Part shown: piece by piece, positions 1 through 64,000 of the stretch
How the letters are laid out: every line of letters starts with the position of its first letter
Numbering within the stretch: position 1 is the stretch's first letter
Source: Blepharisma stoltei ATCC 30299
Taxonomy: Eukaryota > Protista > Ciliophora
Assembly: GCA_965603825.1 (NCBI GenBank)
Contig: CBFDEM010000032.1
Coordinates: 744,001 to 808,000 of the forward strand
Length of the DNA: 64,000 bases
Direction of reading: 5' to 3'
Made by a program: the position numbers and the translations under genes
Notes under the pieces: model-generated
Told to the model about the DNA's origin: nothing
The model's input: the letters and a program-made list of their open reading frames with translations, nothing else
Databases searched by the model: none

Positions 1-2005
1 TTGTTCAACAATTAAGGCCAATTCTAGTCTTTATGATCCGCCACTAATTCAAGCTTACCAAGATTATCTCAAAGCTTATCAACTAAAAACATCTCTTTAT
101 AATATTACAAGAGATAAAGGAAGCAGGAGAACATATTTAACTATTTATAACACTGAAACTGAAACCCAAGAAGTCAAAACCTTGCAGACTCCAGAACCAC
201 TAGACGGTTCTACGTGCATAACTCAACTTCCAAATGGCAAGCTGTTCTGTTTTGGTAATAATACATCTTCAGGAATTACAGTGCTGATTGATGTGGATGG
301 TGGAGCCGAAGTGCTGCCATCAGGAACAAAAAAATGGTATTTATTTTTTATAATTTAGTAGCACCCATCTGGAACTCCTTGCAAACGCTCATCATGTATC
401 TATTTCAACAACAGCGTCTATTGCTTTGGAGGAGCACATAAAGATTATTTAACTCTATCGAGTAGATTTGATTTGGATCAAAATCGATGAATTAAATTAA
501 CTCCAATGCCAGAAGGTGATTGCTATTGCTCTAGTATAATATTTAATGGAAATATTTTGATTTCTGGAAAATTTAGTAGAAATCTTTGGTTATACTCAAT
601 TGATATTGACTCTTTCTCGACAATTCCTTATGAGTTTAAATATAATAAAAGAAAGATCCTGATAAATGCAGAGAGACTCTATTTGATTGAATGCCCTGGA
701 TCAATCTATGAAAGCGAAATTGGAAGTTACTCGAATTGGAGAAGAATAGCAGAATCAGAAATCAATTCTGATTTAGTGTTTAGTTCATATAATAAAGGAG
801 GAATATACATCTCAAATATTTATGCATCGGATAAATATTATTTTTTTAATTTAGATCAAAAAATCATTATTAATATTGCTTACTATGATAGGAATATCGC
901 ACTTAGAAGAGTAGGTAAAAAGATTGAAGTAATAAATTGCAATGTCAATTTTAAGCTTGATTCTAATTATCTGGATGAATGAAGTCTAAAAGGCAATACT
1001 CTAAAGACTTTAGGAGAAAAATTAGAAAAAATCAAATACTGTGACGAATTCATCAAACTCAATCCAAACAATCCTATTTATTACAATAATAAAGGCTGCG
1101 CTTTTAATGATTTAAAAAGATATCTAGAAGCAATCGAATGCTATGACGAAGCAATCAAACTCGATCCAAACAATCCTATTTGTTACTGTAATAAAGGATT
1201 CGCTTTGCTTGATTTAGAAAGATATCTAGAAGCAATCGAATGCTATGAAGAAGCAATTAAACTCAATCCAAACGATGCTATTTATTACTATAATAAAAGC
1301 AACGCTTTGTTTTATTTAAAAAGATATCTAGAAGCAACCGAATGCTATGAAGAAGCAATTAAACTCAATCCAAACGATGCTATTTGTTACTATAATAAAG
1401 GCAGCGCTTTGTTTTATTTAAAAAGATATCTAGAAGCAATCGAATGTTATGACGAAGCAATCAAACTCAATCCAAACGATGCTATTTATTACTACAATAA
1501 AGGCAATGCTTTGTCTTATTTAAAAAGATATCTAGAAGCAGTCGAATGCTTTAACGAAGCAATTAAACTCAATCCAGACCATGCTAATGTTTACTATTAT
1601 AAAGGATATTCTTTAAATAAATTAGGAAGATACTCAGAAGCACTAGAAAGCTATGAAAAAGCAATTAAAATCAATCCAAATAATGCATATTTTTATAATT
1701 GTAAAGGCGATACTCTTTATGCTTTAGAGAGATATCAGGAAGCAATGCAATGCTATAATAAGGCAATCGAACTTGTACCCAATAATCCTTTGTATTTTTG
1801 CAGCCGAGCTAGAGTATTTAATAGTCTCAGACAAGAAGAAGCAGCTTTGCAGGACTTTAATAGGGCTTATAATTTGAAGCAAGAAAATGAAGTAAGTGGT
1901 GTTTTCACTGGGGATGAATGGAACCTTTCTGAGGAGGGTATCAAGTTTATTAACGACGTATTAGGCCGAGACCGTATTGAACTACTCCAAAAAATGCATA
2001 TTTAG
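1..2005 (+). pseudogene. Kelch-like propeller + TPR array gene, copy 1 (5'-truncated by the window edge; interrupted by a 48-nt insertion carrying TAG TAG)
   Basis: Single frame from nt 2 to TAG 2003-2005 when TGA=Trp. The only true stops are TAG TAG at 356-361, inside an insertion absent from copies 2-4. Kelch-like LPNGKLFCFG and VYCFGG motifs; 34-aa TPRs (RYLEAIECYDEAIKLNP). Confidence 0.8.
1040..1580 (+). repeat. 102-nt tandem TPR-coding repeats (also ~4075-4500, ~7670-8570, ~10720-11210)
   Basis: Recurrent block agatatctagaagcaatcgaatgc..gaagcaatcaaactc.atccaaa at 102-nt period. Confidence 0.9.
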
Positions 2006-2282
2006 AATAAAATTTGACTCTAATAAGTCATCATTATAATAATTATATTTAATATTGGTTCTAGCTATATAATAATCTTAAATTTCCTTAGATATTTAAT
2101 TAAAATTCTGAAATACAATCTCTTGAGATCACAATGTAATGCTGATATTGTCCGAATATAAATAAAAAGTTTTAATTGCTTTATACTTACTTTTTTATTA
2201 CGAGTGAACACTATAAAGCTTATAATTCTGCATGATCTATAATTTTATAGCTTTACAAAATTAGATATCTAATAATTGTTAT

Positions 2283-4966
2283 ATGATGGTGAAGAAATGT
2301 TTCGTGCCAGGGTGTACGAACGAGGCTGGGCATTCATGCAAATGCTCTTCTCCTGAGATTTTATTGTGCGAAGAGCATATCGGGGAGCATGTAAACTTAC
2401 CTAACAGAGCTCATAATCTTGAATCAATGTTTATGCAGCCTTGTGAAGGGACAAAAGAAGCAATTCTTGAATTCCTTGCAGAAGAAAATTCAAAATTTAG
2501 CGAGTTGAGAAGAAAAATTATAGATTCCTTTCGCGCGCGTCTTCCTAATTCAGAGAAAGATTTAGGAGATTTCACCAAGTTGGATTGCTTCTTAGATGAA
2601 ATAAATGACTTCATTGCAAAAATTTCCCAAACTTCAAAATTATTAAAGTCAGAAGATCCAATTTTAGGATTATTGAGTTTACAGCCTCAAGAAGCTATTG
2701 AGAAAATAAAATTAATCACCACAGCCAGCAGAGATTGGTACAACGGTGCAAGGCTATTTATTATATTCAATCAAAAGTTAGAGAGTCTAAATAGATCATT
2801 CTTTACAGAAATATGCGGGGCATATCTAGATAAAAGTAATATGCAAAATACTCCTGAAATGCTGAATAAAAGTAAAGCCGCAAGTGTAGAGCCCGCAAAC
2901 GTTAAGGATTCGAATTTTTTGATAATAAATGAGAACTGTGAAAGTTTAAAAAAGTCTGAAAACGAAAATAAGCCAATAAGGCTGCTTAATTTTCAAATAA
3001 GTACTGCTTCTAATGATCTCAACAATAAATCCAAGGAAACAGAAAGCGCTTTAAGCTTTATAGATACCTTAAGAAATAAAACAGCTGAGATTTTGAGTAG
3101 ACCAAACGATCCAGAATTAGAGATAGATTTCAGAACAACTTGCTCAGCAATTCAGGCCAATTCTACTCTTTATGACCCACCACTAATGCAAGCTTACCAA
3201 GATTATCTCAAAGCTTATCAACTAAAAACATCTCTTTATAATATTGAATGAGATGAAGAAAACAATAGAACTAATTTAATTATTTATAACACTGAAACTG
3301 AAACCCAAGAAATCAAAACCTTGCAGACTCCAGAACGGCTAGACCGAGGCACTTGCATAACTCAACTTCCAAATGGCAAGCTATTCTGTTTTGGTAATAA
3401 TACATCTTCAGGAATTACAGTGCTAATTGATGTGGATGGTGGAGTCGAAGTGCTGCCATCAGGAACTCCTTGCTCTGAGTCATCATGTATTTATTTCAAC
3501 AACAGCGTCTATTGCTTTGGAGGAGAAGATAAAAATTATGATAGTTTAACTCTATCTAGTAGATTCGATTTGGATCAAAATCGATGAATTCCATTAACTC
3601 CAATGCCAAAAGCTCATTCCTCTTGCTATAGTATAATATTTAATGGAAATATTTTGATTTCTGGATCTAGTAGTAATCTTTTGTTATACTCAATTGATAT
3701 TGACTCTTTCTCGACAATTCCTTATGAGTTTCAAAACAGTCCTATTAATATCCTGATAAATGCAGAGAGACTCTATTTGATTGCATGCTTTTGAGCTGGT
3801 GAAGTGTATTGCTCATATAATAAAGGAGGAATATATATCTCAAAATCTTCTAGGTTGATTAGAAATTATTATTTTTTTAATTTAGATCAAAAAAACATTA
3901 TTGATATTGCTTACTATAATAGGCATGTCGCACTTAGAAGAGTAGATAAAAAGATTGAAGTAATAAAATGCAATATCCAGAATTTTAAGCTTTATTCTAA
4001 TTATCTGGATGAATGAAGTCTAAAAGGTAATACTCTAAAAGGTTTAGGAGATAATTTGGAAGATATTGAATGCTGTGATGAAGAAATCAAACTCAATCCA
4101 AACGAGGTTTATTTATACAAAAATAAAGGCAAAGCTTTGTTTTATTTAAAAAGATATCTAGAAGCAATCGAATGCTATGACAAGCAATCAAACTCGATCC
4201 AAAAAATGCTGATTATTACGATAATAAGGGCAATGCTTTGTTTTATTTAAAAAGATATCTAGAAGCAATCGAATACTTTGATGAAGCAATCAAACTCAAT
4301 CCAAAAAATGCTACCTTTTACTATAATAAAGGTAGAGCTTTTTATAATTTAGAAAGATATCTAGAAGCAATCGAATGCTATGACGAAGCAATCAAACTCG
4401 ATCCAAACGAAGCTTATTGTTACGGTGATAAAGGATTCACTTTGCTTGAATTAGAAAGATATCTAGAAGCAATCGAATGCTGTGACAAAGCAATCGAATG
4501 CTTTTGCAAAGCATTTAAACTCAGTTTAGACTATGCTATTATTTACTGAATGAAAAGATATGCTTTAAATAAATTAGGAAGATACTCAGAAGCAGTAGAA
4601 AGTCATGAAGAAGCAATCAAAAGCTATCCAAATAATGCCAGATTTTATAATAGTAAAGGCAATAATCTTTATTTTTTAGAGAGATATCAAGAAGCTATTC
4701 AATGCTATGATGAGGCAATCACACTTGAACCCAATAATCCTTTGCATTTCTGCAGCCGAGCTAGAGTATTTAATAGTCTCAGACAAGAAGAAGCAGCTTT
4801 GCAGGACTTTAATAGGGCTTATAATTTGAAGCAAGAAAATCAAGTAAGTGGTGTTTTCACTGGGGATGAATGGAACCTTATTGAGGAGGATATCAAGTTT
4901 ATTAACGACGTATTAGGCCGAGACCGTATTGAACTACTCAAAAAAAAAAATGCATATTTAGAATAA
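2283..4966 (+). pseudogene. B-box-like Zn finger/coiled-coil/Kelch-like/TPR gene, copy 2 (frameshifted)
   Basis: ORFs 2283, 3321, 3603, 3804 and 4056 are in one frame, separated only by TGA. 1-nt deletion near 4181 (gacaagcaatc vs gacaaagcaatc/gacgaagcaatc), in-frame deletion near 3790, A-run slippage near 4940. N-terminus CFVPGC-x7-CKC-x7-CEEH-x3-H-x7-H. Confidence 0.8.
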
Positions 4967-5142
4967 AATTTGATTCTAATAAATCTTTATCTATCTACAT
5001 AAATCAGCCTTTGAGATGGATTTCCTTCAGTATCTTGAATTTTTTGTTTCAAACTTTTAATGGAATCGGGTGAGCTGACTTCAAACTCGTAATATTCTCC
5101 CTCAAATTTTTAACTGGAATTAAAAAGTTTTCGGCAATGTAG

Positions 5143-5547
5143 CTTCATGCTTCGAAACGAAGGAGTATCAGAGCACCGTCATATATATTAAACTCAAAGT
5201 ATTTTCTAAAATGTGACATTTCCATAAGAAGCTGTTCACAAATATCAATAAGCCCTTATAATGAATTCAACTTTTTCTTCACTGCAAATTTAAGAGTTTA
5301 TGCAATTACTAGACAGTATCAAATACGGGAAAGCGAAGAATACAATGAGTATGCTTGAAAGTTAGTTGGGGGAATGGCAGTGATTGGCTCTCCTCTAAAT
5401 CACGCAGTTTTCCAGCTAACCCAAAAAGAGTCAAAATTTTTTGGAATAAGGCAATCACAAAATGTAGGTTATTATAATTTTAATTTCAAATCAAAAAAGT
5501 TTGAAAAGATTGAGAAGGGAAAGAAACCTGCCTGCAGCATCATTTAA
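5143..5547 (+). pseudogene. 3' fragment of a diverged Kelch-like family paralog ending in CaaX (CSII)
   Basis: Hand translation with TGA=W: ...SKYFLKCDISIRSCSQISISPYNEFNFFFTANLRVYAITRQYQIRESEEYNEYAWKLVG...GYYNFNFKSKKFEKIEKGKKPACSII*. It aligns by eye to LWLYSIDIDSFSTIPYEF...AERLYLI...IYESEIGSYSNW...YYFFNLDQK. No upstream start (TAG at 5140). Confidence 0.6.
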
Positions 5548-5804
5548 CACTAATAATTTAGATATTTAATTAAAATCCTCAAATACAATCTCTTGAGATC
5601 GCAATGCAATGCTGATCTTGTCCGAATATAAATAAAAAGTTTTAATTGCTTTATACTTACTTTTTTATTACGAATGAACACTATAAAGCTTATAATTCTG
5701 CATGATCTATAATTTTATTATAAGCTGCCATTTTGCTTTTACTCATTTGAAAAAGGATTAGAATGCATATAGCTTTACAAAATTAGATATCTAATAATTA
5801 TTAT

Positions 5805-8619
5805 ATGATGGTGAAGAAATGTTTCGTGCCAGGGTGTATGAACGAGGCTGGGCATTCATGCAAATGCTCTTCTCCTGAAACTTTATTGTGTGGAGAGCAC
5901 ATCGGGGAGCATGTAAACTTACCTAATAGAGCTCATAATCTTGAATCAATTTTTATGCAGCCTTGTGAAGGGACAAAAGAAGCAATTCTTGAATTCCTTG
6001 CAAAAGAAAATTCAAAATTTAGCGAGTTGAGAAGAAAAATTATAGATTCCTTTCGCCAGCGTCTTCCTAATTCAGAGAAAGATTTAGGAGATTTCACTAA
6101 GTTGGATTGCTACTTAGATGAAATAAATGACCTCATTGCAAAAATTTCCCAAACTTCAAAATTATTAAAGTCAGAAGATCCAATTTTAGGATTATTGAGT
6201 TTACAGCCTCAAGAAGCTATTGAGAAAGTTAAATTGATGACCAAAAACAGCAGAGATTGATACAACGGTGCAAAGCTATTTATTATATTCAATCAAAAGT
6301 TAGAAAGCCTAAATAGATCATTCTTTACAGAAATATGCGGGTCATATCTAGATAAAAGTAATATGCAAAATACTCCTGAAATGCATAATAAAAATAAAGC
6401 CGCAAGTGTAGCAAACGTTAACAATTCGATTTCCATGATTTCAATGATAATAAATGAGAACTGTGGAAGTTTAAAAAGGTCTGAAAAAGCAAGCAAGCCA
6501 ATAAAATTGCTTAATTCTCAAATAAGCACTGCTTCTAATGATCTCAACAATAAATCCAAGGAAACAGAAAGTGCTTTAAGCGTCATAGATACCTTAAGAA
6601 ATAAAACAGCTGAGATTTTGAGTAGACCGAACAATCCAGAATTAGAGATAGATTTCAGGACAACTTGTTCAACAATACAGGCGAATTCTAGTCTTTATGA
6701 CCCACCACTAATGCAAGCTTACCAAGATTATCTCAAAGCATATCAACTAAAAACATCTCTTTATAATCTTAGAGAAGATAGCAATGGAACTAACTTAATT
6801 ATTAATAACACTGAAACTGAAACCCAAGAAGTCAAAACCTTGCAGACTCCAGAACCACTAGACAAGACAACTTGCATAACTCAACTTCCAAATGGCAAGC
6901 TATTCTGTTTTGGTAATAATAAACACTCAGGAATTGCAGTGCTAATTGATGTAGATGGTGGAGTCGAAGTGCTGCCATCAGGAACTCCTTGCTCTGGCTC
7001 ATCATGTATCTATTTCAACAACAGCATCTATTGCTTTGGAGGGAGAGATGAAAATGATTATGCTTTTACTCTATCTATTAGATTTGATTTGGATCAAATC
7101 GATGAATTCAATTAACTCCAATGCCAAAATCTGATTACTCTTGCTCTAGTATAATATTTAATGGAAATATTTTGATTTCTGGAGATTATAGTGAATATCT
7201 TTGGTTATACTCAATTGATATTGACTCTTTCTCGACAATTCCTTATGAGTTTAAATATAATGATAGAAAGATCCTGATAAATGCAGAGAGACTCTATTTG
7301 ATTGAATGCCCTGGATATTTGATTGAATGCCGTGGATCAATCTATGAAAGCGAAATTGGAAGCTACTCGAATTGGAGAAGAATAGCAGAATCAAAATTCA
7401 ATTTTAATCAAGTGTTTTGTTCATATAATAAAGGAGGAATATACATCTCAGATATTTATGATTCGGCTGAAGAATATTATTTTTTTAATTTAGATCAAAA
7501 AATCATTATTGATATTGCTTACTATAGTCAGCATGTCGCACTTAGAAGAGTAGGTAAAAAGATTGAAGTAATAAAATGCAATGTCGATTTTAAGCTTGAT
7601 TCTAATTATCTGGATGAATGAGGCTATACTCTAAGGACTTTAGGAGAAGATTTGGAACGAATTGAACCCTATGACAAAGCAATCAAACTCAATCCAGGTG
7701 TTGATTCTTACACTTTAAAAGGGAACACTTTGTATTATTTAGAAAGATATCTAGAAGCAATCGAATGCTATGAAGAAGCAATCAAACTCGATCCAAACAA
7801 TGCTAAATTTTACGATCTTAAAGGATAAGCTTTGTTTAATTTAGAAAGATATCTAGAAGCAATCGAATGCTTTGACGAAGCAATCAAACTCAATCCAAAC
7901 AATGCTAACTTTTACGATATTAAAGGATTAGCTTTGTCTCATTAGAAAGATATCTAGAAGCAATCGAATGCTTTGACGAAGCAATCAAACTCAATCCAAA
8001 CGAAGATTATTTTTACAATAGTAAAGGCAGGGCTTTTTCTAATTTAAGAAGATATCTAGAAGCAATCGAATGCTATGACGAAGCAATCAAACTCGATCCA
8101 AACAATGCTAACTTTTACGATATTAAAGGATTAGCTTTGTTTGATTTAGAAAGATATCTAGAAGCAATCGAATGCTTTGACGAAGCAATCAAACTCAATC
8201 AAAACAATGCTAACTTTTACGATATTAAAGGATTAGCTTTGTTTAATTTAGAAAGATATCTAGAAGCAATCGAATATTTTGACGAAGCAATCAAACTCGA
8301 TCCAAACAAAAATAGCTTTTACAATAATAAAGGATTAGCTTTGTCTCATTTAGAAAGATATCTAGAAGCAATCGAATGCTATGACGAAGCAATTAAACTC
8401 GATCCAAAAAATGCTACCTTTTACAATTATAAAGGCGACGCTTTTTATAATTTAGAAAGATATCTAGAAGCAATCGAATGCTATGACAAAGCAATCAAAC
8501 TCGATCCAAAAAATGATGATTATTGCAATAATAAAGGCAAAGCTTTGTCTAATTTACAAAGATATCGAGAAACAATCAAACCTAAGAATTCATGCTTTTC
8601 TAAATGCATAATTATCTAA
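5805..8619 (+). pseudogene. B-box-like/coiled-coil/Kelch-like/TPR gene, copy 3, C-terminal CaaX (CIII)
   Basis: Paralogous to copy 2. 1-nt deletion near 7099 (caaatcga vs caaaatcga), in-frame TAA at 7826-7828 (tta in sister repeats), 1-nt deletion near 7942. Eight RYLEA TPR units. Confidence 0.85.
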
Positions 8620-8756
8620 TTTCTTATTTAAGGCTCTTATATATCAAATTTTAATTAAAATTTTCATAAATATACCTTGCCTAGCTGAAGTTATAATTAG
8701 AGCTGCTTGGCCAAATGTATATAGCTTTAAAACACTAGATATCTAATAATTATTAT

Positions 8757-11254
8757 ATGATGGTGAAGAAATGTTTCGTGCCAGGGTGTATGAACGAGGC
8801 TGGGCAATTATGCAAGTGCTCTTCTCCTGAAATTTTATTGTGCGAAGAGCACACCGGGGAGCATGTAAACTTACCTAATAGAGCTCATAATCTTGAATCA
8901 ATTTTTATGCAGCCTTGTGAAGGGACAAAAGAAGCAATTCTTGAATTCCTTGCTAAAGAAAAGTCAAAATTTAGCGAGTTGAGAAGAAAAATTATAGATT
9001 CCTTTCGCCAGCATCTTCCTAATCCTGAGAAAGGTTTAGGAGACTTCACTAAGTTGGATTGCTACTTAGATGAAATAAATGACCTCATTGCAAAATTTTC
9101 CCAAACTTCAAAATTATTAAAGTCAGAAGATCCAATTTTAGGATTATTGAGTTTACAGCCTCAAGAAGCTATTGAGAAAATAAAATTAATGACCACAGTC
9201 AGCAGAGATTGATACAACGGTGCAAGGCTATTTATTATATTCAATCAAAAGTTAGAAAATCTAAATAGATCCTTCTTTACAGAAATATGCGGGGCATATC
9301 TAGATAAAAGTAATATGCAAAATACTCCTGAAATGCTGAATAAAAGTAAAGCCGCAAGTTTAGAGCCATCAAACGTTTAATTAGTCTAAATTATTTTTGC
9401 TTTATTGATTTTTTTCTATTTTATGCATCAAAATGTAATGACTTGATAATGTGCCTCCAGCATTTTACTTCCAATAAAGCTTCGATTTCCTTGATAATAA
9501 ATGAAAACTGTGAAAGTTTAAAAAGATTTGAAAACGCAAACAAGCCAATAAGGTTACTTAATTTTCATATAAGCACTGCTTCTAATGATCTCAACAATAA
9601 ATCCAAGGAAACAGAAAGTGCTTTAAGCTTTATAGATACCATAAGAAATAAAACAGCTGAGATTTTGAGTAGACCAAATAATCCAGAATTAGAGATAGAT
9701 TTCAGAACAACTTGTTCAGCAATTCAGGCCCATTCTAGTCTTTATGATCCACCACTAATGCAAGCTTACCAAGACTATCTCAAAGCTTATCAGCTAAAAA
9801 CATCTCTTTATAATCTTAAATGAGATAGCAATGGAACTAAATTAATTATTTATAACACTGAAACTGAAACCCAAGAAGAAATCAACACCTTGCAGACTCC
9901 AGAACGGCTAGACTCTTACACTTGCATAACTCAACTTCCAAATGGCAAACTATTCTGTTTTGGTAACTGTCCAGCTTCTGGGATTACAGTGCTGATTGAT
10001 GTGGATGGTGGAGTCGAAGTGCTGCCATCAGGAACTCCTTGCTCTGGCTCATCATGTATCTATTTCAACAACAGCGTCTATTGCTTTGGAGGAAGTAATG
10101 AAGATGATAGTGCTTTAATATCTATTAGATTCGATTTGGATCAAAATCGATGAATTAAATTAACTCCAATGCCAAAAGCTGATTATTGGTGCAATAGTAT
10201 AATATTTAATGGAAATATTTTGATTTCTGGACATTGAAATAAAAATCTTTGATTATACTCAATTGATATTGACTCTTTCTCGACAATTCCTTATGAGTTT
10301 AAATATAATGAAAGAAAGATCCTGATAAATGCAGAGAGACTCTATTTGATTGAATGCCGTGGATCAATCTATGAAAGCGAAATTGGAAGCTACTCGAATT
10401 GGAGAAGAATAGCAGAATCAAAATTCAATTTTAATCAAGTGTTTTGTTCATATAATAAAGGAGGAATATACATCTCAAATATTTCTATATTAGATGAAGA
10501 ATATTATTATTATTTTTTTAATTTAGATCAAAAAATTATTATTGATATTGCTTACTATGGTAGGCATGCCGCACTTAGAAGAGTAGGTAAAAAGATTGAA
10601 GTAATAAAATCCAATGTCCAGAATTTTAAGCTTGATTCTAATTATCTTGATGAACGAAGTCTAAAAGACAATGCTCTAAAGACTTTAGGAGAGAAATTTG
10701 CAAAAATTGAATTCTATGACAAGCAAATCACACTCGATCCAGACAGTGCTACCTTTTACAATAAAAAATGCAATGCTTTTTATAATTGAGAAAGATATCT
10801 AGAAGCAATCGAATGCTTTGACGAAGCAATCAAACCAAAAGATGCTAATTATTACAATAAAAAAGGCCACGCTTTTTGTAATTGAGAAAGATATCTAGAA
10901 GCAATCGAATGCTATGACGGAGCAATCAAACTCGATCCAAAAGATGCTAGCTTTTATGATAATAAAGGCGACGCTTTTTATAATTTAGAAAGATATCTAG
11001 AAGCAATCGAATGCTTTGACGAAGCAATTAAACTCGATCCAAAAAATGCTATTTATTACAAGAATAAAGGCGACGCTTTTTATAATTTAAAAAGATATCG
11101 AGAAGCAATCGAATGCTTTGACGAAGCAGTCAAACTCGATCCAAAAAATGCTATTTATTACAAGAATAAAGGCGACGCTTTTTATAATTTAGAAAGATAT
11201 CGAGAAGCAATCAAACCTAAGAATTTATTCTTCTCTAAATGCATAATGATCTAA
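8757..11254 (+). pseudogene. B-box-like/coiled-coil/Kelch-like/TPR gene, copy 4, C-terminal CaaX (CIMI)
   Basis: 8757-9377 and 9476-11254 are each open with TGA=W. They are separated by a 98-nt insertion (9378-9475) that begins with an in-frame TAA. Confidence 0.8.
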
Positions 11255-11689
11255 TTTCTTATTTAAGGCTCTTATATATCAAATTTTAATTAAAATTTTC
11301 ATAAATATACCTTGCCTAGCTGAAGTTATAATTAGAGCTGCTAGCCTCATCAGAATATTTCATTGTGGGCATAGTATAGTAGCAGTATCAGAACTTGATA
11401 AAAAATCATAGACTTCACATGCTTTTTTGGTTTGAGTTCTATAAGAATTGATTTGAATTCGCTTTTGGGCTTTCAGCTTTTTTGGCTTTTCTTGAGTTAA
11501 AGATCGAAGGACCAAAGTTTGAGAAGTCTTCGAAATATTAATTTCAGGCTCCTGAGATTGTGTGAGAATGGCGTCGAGCTGCTCATGAATTACTATGCCA
11601 GTTAGGCCTTGGAATCTAAGAGGCTTCTTTGTTATTGCATCTGGGCACTGTTGATCAAGCATCTAAAAATTTATTTAAATAAGGGGATT
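11218..11689. repeat. ~470-bp direct repeat, copy A
   Basis: Near-identical to 13776-14242; differs by an extra atagt and a few substitutions. Confidence 0.95.
11360..11662 (-). pseudogene. Frameshifted duplicate of the 113-aa hypothetical gene at 13874-14215
   Basis: Same protein up to DTAT; the 5-nt duplication atagtatagt at ~11371-11380 shifts the frame. Confidence 0.75.
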
Positions 11690-11696
11690 GAAATCA

Positions 11697-12095
11697 TATT
11701 TAGATGGAGAAAATCTTCAAATAGAAAAAGAAGAAACTGATAAAAACCAAAGAATAGAAAGGTCTAAAAAAGAAATAGACGAAGTAAAAGAATGAATACA
11801 AGATTAATTCATAAAACCCAAGAATTACAAGAAAATGAAAACACTGAAGAAGAAATCATAAAATCATAGGAAACCCCAAACAGACTATCAGAAAGGCTAT
11901 CAATTACATATATAATCTGTTAAGTGAACAATTAAAGTCTCAAATTAAAGAAATAAGCAAGCTTCAATTGAAATAAAAATTCAAAAAATGAAAGTACTTT
12001 TATATTAAATAAAGAAAGCATAAGAGATCCTTTTGAAAGAAGCCAAGCAAATATGTACTTCAATCAGCTTACTTATATTAAAAACGCAATTTAAT
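11697..12095 (+). pseudogene. Decayed E/K-rich coiled-coil coding remnant
   Basis: Purine-rich coding-like composition (YLDGENLQIEKEETDKNQRIERSKKEIDEVKE...) broken by several TAA/TAG and frameshifts. Confidence 0.35.
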
Positions 12096-12171
12096 CCTTT
12101 CTAATTAGAATTGAAGTTAAATTGAGTTATTAATTACCTTCAATAACCTCAGATTTTTCAGCGTCACCTTC

Positions 12172-13768
12172 TTAAGCTCTTCTCAGTGCATCAATAGCTT
12201 CTTCAACTTTAAGTTTTAATTCATGTGGGCTATTAAATAATGATAAAAGTTCTTCATTTTCCATTTCCAAAAGCATATCAGTGATCTTCCCTGCAATCTT
12301 TGAGTTCGAATTCATCAGCACAACTGGGTACAGCACTGCTCCTAGCATACTTTTTTTGGATTCTGGTAGAGCAATTTCATAGGCTCTGATATCGAAATTT
12401 ATTGGTACTGGCTGAGGCTGGGCTAATATTTGAGAAGGGAAAGGGTTAACTTGCTGCTGAGGGAATTCTTGAAGAGGGAACTCTTGGGGTGAAGACGGCA
12501 GCTTTCCTCTCCCTATTTTTTTAGATTTAGCCCTTCCTCTTCCAGGCATAACTTTTGGCTGCTTTAATCCTCTATCTCCAGGGATCATTCCATATTTAAG
12601 CATGTGATTCTGCATCTTCTTCATCTTGGAGATGTTAATCGCGTTCGCAATTTCTTTCCTTGGTTTCCAAAAAACCACGTAAAGCTTTTTATCTCCTATT
12701 GATTTATTCCTCATCTCTTGAACAGCTCTTATAGCGCTCTCAGGTTTGACGAAAAGAATATAGGCGACGCCTTTTACAGTGAATTCTCTGATTATTTCAT
12801 TGTTTTGGTAGCTTAGTCTTTCAACTTTTGGAATGTTTATAGATTCGATTTCTCCGAATTCTAGGAAAAAATTTTCTCAGCTCTTCTTCAGCAATGTCAA
12901 GTGGAAGACCTCTTATATAGATATTTCTTTGTTTCCAGTCTTCTTTCTTTTGCTCATTTTCTTGTCTCAGCAGCGCTAAACGCTTTTTCTTGTTCATGTG
13001 AACTGCAATGTACCAGATAAATCCGTTGTCAGATTTTCCATTTAAGGCTTGCATAGCGTTTGAGGCGTCTTCTTGATTGGCAAAGCAGACAATACCAAAG
13101 TATCTCTTAGTGCCATCTTCTTGCTTCTTGAACAGAATCTCGTGATGAGTGATTATGCCGAATGGTGAAAAAATGGCATGGAGTTGCTCAGTTGTCATAT
13201 CAGCACCAAAACCTCTTACATAAAGGACTTCATCCTCAGAGATTATTCTGCTGCTGGCTGGAATATACTTGCTAACTTCCAATTCGCTTCCTCTCAGTAA
13301 TGATCCATTTCCATAAGCAATTGCTGCTTCAGCCGCTTCACGCTCATCATACTGAATGAAGCCGAATTTCTTAGAAATTCCATTTTCATCATAGCTGATC
13401 TTACAAGACAAAATGCCACCATAATCCTTAAAGTGATTTTCAAGCTCTTTATAGGTAACATTTTCGTTTATATTTTTTACAAAAATATTAGCTTCAGGGT
13501 CACGCTCTTTATCAAATCTCATCGCTCTAATGACTTTGCCTTTGAAGAGCAGCCCATTCATCTCGTTTCTTGCTAGGATCGCAGAAGCAGCATCAAGAAA
13601 TTTGATAAATGCAACTTCACGAGACAATTTTGTGCCGGCATGTCTGAGAACTCTGATATGTGAAACTTGACCATATTGTGAGGCTTGCTTGTAAAGGTCA
13701 GATTCAGTAACAGTCGGATCAAGATCGCTTACGACTATTTCTAATTCACTACTAGGACATTGCTGCAT
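12172..13768 (-). pseudogene. PABP: Poly(A)-binding protein (4 RRM + MLLE/PABC), single frameshift
   Basis: RRM motifs (NIFVKNI, KKFGFIQY, NIYIRGL) and C-terminal KIAGKITDMLLEMENEELL. Removing one T from the T6 run at 12866-12871 fuses the two ORFs (LRKFFLEFGEIESINI...GVAYILF). Could also be an assembly homopolymer error. Confidence 0.85.
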
Positions 13769-13775
13769 TTTTTCT

Positions 13776-14242
13776 TAAGAATTTATTCTTCTCTAAATGC
13801 ATAATGATCTAACTTCTTATTTAAGGCTCTTATATATCAAATTTTAATTAAAATTTTCATAAATATACCTTGCCTAGCTGAAGTTATAATTAGAGCTGCT
13901 AGCCTCATCAGAATATTTCATTGTGGGCATAGTAGCAGTATCAGAACTTGATAAAAAATCATAGACTTCACATGCTTTTTTGGTTTGAGTTCTATAAGAA
14001 TTGATTTGAATTCGCTTTTGGGCTTTCAGCTTTTTTGGCTTTTCTTGAGTTAAAGATCGAAGGACCAAAGTTTGAGAAGTCTTCGAAATATTAATTTCAG
14101 GCTCCTGAGATTGTGTGAGAATGGCGTCGAGCTGCTCATGAATTACTATGCCAGTTAGGCCTTGGAATCTAAGAGGCTTCTTTGTTATTGCATCTGGGCA
14201 CTGTTGATCAAACATCTAAAAATTTATTTAAATAAGGGGATT
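13776..14242. repeat. ~470-bp direct repeat, copy B (contains the KNLFFSKCIMI* tail of an array gene)
   Basis: Matches 11218-11689. Confidence 0.95.
13874..14215 (-). CDS. Hypothetical 113-aa protein
   Basis: ATG to TAG ORF with AT-rich flanks; duplicated at 11360-11662. Confidence 0.6.
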   Translation of the reverse strand: MFDQQCPDAITKKPLRFQGLTGIVIHEQLDAILTQSQEPEINISKTSQTLVLRSLTQEKPKKLKAQKRIQINSYRTQTKKACEVYDFLSSSDTATMPTMKYSDEASSSNYNFS

Positions 14243-14731
14243 TAAATAATTATGAATGTTTTAAATATGAGAAAATTTGTAATTTAAGATCCAAATAAAT
14301 ATTAGGAGTTACTTAAGTAATCTTAGAGATTTGTTAAATTTAATTAATTAAATATTCCTTTTAAAAAATGCTGCAAAAACCTTTTGAATATAAAAGTTAA
14401 TAAAAATAAGAAACTTTTTATATTTAACTTCTATAGAATTAAACTTAATATTTACACTACTCTATAAGACAAAGAAGTTATTTTCAAGTTTTATTATTAT
14501 TTTTTGTATTCAATTTAGTCTCATAAAAAGGGCTTTAATTTAGAAAAAAAAACCCAATTTTTTTCTTAGTGTTTTAATTTTACTGTTTTGGAATTGAGTG
14601 ATATCAATTTCAGTGTTTTCTTTTGATGAATTATAATTTATAAATATTCAGTTTCTTGAACTTCTGCACATGATTTTCACCATTTTCAAGTTTTATGCAT
14701 TTCTTTTTTTGTTTTTTTATTTCTTATAAAA

Positions 14732-15166
14732 ATGGATATCGAATCAATCATACATTCTAGGCAGCAATTCGCTATGAATTGGCTATCTAATTACATCAAC
14801 TTAAGCCAAATTTTTACTGCCTATTCCCTACAAAAATCATTTGAGGCCTCAACAATTAATCAGAAACTAGACAAAAACTTAGCAGAAAAAATAGAAAAAA
14901 ATAATTTTCATTGTACAGTTTGCAATAAAGATTTCAACTCCTATAAAGGTTTAAAGCAGCATATAGGTAAAAGCCACGACAATACAGTCAAAAATTTTTG
15001 CTGTGAGACTTGCAGCAGGCTTTTCAACAATAAATATGCTTTGAAATTCCATATAAGGCAGGTGCACGAAAAATCAACCGCTGTGAAGTGCGATGCATGC
15101 GAAAAAGTATTTTATAATAAATACAAACTGAAGGAGCACTCAACCAAAGCCCACAATAATTTATAA
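14732..15166 (+). CDS. C2H2 zinc-finger protein (3 fingers)
   Basis: CTVC..HIGKSH, CETC..HIRQVH, CDAC..HSTKAH. Confidence 0.9.
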   Translation: MDIESIIHSRQQFAMNWLSNYINLSQIFTAYSLQKSFEASTINQKLDKNLAEKIEKNNFHCTVCNKDFNSYKGLKQHIGKSHDNTVKNFCCETCSRLFNNKYALKFHIRQVHEKSTAVKCDACEKVFYNKYKLKEHSTKAHNNL

Positions 15167-15343
15167 TATCCTAAAATTTTTGTTCATAATTATAAATTTT
15201 GCTATAAATAAAAAATTTTTATCTCATTTGAATAGTGAAATTGACAATTTTGCTATAATAATTATGAATTCAGCAGAAAAACAATTAATTTATTTTTGCA
15301 GGTTTTATACCTATATCCATTTTTAAACTGATAATCTTTATTC

Positions 15344-16321
15344 ATGGGATTTCATTATTCAGAGCTGATAATGTAAATTCAATATAGGCATCTGCTTTAT
15401 GCATATCTGGGGTATTCTACGTTTAAAGCAATAAGAGTTCCTCCGAATGAAGCTACTGAGAAATCAGAACACAAGAAAAAGAAGCTTTTAATGAAATGGG
15501 TTTCCTGCACAATTCTTTTATACTTCCAAGGAGCTTTAGATTATTTTGTGTCATGAGTCCCTACTTATTATTTCTGGAAAACTATTTTAATTTCGCTTAT
15601 TTTGGTAGAAAACAGCTTGGCTGTCAAGCTGCTCCAAAATTTCGAAAATCATATACAGGAAGTTGAAAATTATATAGACAGTGCACAAAATTCAGTATAT
15701 AGACGCTTATCTTTTCTTACTTTTCCTTTCTTTAAAGCTACCTTAAAAACTTTGAAATTTGTCATACAAGGAGCATCTTCAGACCAGCTTAAAGAATTAG
15801 AAATTCTAATTAAATTGTACAAAACACCGACTCAAAAGGCAGAAGATGAGGAAAAATTTGACAAAACTGAGCTGAGAAAGTACCAAACTTTCAGAAAGGT
15901 AGATGAGGACGAAAAATTTGACAAAAATGAGCTTAAAAAGTACCAGACTAATAGAAAAGTAGAAGAGGAAGAAAAATTTGACAAAACTGAGCTGAAAAAA
16001 TACCAAACTTTACCTTCACCAGCTAAAAAAATTGCTCCACCTGCCAAAACTCCTTGGAAAGCCAATGTGCATTTTATGCTCAAAAAAGGAATGTCCTCAT
16101 ATTTTCCACATACTATTTGGTTTGACGTAAAAAATAAACTTTTGCATTGGAAAGCTGAAGGTGACGACCAGACTTTTAATGATACTTTTATAGGGGTCAA
16201 GGTAAAAGATGAAAAAAAATATTTATTAGAAATAAAATTAGCAACTTCAACGAAAATAGTCAAGTTTGTGGATCTGAAAAATATGAATAACTGGGAAGGA
16301 TTCTTGCAAGGGCAGGCTTAA
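15344..16321 (+). CDS. TB2/DP1/HVA22 (REEP/Yop1-like) membrane protein with three beta-thymosin-like repeats and a C-terminal PH-like domain; 15-nt intron 15373-15387
   Basis: After splicing GTAAATTCAATATAG and reading TGA 15554 as W: MGFHYSELIMHLLYAYLGYSTFKAI...LLMKWVSC...ALDYFVSWVPTYYFWK, in frame with ORF 15602. Confidence 0.75.
15373..15387 (+). other. 15-nt spliceosomal intron
   Basis: GTAAATTCAATATAG; carries an in-frame TAA; A at position 10. Confidence 0.85.
15841..16011 (+). repeat. 60-nt x3 coding repeat (EEKFDKTELKKYQT)
   Basis: Direct alignment of lines 15841, 15901 and 15961. Confidence 0.9.
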
Positions 16322-16365
16322 TAATTATATTATTTTCATTGATTTTTTTAAAATAATAATCTACA

Positions 16366-17391
16366 TTAGTCTTTTGGCAAAAAAGAATGCGAAACCACTG
16401 GCTTTTCTTCAATTTTACTCACAACTTCTTCTTTACCTTTTTTTAAAAATTTTTCAATTTTTTCAAATTTCTCTTTGTCAATAATTTTTTTCTCTTCATC
16501 GACCTTAATTTCAACGAAATCTGACTTAATGTCGTTATCATTTTTGCTATACATCTTTATGGCTTCTACCTTTACGAGAACATTCTGTAGCAGACGGTCT
16601 AAGTTTTCTTTTTCTTGGATTTGCTTATTAAATTCAGAGCTTATGCTGCTTATTTGAATTTCTGCGCTGTCTATTTGGTCTTTAAGTCTACTTATGCTTT
16701 CTAATAGTTCTTTTTCGCTCTCCACAAGCCTTAAAACTTGAGATTCTAAATGGACTTTTTCTTGTTTCAGCATATCTAGCTGAGTATTTTGGAGCTCAAT
16801 TGATGAGCTTAAATGGTCTAACTGATTGTCTATAGTCCCTTTATACTCAAAAATCTCTTCAACAGACTCTGCTAAGTCACTAAAAATTCCAATTCCTTGA
16901 GCTTGCTCATTTTGCATTTGGATTTTTTGTCTATTTAACGCTTTGATTTCTTCTTTAGCATCAGCTAAGTCTTCATTGTTTTTATTTATTTCGTTTATTT
17001 GTGTTTCTAAAGAATTTTGCAAATTTTTAATATTGTCTTGCAACTGATTTCTGGTGTCTTGCATGGATTTTATTTCTTTCATAGTGAAAAGCTTTTCGTT
17101 TTCTAGGTCATCGATAAACCCTTTTTCTTTAGAAATTTTGGATTCTGAGTCTTCTATTTGTTGCTGGAGAGAAGTATTTAAGGTTTCTAGCTTAGCTTTG
17201 CGGTCTTCTAAGGATTTAACTTTGGTTTTGGTGGATTCGAGAGAGAAAAGAGCTGGAATTAGGTCAAGTTCATCTCCATCTGCCTTAAGAGGATCGCAGT
17301 CAAGGTTTAATTGAGGATAAAGTTCTTTTAGCTCATTACAAGGGACAGAGTATGTGAAGCCTATAAGGAGAAGTAATAGAAAACCCTTCAT
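16366..17391 (-). CDS. Secreted long coiled-coil protein
   Basis: Signal peptide MKGFLLLLLIGFTYS followed by heptad-rich E/K/Q sequence. Confidence 0.8.
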   Translation of the reverse strand: MKGFLLLLLIGFTYSVPCNELKELYPQLNLDCDPLKADGDELDLIPALFSLESTKTKVKSLEDRKAKLETLNTSLQQQIEDSESKISKEKGFIDDLENEKLFTMKEIKSMQDTRNQLQDNIKNLQNSLETQINEINKNNEDLADAKEEIKALNRQKIQMQNEQAQGIGIFSDLAESVEEIFEYKGTIDNQLDHLSSSIELQNTQLDMLKQEKVHLESQVLRLVESEKELLESISRLKDQIDSAEIQISSISSEFNKQIQEKENLDRLLQNVLVKVEAIKMYSKNDNDIKSDFVEIKVDEEKKIIDKEKFEKIEKFLKKGKEEVVSKIEEKPVVSHSFLPKD

Positions 17392-17588
17392 TAAATTATT
17401 ATTTTAACGGATTTTTAGCGTATCCATTTTTGATTAGGGATATTTTAACATTCATGCTTTTATCCTATTAAAAGATTGATACAAAATGCTATTTTTATGC
17501 ATCTAAATAATTTTATATGCTTAATAAAGCATTAAATTTTGTTAATACAATTGCCTTACCAAATAAATTTTATTATAACAATTTTGAA

Positions 17589-18092
17589 TTATTCTCTTTC
17601 TAGCTTTATTTTTATCCTATTTTTCGACTTAATGAGCTCTCTATACTCACTTCTACTAGTCAGCTTCATTTTAATCGGCTTTGGAGTAGTTGTTATTACA
17701 TTTGACAGCATTTGTCCTGAAAACTCATACGGTGCTGTTTTCAGCTGAAATGATGAAGATTCTCGCTTTAATCTTGCTGGGGAATCAAAAGAAAATTTTC
17801 GGAAAAATCCTCTGAAGTTCATATGGTGTGGATTTGATGAAGGTGGAAACTTATAAGGCTCTTTAATCCCAGACGCCTTTCTTGATATTAGTTGGTTACT
17901 TTTATACATTTCTTTTTTCCTTTTTACTCTGTTTAGTGAATGATAAAACGATCTTCGATGATGGGATTCGTCGAATGAGCTGTTAAGATTCCACAATTTA
18001 TTATCCTCTGTAGGAAGTCTAATAATGAGCTTCAGTTGAGGTTTCGGTGATAAAGAGCGCTCTGGGTTAATAGAGTGATGCTTGGAATTCAT
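17589..18092 (-). CDS. Hypothetical basic protein
   Basis: 167-aa ATG-TAA ORF with AT-rich flanks. Confidence 0.6.
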   Translation of the reverse strand: MNSKHHSINPERSLSPKPQLKLIIRLPTEDNKLWNLNSSFDESHHRRSFYHSLNRVKRKKEMYKSNQLISRKASGIKEPYKFPPSSNPHHMNFRGFFRKFSFDSPARLKRESSSFQLKTAPYEFSGQMLSNVITTTPKPIKMKLTSRSEYRELIKSKNRIKIKLERE

Positions 18093-18547
18093 AATTCATA
18101 TGGATTTTTATAAGTGTTATTTCAATTTACCATTTCTCTAATGGTGGTAATTTTTAAGAAAAAAGGCTCATGATTTTGTATTTTTATACATAAAATGCTT
18201 AAATTTAAGCTAAATTTACATGAAAAATGGAAAACCTTTATACTAAAGTGGGCAGATGCAATTTTCTGAAAAAAAAACCAAGAAAAAAGGGAAGAATTTT
18301 TTTGATTTTAAATTCAAAATTACGAGGTGTGAATCATAGTTTTGCAGTAAAATAAGAAAATTCCTTTGAAATTTTGATTTTATTTTTTTTGAAAATAATA
18401 ACCATCATTTTTCAATAAAAATTTGATCAGGGTCTCCATAAACCATGATCATTATTTTGGAACAATCTCCTCAAGACAGCTCAAGATTTTCGTGCAATAA
18501 ACGTAATTTTCCATCTTAAATTTTAGGTGAATAATAATAATTTAATT

Positions 18548-18901
18548 ATGATAACTCCTGAGCCACTACCCAAGGAATTTGAAAACACCTTTGAAAAAGA
18601 AAGTAAACTAACGAAAAAATCAAAAGAACAAGATTTCCAAGTGAAATATAAAACTGAGATGTGTAAAAACTGGATAAATGGCCACTGTCAATTCGGTGAC
18701 AACTGTGCTTTCGCTCATGGCAAAGAAGAATTACGTGAAAAAACCTTGTCTAAAAAAGAGTGCACACACTTTGCAGAAGGTTTTTGCGTTTACGGAGATA
18801 GGTGTCTTTTTAAGCATATTGTCAGCTCAAAACGAAGGCTGCCTGTTTTTATAAATATATCAATGAAAGGACAGATGGAGAGACTAGAGTATGTCATCTA
18901 G
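18548..18901 (+). CDS. Tandem CCCH zinc-finger (TTP/ZFP36-like) RNA-binding protein
   Basis: KYKTEMCKNW..CQFGDNCAFAHG plus a second CTHF..C..C...H finger; first ATG at 18548. Confidence 0.88.
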   Translation: MITPEPLPKEFENTFEKESKLTKKSKEQDFQVKYKTEMCKNWINGHCQFGDNCAFAHGKEELREKTLSKKECTHFAEGFCVYGDRCLFKHIVSSKRRLPVFINISMKGQMERLEYVI

Positions 18902-19025
18902 ATAATCTTTATCTTTATCTTTATCTTAAATCTAATTTTATTCAAATTTCATTTATATGGTTAAAAAAAAGAATATATGCAGCATAAAAGTATTCAAAAA
19001 ATTACATATTAAATGTTTTATAATT

Positions 19026-19673
19026 ATGGAAGAAATACCAGAAGAATTTTTCTTATGTGAAGAATACACTCTATTTAATGAATCATTAGGAGAATACACA
19101 CAAGAATTCTACGCATTAAAATCAGCTTGCACAGACTATGATTTAACTGGACAGGTTATATGGCCCGGTGCAAAAATTTTAAGCCAATATTTATTAGAAA
19201 ATCAGCACAAATTACAAGATAAAGATTTATTAGAAGTAGGCTCAGGGTCTGGATTTACCGGCCTTTTTTGCTCACATTTTGCAAGAAAAGTGGTTTTGAG
19301 TGACGGAAATGACATTGTTTTAAGGCTTCTTGAGAAAAATAAAGTTTTTGGTCATTGCCCGATTTTTGTATGCAAAATTGAATGGAATGAAGACAACTCA
19401 GCCGCTGAGCTAGAATCAAAAGAATTGCCAATAAAATACCCAGTGATTATAGGATCAGATGTGATTTATAGTATAGATGCAGTTATACCTTTATTTAACA
19501 CAATAAATAAACACTTGGAAAATGACGGAGAGTTCATTATGTGCTACACAAACAGAGCAATGAACAATTACAGAGTTCTGTTAGAAGAAAGTGAGAAACT
19601 TGGGTTTTCCCATGAAGTCTTGTGGAATGAGCTGAATGTTTATTTATACTCTTTTAAAAAAATCAATAATTAA
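19026..19673 (+). CDS. Family-16 (METTL21/22-like) SAM-dependent protein methyltransferase
   Basis: TGQVIWPGA, LLEVGSGSG, VVLSDG and IIGSDVIY motifs. Confidence 0.88.
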   Translation: MEEIPEEFFLCEEYTLFNESLGEYTQEFYALKSACTDYDLTGQVIWPGAKILSQYLLENQHKLQDKDLLEVGSGSGFTGLFCSHFARKVVLSDGNDIVLRLLEKNKVFGHCPIFVCKIEWNEDNSAAELESKELPIKYPVIIGSDVIYSIDAVIPLFNTINKHLENDGEFIMCYTNRAMNNYRVLLEESEKLGFSHEVLWNELNVYLYSFKKINN

Positions 19674-20008
19674 AAAAATACTTCGAAAAATTGAGTTTTT
19701 ATAGTCAAAATGCAGCTTGTTCGCTGTTTTGATCTATTTTCTTCATTGAAATTGAAGCCTTATGCTGTCTGAGTGCCATAAAAATGGATTTCCAAGCCAT
19801 TCTTGTCCTCCAGCGAACCCAAAAATGATAATCAGCATTCCTCAGTCTAAAATTTTTCTTAAAAAATCATCTGCATATCATTTCCTTTCACAAATACCTC
19901 GATTTTCGTTAATTAGAAACTAGCTTATTTTGCCATATTCTTTACCATAAAACAAGCTGATTTTTAGGAATTTCATGAGTTAATAATTTATGATCTGATC
20001 TGCCAAAG

Positions 20009-22495
20009 ATGGAGAACAGTAAGAGCGCAAACAAAAACAAACCCCAAGCTAAAAAACAAGGAAAACAGCCAGCAGCTAAAGGAAAGAAGATGTCAGCCAT
20101 CGCAAAAATGGCCCTACAAGCTAGAATGGACGCTGAAGAAGAGGAAGCACTAAGACTAAAAGAGGAAGAAGAACTTAAACAAAAAGAGATTGAAGAAGAA
20201 AAGAAGCGGCAAGAAGAAGAAAAAAAGAAAAAAGAAGAAGCCGAAAGAATCAAAAAAGAACGACTGGAATGGAAAAAAGAGCAAAAAAGACTAGGCCTCT
20301 GGAAAACCCCACAGCAGCTCGAAAAAGAAAGAAGGGACCGAGAAGCCTCAAAAGCTTTCATTGAGCAAGGACTCGTCAAGCCTACTGACGAATCTCAGCC
20401 TCGTGGCTTGCCAAGTGGCAAAAGAGCCAAAAAGGAAAGCGTTGAAGAGAAAAAAGAAATCGAAGAAGCCCCAGTAGAAGAACAAAAAGAAGTTGAAGAA
20501 GAAAAAGAAGACGATATTATGGATGACTGGGAAAATATGCTAGAAGAAAATGATATTAATTTGAAACAAGACACGACCAAGCTGAAGCCAAATCAGCTTT
20601 TGCATGAAGACGAGCTTGAAAAAGTTGAAGAAAAAGCTAAACCACCCCCACCTCCTCCAAAGGTGAAAAAAGAAAAAAAGCCAGCTGCAGACGAGCCTGC
20701 ACAAGAATTCAAAGCTCCTGTTTTGTGCATTTTAGGACATGTGGATACAGGCAAAACTAAGCTGCTTGATAAAATTCGCCACACAAATGTCCAAACTGGA
20801 GAAGCAGGAGGTATAACACAACAAATTGGGGCCACAAATTTCCCAGATTATGCATTGCGAGAGCTTATAGCTAAGCTCCCAAATATGAAAATAGACATCC
20901 AAATCCCTGGACTGCTTATAATAGACACCCCTGGCCATGAGTCTTTTTCTAACCTTAGATCAAGAGGTAGCAGCTTATGTAACATCGGGATTTTGGTCGT
21001 AGATATCATGCATGGTCTAGAACCACAGACTTTAGAGTCCTTAGAAATGCTGAGGAAACGAAATATCCCGTTTATTGTTGCACTAAATAAAATTGATAGG
21101 ATGTATGGGTGGAAACCAATGCAGGATGAAGCATTTTTTACGACTTTTAACCAACAAGATGAGAATGCCAGGGATGAGTTCATGAGGAGGGCTAGAGAAA
21201 CAGTGATTGCTTTTGCAGAAAAAGGGCTGAATGCAGCTTTATATTATGAAAACCCAGACCCTGAAGAATATATCAGCTTGGTGCCTACAAGTGCGATTAC
21301 AGGAGAAGGGATTCCTGACCTTTTAGGACTTATTGTGGACATTACACAGACCAGGCTAAATAAATTTATTAAATATAGCCCACAGTTAAGAGCTACAGTG
21401 TTAGAAGTAAAGGTCATTGAAGGGCTAGGAACCACTATTGATGTAATTTTAGCAAATGGAGAAATCAATGAAGATGACACTATTGTAGTCGCAGGATTTG
21501 AAGGGCCTATCTGCACAAATATTAGAGCATTGCTAACACCTCAGCCTCTTAGAGAAATGAGAGTGAAAGGAGAATACCAGCATCACAAATCAATCAGAGC
21601 TACAGCTGGTGTCAAAATTTCCGCACAAGGCTTAGACCATGCTATGTCTGGATCACAGCTCCTCGTTGCAGAAAGTGAAGACGTGATCCCTTACCTTATG
21701 GAAGAAGTCCAAAAAGATGTAGCTCAAATTTTCAGCTCAATCAACCAAAAAGGCAAAGGAGTCCACGTCCAAGCTTCCACAGTCGGGTCCTTAGAAGCCC
21801 TCCTTGAGTTCTTAAAAGAGTCCAAAATCCCTGTCAGCAGCATCAACATTGGCCCAGTCTTCAAAAAAGACGTAATGAAAGCCCAAAGCCAAATCGAAAA
21901 AGGCAACAAAAAACAATACGCAACAGTCCTCGCATTTGACGTAAAAGTCCATCAAGAAGCTGTAGAATACGCTGAAACAAATGGTGTCAAAATTTTCACA
22001 GCAGACATTATCTACCATTTGTTTGACCAGTTCACAAAATACGTTGAAGACGTAAAAAGAGAAGAAAAACTGGCCAGCGGCAAAGGACAAGACGCAGTTT
22101 TTCCTTGTGTGTTGAAAATTGTGGAGGTTTTTAGGACGTCAAGTCCGATTGTGCTAGGTGTTGACGTATTAGGAGGAGTTTTGAAAAAAGGGACGCCTTT
22201 GTGTGTCCCAGATAAAAATAATTTGATTATTGGAAAGGTGGATTCTATTGAATTTGACCATAAACCAGTAGAGTCCAGACGACAAGGACAAGGAAGTGTC
22301 GCGATCAAGCTGAAAGGAATGACCTCAGATCAAGATTCACTGATGGTTGGCAGGCATTTTGAAGAAACCAATCAGTTAGCAAGCTGGATTACAAGGAATT
22401 CTATAGACTCGCTTAAAGAATATTTTATGGACGAAATGACTATGGAAGACTGGAAATTAGTAAAAGTGCTGAAAGAAACCTTTGGAGTCCTATAG
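20009..22495 (+). CDS. eIF5B: Translation initiation factor eIF5B
   Basis: GHVDTGKT, GEAGGITQQIGA, DTPGHE and NKID motifs; charged N-terminus. Confidence 0.97.
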   Translation: MENSKSANKNKPQAKKQGKQPAAKGKKMSAIAKMALQARMDAEEEEALRLKEEEELKQKEIEEEKKRQEEEKKKKEEAERIKKERLEWKKEQKRLGLWKTPQQLEKERRDREASKAFIEQGLVKPTDESQPRGLPSGKRAKKESVEEKKEIEEAPVEEQKEVEEEKEDDIMDDWENMLEENDINLKQDTTKLKPNQLLHEDELEKVEEKAKPPPPPPKVKKEKKPAADEPAQEFKAPVLCILGHVDTGKTKLLDKIRHTNVQTGEAGGITQQIGATNFPDYALRELIAKLPNMKIDIQIPGLLIIDTPGHESFSNLRSRGSSLCNIGILVVDIMHGLEPQTLESLEMLRKRNIPFIVALNKIDRMYGWKPMQDEAFFTTFNQQDENARDEFMRRARETVIAFAEKGLNAALYYENPDPEEYISLVPTSAITGEGIPDLLGLIVDITQTRLNKFIKYSPQLRATVLEVKVIEGLGTTIDVILANGEINEDDTIVVAGFEGPICTNIRALLTPQPLREMRVKGEYQHHKSIRATAGVKISAQGLDHAMSGSQLLVAESEDVIPYLMEEVQKDVAQIFSSINQKGKGVHVQASTVGSLEALLEFLKESKIPVSSINIGPVFKKDVMKAQSQIEKGNKKQYATVLAFDVKVHQEAVEYAETNGVKIFTADIIYHLFDQFTKYVEDVKREEKLASGKGQDAVFPCVLKIVEVFRTSSPIVLGVDVLGGVLKKGTPLCVPDKNNLIIGKVDSIEFDHKPVESRRQGQGSVAIKLKGMTSDQDSLMVGRHFEETNQLASWITRNSIDSLKEYFMDEMTMEDWKLVKVLKETFGVL

Positions 22496-22521
22496 ATAAC
22501 TTAATCATTTAGCTTATAAGT

Positions 22522-23079
22522 TTAGCTTAATCCTTGAGGTGGCTGCATCAGTGACCCAAGCCAGCCTGTGTTCATTGTTTTTTGCATTTCTTTCATTTCT
22601 TTCATCTGTTCAGGGTCTAATTTCATCTTCGGCATACAAAAAGTCAGCCCAATCATGACGACGGCGATCAAGACCATAGGGTTTAAAAAAATGCTGGCAA
22701 TAGAAAACCCTTCTCTGGTCTCAAAATAGTGGATTCTTCTTTCAGCAGTAAATCTTAGAGGGTATGGGACTCTTTCTTGTCGCAGTGCAGTTGGGACACC
22801 GTCTTGTGCTGTTATAATAGAGCCAGATACTTCTACAAGTACTGGGTTAAAATGATACATAGCGTCGTAAACCTCAACTATATGTGTCCCATCCTCTACC
22901 CCAAAAAATTTAAAGTGTCCATTTGCATCTGGATAAGCGAACTTTTCCCCGTTATCCAATATAACTTTTGTTGTTTTGCGCTGTTCCCAATATCTTTTTT
23001 CATTAGGGTCTCTCGGAGACACAATATCACCATTAAGTGTGGCTGCTGATACTGCTGATATGAGAAACAATAGAAACAT
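22522..23079 (-). CDS. EMC7: ER membrane protein complex subunit 7-like
   Basis: Signal peptide MFLLFLISAVSA, beta-sandwich (DANGHFKF), YFETREGFSIASIFLNPMVL TM segment, DPEQMKEM tail. Confidence 0.8.
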   Translation of the reverse strand: MFLLFLISAVSAATLNGDIVSPRDPNEKRYWEQRKTTKVILDNGEKFAYPDANGHFKFFGVEDGTHIVEVYDAMYHFNPVLVEVSGSIITAQDGVPTALRQERVPYPLRFTAERRIHYFETREGFSIASIFLNPMVLIAVVMIGLTFCMPKMKLDPEQMKEMKEMQKTMNTGWLGSLMQPPQGLS

Positions 23080-23086
23080 ATTTAAT

Positions 23087-23947
23087 ATGAAAAAGTGATT
23101 AGCCAGCTTCCCATCAAAAATTGGCAGCTTAAATATACACAAAGATTCTGCACTTTTTGAGACTAGCAAGACAAAAGTTAGGTATTTGATAAAAAGGTAC
23201 ACATATAAAACTAAGCCTGAAAATTGGAAGAAATTTATGACAAAACATTATTTAAAGGTCCAAGATGATGAAGAAGTCGCTATATTTGAGGAGCCAGGAT
23301 TTGATAGCGTTTATGAGAGTGATAGAAGTGTGTTGATTTTGCCAAGCCCAGTTACAAGGTTAAATGTAATACAGATGGTATATGAATTAAGGTAAAAAAA
23401 AGCTAGAAATATTGGGATAAAAGGATGGGTGTTGGAGTCACATGCGGTTTTTGAAAAAAGAGAAAATATAGAGCTGGCTTTGGAATTTTTAGATAAAAAA
23501 GCTAATCTTTTGGCATGCTCAGCTAATTATAATGCAATCCAAGACAGTCCTTTATATACTCAAGCTGTTGTGATAGACCCTATAATGAACCCAAAAATTT
23601 GTTTTCAATCTCTTCCTTGCCATCTAGACCAAAAACTTCTCCTCACATGCTTATCACACAGAACAAAACCTCTCACAAAGTCTAAAGAAGAAGAGCTTGC
23701 TTTATTTATCAATGAATCCAGCTCAAATTCTATGTCAGAACTCATAGGAAATCACATGCCTCCTCAGCTTGACTCTTCAAAACCCTTCATCGCCTATCTC
23801 ACATCTTCCGCATTTGATTTTTCCATAAAATCCTCCAAATCTCCACTTTTCTACGAAAAATCCTTCTTCAAGCTCGACTTAATCCCACCCCGTGAAAAAA
23901 TCATCTCCAATATTTTTAAATCAATAGAAAATATCATTAAATCTTAA
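23087..23947 (+). CDS. Hypothetical protein; 15-nt intron 23392-23406 (alternative start 23238)
   Basis: Splicing GTAAAAAAAAGCTAG joins ORFs 23186 and 23429 in frame; with TGA=W the frame extends back to ATG 23087. Confidence 0.65.
23392..23406 (+). other. 15-nt intron
   Basis: GT..AG, 15 nt, in-frame TAA, A at position 10. Confidence 0.85.
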
Positions 23948-25164
23948 TTTACCTCTTCCTCTTCGTCCACTTCTTCAAAACCACTAGATCTAGCTCTATT
24001 TTCTGCTGGAGAATTTCTTACATATTCTTCTTTAGCTTTATTGTATCTTTCCTTAAAATCAGCATTATGATATAATAAAATTTCTTCATATATCAAGCTT
24101 TTAAGCTCCCGAATTGACAAATTTTGCTCCTCAAACTGAAAATCAAAAATCGAGACTGGGTCAGAGACTGGCTCATCTTCTTCACAGTGAAAAGTACTTA
24201 AATAAGGATGGGCAAGGGCGTCTTCTACAGAAATCCTTTTATCTGGGTTGAAAACTAGCATTCTTTTGAGAAGGTCAACGGCGTCTGGGTTTGAGTTGCG
24301 GAAAACCACTTGTAAGGATTTTCCTTCACGTCTGGAAAATGTGGCGAGTTTTTCTTTGGATTTTTGGTTAGGAATTGCTTCAATATCTTCGTCATTGGGA
24401 GTTCCTAATAAATTAAAAATTAATTCTAATTGGTGATTAGAGTCATTTCCAGGTAGTAAAGGTCTTCTTAGTAGCAGCTCGGCAAAAATACACCCAACTG
24501 ACCACATGTCCATTGCTGATGAATATTTCCTGCAAGCCAGCAGCACTTCTGGAGCCCTGTACCATCTTGTAGCGACGTAATCCGTCATCTGTGCTGACGT
24601 GATCCTTAAGTTATTGATATAAGGCCTGGCAAGTCCAAAGTCACAAATTTTTAAGTCACAGTTAGAATTTACTAATAAATTTCTTGGCTTCAAATCTCTA
24701 TGCAATATGCAAGCACTGGCCATATACTTTACACCTATCAAAATTTGATACAAAAAGAATTGGCAGTGCTCATCAGTTATAGACTGAGGCGATTTAATAA
24801 TTGATGATAAATCAGTCTCCAAAAGTTCACAAATCACATAAATTTCTTCGAAATCGTCCCTGTTACTGGGGAGAAGGATTGATCTGACTTTCATGATATT
24901 TTCATGGTCAAGCAGACGTAGGATTTTCAGCTCTCTTAGTGTTCTTTTGGTAAATGTAGGGTGTTCAAACGCTTTTTCTATCTTTTTAATTGCAACTCGC
25001 TCCCCTGTGGTTGTATCTCTTGCAGATACTACGACGCCGTAAGCTCCACTTCCAATAATATCAATTATTTCATATCTGCCACCTGTTGCAAAGTTAGCAC
25101 CGAGGAGGTTGACTTGCTGAGGTTTGTTTGTGGCACTGGAATTGTCTCGATTTCGTCTGTCCAT
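23944..25164 (-). CDS. MAP kinase (ERK-like, TDY activation loop)
   Basis: GSGAYG, HRDLKP, DFGLAR, MTDYVATRWYRAPE. Confidence 0.95.
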   Translation of the reverse strand: MDRRNRDNSSATNKPQQVNLLGANFATGGRYEIIDIIGSGAYGVVVSARDTTTGERVAIKKIEKAFEHPTFTKRTLRELKILRLLDHENIMKVRSILLPSNRDDFEEIYVICELLETDLSSIIKSPQSITDEHCQFFLYQILIGVKYMASACILHRDLKPRNLLVNSNCDLKICDFGLARPYINNLRITSAQMTDYVATRWYRAPEVLLACRKYSSAMDMWSVGCIFAELLLRRPLLPGNDSNHQLELIFNLLGTPNDEDIEAIPNQKSKEKLATFSRREGKSLQVVFRNSNPDAVDLLKRMLVFNPDKRISVEDALAHPYLSTFHCEEDEPVSDPVSIFDFQFEEQNLSIRELKSLIYEEILLYHNADFKERYNKAKEEYVRNSPAENRARSSGFEEVDEEEEVN

Positions 25165-25621
25165 TTCAAGTGATTTTTTATATGAAATTAATTTGGAGTA
25201 AGAAATGGATATATATTTTGAGAAATATCGTAAATTGATACGTTATTTTGTGAGATTTAGGCTGCTTTATGTTGCTTATACAGCAAAATTAAAGATGAAA
25301 TAAAGTAATTTCTTTTATAAAAGGAAATATTGTGTGACAACTGTAGTTTTATTTTAAGACAATACTCTGAATAATATTAATATTAGTATTTATGTTAATA
25401 TAAAATTTATGACAAATTAAGGATAATTCATTCAAAATTGAATTTAATAAAAATCGCTAATATAATGCATGCCGTAATATATTTTTAGATTTTATGAGCA
25501 TTTTAACATAAAATCAAATTATTTTCATACAGAAGGAAAATTATCCAGAACAATAACTTTAAATTGCAGTAGAAAATAATAATGAGAAGTAAGTCTAATA
25601 TGAATATATAGATATAAAGAA

Positions 25622-25821
25622 CTAGTCAGACCCACTTGCAAGCCATAAGCTTATAAGCCAGAGGTCATCGCCCAATGACAAGAAGGCAAGCCTTCTTGAT
25701 TGAGATATCCCATAGCGGCTGCAAGTGCACGTCTCATCATCCTAGAGCGGGTTATCGCCTTTTTTGATAAAGTAAAAGAGGAAAAATCACTATAGAAGTG
25801 ATCCTGTACGAGTACAGTCCT
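25622..25821 (-). ncRNA. U3: U3 box C/D snoRNA
   Basis: 5' AGGACTGTACTCGTACAGGATCACTTCTATAG (GAC/A'/A boxes, complementary to the 18S 5' end TGATCCTG..AGTC). Box C' GATGATGA, box C CGATGA, box D GTCTGA, terminal CTAG/CTAG stem, CACTTGCAGCC/GGCTTGCAAGTG stem; ~200 nt. Confidence 0.9.
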
Positions 25822-25870
25822 AATTGATTTTACCAAATTTCCTTTTTATCATCCATTTTATTATTTTTTG

Positions 25871-25880
25871 TTATGGGACA
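25871..25880 (-). promoter_or_regulatory. Candidate snRNA-type upstream element TGTCCCATAA (-50 to -59 of U3)
   Basis: GC-containing island in AT-rich DNA at the usual PSE/USE distance; resembles the CCCATAA core I recall for ciliate snRNA genes. Confidence 0.45.
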
Positions 25881-25947
25881 TATAATTTAAGTAAATTTCT
25901 TAAGATGATTTGCTCGTGATAAGGGAGAATTAGTATCTTAAAGAAAA

Positions 25948-26910
25948 TTAATTTTCGCAATCTTCAGCTTCAATGCTCAAAGTTGGCCCACCCAAGGAGA
26001 TAATATCATTATCATGGACCTCCATAAGCGGAGACATCTCTCCTCTTTCCAATGTGCTTTTATTATGGAAATACCTAAAAATTCCCATTTTTGATCCTGC
26101 ATCCGAAATCACCCAAATCCCATATCTAATTTCTACGTCTGCATGCTTTTTAGACACACTATAATCGTCTGATAAATTAATTGCGCATTCTGAAGATCTT
26201 CCAATAGAAAACACTTTCCTCGCGACCGTTTGCAGCCTTTCTCCTTTATCTTTCGAAAATATTTTAAATGTAATTGACTCATTCCTCTTGATATCTTCTA
26301 CTTGTATCCTTGTACTTCCAATTTTAAACACTGATCCAATCGTTAAAGGTGACTCTGGGACTCTTTTGCAAGCAACATATCTATCAGTTGAGGACTCTTG
26401 GGCCAGAAGATGTCCACAGTCCATTTGGAAAATCATTTGTGCGTCTCCATGGTATTTTAATATATAATCAGGAATTTGTTGATTTCTAGAAACTCCAATG
26501 ATAGTTTGTGGCTTTTGGACTGAAATTTGTTCTGTTTGCTGCCCAGGGTTACTGATCAGAATTGACATTCGGGGCATTGAAGTTTCTAAGAAATTTTCAT
26601 CTTTTTGTTCAAAAGAATTTTCATCTTTTAAGCTGGCTTGGATTTTTGGTTTTTCTCTATCATAAGGGACAGGTGGGATAATATTATTAGGAGCCTTCAT
26701 TTGTGGAGTCGGCTCATTGTATTTGATAGGAAAATCAAAACTTGATTTTATTAGAGGATTGTCTAAAAACTGAGAAAGGCCGGCTTGGTTGTTTAGTAAA
26801 GTATTAGTGACAAGGTCAACACTTGGATTTCTCCGTTCTTGCTGTGCAAAGCCATTCCCTTGCATTGCATAAGGTCGTCTGATATCGTGATAATCAGAGT
26901 TTGCTCTCAT
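25948..26910 (-). CDS. FHA-domain protein
   Basis: FSIGRSSEC..VSKKHA..DAGSKMG FHA motif, with a second degenerate FHA upstream. Confidence 0.85.
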   Translation of the reverse strand: MRANSDYHDIRRPYAMQGNGFAQQERRNPSVDLVTNTLLNNQAGLSQFLDNPLIKSSFDFPIKYNEPTPQMKAPNNIIPPVPYDREKPKIQASLKDENSFEQKDENFLETSMPRMSILISNPGQQTEQISVQKPQTIIGVSRNQQIPDYILKYHGDAQMIFQMDCGHLLAQESSTDRYVACKRVPESPLTIGSVFKIGSTRIQVEDIKRNESITFKIFSKDKGERLQTVARKVFSIGRSSECAINLSDDYSVSKKHADVEIRYGIWVISDAGSKMGIFRYFHNKSTLERGEMSPLMEVHDNDIISLGGPTLSIEAEDCEN

Positions 26911-26948
26911 AAATTTAATTATAATATATAGAATTTTTAAAATCAAAT

Positions 26949-29900
26949 TTACACCACCTGTTTTCTTACCCTTGAATTCAGAAAAATGATGAATGGCCCA
27001 AGCCTAAAAGTCCCGATATTTGGGATATCTAGTTTAGCTTCACTGTTGGCTGATCTTTTTAAGTTCAAAAATTCTTCATTTGACAAGTTAAATTGTCCAA
27101 TCATGTCTGAGCTTTCCCCTTGGTTAAAAATTATCTCAAAATGTCAGCCTTTTTTCTTATGGTGGCTATAATGGAGTTCTAGAGAATTTTTTGTGTCTTT
27201 TCGGAAGCCATATTCCAGCCTTTCAATGACCCCGTTGTTTTCTAGTGTTACAATAGAGACGTTTCCAGCGACATCATGCTGGACATCAGCAGGCAAATCA
27301 AGAATTTTTCTTTTTTTCATTACTAAATTGTGGGTTTGTGACAGCTTAAAATATGACATATTTTTCATTTCTTTTTCATTTGGGTGTAAAGAAGTCCTGA
27401 AATTTGCAATGGTATCGAGAGCTGCTGTTAAATCTTTTTCTTTTTCTCTTAGATTATGGAAATATTCTTCTTGAGCTGCAGTAATATGGTGTATCCCTTC
27501 TTGTAGCCTCCTTAAATACTGTTTATAGCTATGTCTATCCTTCAGTCTTTTTGACAGCTCAAATAGCAAATAATCCATCGAAAAATCCCTGCTCATCAAG
27601 TCCTGGACTTTTTCATCAGCTGCTCTCAGCTCAAATAATATTTTATAATTCGGATTTGGCGTGCTCAATATAGACTCTATCGTTTTTCTAAATTTCGTCG
27701 ACAATTCTTCAAGCGTAATCGCTGAAAATTTTGGGATCTGCCTTGAGGCATTTTCTATAGAAACCAAAAATTCGTCTTCTTCTCTGACATGTAAGTGCTT
27801 TATAAGTGTGCTATGAGTCCTTGTAGTTATTGCTAGACTTTTCGGCATTGGCACACCACAGCCAGCACATACAGAAACTTCGTCATAGTCATACAAAAAA
27901 TGGTTATTCATTTGTAGATTTATTTTAAAATTATCAGCTGATTTGGCGACTTCTGAGCCTATGTCACTCATATGGTCTAAATGGTCATATAGTAAATCTC
28001 TGCCTGGAAATAGCTCAACTTGCTTTCTATATTTAATAAGGTAGATTGATAAAGTAATGATGTCGTTGACAGGGTAATGGATAAAGGAGTCTATAACTGA
28101 AAAATGGGTGGTAAAGCTCGATATAATAAGATCGACCTCAGAAGAGTCTTCAACTTCTATACAGGTTTCCAGTGTAGAAATAAGCTGCTCATGGGAAGTC
28201 AAAATAAAAGAATTTAAGGTCGAATAATGGTCACCTATAAAACAGGTCTTGTCTACTATTTTTCTGATAATGTCTGTGATTATTGACATTGTGTCTCTTT
28301 CACCTTCTTCTATAGTCTGGGTCGTTAAACCTTCAGTTTCGGGGGTCATGATTACTGGGAGGAGCAATTGGGTTATCATAAGCCTCAAAAGCGCTTTTTG
28401 GAACTTTAAACGGGCGTGCTCATGGCCTACTTCACGAAGCCATGCTTTATTTGCCATTTTGGAAAAAGTGTGCTTCATAAGGATTTTTATAGGCGTTGGG
28501 AGGATGCTGGGGAAAGCTTTTATCGTGTCAATAAAATACCCTGCAGCTCGGATAGCATAGGTAATACCATCATTAAAAGCAGACTGTGCTTTTTTTTCTT
28601 TTATTACAGAATTAGCAGTTTGGCCGCTTCCTTGCCTTTGGGTAAGCCTAGAAACTTCTATAGGATCAATAACTATCCCATTATTCCCAATCGCTTTTAC
28701 CATGTCTAAAAGCTCATTAGTAGGCCTATGCAAAATTTTATAAAATAAGTCACTCCCATAATCCCTGCTAAAAAAACTCAATAAAAATTGGGCTGTCGGA
28801 CATCCAGGGACCACAAATAAATCGTCAATCATATTGGCATTTTCGATTTCTCCTGCAATGACTTCTTTGCATAGAGAAATATACAGTAAAGAGTCCCTAG
28901 AAATAAGCTTCCCCATCATAGCATCTAGGTGGATATTGGAATATATAGGCCTGATACTTGTAATGAGGGTTGATATGTCACGGCTGCCACGCTGCCTCAT
29001 AATATTGACCAGTCTTGAAATATAACAAGGCTGCTGCTGAAGGATCCATATCATATTTTCAATCCTCCCCAAATTACTCGCCAAGTACTTCGGGATGTGT
29101 ACAATTAAATAATCCCTCTGTGGCAGCTTCAGCTCATAAGTCCTCTGTAGGATTTTCCCTTCAATTTGGATTTTTAAGTCATGAATCCTCTCCTCAGATT
29201 CCTTACTAGTTTTAAAAGTTTTGACGATTTCTGCCAAATTTCTATGGACTTCGGCTTCTTCTCGTCTGAGCTCAGACTCTAAACAGTCTTCTTCTTCATT
29301 TTGCAGCACCAGCATCATTTCTTTGAAGCTAGAAATCCTTACCCCAGTGTCTAGCTGTGACAGAACGAGGTCTAAAGCATTTAGTTCGTCTTGTTCATCA
29401 TCAAAATTTGCTGACTCTTGTATGGCGTTTCACCTTGTTTCTAAAATTTCAGGGGTTTTTATGTTATTGGTGTTGCCAAAGCCAAGTCTGCCGCCGCTTC
29501 CGCAGCCCCAGGCGTAGATGTCACCATTTGTGGTTAGTACTAAGTTGTGGTTTATTTTTGCAGAAATGTCACATATGTTAGAAGGGAGAGGGAGCTTGAA
29601 TGGCTGTGGCAAAGGCTCGTTTTCAGCTTTATTACCGAGTTTTCCGTATTTATTGAAGCCTCATATAAAGGTATCGCCTTGTTCTGTGATGGCTAATGAG
29701 TGCTCTTCTGCTGCACAAATAAGCCGAAAAGTTTTATCGTGCAAATTTCCTATCAGTTTTGGCTCAGTCAAATCGACCCTGGAAAGGACCATTTCTTTTC
29801 GTCCTGCGCCATATAGGACTAGTTTTTCATCTAAAAATAAGGTATGTGATGCTCCACAGGAGACCATTTTATAAATTCGCTCACCTTTCCCATGGATTTG

Positions 29901-31778
29901 TTTAGGTGAAAAAAGGTTTTCGCTGCTCCCATTGCCAAGTTTCCCATAAAATCCTGACCCTCAGGTATAAACTGCTCCATTATGCCCAATAACTGCCATA
30001 TGGCTTTGTCCTGCTGATATATAAGAAATATTCAATAAATCCCTAATTAATTTTGGGAAAACTTGATGAGGGACCCTACCAAGGCCTAGCTTCCCTGAAT
30101 CAGAATTCCCAAAGGTATAGACTTCTCCTATTTCTGAAAGCACAGCACTATAGTCTTCTCCACAGGCTCCTTGTATAATTCCTTTTCCTTGTAGCATTTC
30201 TACTATTTTCGGTATAAAACAGATCCCAGCAAACCCATTTCCAAGCTGCCCAAATCTTCCATTTCCTCACGTAAGGACTTCTCCTCTGGTCGATATTGCT
30301 AAGCTATGCTGTGAGCCACAAGCTACGGATTTTATAATATAATTATTCAAATTCTGACATATCACAGGGACCAGCTGGTCTTCTTCATTTTTTCCTACCC
30401 CAAGTGCTCCATTTCTATTCTCCCCTCATGCCCAGACAGTGCCACTTTTAGTAACAGCCAATGAGTGCTGCCCTCCACAGGCCACTTGTATCATTTTTCA
30501 AGCATCCCTTGCAGGTGTATTCCTAATCATTAATTTTTTGGACCCTGTGATCTGGGCTATTCTTTCTATAATCCTAACACCCCCAGTCACCCCATATATA
30601 AACTGTGGAGGAATCGCTTTTGGGAATGCCTGGTCGTCCCTGGCATCTGTGCCATGGCCAAGTCTTCCATGCCCATGATATCCTCACGTAAACACTTCTC
30701 CAGCTGATGAAATTGCCATAGAATGCCACGGCCCAACCGCGACCTGTGTGATTTTTTTGCCTTCTAAAAACCTTATCTGCAGCGGTATCAGCATAGTCCT
30801 GATTTCTTTTAAGTCAAAAAGCCCAGTAACTCCATAATTTCCGGCACCCCATGCAAAGACTTCTCCTTGGACTGAAATAGAAAGGCTGTGTCTGAAGCCA
30901 CAAGCGACCATATACATTCTTTTACCTTGTAGTGCAGTCACAATGCTGGGGATCTGGACGTCAATTTCTGAGCCATGGCCTAGTCTTCCATATGACCCAG
31001 CTCCTCAGCTATAAACTTCTCCCAGATTGGAAACCGCTGCTGAGTGGCTGTCTCCTGCTGACACATACATAATATTTTCTCTAAATAAATATTCTATAGG
31101 TTTAGGAGTAGCCGTCCCTATAGTGTCTCCATGGCCTAAACGGCCATGTCCTCCATTCCCTCAGCTGTATACTTTAAAATCTTTTGTAGTAATTAATACA
31201 TGTTTAGCGCCACAGGAAACACCAATAATAATAGTGTCACTTAAAGCTTGGACAATGGTAGGTTTACTATAAGAATCGGTGCTGCCGTGGCCTAAGTTTC
31301 CATATGTCCCGTTTCCTCAGGAGTAAAGTCTGCCACTTTCTGTGATACAGGCTGCAAAATCACGGCCGCAGCTGACCCTGCAAGCTTTTTCAGGGAGTCT
31401 TATAAGGGTTGGCTCTCTAACTTCGTTAGGAAGCTCGTCTATGTCATCATTTCCAATGCCGACTTGGCCCATATTGTTTACGCCTCATCCTATAAGCTTG
31501 CCTGCTTCATTTTTATCTTCAGGAAGCAGAGAAATCACCATTGTAAACTCAGCGCCACAGTCAATTTGGTTAGCAGAGCCTCCTATGCTTGCTATATCAA
31601 TCTTTTTTGGTCTTCATATTGGCTCTGGGCCAGAATCTAATGCAAGTTTTCCGTTTTTATTGCAGCCTCACACAAAAATTTCTCCAGCATCATTAATAGC
31701 ACTAGAAAACTGATGCCCACAAGCAATCCTTTTGGGTGGTAAAAAATGCACGTTTGAGCTGTCTGCAGTCGAAATCAT
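26949..31778 (-). CDS. ~1609-aa RCC1-repeat + IQGAP-like RasGAP-related (GRD/RasGAP_C) protein
   Basis: One frame from ATG 31778 to TAA 26949 with 14 in-frame TGA, ten of them in the RCC1 xxW-G..GxLG motif. C-terminal half: LQQQPCYISRL, LPTPIKILMK, LLLPVIMTPE. Confidence 0.85.
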
Positions 31779-31804
31779 TCAAATATAAGTTATTGCATTA
31801 TAAA

Positions 31805-34030
31805 ATGAAATCTACTTCAAATCATTCTTCGTTTTCTGGATTCCCAGACACCAATATTGAGCTTGACCAAGTTATAAGAGAACATGGGGCTGAGCTCGAT
31901 AAACAATTTGAGACTATGACTCAGAGGACAAAAACCTATACACAGGATGAAGTTCAGTCGTTGCATAAACAATACAATGCAATTGTTGCCCAAAATAAAG
32001 AAAAAGAGAAAAAAGTAAATGAGCTAGAAAGGTTGATCGAAAGGCTAAAATTACCAAAAAAAGAGCCAAGCTTATTGATGCACTCACGGCTAAGCTGATG
32101 CAACACTAACCGAGATTGAGCATTTTCAAACGTTGACGGCAAAGCTGAAGAAATCAGTGAAGAAATCGAAGATTTCGAATCAAAATACCAAGAAGAGCTC
32201 ATATACACCAAAAACTTAACTTCAATGTACCAAGAAGAACGAGAAGCACTAATCGTTTATAAAGAAAGAGCAAAAGAAGTCGAAAAATTAATCAGCCAAA
32301 TAATGAGCCAATATGAAAATGTCATGAGGGCTAAGAATATTGCAATAAGTTTCGAAATCCGAACAAATGGAGAATTATCAAGATTTAACCAATTTTTGAA
32401 GGAAAAAAGAAATGAGTATCTGAGAAAAGTGAAAAATAAAACTTTTGAACTGAGTGTGGTAGAAACTGAAATTAATGACATTATTGAAAGAATGGGGAAA
32501 CGGTCGCTAATCCAAAAGGTAAATTTTAATTAGCAACAAATAAGCTTGACCCAGCAAGTTTTTGCATTAGCAAAAGCAGAAAAAGAAGAAAATGAGAAAT
32601 CAATGATAATGAAAGAAAAGCTAAAAGAAAAAATTGAAAATTATGAGCTATTGTTTGGGCAGCTTTTAATTAAATTAGGATTAGAAGGGGATAGTTCGAT
32701 ACTGAAGACTGAAACTGTCAGCGAAATAATTAGCAGATATAACCATTTGTTATTTGTGGATGGGTCGTTATCGGAGAGATATTACCATTTGTCACAGTCT
32801 CATATTGTCAAGCTTGAGGAGTACCAAAACAATCTTAACGAGCTAAACCATTTTTTAGAAAATCTTCAGCCAGCTGAAAAAGAACAGTTTTCAATTTTGA
32901 CAAAAAATTCAAGCAATAAAGGCATTAGTGACGACCAAATAATGGAAACTGAAAAAATGATTTTTAAGCTTTATATTCAGCTACTAAACACTTCCACACA
33001 AATATGCCAATTATTCAAGCCAATAATGCAGAACTCTGACGTCCCTCAGACTTTACAAAATATAGTCGAAATTTTTTCTGAAGCAGTGAATATTTTTAAT
33101 AAAGGATTTTTAGAAAAAAGAAAGCCAAGCCAAGAAGACAAAAAAAAGCTTTCAGCTTTTTTTAAAACTGAGGTAGAAATCGCTGACAAAACCATTGACA
33201 ATTTTGTGTCAAGTTTATCATTTGCTTCACTCTCCAAAGGAGAAATAAAAGAAATTTATATGAAATTGATAGGAAATAACCATGAAGCTGAAGCTTTTGT
33301 AAAGCTGTTTCACTCATCACTTATATTAACACATTTTACTACAAAAGACTCATTGCAAAAATTTTTAGAAACTTCTGATAAGCCATTTGATAATTTGTCA
33401 GAGCTTTTATTTTCATCTTTGTCTATTTATCAATCTCAATTTAGAATTTTAAATTCCACGCTCATGAGAATTATCATAGATTCCAGCAAATGCGAAAAAG
33501 AACTAAATGGACAAGTTAACACCCTTCAAAATGAAAATAAAATTTCTTTAAATACTACCAAAAAGCCAGCATTGTATCCTAAAAAAATGATCAGAAATAA
33601 AGAACAGAAATTTTCGAGACAAGAAGAATCGTTCAAGCTTTCTGATCTCCGGAATAACTCATTTTTAGACGTCAGCAAAGAAAATGAAGAAGAAAAACCT
33701 TTAACAAGGCTTGAAGTTAAGCGGCCAAGCACAGTCACTGCTAATAAAACTGCAAGAACTGCCAATACAAGAGAAGAAAGACTCCAAAACACCCTTAAAG
33801 AATTTTTAGAGCTTGAGCGGAAAATAAAAAATCTAAAAATGAACGAAAATAAAGCCCAGAACTATAAAAGTGGAATCGCGGAAAAAATCCATGGGCCTTT
33901 AAGATCAGTCAGTTTACCTCATATTTCGTCAAGAGTCAAATCGGCGCTTAATAGGGATAAAACTGCTTCAAGGCTTAAAAACCTGCTAGAGAGTACCCAA
34001 GGGTCATTTAAAACAGCTAATCTATTGTAA
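31805..34030 (+). CDS. Coiled-coil protein; 15-nt intron 32519-32533
   Basis: ORFs 31736, 32225 and 32546 are in one frame, joined by two TGA and the intron GTAAATTTTAATTAG. Confidence 0.8.
32519..32533 (+). other. 15-nt intron
   Basis: GTAAATTTTAATTAG; terminal TAG is in frame. Confidence 0.88.
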
Positions 34031-34074
34031 TAAAACGGCATTTATGTGGATAATCTTACCTATTCTTAATAAAA

Positions 34075-35823
34075 ATGTTAGAACAATACGAAGAAGCAGG
34101 GCTTTCCCTATTGCAGAAAGCTTGGTCTTTTAATATTTCCAAGCCAAATATTCATTATGATTTATATCTGAGCCTTCATAATGAGTCTAAAGATTTGGTG
34201 TCAACTTTTACGGGTATAGGAAACACAAATTCCTATAATTCTTTTCTCAGTTCTTTATCAGACACAGAAAAGCCTTCTCAGCTGCAAATTGATTTTTCGC
34301 CTCAGCCAAATACCTCTTGTCCTATTTTATCAATTTTTTCAATAGACGAAAAATTACAAAAAGAATTAGATTGAACTGAGAAACCAAATTTTTGCTTGAT
34401 TTTCTGGGGAAGCTGGTCAAATACATGCAAAAAATCGTTAGAAGAAATAGAAGGAATTTTAGAAAAAAATAAAGGAGAATGGGATGATATAGAAATTATT
34501 GGTATTTGTCTGGATGATAGTGCTGAAAGTGTGCCGAAACTGAAAAATGTGAAAAATTATTGAGCAAAAGGGTTTCAAGCGATAAGTGACCAAGGTCTTG
34601 AAATCAGCGAAATTCCTGCGTGTCTTTTTATTAGAAATGGGGTTATCATTGAAAAAAGAGATCCTACACAAAGCAGCTTTGAAAATGATATTAATTTTTT
34701 GAGGGGAGAAAAACCTCTGCAGCTAATCCCACACGAAGGCTTAGAAATTAGCTCCTTATCCATTATAGAAGAAAATGGAGGAAAGTCTAGTCTAAGCTTA
34801 GATTGGTCTGGATGGTATTATTTAGTTCTATTTTATGGGTGCTCAGAATCAGATTCTTTTATCAGACAGTTAAGAGAAATTCGGGACGAGCACGCACATT
34901 GGGAAGAAAAACTAAAAATTTTTGTTTTTTTTGACGAGCCAATCGTATCTAATGAAAATTATTTTGACATATTCTGCTTTGATGAAAATTCATTAGAAAT
35001 TGTAAGCAAGCCAGGATTGGTCCTTTTATTGAACGAAGGAAAAATACTATGAAAAGGAAGCACACATATAGAAAATATTGGCTCAAAGCTAAAATTCTGG
35101 CTTGACCCAGTGCCACAGTTAACAAACTCAGATTACGAGCTATCAAAAAAACAAGTAAAAAACTATATGGTGTCATGAAAAGAAAAATACCCCCACGCTC
35201 CATTTCCAAGCGTGCTGTTTACATTTTCCAAAGGGATATATTTGTTTCATTCAACACCAGAAACTCATTCAGTGACTCTTACAGGGAAATACTTGCAAAA
35301 ATACAAGCATCCAATAGAAGAATTTTTCAATTATTTATCCAGCATTTTTCCAGGCGCTAAAAATTATTCCCGTTATGATCCTGCACACCCAGAAATACAA
35401 AAAGGTATAAGCTGCTCATTTTGTAATGAAAATATTATTAAAAATCAATTTTTATGCCTGCTTTGTGAACCAAAAATTTATTTATGCCCAAACTGCGAAA
35501 GCCAAGGGCTGCATGTCCATCCTTTATATATTTTGACTGAAAATTCATCGGAGCTTGACGAAATCAGATGAGGGTATTGCAATGTCCTTCTCAGTGAAGA
35601 CCAAGATGGGGATTTACACAAAGGCGTTTGCTGTGATGGCAAATCCTCAGGCTGCTCTCAAGAAATAAGAGGCATAAGGTGAAAATGTGCCCACTGCCCT
35701 GATTATGACCTATGCAGCCCTTGCTTTTCATCTAATGACCCTCTCCATCTAGAAAGCTCATTATCAAAAGGCCATTATCCCTGGCATATTATGATGAAAA
35801 TTCCTTTAAAAATTATTTTATAA
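34075..35823 (+). CDS. Thioredoxin-like (SxxC) + ZZ zinc-finger protein, 582 aa
   Basis: Open with five TGA=W. FWGSWSNTCKK..IIGICLD (Trx fold); HKGVCCDG..C..IRGIR(W)KCAHCPDYDLCSPC (ZZ); a further CSFC..CLLC..CPNC..H cluster. Confidence 0.8.
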
Positions 35824-35853
35824 ATCCTTTTTCCTCTAATAAATTCGTTTATA

Positions 35854-36630
35854 TTAACAAAGGATCGGAACATCGCTCTTACGCTCCATTCCATCTGAAA
35901 TCGGCTGATACTCTCCACCAAGCATATCACTAATTCTTTTACTTATAACAACTCTATTTGTCTGGGATCCATCTCTCCTCTGTATTTCATTTTTAAACTT
36001 AAAAGCGCTTTTGAATTTTCTTTTTGTTTTCGCAAAATGCTCAGGTGTTAACGGGGGTAGTTTTGGCATTTTTCTTAAAGATTTTACAATTTCTGGGGTG
36101 TCACTACGGACGTAGTTTTGGGCTAACGGTTCAGGTGGGATTGATGGTGGGGACACTTCTCGGAGCTCAGGAGCCACAGCTTCTATAGCTGGGGTACGCA
36201 CCCTTGAGCTTATTTGAAAATCGGTCCCAAAACTTTCTTTATCTGTACAGGATTGAATAGAACTCGCGTCAAACGAAATCATGCTGCCTTTCTCTTTGAA
36301 GAAATCAGCTGACAGCTCTGCATCACTTAATTCAAAAGAAGTTTTTACAAACAGCTCATGGCGGTGCCTACGGTCAGTTTCCTGGATTTTTTCACTGATA
36401 TCTTCTATAGAAATTTGTGATAAATCTAAAGCATTTTCTTTATCTTTGTTTTCATTGTCATTTTCATTAGAAAGAGGCTGGCTTGACAGGTTAAAACTGA
36501 TTCCATTTAAAATCGACATAGACTGGACTTCTCTGACTGCCTGGGTGTCTGAGTTATCGCTTTTTGCACAAAAAAATATTTTTGCTAAAAATCCCTTTAA
36601 TTGTGTGCAACAGTTTAATTTGTCTTTCAT
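35854..36630 (-). CDS. Hypothetical low-complexity protein
   Basis: 258-aa ATG-TAA ORF. Confidence 0.7.
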   Translation of the reverse strand: MKDKLNCCTQLKGFLAKIFFCAKSDNSDTQAVREVQSMSILNGISFNLSSQPLSNENDNENKDKENALDLSQISIEDISEKIQETDRRHRHELFVKTSFELSDAELSADFFKEKGSMISFDASSIQSCTDKESFGTDFQISSRVRTPAIEAVAPELREVSPPSIPPEPLAQNYVRSDTPEIVKSLRKMPKLPPLTPEHFAKTKRKFKSAFKFKNEIQRRDGSQTNRVVISKRISDMLGGEYQPISDGMERKSDVPILC

Positions 36631-36692
36631 AATAATTTTAGAAGAAATTAACTATAAAGATTTATCAGAAAAATCGCTTTAGTTAGAAAGGA

Positions 36693-37580
36693 TTAAAGGA
36701 ACTCAAAGAGAGGACGTCCTTCTTGGTGAATAATTTTGAAGTTTAAAAACTTCATTGGATTTTGATATTCAGGAAATTTCGCTTCAAACTCGTCAATACC
36801 TACAAAGAACTTGTTCATTAAATCTTCAATTTCTGGGAACATCAGCTCTGAATCAGTCAAAATTTCTCTTACTATGTTCATTCTTCTGGTAGAATAAGCA
36901 GCCATAATAAAAGCTGCAATAGCTTGCTGTCTTGGGGTGTACTCTAGGGCATCATAGTAAAACTGCACAAGGTAAAGGATCAAAGTTGCGATGCCGCTTA
37001 TAAGGTTGTCTCTATCATATCTGTTTTTAAGGCAGCCCACAGTGTCGAGACAAGTCTGAATGTTCACTCTGAAAGACAAAACCTCCAAGATTTTGGCTTC
37101 CAGAGTCCGGATTTCTTCTTCGTTATAGTCTTTGAAGAGGATGTTTTCGTGGATTACTTTGAATTGCAAAGGAGAAACTTCATCAAACTTAGAAGCGATG
37201 AACAGACAAGTGATGCCGACCAAATGAAAATTGTCTTCGGTGTAGCCGCTGGTGAGTTTGAGAAAGGTATCTAAGAGTCTCACAGTTAAAAAAAATACAT
37301 TGTCACTGCACTCGAACGATGAAGTGACTTCAACAAGCCAATTGATAAGTCTGGTCCTCAGCCCAGTCGTTACTTCATGGCTCTTTAATGACTCTTTAGT
37401 TGACAGTTCAGTTGAGTCTTTAAAATGTTTAAGCAGAATCTCTGGAAGTGTTGTATTATAAAAGTTAGGGTCTATCGACACTAAAACAAGTCTACCATAG
37501 TTTCTCGGTTTCCTCACCCGAAGTAAAGGGAGGTTTTCCTTGTCTTGTTCATCGCTATTGTCAGAGTTAAATTCACTCAT
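36693..37580 (-). CDS. Cyclin (A/B-type cyclin box)
   Basis: LRTRLINWLVEV..LVGITCLFIASKFDEV..LEAKILEVL. Confidence 0.92.
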   Translation of the reverse strand: MSEFNSDNSDEQDKENLPLLRVRKPRNYGRLVLVSIDPNFYNTTLPEILLKHFKDSTELSTKESLKSHEVTTGLRTRLINWLVEVTSSFECSDNVFFLTVRLLDTFLKLTSGYTEDNFHLVGITCLFIASKFDEVSPLQFKVIHENILFKDYNEEEIRTLEAKILEVLSFRVNIQTCLDTVGCLKNRYDRDNLISGIATLILYLVQFYYDALEYTPRQQAIAAFIMAAYSTRRMNIVREILTDSELMFPEIEDLMNKFFVGIDEFEAKFPEYQNPMKFLNFKIIHQEGRPLFEFL

Positions 37581-37817
37581 ATCTTTATAAAAACAGTGAA
37601 AATTTTTCGCTATTTATAGACTGCGATATCCTAGGAGTGACATTAGCAAAGATTTGGCTAAAATCCCTATTAGACTTTAATGAATTATTTTCTAAAAGGT
37701 CTATATAGAAATTAATAAAATTAATTTTAAATAATTTTTAGAGGAGAAATTTATTAGAATTGGGCTGGATTGAATTTTTGTGTAGGAATTAGTTTATATT
37801 AGGCCTTGTTGATAAAA

Positions 37818-38534
37818 ATGGGATGCTGTGTTAATAAAGGCGCAGACCATGGCATGAGCTTTGACAGAGGGTCATACTTAGCTGAAGAGCTATGTAGAGA
37901 AGAAAAAATCATAATAGAAAATGAAAAACAGCTACAGTTTACACAAATCCAAAGCAAAGAAATAATAAGGTCAATCAAGTCCGAAGGACTTGATAACACT
38001 TTAAGTTTAGCTCAGCTGAAAAGGGCGTTTATTGATATTAATATCCCTGAGAGTGCATTTACAACCCCAGATGCTCCTTTGAGGAATCTTTTAGCAAAAG
38101 TAACAAATGATAAAAAATTGTATGAGCAGAGAAAATTAGTTTTGGTAGGAATTTTACTAGGAAAAGGCACACCACAAGAAAAATGTGAGTGACTATTCAG
38201 ACAGTATGATGACGACGCTTCTAGTATGATGGACCAAAACGAAGTAAACCTGATGCTCAATGACTTGATCGACGTAGCTGTAAACGTTCTCCCAAACGTT
38301 TCTAAGGGAGATGGGATTGGATTTTTAACAAAAGATGAGCTCGATGCATATAGAGATACCTTGTTAAGCGGAAAAGAAAAATTTATAGAGGAAATGATTA
38401 AATTGATTATGACTGAGAGAGAAATCATGCACGTTGAATTGGCAGCAAAAATGGCTGATACTTCAAATATACTGAATAAACTTTTATGGAGTTTTGGGAT
38501 TAGGACACTATTGAAAAAGCATTCAACTCATTAG
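37818..38534 (+). CDS. N-acylated EF-hand protein
   Basis: MGCC N-terminus; KCE(W=TGA)LFRQYDDDASSMMDQNE EF-hand of the recoverin/calcineurin-B style. Confidence 0.8.
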
Positions 38535-38733
38535 ATATGTTGATGAGGGGTACGAGATAAAGAATATAGTAAATATTATTAAGTTTAATATGTGACTCAA
38601 TAAAAGTCTTTAGGCTTTTGAGGATAATTTATATATTATTTTCTAATCAAATTATAGAATAATTTTTATTACCTAATTAATAAGCAGGATATAAAATTTA
38701 CCTTAGAGTTATTATTAATTAAAAAAACAAAAA

Positions 38734-39513
38734 TTAATGCCGACTTCTTCTCACCTTATTCGTGAATATATCCCTCGGAAATCGCAAAATTTTCATAGGA
38801 GAATAATTTTCATTTTTCGGAAAATTAGACGTTTCTTTCATTAATTCCTCAGCCTCGTTCATTCTGAACGTGAAAAGTAAATCCTCTTTTTTTGACGAAT
38901 TAAATTCAAATACCCTCGCCTTTGCAGCATTTGGCGATGATTTTTCACTTATTGACCGAGTTTTTTCATTTTTTATCATAGGAAATCTGCTTCTAGAAAT
39001 TCTTGGATAAAGGTGTTTATCCGCTTCAGAGAGGTTTTTTTGTTTTTTTATATTTTCTATTGTCTGCTTTTGGTTGCTAATTTGTTTTTTTATTTCGCTT
39101 TGCTCTTCTATAAGCTTCTTACATATATCGTTTAGGTAGTGAATCCTTTTACTAGGTGTTTGGTCATGTATTGTAGTATCATCAAAATTAAAATTTTTTA
39201 ATAAAGAATTTTCGTGAGGGATAAGATGCTTATGGTCTATTTTATGTATCCCTCTATAATGTTTTAAGTGAAGCCGCTCATCAAAACTCAAGTCGTGTAT
39301 ATTTGATGAAGGCGGATAATGTAAATTTTCTGGAGATCCATCATGGCTTAGGTAAAGTGGATTTATGAAGGATTCATCAATTAACTTGTTTTTAAGAGAT
39401 TTTTGAATAATTTTAGAATGCCTTTTTGAAGGCGCTGAATGAGGGAAGAAAGAAGTTTCTTGGAACTGCGAGTCTTTTTTAGGTTTTGGAGTGATATTTA
39501 AGTGGTTTTTCAT
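38734..39513 (-). CDS. Hypothetical protein
   Basis: 259-aa ATG-TAA ORF. Confidence 0.65.
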   Translation of the reverse strand: MKNHLNITPKPKKDSQFQETSFFPHSAPSKRHSKIIQKSLKNKLIDESFINPLYLSHDGSPENLHYPPSSNIHDLSFDERLHLKHYRGIHKIDHKHLIPHENSLLKNFNFDDTTIHDQTPSKRIHYLNDICKKLIEEQSEIKKQISNQKQTIENIKKQKNLSEADKHLYPRISRSRFPMIKNEKTRSISEKSSPNAAKARVFEFNSSKKEDLLFTFRMNEAEELMKETSNFPKNENYSPMKILRFPRDIFTNKVRRSRH

Positions 39514-39839
39514 TATGATTAATTTATATTTTTAAACTCCAGTCTGAGTTATATAGGATTAAGATATCATAAAGAAATCAAAAATGGTAAATATATAAAT
39601 GTGTGAAATTTTTAGTTCTTAAAAATATATATTTATAACGTTTGTTTTTAAGCCAAAATATATTTAATAATCAAGTATTTTAACAATAATTAATTTACTA
39701 TTAATTCTTTAATAAATTCCATTAAATTCTGTCTAACGGCAAATTGTAATACAAATCCCTTACAATTTCTCTAAATTTTTTTGCTAAAATTACTATTTAT
39801 TTCCTATTTCTCTAATCTTCAAAAATTATTTTCAAATAA

Positions 39840-42080
39840 ATGTACAACCAGCCTACATCTCAACAATGGCAACCTCCTACTTCTACAATGAGCCACTACA
39901 CAAATCCAAGTCCTCAAATGAACCCTTTTCCTACCTCCAATCCTTCTGCATTTTCTATACAAAATCGTCCCAACACCTCATCACTATACCCTCAAACTTC
40001 ATATACCCAATCTAATGCAAACCCATTTTCTGTCCAAACTACGCTTCCTTATAGCTCAACTGCAATGCAAACAAGCTATTCTTCCGGAGCCAGCACTTAT
40101 AGTAGTCAAACTACTCAAAATCGTTATGGTGGACTTGGATCATCTCTTTCTAATGGCGCCCCTCTGATTTCAGGAGAAAAATGCCCTGTAGATTTAGATG
40201 GCACAGGGAGTGTGTATGTATATCATATCGCAGCCCTTGCTAAAAATCAACAAAAACATATTGATGAAATGAGATATGAGGATTATAAATATAAAAGAAA
40301 CCCAATGGGAATGAATTCTCAGCCTTTTGGGAGCTCACAAATAAATAATCCATTTCAAAGCAACGCATACGGAAGCCGAATTGGGACGTCAGGAATGACA
40401 ACAGGGAGTTTTCAGCCCAACACAACGAATCCATTCTCTAATACAGGCCAATATGGAAATCCGTCAGTAAGCCAAGCACCTTATGGATCTCAACCGTCTC
40501 CATTCAGCATAAATAACAATACTTTTAGTACCACACCTTCAAGACTGCCAAGCACAGGAATAGGGAATTACAATCAGTTCGGGAACAACATAGCTCCAGC
40601 AGCCAATCCTTTTTCTTCAAATTTTGATATAAATCAAGGCCGCACAACGCCAAACCCATTCGCTGCAAGTCAGCCTTTCCAATTAGCAAGTTCTTCTAGA
40701 ATCAGCAGCCAAAACCCTTTTACGCCTTCATTTCCTTCAAATACAAGCACATCGTCTACAAATATGCAGAATCCTTATATGAATCCTTATCCATCCCCTC
40801 AGGGCTCTACAAGTAACCCTTTTATGAGCTCATACCAGCCCTATTCTCCTCCAATGTCTTCTTCAGGATTTTTTGTGAACCCTCCTTCTTTTAACCCTCC
40901 TATGAACTCATTGTATTCTCAAAGTACTAATTCAAGGCAAATAAATCCTTATATGAATTCTTCATTGGTTCCTCAAATGGGTGCTTTAATGGATGCTTTT
41001 AAAGACCCTCATGGGCTAAGTTGGCTATTTCCTGACGAAACTCCTGAAAATGTGCTGAAAATTCATCAGCAAAGAAAAAATGAAAAAAATGCGCCTGAGG
41101 CAGTTCCGCTGATAGATAGAATTGCGATGACAAAAAAGCAGCAGCCTTCTTATACAAATTCAAGAAGCATTAGTGATAAGTGAGCACCTGTGTCTCAATC
41201 AAAGAAATTTGAACTAAAACCTCTAAAAGAGATAACTACAAATGAGAATAATTGAAGAGAAAAAAAGCTTGAGCCATTTAAAATTGATATAAAACCCAAT
41301 TTTTCTAATGTAAGGCTTGAAGAATATAAAGATGATGATATAAACTGCTTTAAAATCATAGGCTCAAAAAAATCAGCTTCTAAGCTAGACACCAGCAACG
41401 ACGTCATTATTGTCCTTCACGAGCCAGAATTCATACGAATCCTCATCCCAGTAACCCGAACCACCACAATTTACGATCTAAAATCCCACATAACCCGACA
41501 AATAAAAATCCCTGAAAACACCCAAATCCAATTAGTATATAAATCAATGGTTCTAAAAGACAGCGACACAATTATTGATGCAGGCATCGGAAACCATGAA
41601 GAAATTTTAGCTGCTTTAAAAAAATTGTCCCCAGTAAAGCAATCTCACCTTGTACCAACCGAACTTTTGCCGAAATTAAATAAAGCTGGATACTCAATGA
41701 CCCCTCATATATGGGACATGGCAAATATGACTGAAGAAGAACTGTCAAAAATAACCAATTTTTCTATAGAAAACCAGTATGGAAAAATTATTTTTGATGG
41801 CGAAACTTCTGTGTTAAATTTAGATATAAATAATATCATAGAAATTGTGCAAAATTCTATTGATGTTTATCCAGAAAAAAGTAGTATAGAAAAACCACCT
41901 ATTGGAGAAGGGCTCAATAAGCCTGCAGAACTGCATTTGTATAACTGCAGGCCTGGGAAAGCTACAAGTACCGAAAAATTTGAAGAAAGATTGCACAGGA
42001 TTTGTGATAAAAGTGGCAGTGAATTTGTAAATTGGAATCCAAGCACCGGGGAGTGGGTTTTTAGGGTTCAAAATTTTTAA
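39840..42080 (+). CDS. NUP98: Nup98-like nucleoporin (NPF repeats, GLEBS, UBL insert, autoproteolytic-type domain)
   Basis: GLEBS-like HIAAL..KHIDEMRYEDY; C-terminal PKLNKAGYSMTP..KPPIGEGLNKPA..GEWVFRVQNF; two TGA=W (41181, 41253). Confidence 0.88.
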
Positions 42081-42094
42081 GTTAATTAATTAAT

Positions 42095-43459
42095 ATGGAA
42101 TTGATATTAGACCAACAAGCAGTTGCTATTATTCGCCAAGCATTTCAGTGCTGTGATATCGACGGAGATGGATTTATAAGTAAAAATGACTTAAAAATTT
42201 CTTCTGGAATAGAAGACGAGTCTGATATCGAGAAAATATTTTTTGCTATTAAAGACTCAACTGACAACAATCCTATCACTTTTGAAGAATTCAAAAAAGG
42301 GATCATGGATTTTCCGTTCTTATTAGAACAGTTTAAACAAGAATACACAGAAAAACCGAAAAAAAATAAAGTTAACGTCCCTAAACTAGTGATAAAAATT
42401 GACGAAGCTGAAGAAGAGTATATTTCTACAAGGGACAGCCCGACTTTTATGTTACAAAACGTTTTCACGTATTTTCAAAATGCTGTGAGAGAATTCTCGG
42501 AACAAATAAGCGCCCCTGAGCCTAGTGGGATTTCGAGAAGGAGTGATAGCTTGGATGAATGTCGACGCTTGCTTAACAATTTGTTAAGAAAACCTGAATT
42601 AAGGCAGCCAAACCCTCAGATTTCAGTAGTTAATGGTGCTTTATCACTGCTTGATTATATAGAATCAGAAAAAAGCAAGTTCCAAAATCAATTGGAGCAT
42701 TTGCAAAATGAAATAAATGACAAAAAAATTGCATTAAAAAATTCAGAAGTAAATAATGAAAGGCTAAAAACGAGAAATGAAGAATTGCTAGAAAACTTGT
42801 CGAAGCTTGAAAGCGAAAATAGCAGAAGATACGAAGACCATATAACAGCTGTAAAAGAAAAAAAATTGCTGCAAAACCAGCTAAGGAACAATGAAGCTAA
42901 AGCAAAAATGGAAATTGGGAATATACAGAACGTGATTGCAGAAAAAGAAAAAGCCATAAAAAATTTGGAAAAAGAAATTAATAGACTAAGATCATTTAAA
43001 ACGCTACAGGAGCTGACGTATCATAAAGATTTTTCGCCTGACCAAGTCAGGAAAAATAGAATAAGCACATATACCCCTAGAAATGTGATGACTTTTGTGT
43101 CACCGATTGGGTCACCTAAATATACAAAAAAACAAAAAAAATTCAATTTGGATGTGATAGCTCCTAATGAGCTGGAAAGAAAAACCAAGGAATTTAGAGA
43201 AAAAGAAATTGTTTATATTGGACAGATTGATAAGCTTACAAAAGAATTAAGCGCTATGAAAGAAAAAGAAGAAAATAAAAATTTTCCGAGCAATTCACAA
43301 AGAAATAGTTCGCTTCATGAAGATTTGGAGCTGCTAAAAGATATTCCTGGAATTGATGCATTTTCATTAAATTCCAGTAAAAATCCAAATACCCCGACAT
43401 ATGTGATAGATGAAGACCAAAAAATAAAAAAACGCAGATGCTGCGGGCTTTTTTGGTAA
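42095..43459 (+). CDS. EF-hand + coiled-coil protein with basic/Cys C-terminus
   Basis: DIDGDGFISKND and ITFEEF motifs; ends KKRRCCGLFW. Confidence 0.82.
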   Translation: MELILDQQAVAIIRQAFQCCDIDGDGFISKNDLKISSGIEDESDIEKIFFAIKDSTDNNPITFEEFKKGIMDFPFLLEQFKQEYTEKPKKNKVNVPKLVIKIDEAEEEYISTRDSPTFMLQNVFTYFQNAVREFSEQISAPEPSGISRRSDSLDECRRLLNNLLRKPELRQPNPQISVVNGALSLLDYIESEKSKFQNQLEHLQNEINDKKIALKNSEVNNERLKTRNEELLENLSKLESENSRRYEDHITAVKEKKLLQNQLRNNEAKAKMEIGNIQNVIAEKEKAIKNLEKEINRLRSFKTLQELTYHKDFSPDQVRKNRISTYTPRNVMTFVSPIGSPKYTKKQKKFNLDVIAPNELERKTKEFREKEIVYIGQIDKLTKELSAMKEKEENKNFPSNSQRNSSLHEDLELLKDIPGIDAFSLNSSKNPNTPTYVIDEDQKIKKRRCCGLFW

Positions 43460-43859
43460 TTAAACCTATTTATCTAATTTTTTTAATGTAAAAATGCTTG
43501 GATTAGTATTATATTTGAAAATAATAGTTTTTTAATGATAATTGAATTTAGACCTAAAATTGTATTAAGGAGGCTGTGAAATATAGGCATAGAAAATAAA
43601 TTGGAACGATTTTGGAAAAAATTGGTCCAGAACTATCCAATAACCTTTTAATTAAATTAAACCTAAAATTAATCTAAAAATCTTTAACATTTATTATTAT
43701 TTCGATTTGCATTCAAAATCTAAAATAAATCTTGTAAGAATTTTCATTAAAATTACATTAATCAATGATAAGTTAAGACATCGATCAATTATTTATATAA
43801 TTATTTAAAAGCTATTATGATAGAGAAAATCGAAAATTTATATCGTTGAATCATAAAAT

Positions 43860-46544
43860 ATGTCAAGCCCAATTAAGGTGGCTTCTTCAGAAAATAACAC
43901 GAACACTCATATAGAAAAAGCCCGAAATGCTTCAGCTCCAAAAAGTGCAATTTTAGACGAGAAATCTCCCACATCTAGAGAAATCTTACTCCAACATATT
44001 AAAGGGATTGGAAATACTAATCAGGCTAGATCATCTAAAACGCCATCACCAATGCTAAAGCAAGGTGAGTATGGTGTATTCAATATTGATTTAAGAAAAA
44101 AATCCATCGAGCCTTTAACACCCAAAGGTGCTGAAGAAGAAAACAATGAAGGAAAAGATAATCATGAAAAAAATTGAAATCTATTAACTGAGCTGCAAAA
44201 TCCAAACCGAGAAGGGTTTTTTACATTCAGAGGTGACCAAGATATTCAAAGTTCTAAAGAAGATCTCAAAAAAGAAGGAGTTTTAGTAATTTCAATTGAA
44301 GATGAAATAAATAAAGAGTCAATTGTAGAGCTCAGAAAAGAAATAATGAAAGAAAACAAGGCAGAAGAAGTAAAAGTTGAAAGCCATACGTCTGCAATTG
44401 ATTTTGTTAGGGGAAATCTCAAAAAAGATACATTACCAAAAGAAACTCCAAATAAACTATCTGAACCTATTAGCATTTTTGAAGAAAAACAGCCAAAGTT
44501 TATAGAAAAAGCTGAGCCACCTCTGCCAACCTTATACAGCTCAAATATTTCTCCCAAAACTAAAGAAAAGCCTATTTTAGAAATTCAAAAGCCGATACTA
44601 AACCTTGAGAAATCAATTGATCTTTCAATAGTTACCCAAGAAAGAAATAGGTCATCTTCCTCACATATCCAAAGTGCTGCAATGGCAAGTCAGCTGAAAC
44701 CAGCAAGCCAAAGATCAGTAACTCCTCAGCAAGAATTCCATCCTCCGTCTGTGCTAACTTTTGATGAATTTATGTCACAATGTGACCCAAATAGGTCTAG
44801 TTTTGCCTCTAATTCGCCTTTGACCAACTCTTTTATAGGCCAATCTCCTAAAGATTTTAACCCTCCAGCACCTCAACGTCCAGTAAAAAAATACGAAATA
44901 TTTAAAAAACAAGCCCAAGAAAAAGAAAAATTGATGATAAAAAGGAAAAAATCAATCATAAAAATCCAGGCACATATACGAGGATGGCTGTGTAGGCTGA
45001 GGGTGAAAAGGATAAAAGATAGATATAGAGAAACACAAAGATTATTGAGGATACGTGATGTGTGTGAAAGGATAAAAATATCATGGGCTCCTTATATAAT
45101 TTTAAAAGCTTTACAAAGGTGAGTAGAGATAAGGCGAAAAGAAAAATTAGAAGTTTATAATATGTTTGTGGAATATTCTGCAGTATTTATACAAAAGTTT
45201 TTTAGGGGATATTTAACTAGAAAAAAATGGTGGACGATTATTGAGGCAAGAATAAATGCGAAAAGTGTGATTTTATCACTCGTAAGAGCGTGAAAAACCA
45301 GGAAAATTTTAAAAACTAAAGAAATGAGGAATATTGAAATAGGAATAAAAGATATGACAAAACTTGCATCAGAATTCTCTAGCGAAGGAAATCCAAACAC
45401 TCTATTATCTAAAGTCCATCAGCAAATTCCTGCATTAAAAAGAAAATACATTCAGGAATTCCGTAAAATCTATAACCAAGGCTCATGGGTTTATTTGCCG
45501 CCTCTCTCCAAAATCCACACCCCTTATGATCCATCAACCCCAAAAAATGACAAACAAGGGCCAATAGTAAAAACTGAGTCTTTCAGACTGAGCCTAGAAA
45601 GAAGCAATAGTTCTTCATCTCCACAATATCCAAAAGAAAATTATGACTTTGATACGGACATTTATATACAGAAGGACAAAGAAATCTACTCTAGTCACTA
45701 TAGCAGAGAAGACCAGCCTATTAAGCCTCTACAAGTGACTTATAACCAAATAGCTGAACAAGGAGAAGACGCCATCGAGTCTATGACTGAAACAAAACCA
45801 GTCAAAAAATTTTCAAATTTTTTGAAAAGAGGGGAAAAGAAAAAATATGACCCACTAAAGAAGGCAAAAGAAAATAAAAATAGAAAATCAATTGAGGCGA
45901 AAAAAGAAGAAGAAAAAGTAGAAGAAAAGCCTATTGAAGAAAAAGTAGAAGAAAAACCTATTGAAGAAAAAACGATTGAGGCTCCAAAGGTGAATGAAAA
46001 AAGAACTAGAGGAAGAAAAAAGTCTCCAGAAGCACCTATTAAAGGGCTAGACAATGAAGAAATAGAAAAGAAAATAGAAGAAGATGTAAATAATGTAGAA
46101 GACCCAGAAGATACAAAAAGAAATACCACCCCACATTCCTATTTAAAAAGAAAATCCCAAACTTACAAACCTGCCACAAAAGTTGAATGAAAAGTCCAAA
46201 AACGAATCGATTGTTGGGGCTCTCCCAATGTCAACGAGCATATAGAAAAAAAGAAAAAGCCTATCGTCCCGTCAATCCAATTGGAAAAACAGGGCATCCC
46301 TATAGAAGACCTCGAAAGTATTTTTTCAGGAATCGCCAGAAACCATATAAATCCCAACTATTTTTTCAAAAATCGTGAGGTAAAGGACACAATAATTCCC
46401 CAATTTAACGAAAATTCTTATTTTATAACCCATTATAGTGATGATATATATCAAGACACCCTGAAAGTGCTGGATGACCATTATCAATATCTTTGCAATG
46501 AAGATGAATCTGTTTTGGATAGATCTTTAAATAATAATTATTAA
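43860..46544 (+). CDS. IQ-motif protein
   Basis: Four ORFs in one frame joined by TGA; IQAHIRGWLCR and IQKFFRGYLTR. Confidence 0.8.
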
Positions 46545-46562
46545 ATATAAAGAATTCAGTTT

Positions 46563-47735
46563 TTAGCGATTTAATATTATTGGCTGTGGTGATGGACACA
46601 CCTGTCACAGATGTAAATATTTGTCGATCCTAAACTGCAGACTTGCGATTTCAGAGCGATATCCTTCATTTTCCAGCTTAGTCCGTGACTCTAAGTCTTG
46701 GTATTTTCTATTTAACGCGAAATATCTGCCTTCTAAATCTGCCACTTTATTTTGGAAAATCGCTTGAAGACGGTTATATTGGTCCTTTATCAGGTCAAGC
46801 TTATCTTTAGTCTCTGACGACTGGTTCCTAAACTGATGGGCAAAGTCCATAGCTTTTTCATTGGCGTCCTTTTCTGCTTTACTCGTATCCTTTTTGGTTT
46901 TTATTTTATTATTTTGTGCTTCAATCAGCAAGGCGTCCAATTTCACCCTCATTTCTTGGGAATTTTCTAAAATTAGCCTTTCTCGTTCTTCATATTCATG
47001 CTTGAGCCTAATAATATCCCTTATAGCAAACAATTTCCCTTCCTGGGCTTTATTTAGCCTCTCTATCAAGCTATCTAATTCTTGGCTGTTTTCTTCATAA
47101 TTAGTCCTTAAAAAGTCTTCCCTGAACCTTTTATGTTCTCTTGCTTCATTGATTTTTTCAACGAAAAATCTCCTTTGGTCTTCAATTTCTTTTAATAATT
47201 GGTCTCTTTCTTTGGTCAATGACTCTGTCTGTGGGGACGGCAGATGAAGAGTCCTTATGATGTGCTTTGGCTTGAGGTCATTAGAATTGGAGTTAGACGC
47301 ATAAGAATATACATTTAACGGCTTTTCTCCTTCAGATAAATATATATCTTGCTGAATCGGCTCTGTTTTTTCCATGATTCTTAGCAGCTTGTCACGATTT
47401 CCTGCTTTGTTTTTGAAAAACTGCTCATGCTCGCTTGCCAAAGCGACAAGCTCGTCACGGCCTTTGTCGAGGACTGATTGCCTTTCTTTGACCTGATGCA
47501 TAAGCTCTTGTTCTTCTTCTAAGCGGGATTTTTGTTCCCATTCAAGCTTGTGCAAGTGCTCTTGGCGGACTCTAAGACTTTCTTGTTTTCTGAGCCAGTC
47601 TTCAGCTTCTCGCTCACCTTCTTCCATTCTGTTTCTGTAGTAGGTCAAAATTTCTCAGTTATCGCTTTCAAAATCGGGCCGTGCTGAAAATTGAAGGGCT
47701 TTTGAAGACCATATATTTGACTCAAATGCAGCCAT
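46563..47735 (-). CDS. CCDC77: CCDC77-like centriolar coiled-coil protein
   Basis: EILTYYRNRM..HKLEWE..; LENEGYRSEI resembles CCDC77 LEVEGFKTDI; TGA=W at 47655 and 46605. Confidence 0.65.
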
Positions 47736-47865
47736 TTTCAAACTTTATGAATGATATAATTAAATAGAAAATAATTTTTAGAGCATATAGGCTATTTAAG
47801 CCTGTTTTTCATATATATTCAATAATATTTCCTTAGCCATTATATATATTAATTTATTAAAACCA

Positions 47866-49710
47866 TTACGAAATGATCTGATTTCTGGCAGTTGAGTACA
47901 GTTCACTAATAGACTCATCAATAGGCGCTCCATCTCTTGACTTCATCACAGTAGACTTCCTCCTCTGAGACCTTCTCGAGTACGAATTCAAGCTTGCCCT
48001 CGCAATCGCAGTGATATCTACATTATTCTTAACGACCGCCACATCTCTAATTCTTTCAATATCTTCAAAATCACTAATAAACTCCGTCTTATTATCCACC
48101 TCAATTGAATCTGTCTTATCTCCCAGCCTTGGGTTGAGCATGCTAATTAATTTTGTGCTTACTTCTAAGCTGGTATTCCCCAATTTCGTCCTCGTCTTTT
48201 TAAACTGCCGAATCCTCTCAATTTCTTCATTTGCGTCAGCGTGACTTCTAGCATTTGGGTCTTTTGGGCATTGAAAGGCGGAGTGCCCAATTTGTCGGCA
48301 GCTTGGGCATTTCTTTTTGCTGCTTTTTTGGTCTTTTTCTTCAGGATTTACTTCTTCTTCGCTTTCGTCTTTCATTTCGTGCTTCGACCTGACGCAGCCA
48401 GGGGCGTCTTCTTTTGATTTTCCACAGCACCAATACATAGTACCGTTCCATTTTCCAGGGTGTAAGCAGCAGGACCAGTTAAAATTGTCCCTTTCATAGT
48501 AATTTTTATTACAAAACTTGCACAGTTTTTCTTCATCTAGGCCGTTTAATTTTCTTTTAGAGTTTATTTCTCGGGCTTGTTGGCGGAGTTTGGCGTATCC
48601 TTCATTGAGTTCGTCGTATTTTTTTTCTAAATCTTGGTATTTGCTTTCGAGGAAATCCCGCTCATCTTTGGCTTGGGAAATTTGTTTGGATTTTTGGTGG
48701 AGGACATCTTTTATGTGGTTTTTGAGGCTTTTGACCTCTTCGCGGTAGTCAGTTCTTTTCATAGAAAAAACGTGATTTTGTGTGATATATTCTATATACT
48801 TGGTAAGCGTGATTTCAGCGATGTCTTCGTTTTCAATGGTGTATAGGCATAACTCGACAGATTTTTGCTTTAAAATGTCATTTTCATCATGAATCGCGTC
48901 TCGACTATTGACTGGGCCGTTTAAGCTGAGGCTGGCTTCATAAAGACCTTTAAGCCTTTCTCCCATAATGTCGCTTTGCATTTCTAATAGAGAATACCAG
49001 TGTAAAAGTTCATTGGATTTGTTATCAAGTGACGCATTTCTGGTCCTTTCGTTACTGAGAAGCTGCCCAAGCAGGTTTCTTTCAGAGTCTTTAATCTCTT
49101 TAAGCCTCTGGTACTCAGCTACCTGTTCTATAATAAAATTGGTATTTTTTTCAGCTTTTTCCATAGACTGTACGCCAGTGCTGATTTGGCATCTTAAGGC
49201 AGCCAATGTGCATCTGCTTGTAATAAGCCTTTCTTGGTATTCGTTAATTTCTTCTTTAATTCGAAGCTTTTCTGCTTCTGTCATCTGCCATTTGGATTTT
49301 AGCTCACTGAGGTTTTTATTGATGCTTCTCAGTTCTTTTCCAATTATGTCGCTTAATTTTATGCCGTCGTAGGTCCCTTTTTCTGTGCTTGAGGTAACTC
49401 CATATACAGATGGACGCCTTTTGGCAGCGACATTTCTACAGTCAGCTTCAAACATAGGCAGTAAATATTTTCTGATGACTTCTAAGGCGATTTCTGGGGT
49501 AACTTGTATATCTTCACGTGATTTGCGGTTTCGGATTTTATTACAAAATTCATATGTGATAAGTGGCTTTATTTTTCGGGTTGACCGAGATGTAGCAAGG
49601 TTGACTTTTCGCTTTCGGATTGAGGGTACTGATATTGTCTTAGAAAGAAAATGCGTGCTCATGGTTGACTCATTTGTGGAGTATTCCAGGGTTGTGCGAT
49701 AAGAAAGCAT
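47866..49710 (-). CDS. Coiled-coil protein with BTK-type Zn finger and CCHC knuckle
   Basis: HPGKWNGTMYWCCGKSKEDAPGC; CPSCRQIGHSAFQC. Confidence 0.8.
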   Translation of the reverse strand: MLSYRTTLEYSTNESTMSTHFLSKTISVPSIRKRKVNLATSRSTRKIKPLITYEFCNKIRNRKSREDIQVTPEIALEVIRKYLLPMFEADCRNVAAKRRPSVYGVTSSTEKGTYDGIKLSDIIGKELRSINKNLSELKSKWQMTEAEKLRIKEEINEYQERLITSRCTLAALRCQISTGVQSMEKAEKNTNFIIEQVAEYQRLKEIKDSERNLLGQLLSNERTRNASLDNKSNELLHWYSLLEMQSDIMGERLKGLYEASLSLNGPVNSRDAIHDENDILKQKSVELCLYTIENEDIAEITLTKYIEYITQNHVFSMKRTDYREEVKSLKNHIKDVLHQKSKQISQAKDERDFLESKYQDLEKKYDELNEGYAKLRQQAREINSKRKLNGLDEEKLCKFCNKNYYERDNFNWSCCLHPGKWNGTMYWCCGKSKEDAPGCVRSKHEMKDESEEEVNPEEKDQKSSKKKCPSCRQIGHSAFQCPKDPNARSHADANEEIERIRQFKKTRTKLGNTSLEVSTKLISMLNPRLGDKTDSIEVDNKTEFISDFEDIERIRDVAVVKNNVDITAIARASLNSYSRRSQRRKSTVMKSRDGAPIDESISELYSTARNQIIS

Positions 49711-49840
49711 GTTTTATAGCTTTTAATAAAAAAAATGCATCATTGCCCTCAGTTAGATAGTTTTCAATTAATAATTATTACAAAAAATAGCTAGAAATAA
49801 GCTGCAGATAATCAAAAAATATTCTCAGTTTTAATAAATT

Positions 49841-52018
49841 ATGGAGCCAGGATCAGGTTCTGTCAACCTCTTTGAAAGGTTCAGCTCGCTTTCTTCAGAT
49901 GACCGTTCATTATATTATAATCCTGAAGCTCCCTACACAGAAGTCCAATTTCATGAAATAAAAAACACAATTGACAAATGCAAGAAAAAATCTTCCAGCA
50001 CAAAAATAAAATCACTCAATAAACTTGTGACAGCTTGCAATGAGGCGACTGATTTTACGTTGCTTATTGATATGCTTCCTAATTGGGTTTACTTGTTTTC
50101 TTCACTCACCAAATTTGAGGCAGAAAAAGCAGTCCGTGAAGCAGCATTTAAAACACAAATTGTTTTCTTTTCCAAATTTAAGAAATCATTTGCTAAATAT
50201 TTAGACGAAATTTTTACCCCACTGTGGCTAGGAAGATGTGACCCATGCCGAGAGGTCGCTGAAAATGCAAAACGGGCTTTTTCCGCTGCTTTCCCAGAAG
50301 ACAGGCAGCCAAAAGTAGTCGAAAAATGCTTTGAAAGATACATGAGAGAGAGCATGAGCATTTTAAGAGAAGACATCAAAGAAAAAGAAGAAATCAACGA
50401 AAGGTTAATGAGCTGCTCAATTCTTGGCATAAAAGAAGCAGTAGAAATGACTGACACAATTATCCCACAAATTGCACCTTTATATGAAAGCTTACCTATA
50501 TGGAATTTTACAGCTTCAAACTATTTGCCATTGGTCAGATCTGCCAGTATGTTTTGTATAAATACTTTTCTAAACAAAGGAATTTTACAAAGAGATCATT
50601 ATATGAGGATGCTACCACTTATATTTGGGCTACTCAAAGATAAGAATAGGCTAGTACATCAAGCATTGTGGGACCAAACTTTTCTCAATTTTTTAGGAAA
50701 ATTTCCTGAATTTAAGGATAATGTTGACACAAATAGCATAATAAAAGACTTATGCTCATGCTTGGTAAATGGAGCATATGGTGCTGGACCTGTCTTTTAT
50801 CCACAGCTAGTCAAGTTTCTTAGTTTTCTGGGCAATGAAAAACTAGGTGGAAAAAAGACTATTGAGAATCTTTTCCTGGCTATATTAAAAGGATTTAATT
50901 CTGAGGATGGAAATTTCCATGGGAAATTTATTTTGAATGCTTATTATGAAGTAGTGGTCTTTGTGTCTATCAAGCTTCCAGAAAAATCCAAAGACATTAA
51001 TAAATTCATATTAGAACCTGCCAATATGTACTTGCAGTCTCAATCCCTGATTACTCCAATTATGCATTTAAATGTAGTTCCTGGCTTATTAGGCCAAACT
51101 CTCGGGTATCTAGAGCAACGCGGCATTTTCCCCGAAATTTCTGAATATCTTTACCAGCTAAGTTATGGAGGCCTCCAGCAATCTCCACAGGTCGCCATTG
51201 CCTTTTTAAAGGAGCTTAACAATGAGTTGACGTCTAAAGGTCCTCAATGTCGCAGCTTAATAAGAAACTTGATCCATATAATGCACAGCCAAATTTCCCA
51301 AGACATAGAAAACAAATTCACAATTAACGACCACGAGCAGCTCCAAAATAAGCTAAAAATGCTTCTGGCCTTCACAGAAATTTCTTCATCTCTTGATATT
51401 CCTATTTATGACTGGTGGACACGAGGCATTAATGAAAAATTATCAGTCGAAATCCTCAGAATTTTGGTTTCTATATTGAAAACTGACCCAAAACAATGGT
51501 GGAGAGCAGTGGTCCAAAGCAAAATTTCTTATGATAATTTACCTTTATTAATCCCTGACGTCTTTTCTGAAGCTTTACTTAAAGCTGCAGACGCAGCAGA
51601 GCTTGAAGATTTAGTGACTGGACTTATAAATTCATTAAAAGACTCCACAAACTTGGCAGTTTCAGCTGTTTTGATTGGAATTTTGTTAAATATAAGCACA
51701 TCTAAGCTAATCACACTTATTCCTCTGCACACAAAAATAAGAAAAAACGTGTTTATACTATTGGAATTGCACAAAGAAGAAGAATTAAGTCTGCAGGAAG
51801 TAATGAATATGTGGAAAGAAAGCTTAGAAAAAGAAAGGAATGGAGATGAGGTCTGCTTTATATGCTGCAGGGCTAATGAAATCAATGACAGCTCGCTGCC
51901 TGACCTTGAGTGTATAAGCTGTCGGAATAAAGTCCACAAAGCCTGCGTTGAAAATGTAGAAACTAAAGAAAAGTGCTTATATTGTGAAGAAAAATTTAGC
52001 GAAATAGTTAACTTATAA
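49841..52018 (+). CDS. LTN1: Listerin/Ltn1-like RING E3 ligase, short (725 aa)
   Basis: N-terminal KKSSSTKIKSL..LPNWVYLF..LWLGRCDP HEAT region; C-terminal CFICC..SLPDLECISCRNKVHKAC..CLYC RING. Confidence 0.75.
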   Translation: MEPGSGSVNLFERFSSLSSDDRSLYYNPEAPYTEVQFHEIKNTIDKCKKKSSSTKIKSLNKLVTACNEATDFTLLIDMLPNWVYLFSSLTKFEAEKAVREAAFKTQIVFFSKFKKSFAKYLDEIFTPLWLGRCDPCREVAENAKRAFSAAFPEDRQPKVVEKCFERYMRESMSILREDIKEKEEINERLMSCSILGIKEAVEMTDTIIPQIAPLYESLPIWNFTASNYLPLVRSASMFCINTFLNKGILQRDHYMRMLPLIFGLLKDKNRLVHQALWDQTFLNFLGKFPEFKDNVDTNSIIKDLCSCLVNGAYGAGPVFYPQLVKFLSFLGNEKLGGKKTIENLFLAILKGFNSEDGNFHGKFILNAYYEVVVFVSIKLPEKSKDINKFILEPANMYLQSQSLITPIMHLNVVPGLLGQTLGYLEQRGIFPEISEYLYQLSYGGLQQSPQVAIAFLKELNNELTSKGPQCRSLIRNLIHIMHSQISQDIENKFTINDHEQLQNKLKMLLAFTEISSSLDIPIYDWWTRGINEKLSVEILRILVSILKTDPKQWWRAVVQSKISYDNLPLLIPDVFSEALLKAADAAELEDLVTGLINSLKDSTNLAVSAVLIGILLNISTSKLITLIPLHTKIRKNVFILLELHKEEELSLQEVMNMWKESLEKERNGDEVCFICCRANEINDSSLPDLECISCRNKVHKACVENVETKEKCLYCEEKFSEIVNL

Positions 52019-52133
52019 CAAAAATGTTTTTAAAGCTTGTTACTCCTTGCATATTTATATAAATTTCTTACTTTAAACATCTTAAAATTCAGTAAATAAA
52101 TAACATTATTTTGAATTAATCTTGATATACACG

Positions 52134-53633
52134 TTATCTTCTTGAATTCAGTCCTAGCGACCCTTCTGAAATCCCATCATGTGAAAACACGCATTCCGCA
52201 TCAGCATTTACCTTAAAAAACTCGCCCAAAGATTTCCCGAGATCTCCTCCCCCTTTCACTATGTCTAATTTCTATATATTCTTTACCAGTAGCTCTCCAT
52301 AATTTGTACAAAACGGGTCCTGCCGCACCTGATGGGCAGGCTTTAAATTATACTGCACCCAGGGTGTTCCTTCTCTGTTTAAAACTCTAATTAAATGGTC
52401 TTCGTCTTTAACGATCTCTTTCCTTATCAAATTTCCTTCTTTTACAGCGCTTCCTTTTAATAGTAATTTTGGGTGTCTGTATTTTTTAACTGGAAAAACA
52501 GGCAACAGATCTTTGTGTTCTTCGTAGAAATTGCAGGGTTTAAGGGTCTGGACGTAATTTTCGTTGACCAGGAATCTTACTTTTTGAGGGACGCCATATC
52601 ATTTTTGGGATTTTTCGGAGGAATTAGTTTCTTTGATTAGGGGTTTCAGACAGATGCTGGGCTGAATAGAAGATTTGTAAGAAGCCACGTCGCTGAGGTC
52701 TTGGAAAACTGGCTCACTTTTGACTTCATTGATGTCTGGGTTTTGATTTTGATTTGCATTGACTGAAGTAATAAAAGTTATGTCTTTAGGGGGCACATTT
52801 TCTGGCATCCTACAATCCGAAGGAGGATTTTGCTGATCTGCACTAAAGTTATCAGTTTCCAAAATGGAGGTTCTCAATATCTCTTCATTACTAGTAGTTC
52901 TATAAAATTCTGACTGTGCTTTATATGAGTCTTTACTTCATATTGACCTCATATCTTGTTCACTTTTATTTATAATCCCTGACCTTATTATTGTAGATTT
53001 CGACTGCTCATTTAGCGTATATATAGAAGGTGGCTCAGACAGAGTTTTTCAATCATTTTTCGGAACTTTTCCCATTTGTGCAGAAGAGCTTAATATAAAT
53101 GCAGGCTTAAAGGACTCTTCAGATGTATATATTTCTGAATACCCTGCCACAGGCTCTCTTCGAGACGACTCAAAATAGCTTACCGATGATGGTTTTATTA
53201 CATCTCTGACTTTATCCTGTTGAGAATAAGATCTTTTTAAGGCAACTGCTTTAAGCATTGGCGGAATCCCTTCTTTTGGCTTAAATTGTGAAAATTTGAA
53301 AGCTTCGGCTGCATTTTTTCGCAAATTAAAGTTCATGATGGTAGATTGTTTAGGCACGGCTGAGTCGTTGTTTTGAATAGGCTGCACTTCTAAATCTAAA
53401 TATTTCCCTGGCATTGGGATATTTGATACTATGCTGCATTCACTTTGGTTTCTAGACAGCTTGGCTCTACTTAAGTAACTTGATGGGTCGTTTTGTGACA
53501 AATTTGATAAATTGTTTGAACCTTGTGAGATATTTGGCTGATTTTTGATTGAAGAAATTGGAGGCAGGTTTTTTCCGTAAACTTGGAAATTTGGCTTGAT
53601 AATTTGGTCTCTTTGGTTTTCTCCTTGAAACAT
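52134..53633 (-). CDS. Hypothetical protein; 15-nt intron 52272-52286
   Basis: ORFs 53049, 52599 and 52272 are in one frame via TGA; intron GTAAAGAATATATAG; stop TAA 52134. Confidence 0.72.
52272..52286 (-). other. 15-nt intron
   Basis: GTAAAGAATATATAG; in-frame terminal TAG. Confidence 0.8.
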
Positions 53634-53670
53634 ATAAATATTAAAAAAAATATATACAAAGATTAAATAG

Positions 53671-55743
53671 TTAAGTTTGCATAGTTTTTGTTAGAAAATG
53701 AGAATCATAGCTGATTCGGTTTTTTCGGTTTTGCCTTAGAAGAGACTTAGACCTAGTTATTGTAGGCTTAATTGGCGATTTATATAAGGATTTTGTAGGA
53801 GATCGGCTTAAAGATCTGTCTCATGTAGTAGAAGACTTGCTACGGTGTACATACCAATTTGGCATAATCTCAAACCATTCAGCAGGCAGTGTGTGGCAGC
53901 TTGTATGGGACTCGCGGGGAAGATAAATCCCTTTGTATTCATTAAACGAAAATGCTGATACTTTTTGTGGGCCGTCTCTTGTGATTCCAGTATAAGTTTG
54001 GAGGTAAATATTAGGGCTTATTGAAATAGGCTGATAATAAACTTTTGTTATCACATTAATTGAGTGAAAATCGTATAGGGAAATTGTAGTTTTGCCTATA
54101 AAATGGTGTGAGTTGTAGAGCTCTATCACAATATTTCCATAGTTTTCTAAAAAGGCTTCGAAATCGTTTTTATTTTTAGCGAAAATATAAAAGGACTTTA
54201 CATGTTTTAGTGACTGAGTTTTGCCTTCATTTTCAGTGAGAGAAAACTGTATATTTGAACCTAGAAATGAGTATCTTATATGAAAAGCTGAAGAAAGCTC
54301 TATTTCGCACTCTCTCAAACTGTCAAGTATAAGCATAAACCTATACTGTTCCAGCATGTTAAAATTCAGCGGCGGACTAAGATTATTTTCTTCTTTTGCC
54401 TCTTTATCATGAATAAACCCTAACCCTTTCGCAATAGAAATTTCAATATTTTTCAACTCTTGTGTAATTGTATACAAATTAAAGCAGCTTTCACAAACTT
54501 GGAATCTCTGATATAACGTCGCATTATCCACATGCCGGTACTCTTTGTTTTCCATCCACGAAAGCTCTTTTCCTCTGTGTTTTAAGTGCTCTTCAAGCTC
54601 AAAAAGCATTTTTAACGTCAACTCCTGCGTCATTTTGACAAACCCGCTCCTACAAAATTCGCATCTTTTAAGCCTTTTATACTCCTTTAGCCCTAATTTT
54701 GAAGAAGTAGGGCTGACAAAGCTGTCATTTTCGACAAAATAGTTCAGAGTAGGGAACACATTTGAGCTGTATTTGAATGCTTTTACGTTTATCATTCACC
54801 ATATGTCTTCTTCATCTTTTATATAGTCACATACCAGTTTTTCTAATTTAATTGATAAATTTCTTTCGAGGAATTTAATAATGTTATAAGTATAAGCACC
54901 AGTTGCTGAGACAAAATAACCATGGCTGACTTTTAATATATTTGCATCAGCGCTTTCAGCTAAATAGCACTTCCCTGTGTATGAAACTTTGCTTGATATC
55001 AAATAGCACATCATAGCTTTTTTTGTGGAATAAAAATTCCTACATATAAAAGCTGTGCTACCTTTACACCTAATGAATTTTTGTAGGCAGTTTTTTTCGC
55101 CGTTTCTCCTACACACAAACCTGATCGTTTTTATCAGCTCAATACTGTTAAGAACCTGCGTATTATTCCCAACAATTCGGTTTTTTTCTGAGTCATAATG
55201 GACTTTTTTAAGCACAGCTACAGGGCCAAACCCCATTTCAGACCTACTGAGCTTCGAAATAATGTGGCCTTCTTCAAAGTGTTCTCCTCTGCAGACCCTG
55301 CCTTTGTGGTCTGAATAAATCCAATAAGGCCTTTCTATATCGTTATAGATTATTGTGTCCGGGACTCACAATTCCAGCTTATTTGAGTTATTTTGATACT
55401 TAGGAAGGACACAGAGGAACTTGAAAAAATTCAGGGCTGGCGAGAAATCAAAGGTGTACTTATAACCGTCATCTAAACAGTAAACTTTTTTGATTAAGGC
55501 TTCCCTTGTCCGTTTTGTGTATCCGCTTACTAAATCTGACTGCGAGAACGTATGAGAAAAAGGCTTCGTGAAATTTTCATCCTCATAGCCTTCATAAGGC
55601 TTTTGTTCAGGATCTTCGGGAGCTTCATTGATATAGAACCCTGAAAACATTTTTTGGTCGACCTTATGCTTTTTGGTGAGTTTCGGAGAGTATAACAGTT
55701 CTTTTATCTTCCCTGTTGATTTTGATCTATTAGAATTTTTCAT
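53671..55743 (-). CDS. Hypothetical protein with CxxC pairs and a C2-like C-terminal region
   Basis: ORFs 55366, 54796 and 53821 are in one frame via TGA; first ATG 55743, TAA 53671. Confidence 0.75.
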
Positions 55744-55754
55744 TATTAAAGAAA

Positions 55755-57545
55755 ATGTACACAAATTATCGATTTCTTCATCGATCTTATGGAAATTCGT
55801 CACCTATTAATTCCAACCCTAAAATCGATCATAGAAAGCCTTGAGCCAACTCTTTTGCTTACCCAAAAAGTCCATACAAAAAACCGCAGAATGAAAGCTT
55901 TTCTTATATGCAAGACAGGACGTATAGTAATATTCCGTCTCCAGAGCCACTGAGAATAAAGCGAAACAATTCAAGAGAAAGACTATCATTGTCACCTATT
56001 GATAGAACAATAGAAAACTTTTCTGTCAAGAAAAGAGATTTATCGCCGAGTTTTAATGGAAAATCAGGCAGGCTAAAATCTTTGGCTTTTAGAAAGGAAA
56101 TAGAAAACGAAATAGGGATTCCTGAAAGGATTAGCAAACTTATTATAGAAATTTATTCTCCAAATAGCTTAGAAAATGAGCCTACAGCTATAGGGCTTTT
56201 AATAGGCTCAAAAATAATTATAACTTCACATATCGCAATCCCTAATGAAACTTTGGCAGCTAGATACACATTTAAATTCCTTAAAGACGAAAACGTCTAC
56301 AAATCGAACATCAAAAAATTCTTTTTTACCTCTCCTAATGACAATTTGACCGTTTTAGCTATTACCCCTATCAACCAAGACCTAACAAAGCGAGTTCCCC
56401 TCTCTTTTGAATCAAATTTAAAAGAACTCGAAGGTGATCCTATTTATTACGTCAACCAAAAAGCATACCAAGCTTTCATTTCTAGCATAGACGCAGACAT
56501 TTTTGGCTTTACTACTCAAAAAAGCATCCTAACTGGCACTCCTGTTTTTACCAAAAAATGGCAATTACTAGGAATTTCCCATACTTTTACACAAATCTAT
56601 AAGTACACACAAGCTGCCTCTCTAGAGACTGTCCTAAAGTTTTTAAATAGGCTAAAATCCCACATCCCTAGAGACTCCTTATTAGGATCAATAGAAAAAT
56701 CAGTTGATTTTAATGGGAAAGAATTCAACCAAAATAATTTTAAAGAAATGTATTGGTTCGAATGGCTAGGGAACTATATAGAAACCTATAATGTAGAGAC
56801 GGGGGAATGAAATTATATGCAAACAAGCTTAAGGAATGAAGGAAGATGGCATTTCTTATGAGACAGCCGTCCTGTAATGCTCCCAAATGGCTCATTTTAT
56901 ATATTAGGAGGTATGAGGAATAATTTAGCTGTAGACGAAGTCGTCAAATTTAAGCCTGAAAAAGGCGAGCTTAAAAGAATGCAAAATATGGGGGTCGGCA
57001 GGGCAGCTTGTGGGACTGTTTTTCATGAGGGCTTTGTATATGCTCTATCAGGGAAGTACGCTAACAACTTCTGTGAAAGATATTCCTTAAGCCAAAAAAG
57101 ATGGGAGTTTATACCGTCAATGGTCCATGAACGGTTCGATTTTTCTGCAATAGTCCTTTTTAGCTCAATTTATGTAGTTGGAGGGGAGCCTTATAGTGAG
57201 GTGGGAAATACTATTGAGGTCTATGACATTTTGAGAGAAGTCTGGGTAATTTTGAATATAAAATTACCTTTTGCGGTTGCGAATTCTCCATTGTGCCATT
57301 TATTTGGGTCGAGCTTTGCGATATTGGGAGGGAGAGGATGCAGAAATGTTATTATGGTGGAAATAGATAATTTGTATAGTAAAAGTGTTTCTATAAGAGA
57401 AGGAGCGGCATTGTCGGAGGAGGTTGAAACTATTTATCCTGTGATTTATGCTGCTGAGCAGCAAAAAGTGTTTTTATTTAATATTACAGAAGGCTTTGAG
57501 AGGCCTTTATTGTATAAAATTCATGAATCCTATTTAACTAAATAA
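55755..57545 (+). CDS. Degenerate trypsin-like domain + Kelch-repeat protein
   Basis: GLLIGSKIIITSH..GTPVFTKKWQLLGISH followed by FYILGG, VYALSG and IYVVGG Kelch blades. TGA=W at 55842, 56808 and 56859 extends the ORF to ATG 55755 (alternative start 55908). Confidence 0.8.
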
Positions 57546-58001
57546 CCCAAACTTGTTATAATTTTAAATAATTGCAATAAAAACATTTAAATTATGGAAT
57601 TTGGTGGACAATTAACGGGACGAAAACAGTAAAAATGAATATTCATAATAACTATAAAAAATACTCAAAATATATAGGAAATAAAAAATATTAATTGTTT
57701 GACTAAATTTTATTATCAATAATTAATATTCCATCTAAATTCAACAAAAAATCATAAACTTCAGAGCATGCATAATTAAAAACGAATATTATCTCCATAT
57801 AACTTTATAATTTAATCCTATTAAGTTATCATTAAAAATTTATACAAGAAATTAGGCTTTATTTATTAAATATCCCTAAAACCTAACCTTTCATTTCTCA
57901 ATTTACCTATTTATTTTTTAACCCCTAATTCCTATCATTTTCATCAACTTTTCCACTTTCGTTAATTTTGCTACTTTCTTTCTTTTCATATTTTCATAAA
58001 G

Positions 58002-59261
58002 ATGGAGAACGCCTCAAGGACTCGAGATGAAGGATTGCATCAATACTCAGTTTCCCAGCTGAACGGTCCTTCTGCAGTCAACCGCAGAACAGCCAAAGTT
58101 ATCGGCTCTACCTTCCAGCTTGACACTCGTTACGAAATTCTCGACACACTTGGAAGTGGTGCCTATGGCGTTGTCGTCTCAGCACGCGACACTGTCACAG
58201 GTGAGCTCGTCGCAATAAAAAAAATCGAAAAAGCCTTCGAGCACTCCACATTTACAAAGCGAACCTTACGAGAACTGATTATCCTCAGACTTTTGAACCA
58301 TGAAAACATCATGAGAATCAAAACAATTCAGTTGCCACTTTCTCGAGAAGATTTTGACGAAATTTATGTAGTCAACGAACTCATGGAAACTGACTTGAGT
58401 TCCATTATAAAGAGTCCTCAGCCACTGTCTGACGAACATTGCCAGTTCTTTTTGTATCAAATCCTTAGAGGGCTGAAGTTTATGCACAGTGCATGTATTT
58501 TACATAGAGATTTGAAGCCGAGAAACTTATTGGTGAATTCTAATTGTGACTTAAAAATATGTGATTTTGGGTTGGCAAGACCGAATATGAAGGAACTGAA
58601 AGTAACTTCTACACAAATGACAGACTATGTAGCCACAAGGTGGTATAGGGCTCCTGAGGTCCTGCTTACTTACAAAAAATACACACCTGCCATGGACATG
58701 TGATCAGTTGGGTGCATTTTTGGAGAACTTTTGTTGAGAAAACCGATTTTACCTGGAAATGATGCAAACCACCAATTAGAATTAATTTTCAATTTACTTG
58801 GGACTCCTTCTGACAAAGATATAGCCAGCATCCCTCATCCTCGCTCCCGCGAAAAGGTCATGAGAATGCCAAAGCGGCCTGCAAAGTCCTTTGAAGCCAC
58901 TTTTCGTAGCGCAAACCCAGATGCTCTAGATCTACTAAAGAAAATGCTCACATTTAACCCTGATGAGCGTATCAAGGTAGAAGACGCTTTGGCGCACCCT
59001 TACCTTGCTGCCTTGCATTTCCCTGATGACGAGCCTACCTGTGACCCAGTTTCTCTCTTTGATTTTGAGTTCGAAAGACAAGTCCTGACCATGACGGACC
59101 TGAAAAACCTGATTTACGAAGAAATTTTATTGTATCATTTCCAAGACAAAAAAGAACAGTATGAGAAGGCGAGAAAGGACTATGACAGACAGCTGCATTT
59201 GCCTGGCAGAAGAATGTCGAGGGACAGAGAAGAAAGTGATGAAGAGGATGAGCTAAATTAG
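58002..59261 (+). CDS. MAP kinase (ERK-like, TDY), paralog of 23944-25164
   Basis: Invariant subdomain IX D-M-W-S-V-G-C has W encoded by TGA at 58701. Confidence 0.95.
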
Positions 59262-59295
59262 TTAATATACAGTCAATATTACTTTTTAATGGTTT

Positions 59296-59970
59296 TTATA
59301 TTAACAAAGCTGTAGAAACTGCAGAAATCCCAAGGAAAACTGCAGAGTCTAGAGCGAGGCTTTTTAGGTCTGATAAAATTTGAAACTCCCATAGTAGGTT
59401 TCCAAGGCAGCCTGGCGCACTTATGATTTCTACATAGTATTTTTGGTACCAGTTCCAGTAGGTTCGGTTTCTTGCATCGATTCTCAAGTCATTTGTAAGG
59501 TTTTTTGAAATTTGGCAGACTTTTCAATACCCATCAAAAGCGTTAGAACTTATGTCGGCTTCACAGTAAAAATAGCCGTCAAGGCCACATACGCATTGAG
59601 TAGACCAGCCTTCACGAGTTTTGCAGTCTTGCTGGGTTGTGCACTTTTTGGGGTGGCTGCCAACAGCGAGAAAAGCGTCAGGGTTTCTTGTGCCACAGAA
59701 GCTACTTCCTTGGCTGTCTATTGTGCTGGAATCAACACCGTCGTAGTTTTGGCGTGTGCAGTAGAAAGATTTGGTTGATGAAGGGGATAATAAGTCACTC
59801 CAGTCATAAAAATCTTCAAGCTTGCAGTAAAAATCAGTCGGGCAACCATTAGAATTAGCTAAGATTTGAGTTCCTTGAAGGGTTGCGCAGACGGTGTAGT
59901 TTAGAGATTGGCATACTCATTGAGGACAATATGCAGCTGCTAAAGGTAGGAAAAATATGAGAATCATCAT
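59296..59970 (-). CDS. Cys-rich, probably GPI-anchored surface protein (224 aa)
   Basis: MMILIFFLPLAAA signal peptide; SHPKKC..DC..CVCGLDGYFYC; hydrophobic tail SAVFLGISAVSTALLI; two TGA=W; mostly missed by the ORF track. Confidence 0.8.
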
Positions 59971-60125
59971 AATTCTTTATTATTTTTAAAATAAATTAAT
60001 ATAAAAAAATACAATTAACTATCCTTTAAGTCTTTTTATTATAGGAAAATATAATATAATTCCATAAAACATTAAAAAAATTAGACAAAAAGACCATAAA
60101 ATTGAAAACTCTACAAAAATTGGCT

Positions 60126-63100
60126 TTAAGAAGCCGCATGGGATAATCCCAAATGCTAAAATACCACTTACGTCTGCAATTGTTTCGTTGATTTTCCTCA
60201 AGAAATGCTCACTTGTGTAGTTTCCAGGTATCATTGCCTTAAGCCTTCTTGTGTGCATGTTCATTTCTTCTGCAGCTGCATTATAAGACATTTTACCTCT
60301 TAGCGACTCAGGGACATAATCATAATTCATCCTTTGTGTCTCCATTGGCATCATAAAATGCCCATCTCTCTGAGAATCCACTAGCCTTACTATTACAGAA
60401 ACAGGGTCCAAATATTGAGGCCCTCCTGACCGTTGTGCTGCCCTCATTAAATGCTCCCAAGGACTATTATTAGTCAGCTCCGACATAAAAGGAGCAGGCA
60501 CCGATCCTTTGAATAAAGGCAGCTGATAAATCCCTGAATTAATGTACCCATCTTCTGAAAAAACGGGTAATATAGTCCAGCCTACATCAACAACCTCTGG
60601 TTTCTGCTTAGCAAAGCTGACTGCTCTGATATCTATAATAATATGCATGTTTCTATCAAATAAAACATTTCTATAGTTGTGGAAACCGTCCAAAAATCTC
60701 GGGGTCGTTATAGAGCTATTCCAATCAACTTTTATAGTGAAATTCACATCTTGGGTAATTACAGTATTTGAGTATAGAGCACCAGGAGGGTTTAAGCAAA
60801 ATACAGCCACATGTGGAGACTCTGTAGGAATATTGTGAATAGCGTCCACAGAGAACTTGAACCCCATTTTTGGTAGATACTTTGCAAAATATTTCATATC
60901 AATCATAGGGGTCCTTGGTGTCACTTGCAATTTCTGGTCAATTCATTCTAGCATTTCATCATCTGTTTGGTCTAGTCTGATTCCCATTTGGTTTTGTGTC
61001 TGTGCAGTGGCGTCCCTGACTGTGATATCTCTTCTATTGACTCTTTCTTCATATAAGTATCTTTCAATCGTTGTAGGCATGCACTCTGAGGTATTATAGA
61101 TCCTTTCTTCATATCTTGGAGGTGGAACCACGAGTCCTCGAGAATATCATTCATTGGGCAGCACATCTTTTGTGCTCAGGACTCTTAGGCCGCTATCTGC
61201 TTTTGGCGCTTCTCTTATCCTCACAAGTAAAGTAGCACACGGTATTATCTCCAGCTTTCTAAACGCAGAAATCCCAAAAGGTGGCTTTCTATATGGTTCC
61301 TGACAATAAATAGGTATCTGAAAATGGCCTTTATTTAATATAAAATCCTGCTCATTTGGGTTATCAGGCTGATCTCTCCTAAACTTATTAATAAACATAT
61401 TAATTGCTGCATAGCCTAAAACCCTCACTTCGCTATGCTGTGTATCAATTGTCAATATAGAAATCACAATGGTCGTCGTAGGGTCAAAAATTTGTTTGCG
61501 GAATTCTGTCCTAAAACAATAGCTTGGAGAATATGCTGAAGAATTCAAATCAGGCAGCCCACCTACAGGCTTTTCCACTTTTTCTAGGTTTGAGGTAAAA
61601 GCTTTGACTATTATTTTTGAACAGCTGATATTGTCAGGGAAAAATCTGGCTCCGTCTACGTAGAAATCGACACCGTCACCTTTGTCGAAGTACCGGATAT
61701 CGGTAAGCTGAGGTGTCTGATTTTCTAGAAATGGCTCGATTTTTTGAGGAGGCTTAAATGAGGCAAGAGACCCTGGCCGATGGACAGAGCCTAAGGACTG
61801 AGCGCGGGAGTTTGTGTCTAGCCGAGTTGTGGTAGGCTCAAAGACGGTTAGCTTTAAGGTCCCTTCTTTTTGGCGAAGCAAAGCTGGGTCGTATAGAGGG
61901 ACAGCTACTGGGTAATGGTACAAATTCAGCTCAATTGTACCAAAATTAAGTGCCCGACTATCAGAATTTGTCAATTGGAAAACTGTCCATGCTACAGGTA
62001 AAAAGTTATCTGGACCAGTTGGCTTGAAATTCTGGTTCTGGCCATGCAGAAGTCCTTGGTTTACCCTTTCAAAAATTTCTACTACCAAATAATAGCTCAT
62101 TTGCCAATCAGCTTGCTCAAGCATTATATAGAAATTATTCATAAATTGGGTCTCCTTATTGATTTCTATAATATTATGTCCTTTATCAGCAGGATTTCTT
62201 AACGCTGCATTTTGCATGGCATTATTATTGATATCGCTTGCTTTTAACTTACTTTTGTCAGCCCAGATTTTGGTCCCTGGAATTCTTTTATTCCCAATAC
62301 TAGGACTTGGGGAAGGGTCGTCAGCCAGTGCATTGACGATTTCGCTGGACCATCTACAGTCGTTCCCGTTGGAATCTTTTGCGACTTTTTCGTCTTCTTG
62401 AATGGTGACTTGGAATTTCAGGTGGGATTTTGATAGGAAATTTAATAAATTTTCAAGTCTTACAGCAAAGCCATGGTTTGAAATTGGGTTTAGGACTGAG
62501 CCAGCGGTGCCTAGAGAGCGAGGACGAGTGTTTCTAGACTGTGGCTGAGGGTTAAAAGGAGCTTTATTAGGCTCATTCATAGACTCGTCAAGATCCATTT
62601 TAGACCTCATAAAAGGAGGCGGATTTCTATCTAAATTATCATTGGGATACTGTTTTGTAGGGCCGAAATCTCTTTGGTCCATAGGAATCCCAAGCTTATT
62701 CATGATAACTCCTCGTTTCTGTTCTTCAAGCCATTTATCATTCATCAATTTCCTTTCTTTCAGCTCCATTTCTCTATCAAAGTTCTTTTTCATTCTTTCC
62801 ATTGACAGTTCTTGTAGCATGGCTTCCATTCTTGCCCTTATTTGTGACATTTCTTTATAGTGCTCCAATTTAGCTTGATAAAGCTCAGAATTCTTTGGCA
62901 GCGCCGATAGCAGTTTTAGCTCAGAGTGTTCTTGGTTTATTACATTATTTAACGCCCTTTCTTCTGGTAATAAGTCTTCTGACTGCACTTCGTTATTTCC
63001 TGGAGCTCTTTCTAGGGTGTTAATTCTGTTTTGAAACTCGTTTATAGCATTTTGCATTCCTGTGTAAAATTCGTCATGGTCTTTGCTGTTAAGCTTTTTT

Positions 63101-64000
63101 TTGATTTTTTTTAGTTCTTTTTTGAGTGATGTCATAGCTTTGTCTTCTGCTGGAGAAGTCATGGTGGGAGAGGTAAATTGATTACTTGGTTGAGGAAAAT
63201 AAGGGTTGCCTGGTGGTGGATATGGAGGAGACATATAAGGGTTGCTTGGAGGGTAGTTTGGATATCCAGGCTGATATGGGTTATATTGGTTATTCCTTGG
63301 CATATTGTTGACATATGGATACTGCAGATCATTGCCTCCAAAATTTGGAATCATAGGCCTCTGGTATGGAACAACTGGCTGGACAATTCTTGGACTTGTG
63401 ATGCTTTTAGCTGAATTTTCTCGTGAGTATTTATTCTTCCCTTCTAATGCAGCAAAATCAAATGGTTTTGCTTGATCCTTCTGAATAAAATCTTCATGAT
63501 CCTTTTTCAGCTGATTTAACCTTTCATAGTCCTCTTGCCATTTATCATTTAATTTTAATAAATTGTTCGGAATATTTTTTCTGTCTGCTGAAGCCAGAGG
63601 AGTCCCTATTATTGTGCTAGCAACCAGTTTCCCTGCAGAATTTTTCCTGATAGTGCCATAATCCCCTTTTTTTATTTGGTTTAAGTCGTCCATAATTCTA
63701 TCCCTTTCTAAATCAATCATCTGTTTTTTCTTACTTAACTGCTGTAGCTGGATTGCTCTTGCCCTTGCCATCTCCATTTGTTTTTTCTGCATTAATTCCA
63801 TGTTGATTTTTACACTTTCTCCTCTATTTTCTAAACTTAGCCTGTCTTTTTCAGCTTGTCACAGCCTTTCGTCGTCTACCATTTTCCTTTGAAAATTCTC
63901 AATTTCTTGTCAAAGGTCGTTTTCTTTTACCCTCAGATTTTCTCTGTCTTCTTCTAATTTCAATAAATTATTTCTTTTTCCTGCATCCCCTGTGCCTAGA
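60126..64000 (-). CDS. Large coiled-coil + C2-like domain protein (CCDC17-like?), 5'-truncated; probable 16-nt intron 60156-60171
   Basis: Open from 63999 through TGA=W joins. FYVDGARFFPDN and repeated (V/A)GW..F..G.(Y/F)QLPL C2-like motifs. Splicing GTAAGTGGTATTTTAG ends the protein at IADHLGLSHAAS*. Confidence 0.75.
60156..60171 (-). other. Probable 16-nt intron
   Basis: GTAAGTGGTATTTTAG; A at position 10, as in the 15-nt introns. Confidence 0.65.

Follow-up and report, generated by a model that had tools for sequence, protein, structure and literature searches.

A Kelch-TPR gene family of Blepharisma stoltei with hypervariable propeller loops, and a tandem array of its disrupted copies

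Four disrupted copies at the locus

The window, that is, the whole 64,000-nt stretch of the Blepharisma stoltei somatic genome that was analyzed, carries in positions 1-11254 of the plus strand four tandem paralogous units, c1 to c4, whose ORFs are read with TGA as Trp; all features given below by coordinates lie on this strand. UGA is known to encode Trp in B. stoltei, and the HiFi-based assembly consists of 64 telomere-to-telomere contigs (PMC9942806). The somatic genome used here comprises 41.46 Mb in 64 contigs, and at seven loci the ORFs read with TGA as Trp are identical to annotated proteins. The local cluster consists of six copies, with one intact and one partial copy located upstream of the four on the minus strand.

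Unit c1 (1..2005, the 5' 859 nt being upstream of the window) includes the end of a helical region, a propeller (about 137-934), a TPR array (about 983-1800) and a C-terminal tail ending with TAG in positions 2003-2005. It is interrupted by a 48-nt insertion (323..370) that contains in-frame TAG TAG and is bounded by an 11-nt direct repeat with one mismatch; removal of the insertion restores one ORF of 938 codons. Comparison with GCA_914767885.1 (L022), taken as a MAC+IES assembly and serving as the reference for germline-limited elements, shows that the insertion consists of both ends, joined as TA|TA, of an IES that c2, c3 and the paralog L011 carry at this site.

Unit c2 (2283..4966) has a zinc finger (2298-2414), a propeller (about 3276-3965), a TPR array and a C-terminal tail. 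A 72-nt in-frame deletion near 3790 affects blade 4 of the propeller, and a 1-nt deletion near 4178 shifts the frame within the TPR array; in the public annotation the unit is represented by two products, of 655 and 138 aa. Similarly, c3 (5805..8619; zinc finger 5820-5936, propeller about 6795-7573) is annotated as two products, of 436 and 235 aa. Its frame is broken by 1-nt deletions in an A-run at 7103 and near 7940, the TAA codon in positions 7826-7828 falls on the hypervariable TPR position 9, and 21 nt near 7295 are duplicated in frame. The 3' end of c3 is truncated, so that the conserved tail of the family is missing, and this truncated end is shared with c4. The latter (8757..11254; zinc finger 8772-8888, propeller about 9842-10606) carries an insertion in 9378-9483 with a net gain of 98 nt (106 nt versus 8 in paralogs), leading to a frameshift and a stop, and the ORF further downstream (9449-11254) corresponds to the 601-aa protein P0106 of the annotation.

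Each frameshift in c2 and c3 results from the loss of a single nucleotide in a short homopolymer, and the same breaks are present in the public record. Tiny introns were considered as a source of the frame breaks and rejected, as 11 paralogs are uninterrupted ORFs and no GT..AG intron fits the 48-nt insert. With none of c1-c4 left intact, the array consists of pseudogenes or gene fragments and does not represent a working system.

The four tandem paralogs described there are present, though their scaffolds are less similar than "nearly identical": whole units are 84-88% identical, and 300-nt scaffold windows 88-98%. Moreover, all ten possible 2:3 site patterns are found among five local copies, i.e. 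the copies are mosaic; tree-based readings are undermined because the copies recombine.

Domain architecture and size of the family

Intact family members, identified at 11 loci, have 802-1013 codons each from the start codon on. A complete member consists of one ORF without introns, approximately 800-1000 codons long, which encodes, from the N- to the C-terminus, a C5H3 zinc finger, long helices (about 270 residues), a Kelch propeller with six blades, a TPR solenoid and a conserved C-terminal helix. The number of TPR repeats differs between members.

The ORF starts five residues ahead of the only zinc finger, which has eight conserved metal ligands (C6, C11, C19, C21, C29, H32, H36, H44) with a spacing resembling that of B-box1; the finger is possibly B-box-like. 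The TRIM-like B-box label given in the preliminary description is unproven. No RING was found by Pfam in the window pieces and in protein P0001, none of 50 members matches Pfam zf-B_box (PF00643) even at E <= 10, and the profile of the zinc-finger region compared with PDB yields no B-box, only coiled-coil noise. Structural comparison gives weak, non-significant leads to the TRIM5 B-box2 with coiled coil (Foldseek E = 0.53, VIA Z = 7.8) and to B-box clusters of the ESM Atlas (TM of 0.23-0.26). Long helices are predicted at residues 57-326.

Other heads are joined to the same propeller in some paralogs, namely a U-box in P0124 (E = 1e-19) and, elsewhere, a protein kinase. NACHT and NB-ARC have no Pfam match in window pieces or full-length members; BTB, BACK and F-box likewise have no Pfam match, and no link to cullin ligases is apparent.

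The propeller is predicted to be of the six-bladed Kelch type with four-stranded antiparallel blades. The AF2 model (mean pLDDT 83.8, about 90 in the propeller) has 24 propeller strands and one extra N-terminal strand, and Foldseek matches it to KLHL20 (5yq4), KLHL3 (4ch9), PfK13 (4yy8) and the SAKe6 designs (TMt 0.56-0.77, rmsd 3.3-5.9). P0001 scores above the Pfam cut-offs (27.9 vs 25.3 for Kelch_6, 23.7 vs 20.1 for Kelch_1), and the window pieces alone score just under them. The TPR region is modelled with pLDDT of about 97, its Foldseek matches being consensus TPR (CTPR) and OGT. In the window, TPR arrays are recognized by Pfam TPR_1 in c1 (E = 5.8e-70, 7 repeats) and, for example, in c3 (7924..8616, 102-nt units, E = 4.1e-52).

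Propeller matches number at least 150 in the genome, and 30 of these are located at most 20 kb from a contig start (p = 4e-16). TAA or TAG occurs inside approximately one quarter of the propeller matches, and about half of close family members are pseudogenes. Database searches found no homologs outside B. stoltei and, as judged from such sequence comparisons, this Kelch-TPR gene family is known only from this species. In agreement with the preliminary description, the family appears to be undescribed: the searchable literature contains neither a description of it nor a paper connecting it with Blepharisma, and the Blepharisma genome paper and its available supplement mention neither Kelch nor TPR.

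Hypervariable positions and selection

A codon was considered hypervariable if at least three different residues occur in it among five local copies. Such codons are concentrated in the propeller (36 of 255, compared with 11 of 329 in the N-terminal part) and clustered, forming 20 adjacent pairs versus 3.7 +/- 1.8 in shuffles (none of 20,000 shuffles reaches 20). They coincide with hypervariable columns of ten unlinked paralogs (odds ratio 25, p = 6e-11), and intact annotated genes vary strongly at these positions too.

In c2, the hypervariable patches of the propeller are 3345-3350, 3399-3407, 3471-3479, 3525-3545, 3609-3629, 3666-3674, 3732-3746, 3843-3866 and 3918-3929, the homologous patches spanning 206-898 in c1, 6864-7537 in c3 and 9914-10570 in c4. 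All five example loop sets quoted in the preliminary description were found in place, among them LD-GS/RG/KT/SY-TC (206-211, 3345-3350, 6864-6869 and 9914-9919 in c1, c2, c3 and c4, respectively) and MP-EGDCYCS/KAHSSCY/KSDYSCS/KADYWCN (512-532, 3609-3629, 7127-7147 and 10175-10195, in the same order). Its identification of the variable windows with Kelch inter-strand loops agrees with the AF2 model and the Foldseek matches to Kelch propellers. In particular, all patches map to D-A or B-C loops of the model, on one common face of the propeller, and are not scattered: hypervariable sites make up 28 of 81 positions in D-A and B-C loops, 0 of 44 in A-B and C-D loops, and 8 of 131 in strands (Fisher 8e-7).

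The sets of loop variants are diverse, with 22-36 distinct variants per loop (15 for 4B-4C, which is short) in a set of 52 sequences that includes some duplicates. Nearly every gene has its own unique sequence in each loop, and no loop variants of the array recur in other sampled paralogs. Shuffling of loop cassettes among paralogs was also considered and rejected, as the sampled paralogs have no loop variants in common. In the sequences compared, the propeller loop patches contain in-frame indels only and no stops; the sole in-patch stop is the TAA of c3, at TPR position 9.

Differences between the copies in codon positions 1, 2 and 3 amount to 0.47, 0.45 and 0.27 in hypervariable columns versus 0.048, 0.046 and 0.077 in conserved columns, so that the changes fall mainly on positions 1 and 2, as had been noticed before. 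For the array copies, pN is 0.44 in hypervariable columns (defined on unlinked paralogs), compared with scaffold pS of 0.086-0.128. Among pairs of intact genes, pN(H)/pS(scaffold) lies between 2.2 and 3.8 in five of six (p = 1e-4 to 2e-10), and for L004/L005, the closest intact pair, the ratio is only 1.08; these values come from pairwise counting with path averaging, which is crude, the loops being near saturation. Overall, non-synonymous change in the loops is 2- to 5-fold the synonymous change in the scaffold, where pN/pS is fairly relaxed, about 0.3-0.5. Diversifying selection, proposed in the preliminary description, is supported for propeller loops and TPR positions as far as pairwise sequence counts can tell.

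The TPR array constitutes a second variable surface, which supports the earlier suggestion of two variable modules per protein. Per-position entropy in the TPRs is highest in positions 2, 9, 13, 6, 1, 12, 3, 34 and 5, while helix B is nearly invariant, and pN(H)/pS(other) is 2.0. The core TPR units have mean pairwise identity of 0.72-0.79 in amino acids (maximum 0.91) and 0.86-0.89 in nucleotides in the array copies. Hypervariable positions in TPRs were reportedly described by Magliery and Regan in 2005. In fungal TPRs, positively selected positions map to the concave surface (PMC4986451, Dyrka et al. 2014).

Two germline-limited elements flank a somatic segment of about 35 bp with the PC-xx-SSC patch in c2, c3 and L011, c1 retaining a relic there. 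Among the patches, one of 11 is flanked by such elements, and other paralogs have the elements elsewhere or lack them. The patch sequences themselves lie inside stretches matching at 99.9-100% between the somatic and MAC+IES records. Germline-limited DNA as a general source of hypervariable patches was rejected after four further paralogs had been checked.

Interpretation and comparison with known systems

These observations probably reflect a diversified gene family evolving by duplication, exchange and loss, with selection acting on two surfaces. On this view new copies arise by duplication, both in tandem and at chromosome ends; exchange among them keeps the scaffold alike, and many are lost as pseudogenes. 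As each copy in the window is disabled, c1-c4 are recent casualties of this birth-and-death turnover that still bear the imprint of selection. The latter favours amino-acid replacements and in-frame indels only on the D-A/B-C face of the propeller and in helix-A positions of the TPRs. The surface location of these positions, together with analogy to known proteins, suggests recognition as the function of the family: its proteins may be cytoplasmic binding modules for protein or peptide targets that are diverse or change rapidly, possibly sensing symbionts, prey, viruses or self/non-self. Recognition could be relayed via ubiquitination or phosphorylation, because paralogs join the same propeller to a U-box or a kinase, or via assembly through the helical head.

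Fusions to a U-box or a kinase also fit the logic of substrate adaptors, and the proteins might be ordinary endogenous adaptors for the cell's own proteins, subfunctionalised like BTB-Kelch or F-box-Kelch adaptors, the loop divergence reflecting past specialisation or intragenomic conflict and not an arms race. The moderate constraint on the scaffold agrees with such a role, as does the fact that no signal of a link to pathogens or symbionts was found. We nevertheless regard it as unlikely, since the large copy number, the enrichment at chromosome ends, the loss of about half of the close members as pseudogenes, the near-unique loops of each gene and the restriction to B. stoltei point to contingency or immune-type genes rather than to housekeeping adaptors.

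Relaxed constraint would explain the loops as unconstrained parts of recently duplicated, largely dead genes, with no positive selection involved. That the four window copies are all broken, that a considerable fraction of propeller matches contains stop codons, and that scaffold pN/pS is elevated are consistent with decay, but neutral loops could not surpass the synonymous divergence of the scaffold, as the observed ones do. Codon positions 1 and 2 change more than position 3, the loop patches contain no stops, and intact annotated genes are hypervariable in the same positions, making this explanation highly improbable. Programmed or mutational diversification, by alternative excision of germline DNA or templated conversion of patches from pseudogene donors, would fit the elements around the PC-xx-SSC patch and the mosaic local copies, but is the least probable of all, given the near-perfect match of the patches between somatic and MAC+IES records, the single flanked patch and the lack of recurring loop variants.

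For the diversified family favoured here, a more far-reaching version can be proposed only tentatively, being in our opinion rather doubtful: an innate germline-encoded repertoire of a kind undescribed in any organism. It would comprise more than 100 cytoplasmic receptors, each with two independent hypervariable surfaces (Kelch face and TPR groove), on interchangeable signalling heads (B-box-like with coiled coil, kinase or U-box). Duplication, exchange and pseudogene turnover near chromosome ends would renew it, with broken copies serving as sequence donors for intact neighbours.

The family shows hallmarks of recognition families, namely many copies, lineage specificity, enrichment at chromosome ends and apparent positive selection limited to two surfaces known for ligand binding, and is a testable candidate for variable-target recognition by a single-celled predator. 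To our knowledge, no intracellular receptor repertoire has been described in ciliates, though viruses, intracellular bacteria, prey and mating partners are all part of their life, and we know of no immune receptors using the combination of a zinc finger and helices with Kelch and TPR. The units c1-c4 are not functional genes, and their value is that of a record of the diversification process; more generally, the natural variants mark positions free to vary in a Kelch propeller and a TPR groove while the fold persists.

TRIM proteins (TRIM-NHL, TRIM5alpha) have the same order of zinc finger, long helices and C-terminal binding domain, the latter in TRIM-NHL also being a six-bladed propeller. 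In TRIM5alpha, positive selection is concentrated in variable surface loops of the binding domain, and the Blepharisma family likewise seems to be positively selected in such loops. Unlike TRIM proteins, it has no RING, its propeller is of the Kelch and not the NHL or SPRY type, and the propeller is followed by a TPR array.

Fungal NOD-like receptors contain highly conserved TPR, ANK or WD repeats that undergo concerted evolution, with few fixed repeat positions under positive selection (PMC4986451). The Blepharisma family resembles them in having similar repeats, varying repeat number and combinatorial architectures with different N-terminal heads, and apparently also in concerted evolution and in positive selection at few repeat positions. 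It differs in lacking NACHT/NB-ARC and in having a second variable module, the propeller; moreover, its TPRs are 72-79% identical in amino acids, below the threshold for the fungal receptors, whose repeats share 85% identity or more across a minimum of 100 aa.

Kelch adaptors (BTB-Kelch proteins KLHL and KEAP1, plant F-box-Kelch proteins) share the six-bladed Kelch fold, and one Blepharisma paralog has a U-box E3 domain. In KEAP1 and KLHL3, the D-A/B-C loop face of the propeller is the substrate-binding face. Positive selection in the substrate-binding domain of expanded adaptor families was reportedly noted by Thomas in 2006. An expanded lineage-specific adaptor family with positive selection in this domain is also reported in PMC8120010. 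The F-box and MATH-BTB adaptor families of nematodes and plants, with positive selection in the substrate-binding domain, are similar to the Blepharisma family, which is also large, lineage-specific and apparently positively selected in its putative binding domain, whereas in place of BTB, BACK or F-box the heads of the latter are a zinc finger with helices, a kinase or a U-box.

Position of the variable sites

In the nucleotide alignment of the copies, near-identical blocks are broken by patches of 6-30 nt in which almost every base differs, and the length differences between copies are multiples of three. All five sets of loop examples listed in the preliminary description were found at their places, but to call the scaffolds nearly identical, as was done there, overstates the case, identity being 84-88% over whole units and 88-98% in scaffold windows of 300 nt. 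The hypervariable codons cluster, forming 20 adjacent pairs versus 3.7 expected, a count reached in none of 20,000 shuffles. The propeller holds more than its share of them, and they match the columns that vary in ten unlinked paralogs (odds ratio 25, p = 6e-11). In hypervariable columns the frequencies of differences at codon positions 1, 2 and 3 are 0.47, 0.45 and 0.27, consistent with the earlier remark that changes fall mainly on positions 1-2; in conserved columns they are 0.048, 0.046 and 0.077.

The fold of the family members is established. Pieces from the window yield strong TPR and weak Kelch matches in Pfam, and in P0001, a full-length relative, Kelch_6 and Kelch_1 exceed the Pfam cut-offs. 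The AlphaFold2 model of P0001 (the ORF of locus L005), based on a family alignment of 49 sequences (mean pLDDT 83.8), comprises a small zinc finger (about 6-50), long helices (57-326), six four-stranded blades (328-595), a TPR solenoid (606-848) and a C-terminal helix (861-883). In Foldseek the propeller matches KLHL20, KLHL3, Plasmodium K13 and designed six-bladed Kelch proteins (TM by target 0.56-0.77), and the solenoid matches consensus TPR and OGT.

Variability was mapped onto the strands of this modelled propeller, a check proposed at the outset, and the variation proved to be confined to a single face of the propeller and, in the TPRs, to positions of helix A. Every D-A and B-C loop is variable, with 28 of 81 positions hypervariable, versus 0 of 44 in the A-B and C-D loops (Fisher p = 8e-7); the strands are nearly invariant (8/131, mostly at strand ends). 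Inserted alignment columns also fall mainly into the D-A and B-C loops (23 of 30, the other seven being in strand-classed columns). Since successive loops in a beta-meander emerge on alternate faces, all variable loops are on one face, and the B-C loops come after the Kelch GG doublet. In KEAP1 and KLHL proteins, this face binds the substrate. Among the TPR units, entropy is highest at positions 2, 9, 13, 6, 1, 12, 3, 34 and 5, with helix B hardly varying; in TPRs of fungal NLRs, polymorphic and selected positions lie on the concave binding surface (PMC4986451).

Replacement change exceeds silent change, all pN and pS figures here being counting estimates, not likelihood tests. To avoid circularity, the ten unlinked paralogs served to set the hypervariable columns, and the five local copies (c1-c4 and the minus-strand copy m1) to measure them. 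The pN and pS values are 0.44 and 0.23 in hypervariable propeller columns, 0.044 and 0.086 in the propeller scaffold, and 0.056 and 0.128 in the N-terminal region; thus, replacement sites of the loops have diverged 3-5 times as much as silent sites in the scaffold around them. Among six intact pairs, with the columns set on all remaining sequences, the ratio of hypervariable-column pN to scaffold pS is 2.2-3.8 in five (p from 1e-4 to 2e-10) and 1.08 in the youngest. In the TPR units, pN at the variable positions exceeds pS at the others by a factor of 2.0, and nucleotide identity of the units is higher than amino-acid identity.

Local copies and their lesions

The genome holding the window comprises 41.46 Mb in 64 contigs; the B. 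stoltei assembly is described as 64 telomere-to-telomere contigs obtained from HiFi reads, with UGA encoding Trp and introns of 15-16 bp (PMC9942806). With TGA read as Trp throughout, four tandem units occupy the plus strand of window 1-11254: c1 (from 859 nt before the window start to 2005), c2 (2283-4966), c3 (5805-8619) and c4 (8757-11254). Upstream of the window, the minus strand carries m1, an intact fifth copy (1021-codon ORF), and a sixth that is partial.

Eleven paralogs outside c1-c4 are single intron-less ORFs of 816-1021 codons, and in seven of them the translation is exactly the annotated protein; hence the frame breaks of c1-c4 are lesions, and introns as their source are ruled out. 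In c1, a 48-nt insertion (323-370) contains TAG TAG, and its removal restores the ORF. In c2, blade 4 has lost 72 nt in frame and 1 nt is deleted near 4178; c3 has 1-nt deletions at 7103 and near 7940 (all three single-nucleotide deletions as in the assembly sequence), TAA at 7826-7828, and a truncated 3' end. The insertion in c4 (9378-9483, net +98 nt) separates the annotated 207-aa 'head' ORF from the 601-aa 'tail' ORF (protein P0106), and the public annotation presents the array as split products of 499, 655, 138, 436, 235, 207 and 601 aa. Head-only and tail-only members are also common at other sites in the genome. The truncated 3' end is common to c3 and c4, with a shared breakpoint inside a TPR unit (...IKPKN...; window 8560-8760 and 11195-11345) followed in both by non-coding sequence of about 150 nt that is nearly identical; a unit of about 2.95 kb was therefore duplicated in tandem after its truncation.

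The local copies are also mosaics, since all ten possible 2:3 site patterns are present among the five (12, 8, 8, 7, 7, 6, 5, 5, 3 and 2 sites), of which a single tree accounts for only two. Members on different contigs show a scaffold pS of only 0.14-0.21; therefore, either exchange or very recent spread keeps the scaffold similar, with the loops remaining distinct. Loop variants of the array do not recur in the other sampled paralogs, so no cassette shuffling is seen.

Germline-limited DNA

Locus L022 (GCA_914767885.1), taken to be from the 'MAC + IES' assembly available for Blepharisma (PMC9942856), repeats the window sequence except for inserted blocks, its contig being 1.10 Mb long versus 0.835 Mb for that of the window. 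In c2 and c3 (window 3466-3478 and 6985-7007; L022:3166-3608 and L022:7114-7559), the PC-xx-SSC patch lies on some 35 bp of somatic DNA between two inserted germline-limited elements, about 160 and 270 nt long, the first bounded by an 11-nt repeat without TA; the same pair is present in another locus, L011. The c1 insertion is made up of the two ends of the first element (33 nt on the left, 15 nt on the right) meeting at TA|TA, and reflects either an internal deletion in the germline or alternative internal excision leaving somatic stop codons. That excision and loop variability are generally linked was rejected, because other paralogs lack such elements or have them in the TPR region or a strand of the scaffold.

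Germline-limited insertions of 613 and 335 nt were also observed in the TPR region of two paralogs (L023:5001-8354 and L025:1501-4388); bounded by TTA/TAA and C-rich inverted ends (TTACTCCCCCC...GGGGGGAGTTA), they resemble an abundant MITE family (PMC9942856). Downstream of the array, blocks present only in L022 (window 14825-14879, about 15697, 17010-17209, 17443-17546 and about 18003) are germline-limited DNA in neighbour genes.

Family range, modular heads and possible function

The family is large, enriched near chromosome ends and subject to turnover: tblastn yields at least 129 matches of the N-terminal module and at least 150 of the propeller, many in tandem arrays; 30 of the 150 propeller matches listed are less than 20 kb from a contig start (4.6 expected, p = 4e-16), and about a quarter of those listed contain TAA or TAG. 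All 44 homologs among 5.8 billion clustered proteins, and all seven proteins sampled from 89 HMMER hits (1.84 billion representatives searched), are from B. stoltei. Further propeller arrays were observed at C19:47-58 kb ('headless' propeller-TPR genes), C60:50-71 kb, C61:88-96 kb and C30:118-126 kb. Separately, the SSU rRNA genes are not on one rDNA chromosome: twelve full-length near-identical genes (e.g. C23:325806-327536) are dispersed over eleven somatic contigs, two being on C51.

The heads are modular, as fusions join this propeller to a U-box in P0124 (E = 1e-19), to protein kinases in P0113 and P0122, and to both a kinase and TPR in P0117, and the zinc-finger head is also found with TPR only or Kelch only. 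The finger has eight conserved metal ligands (C6, C11, C19, C21, C29, H32, H36, H44). It had initially been labelled a B-box and the proteins TRIM-like. RING is absent, which places the proteins outside the TRIM family, and Pfam zf-B_box matches none of 50 members even at E <= 10. Profile searches against PDB gave coiled-coil noise only, and a separate model of residues 1-330 (pLDDT 81) had no significant Foldseek match. Its best rows, weak and non-significant, are TRIM5 B-box2/coiled-coil constructs; the sole VIA row covering the finger is the same construct (Z = 7.8), B-box clusters occur in 3 of 10 ESM Atlas rows (TM < 0.3), and one match of the Atlas feature search likewise points toward the B-box. 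The finger may be B-box-like.

A signal peptide is not evident at the N-terminus, where the zinc finger comes at once, and judging from sequence the proteins are probably cytoplasmic. They likely bind protein or peptide targets that are diverse or change fast, with binding apparently tied to ubiquitination or phosphorylation in some paralogs; the targets may be foreign (bacteria, viruses, prey), other cells of the species, or own proteins. In line with the initial impression of an undescribed family, the genome paper (PMC9942806) and its searchable supplement do not mention Kelch or TPR, and no paper linking Blepharisma with such a family was found in the literature searched. This is a probable binding-protein family under diversifying selection, comparable to TRIM5 and TRIM-NHL, to the repeat domains of fungal NLRs, and to expanded families of ubiquitin-ligase adaptors.
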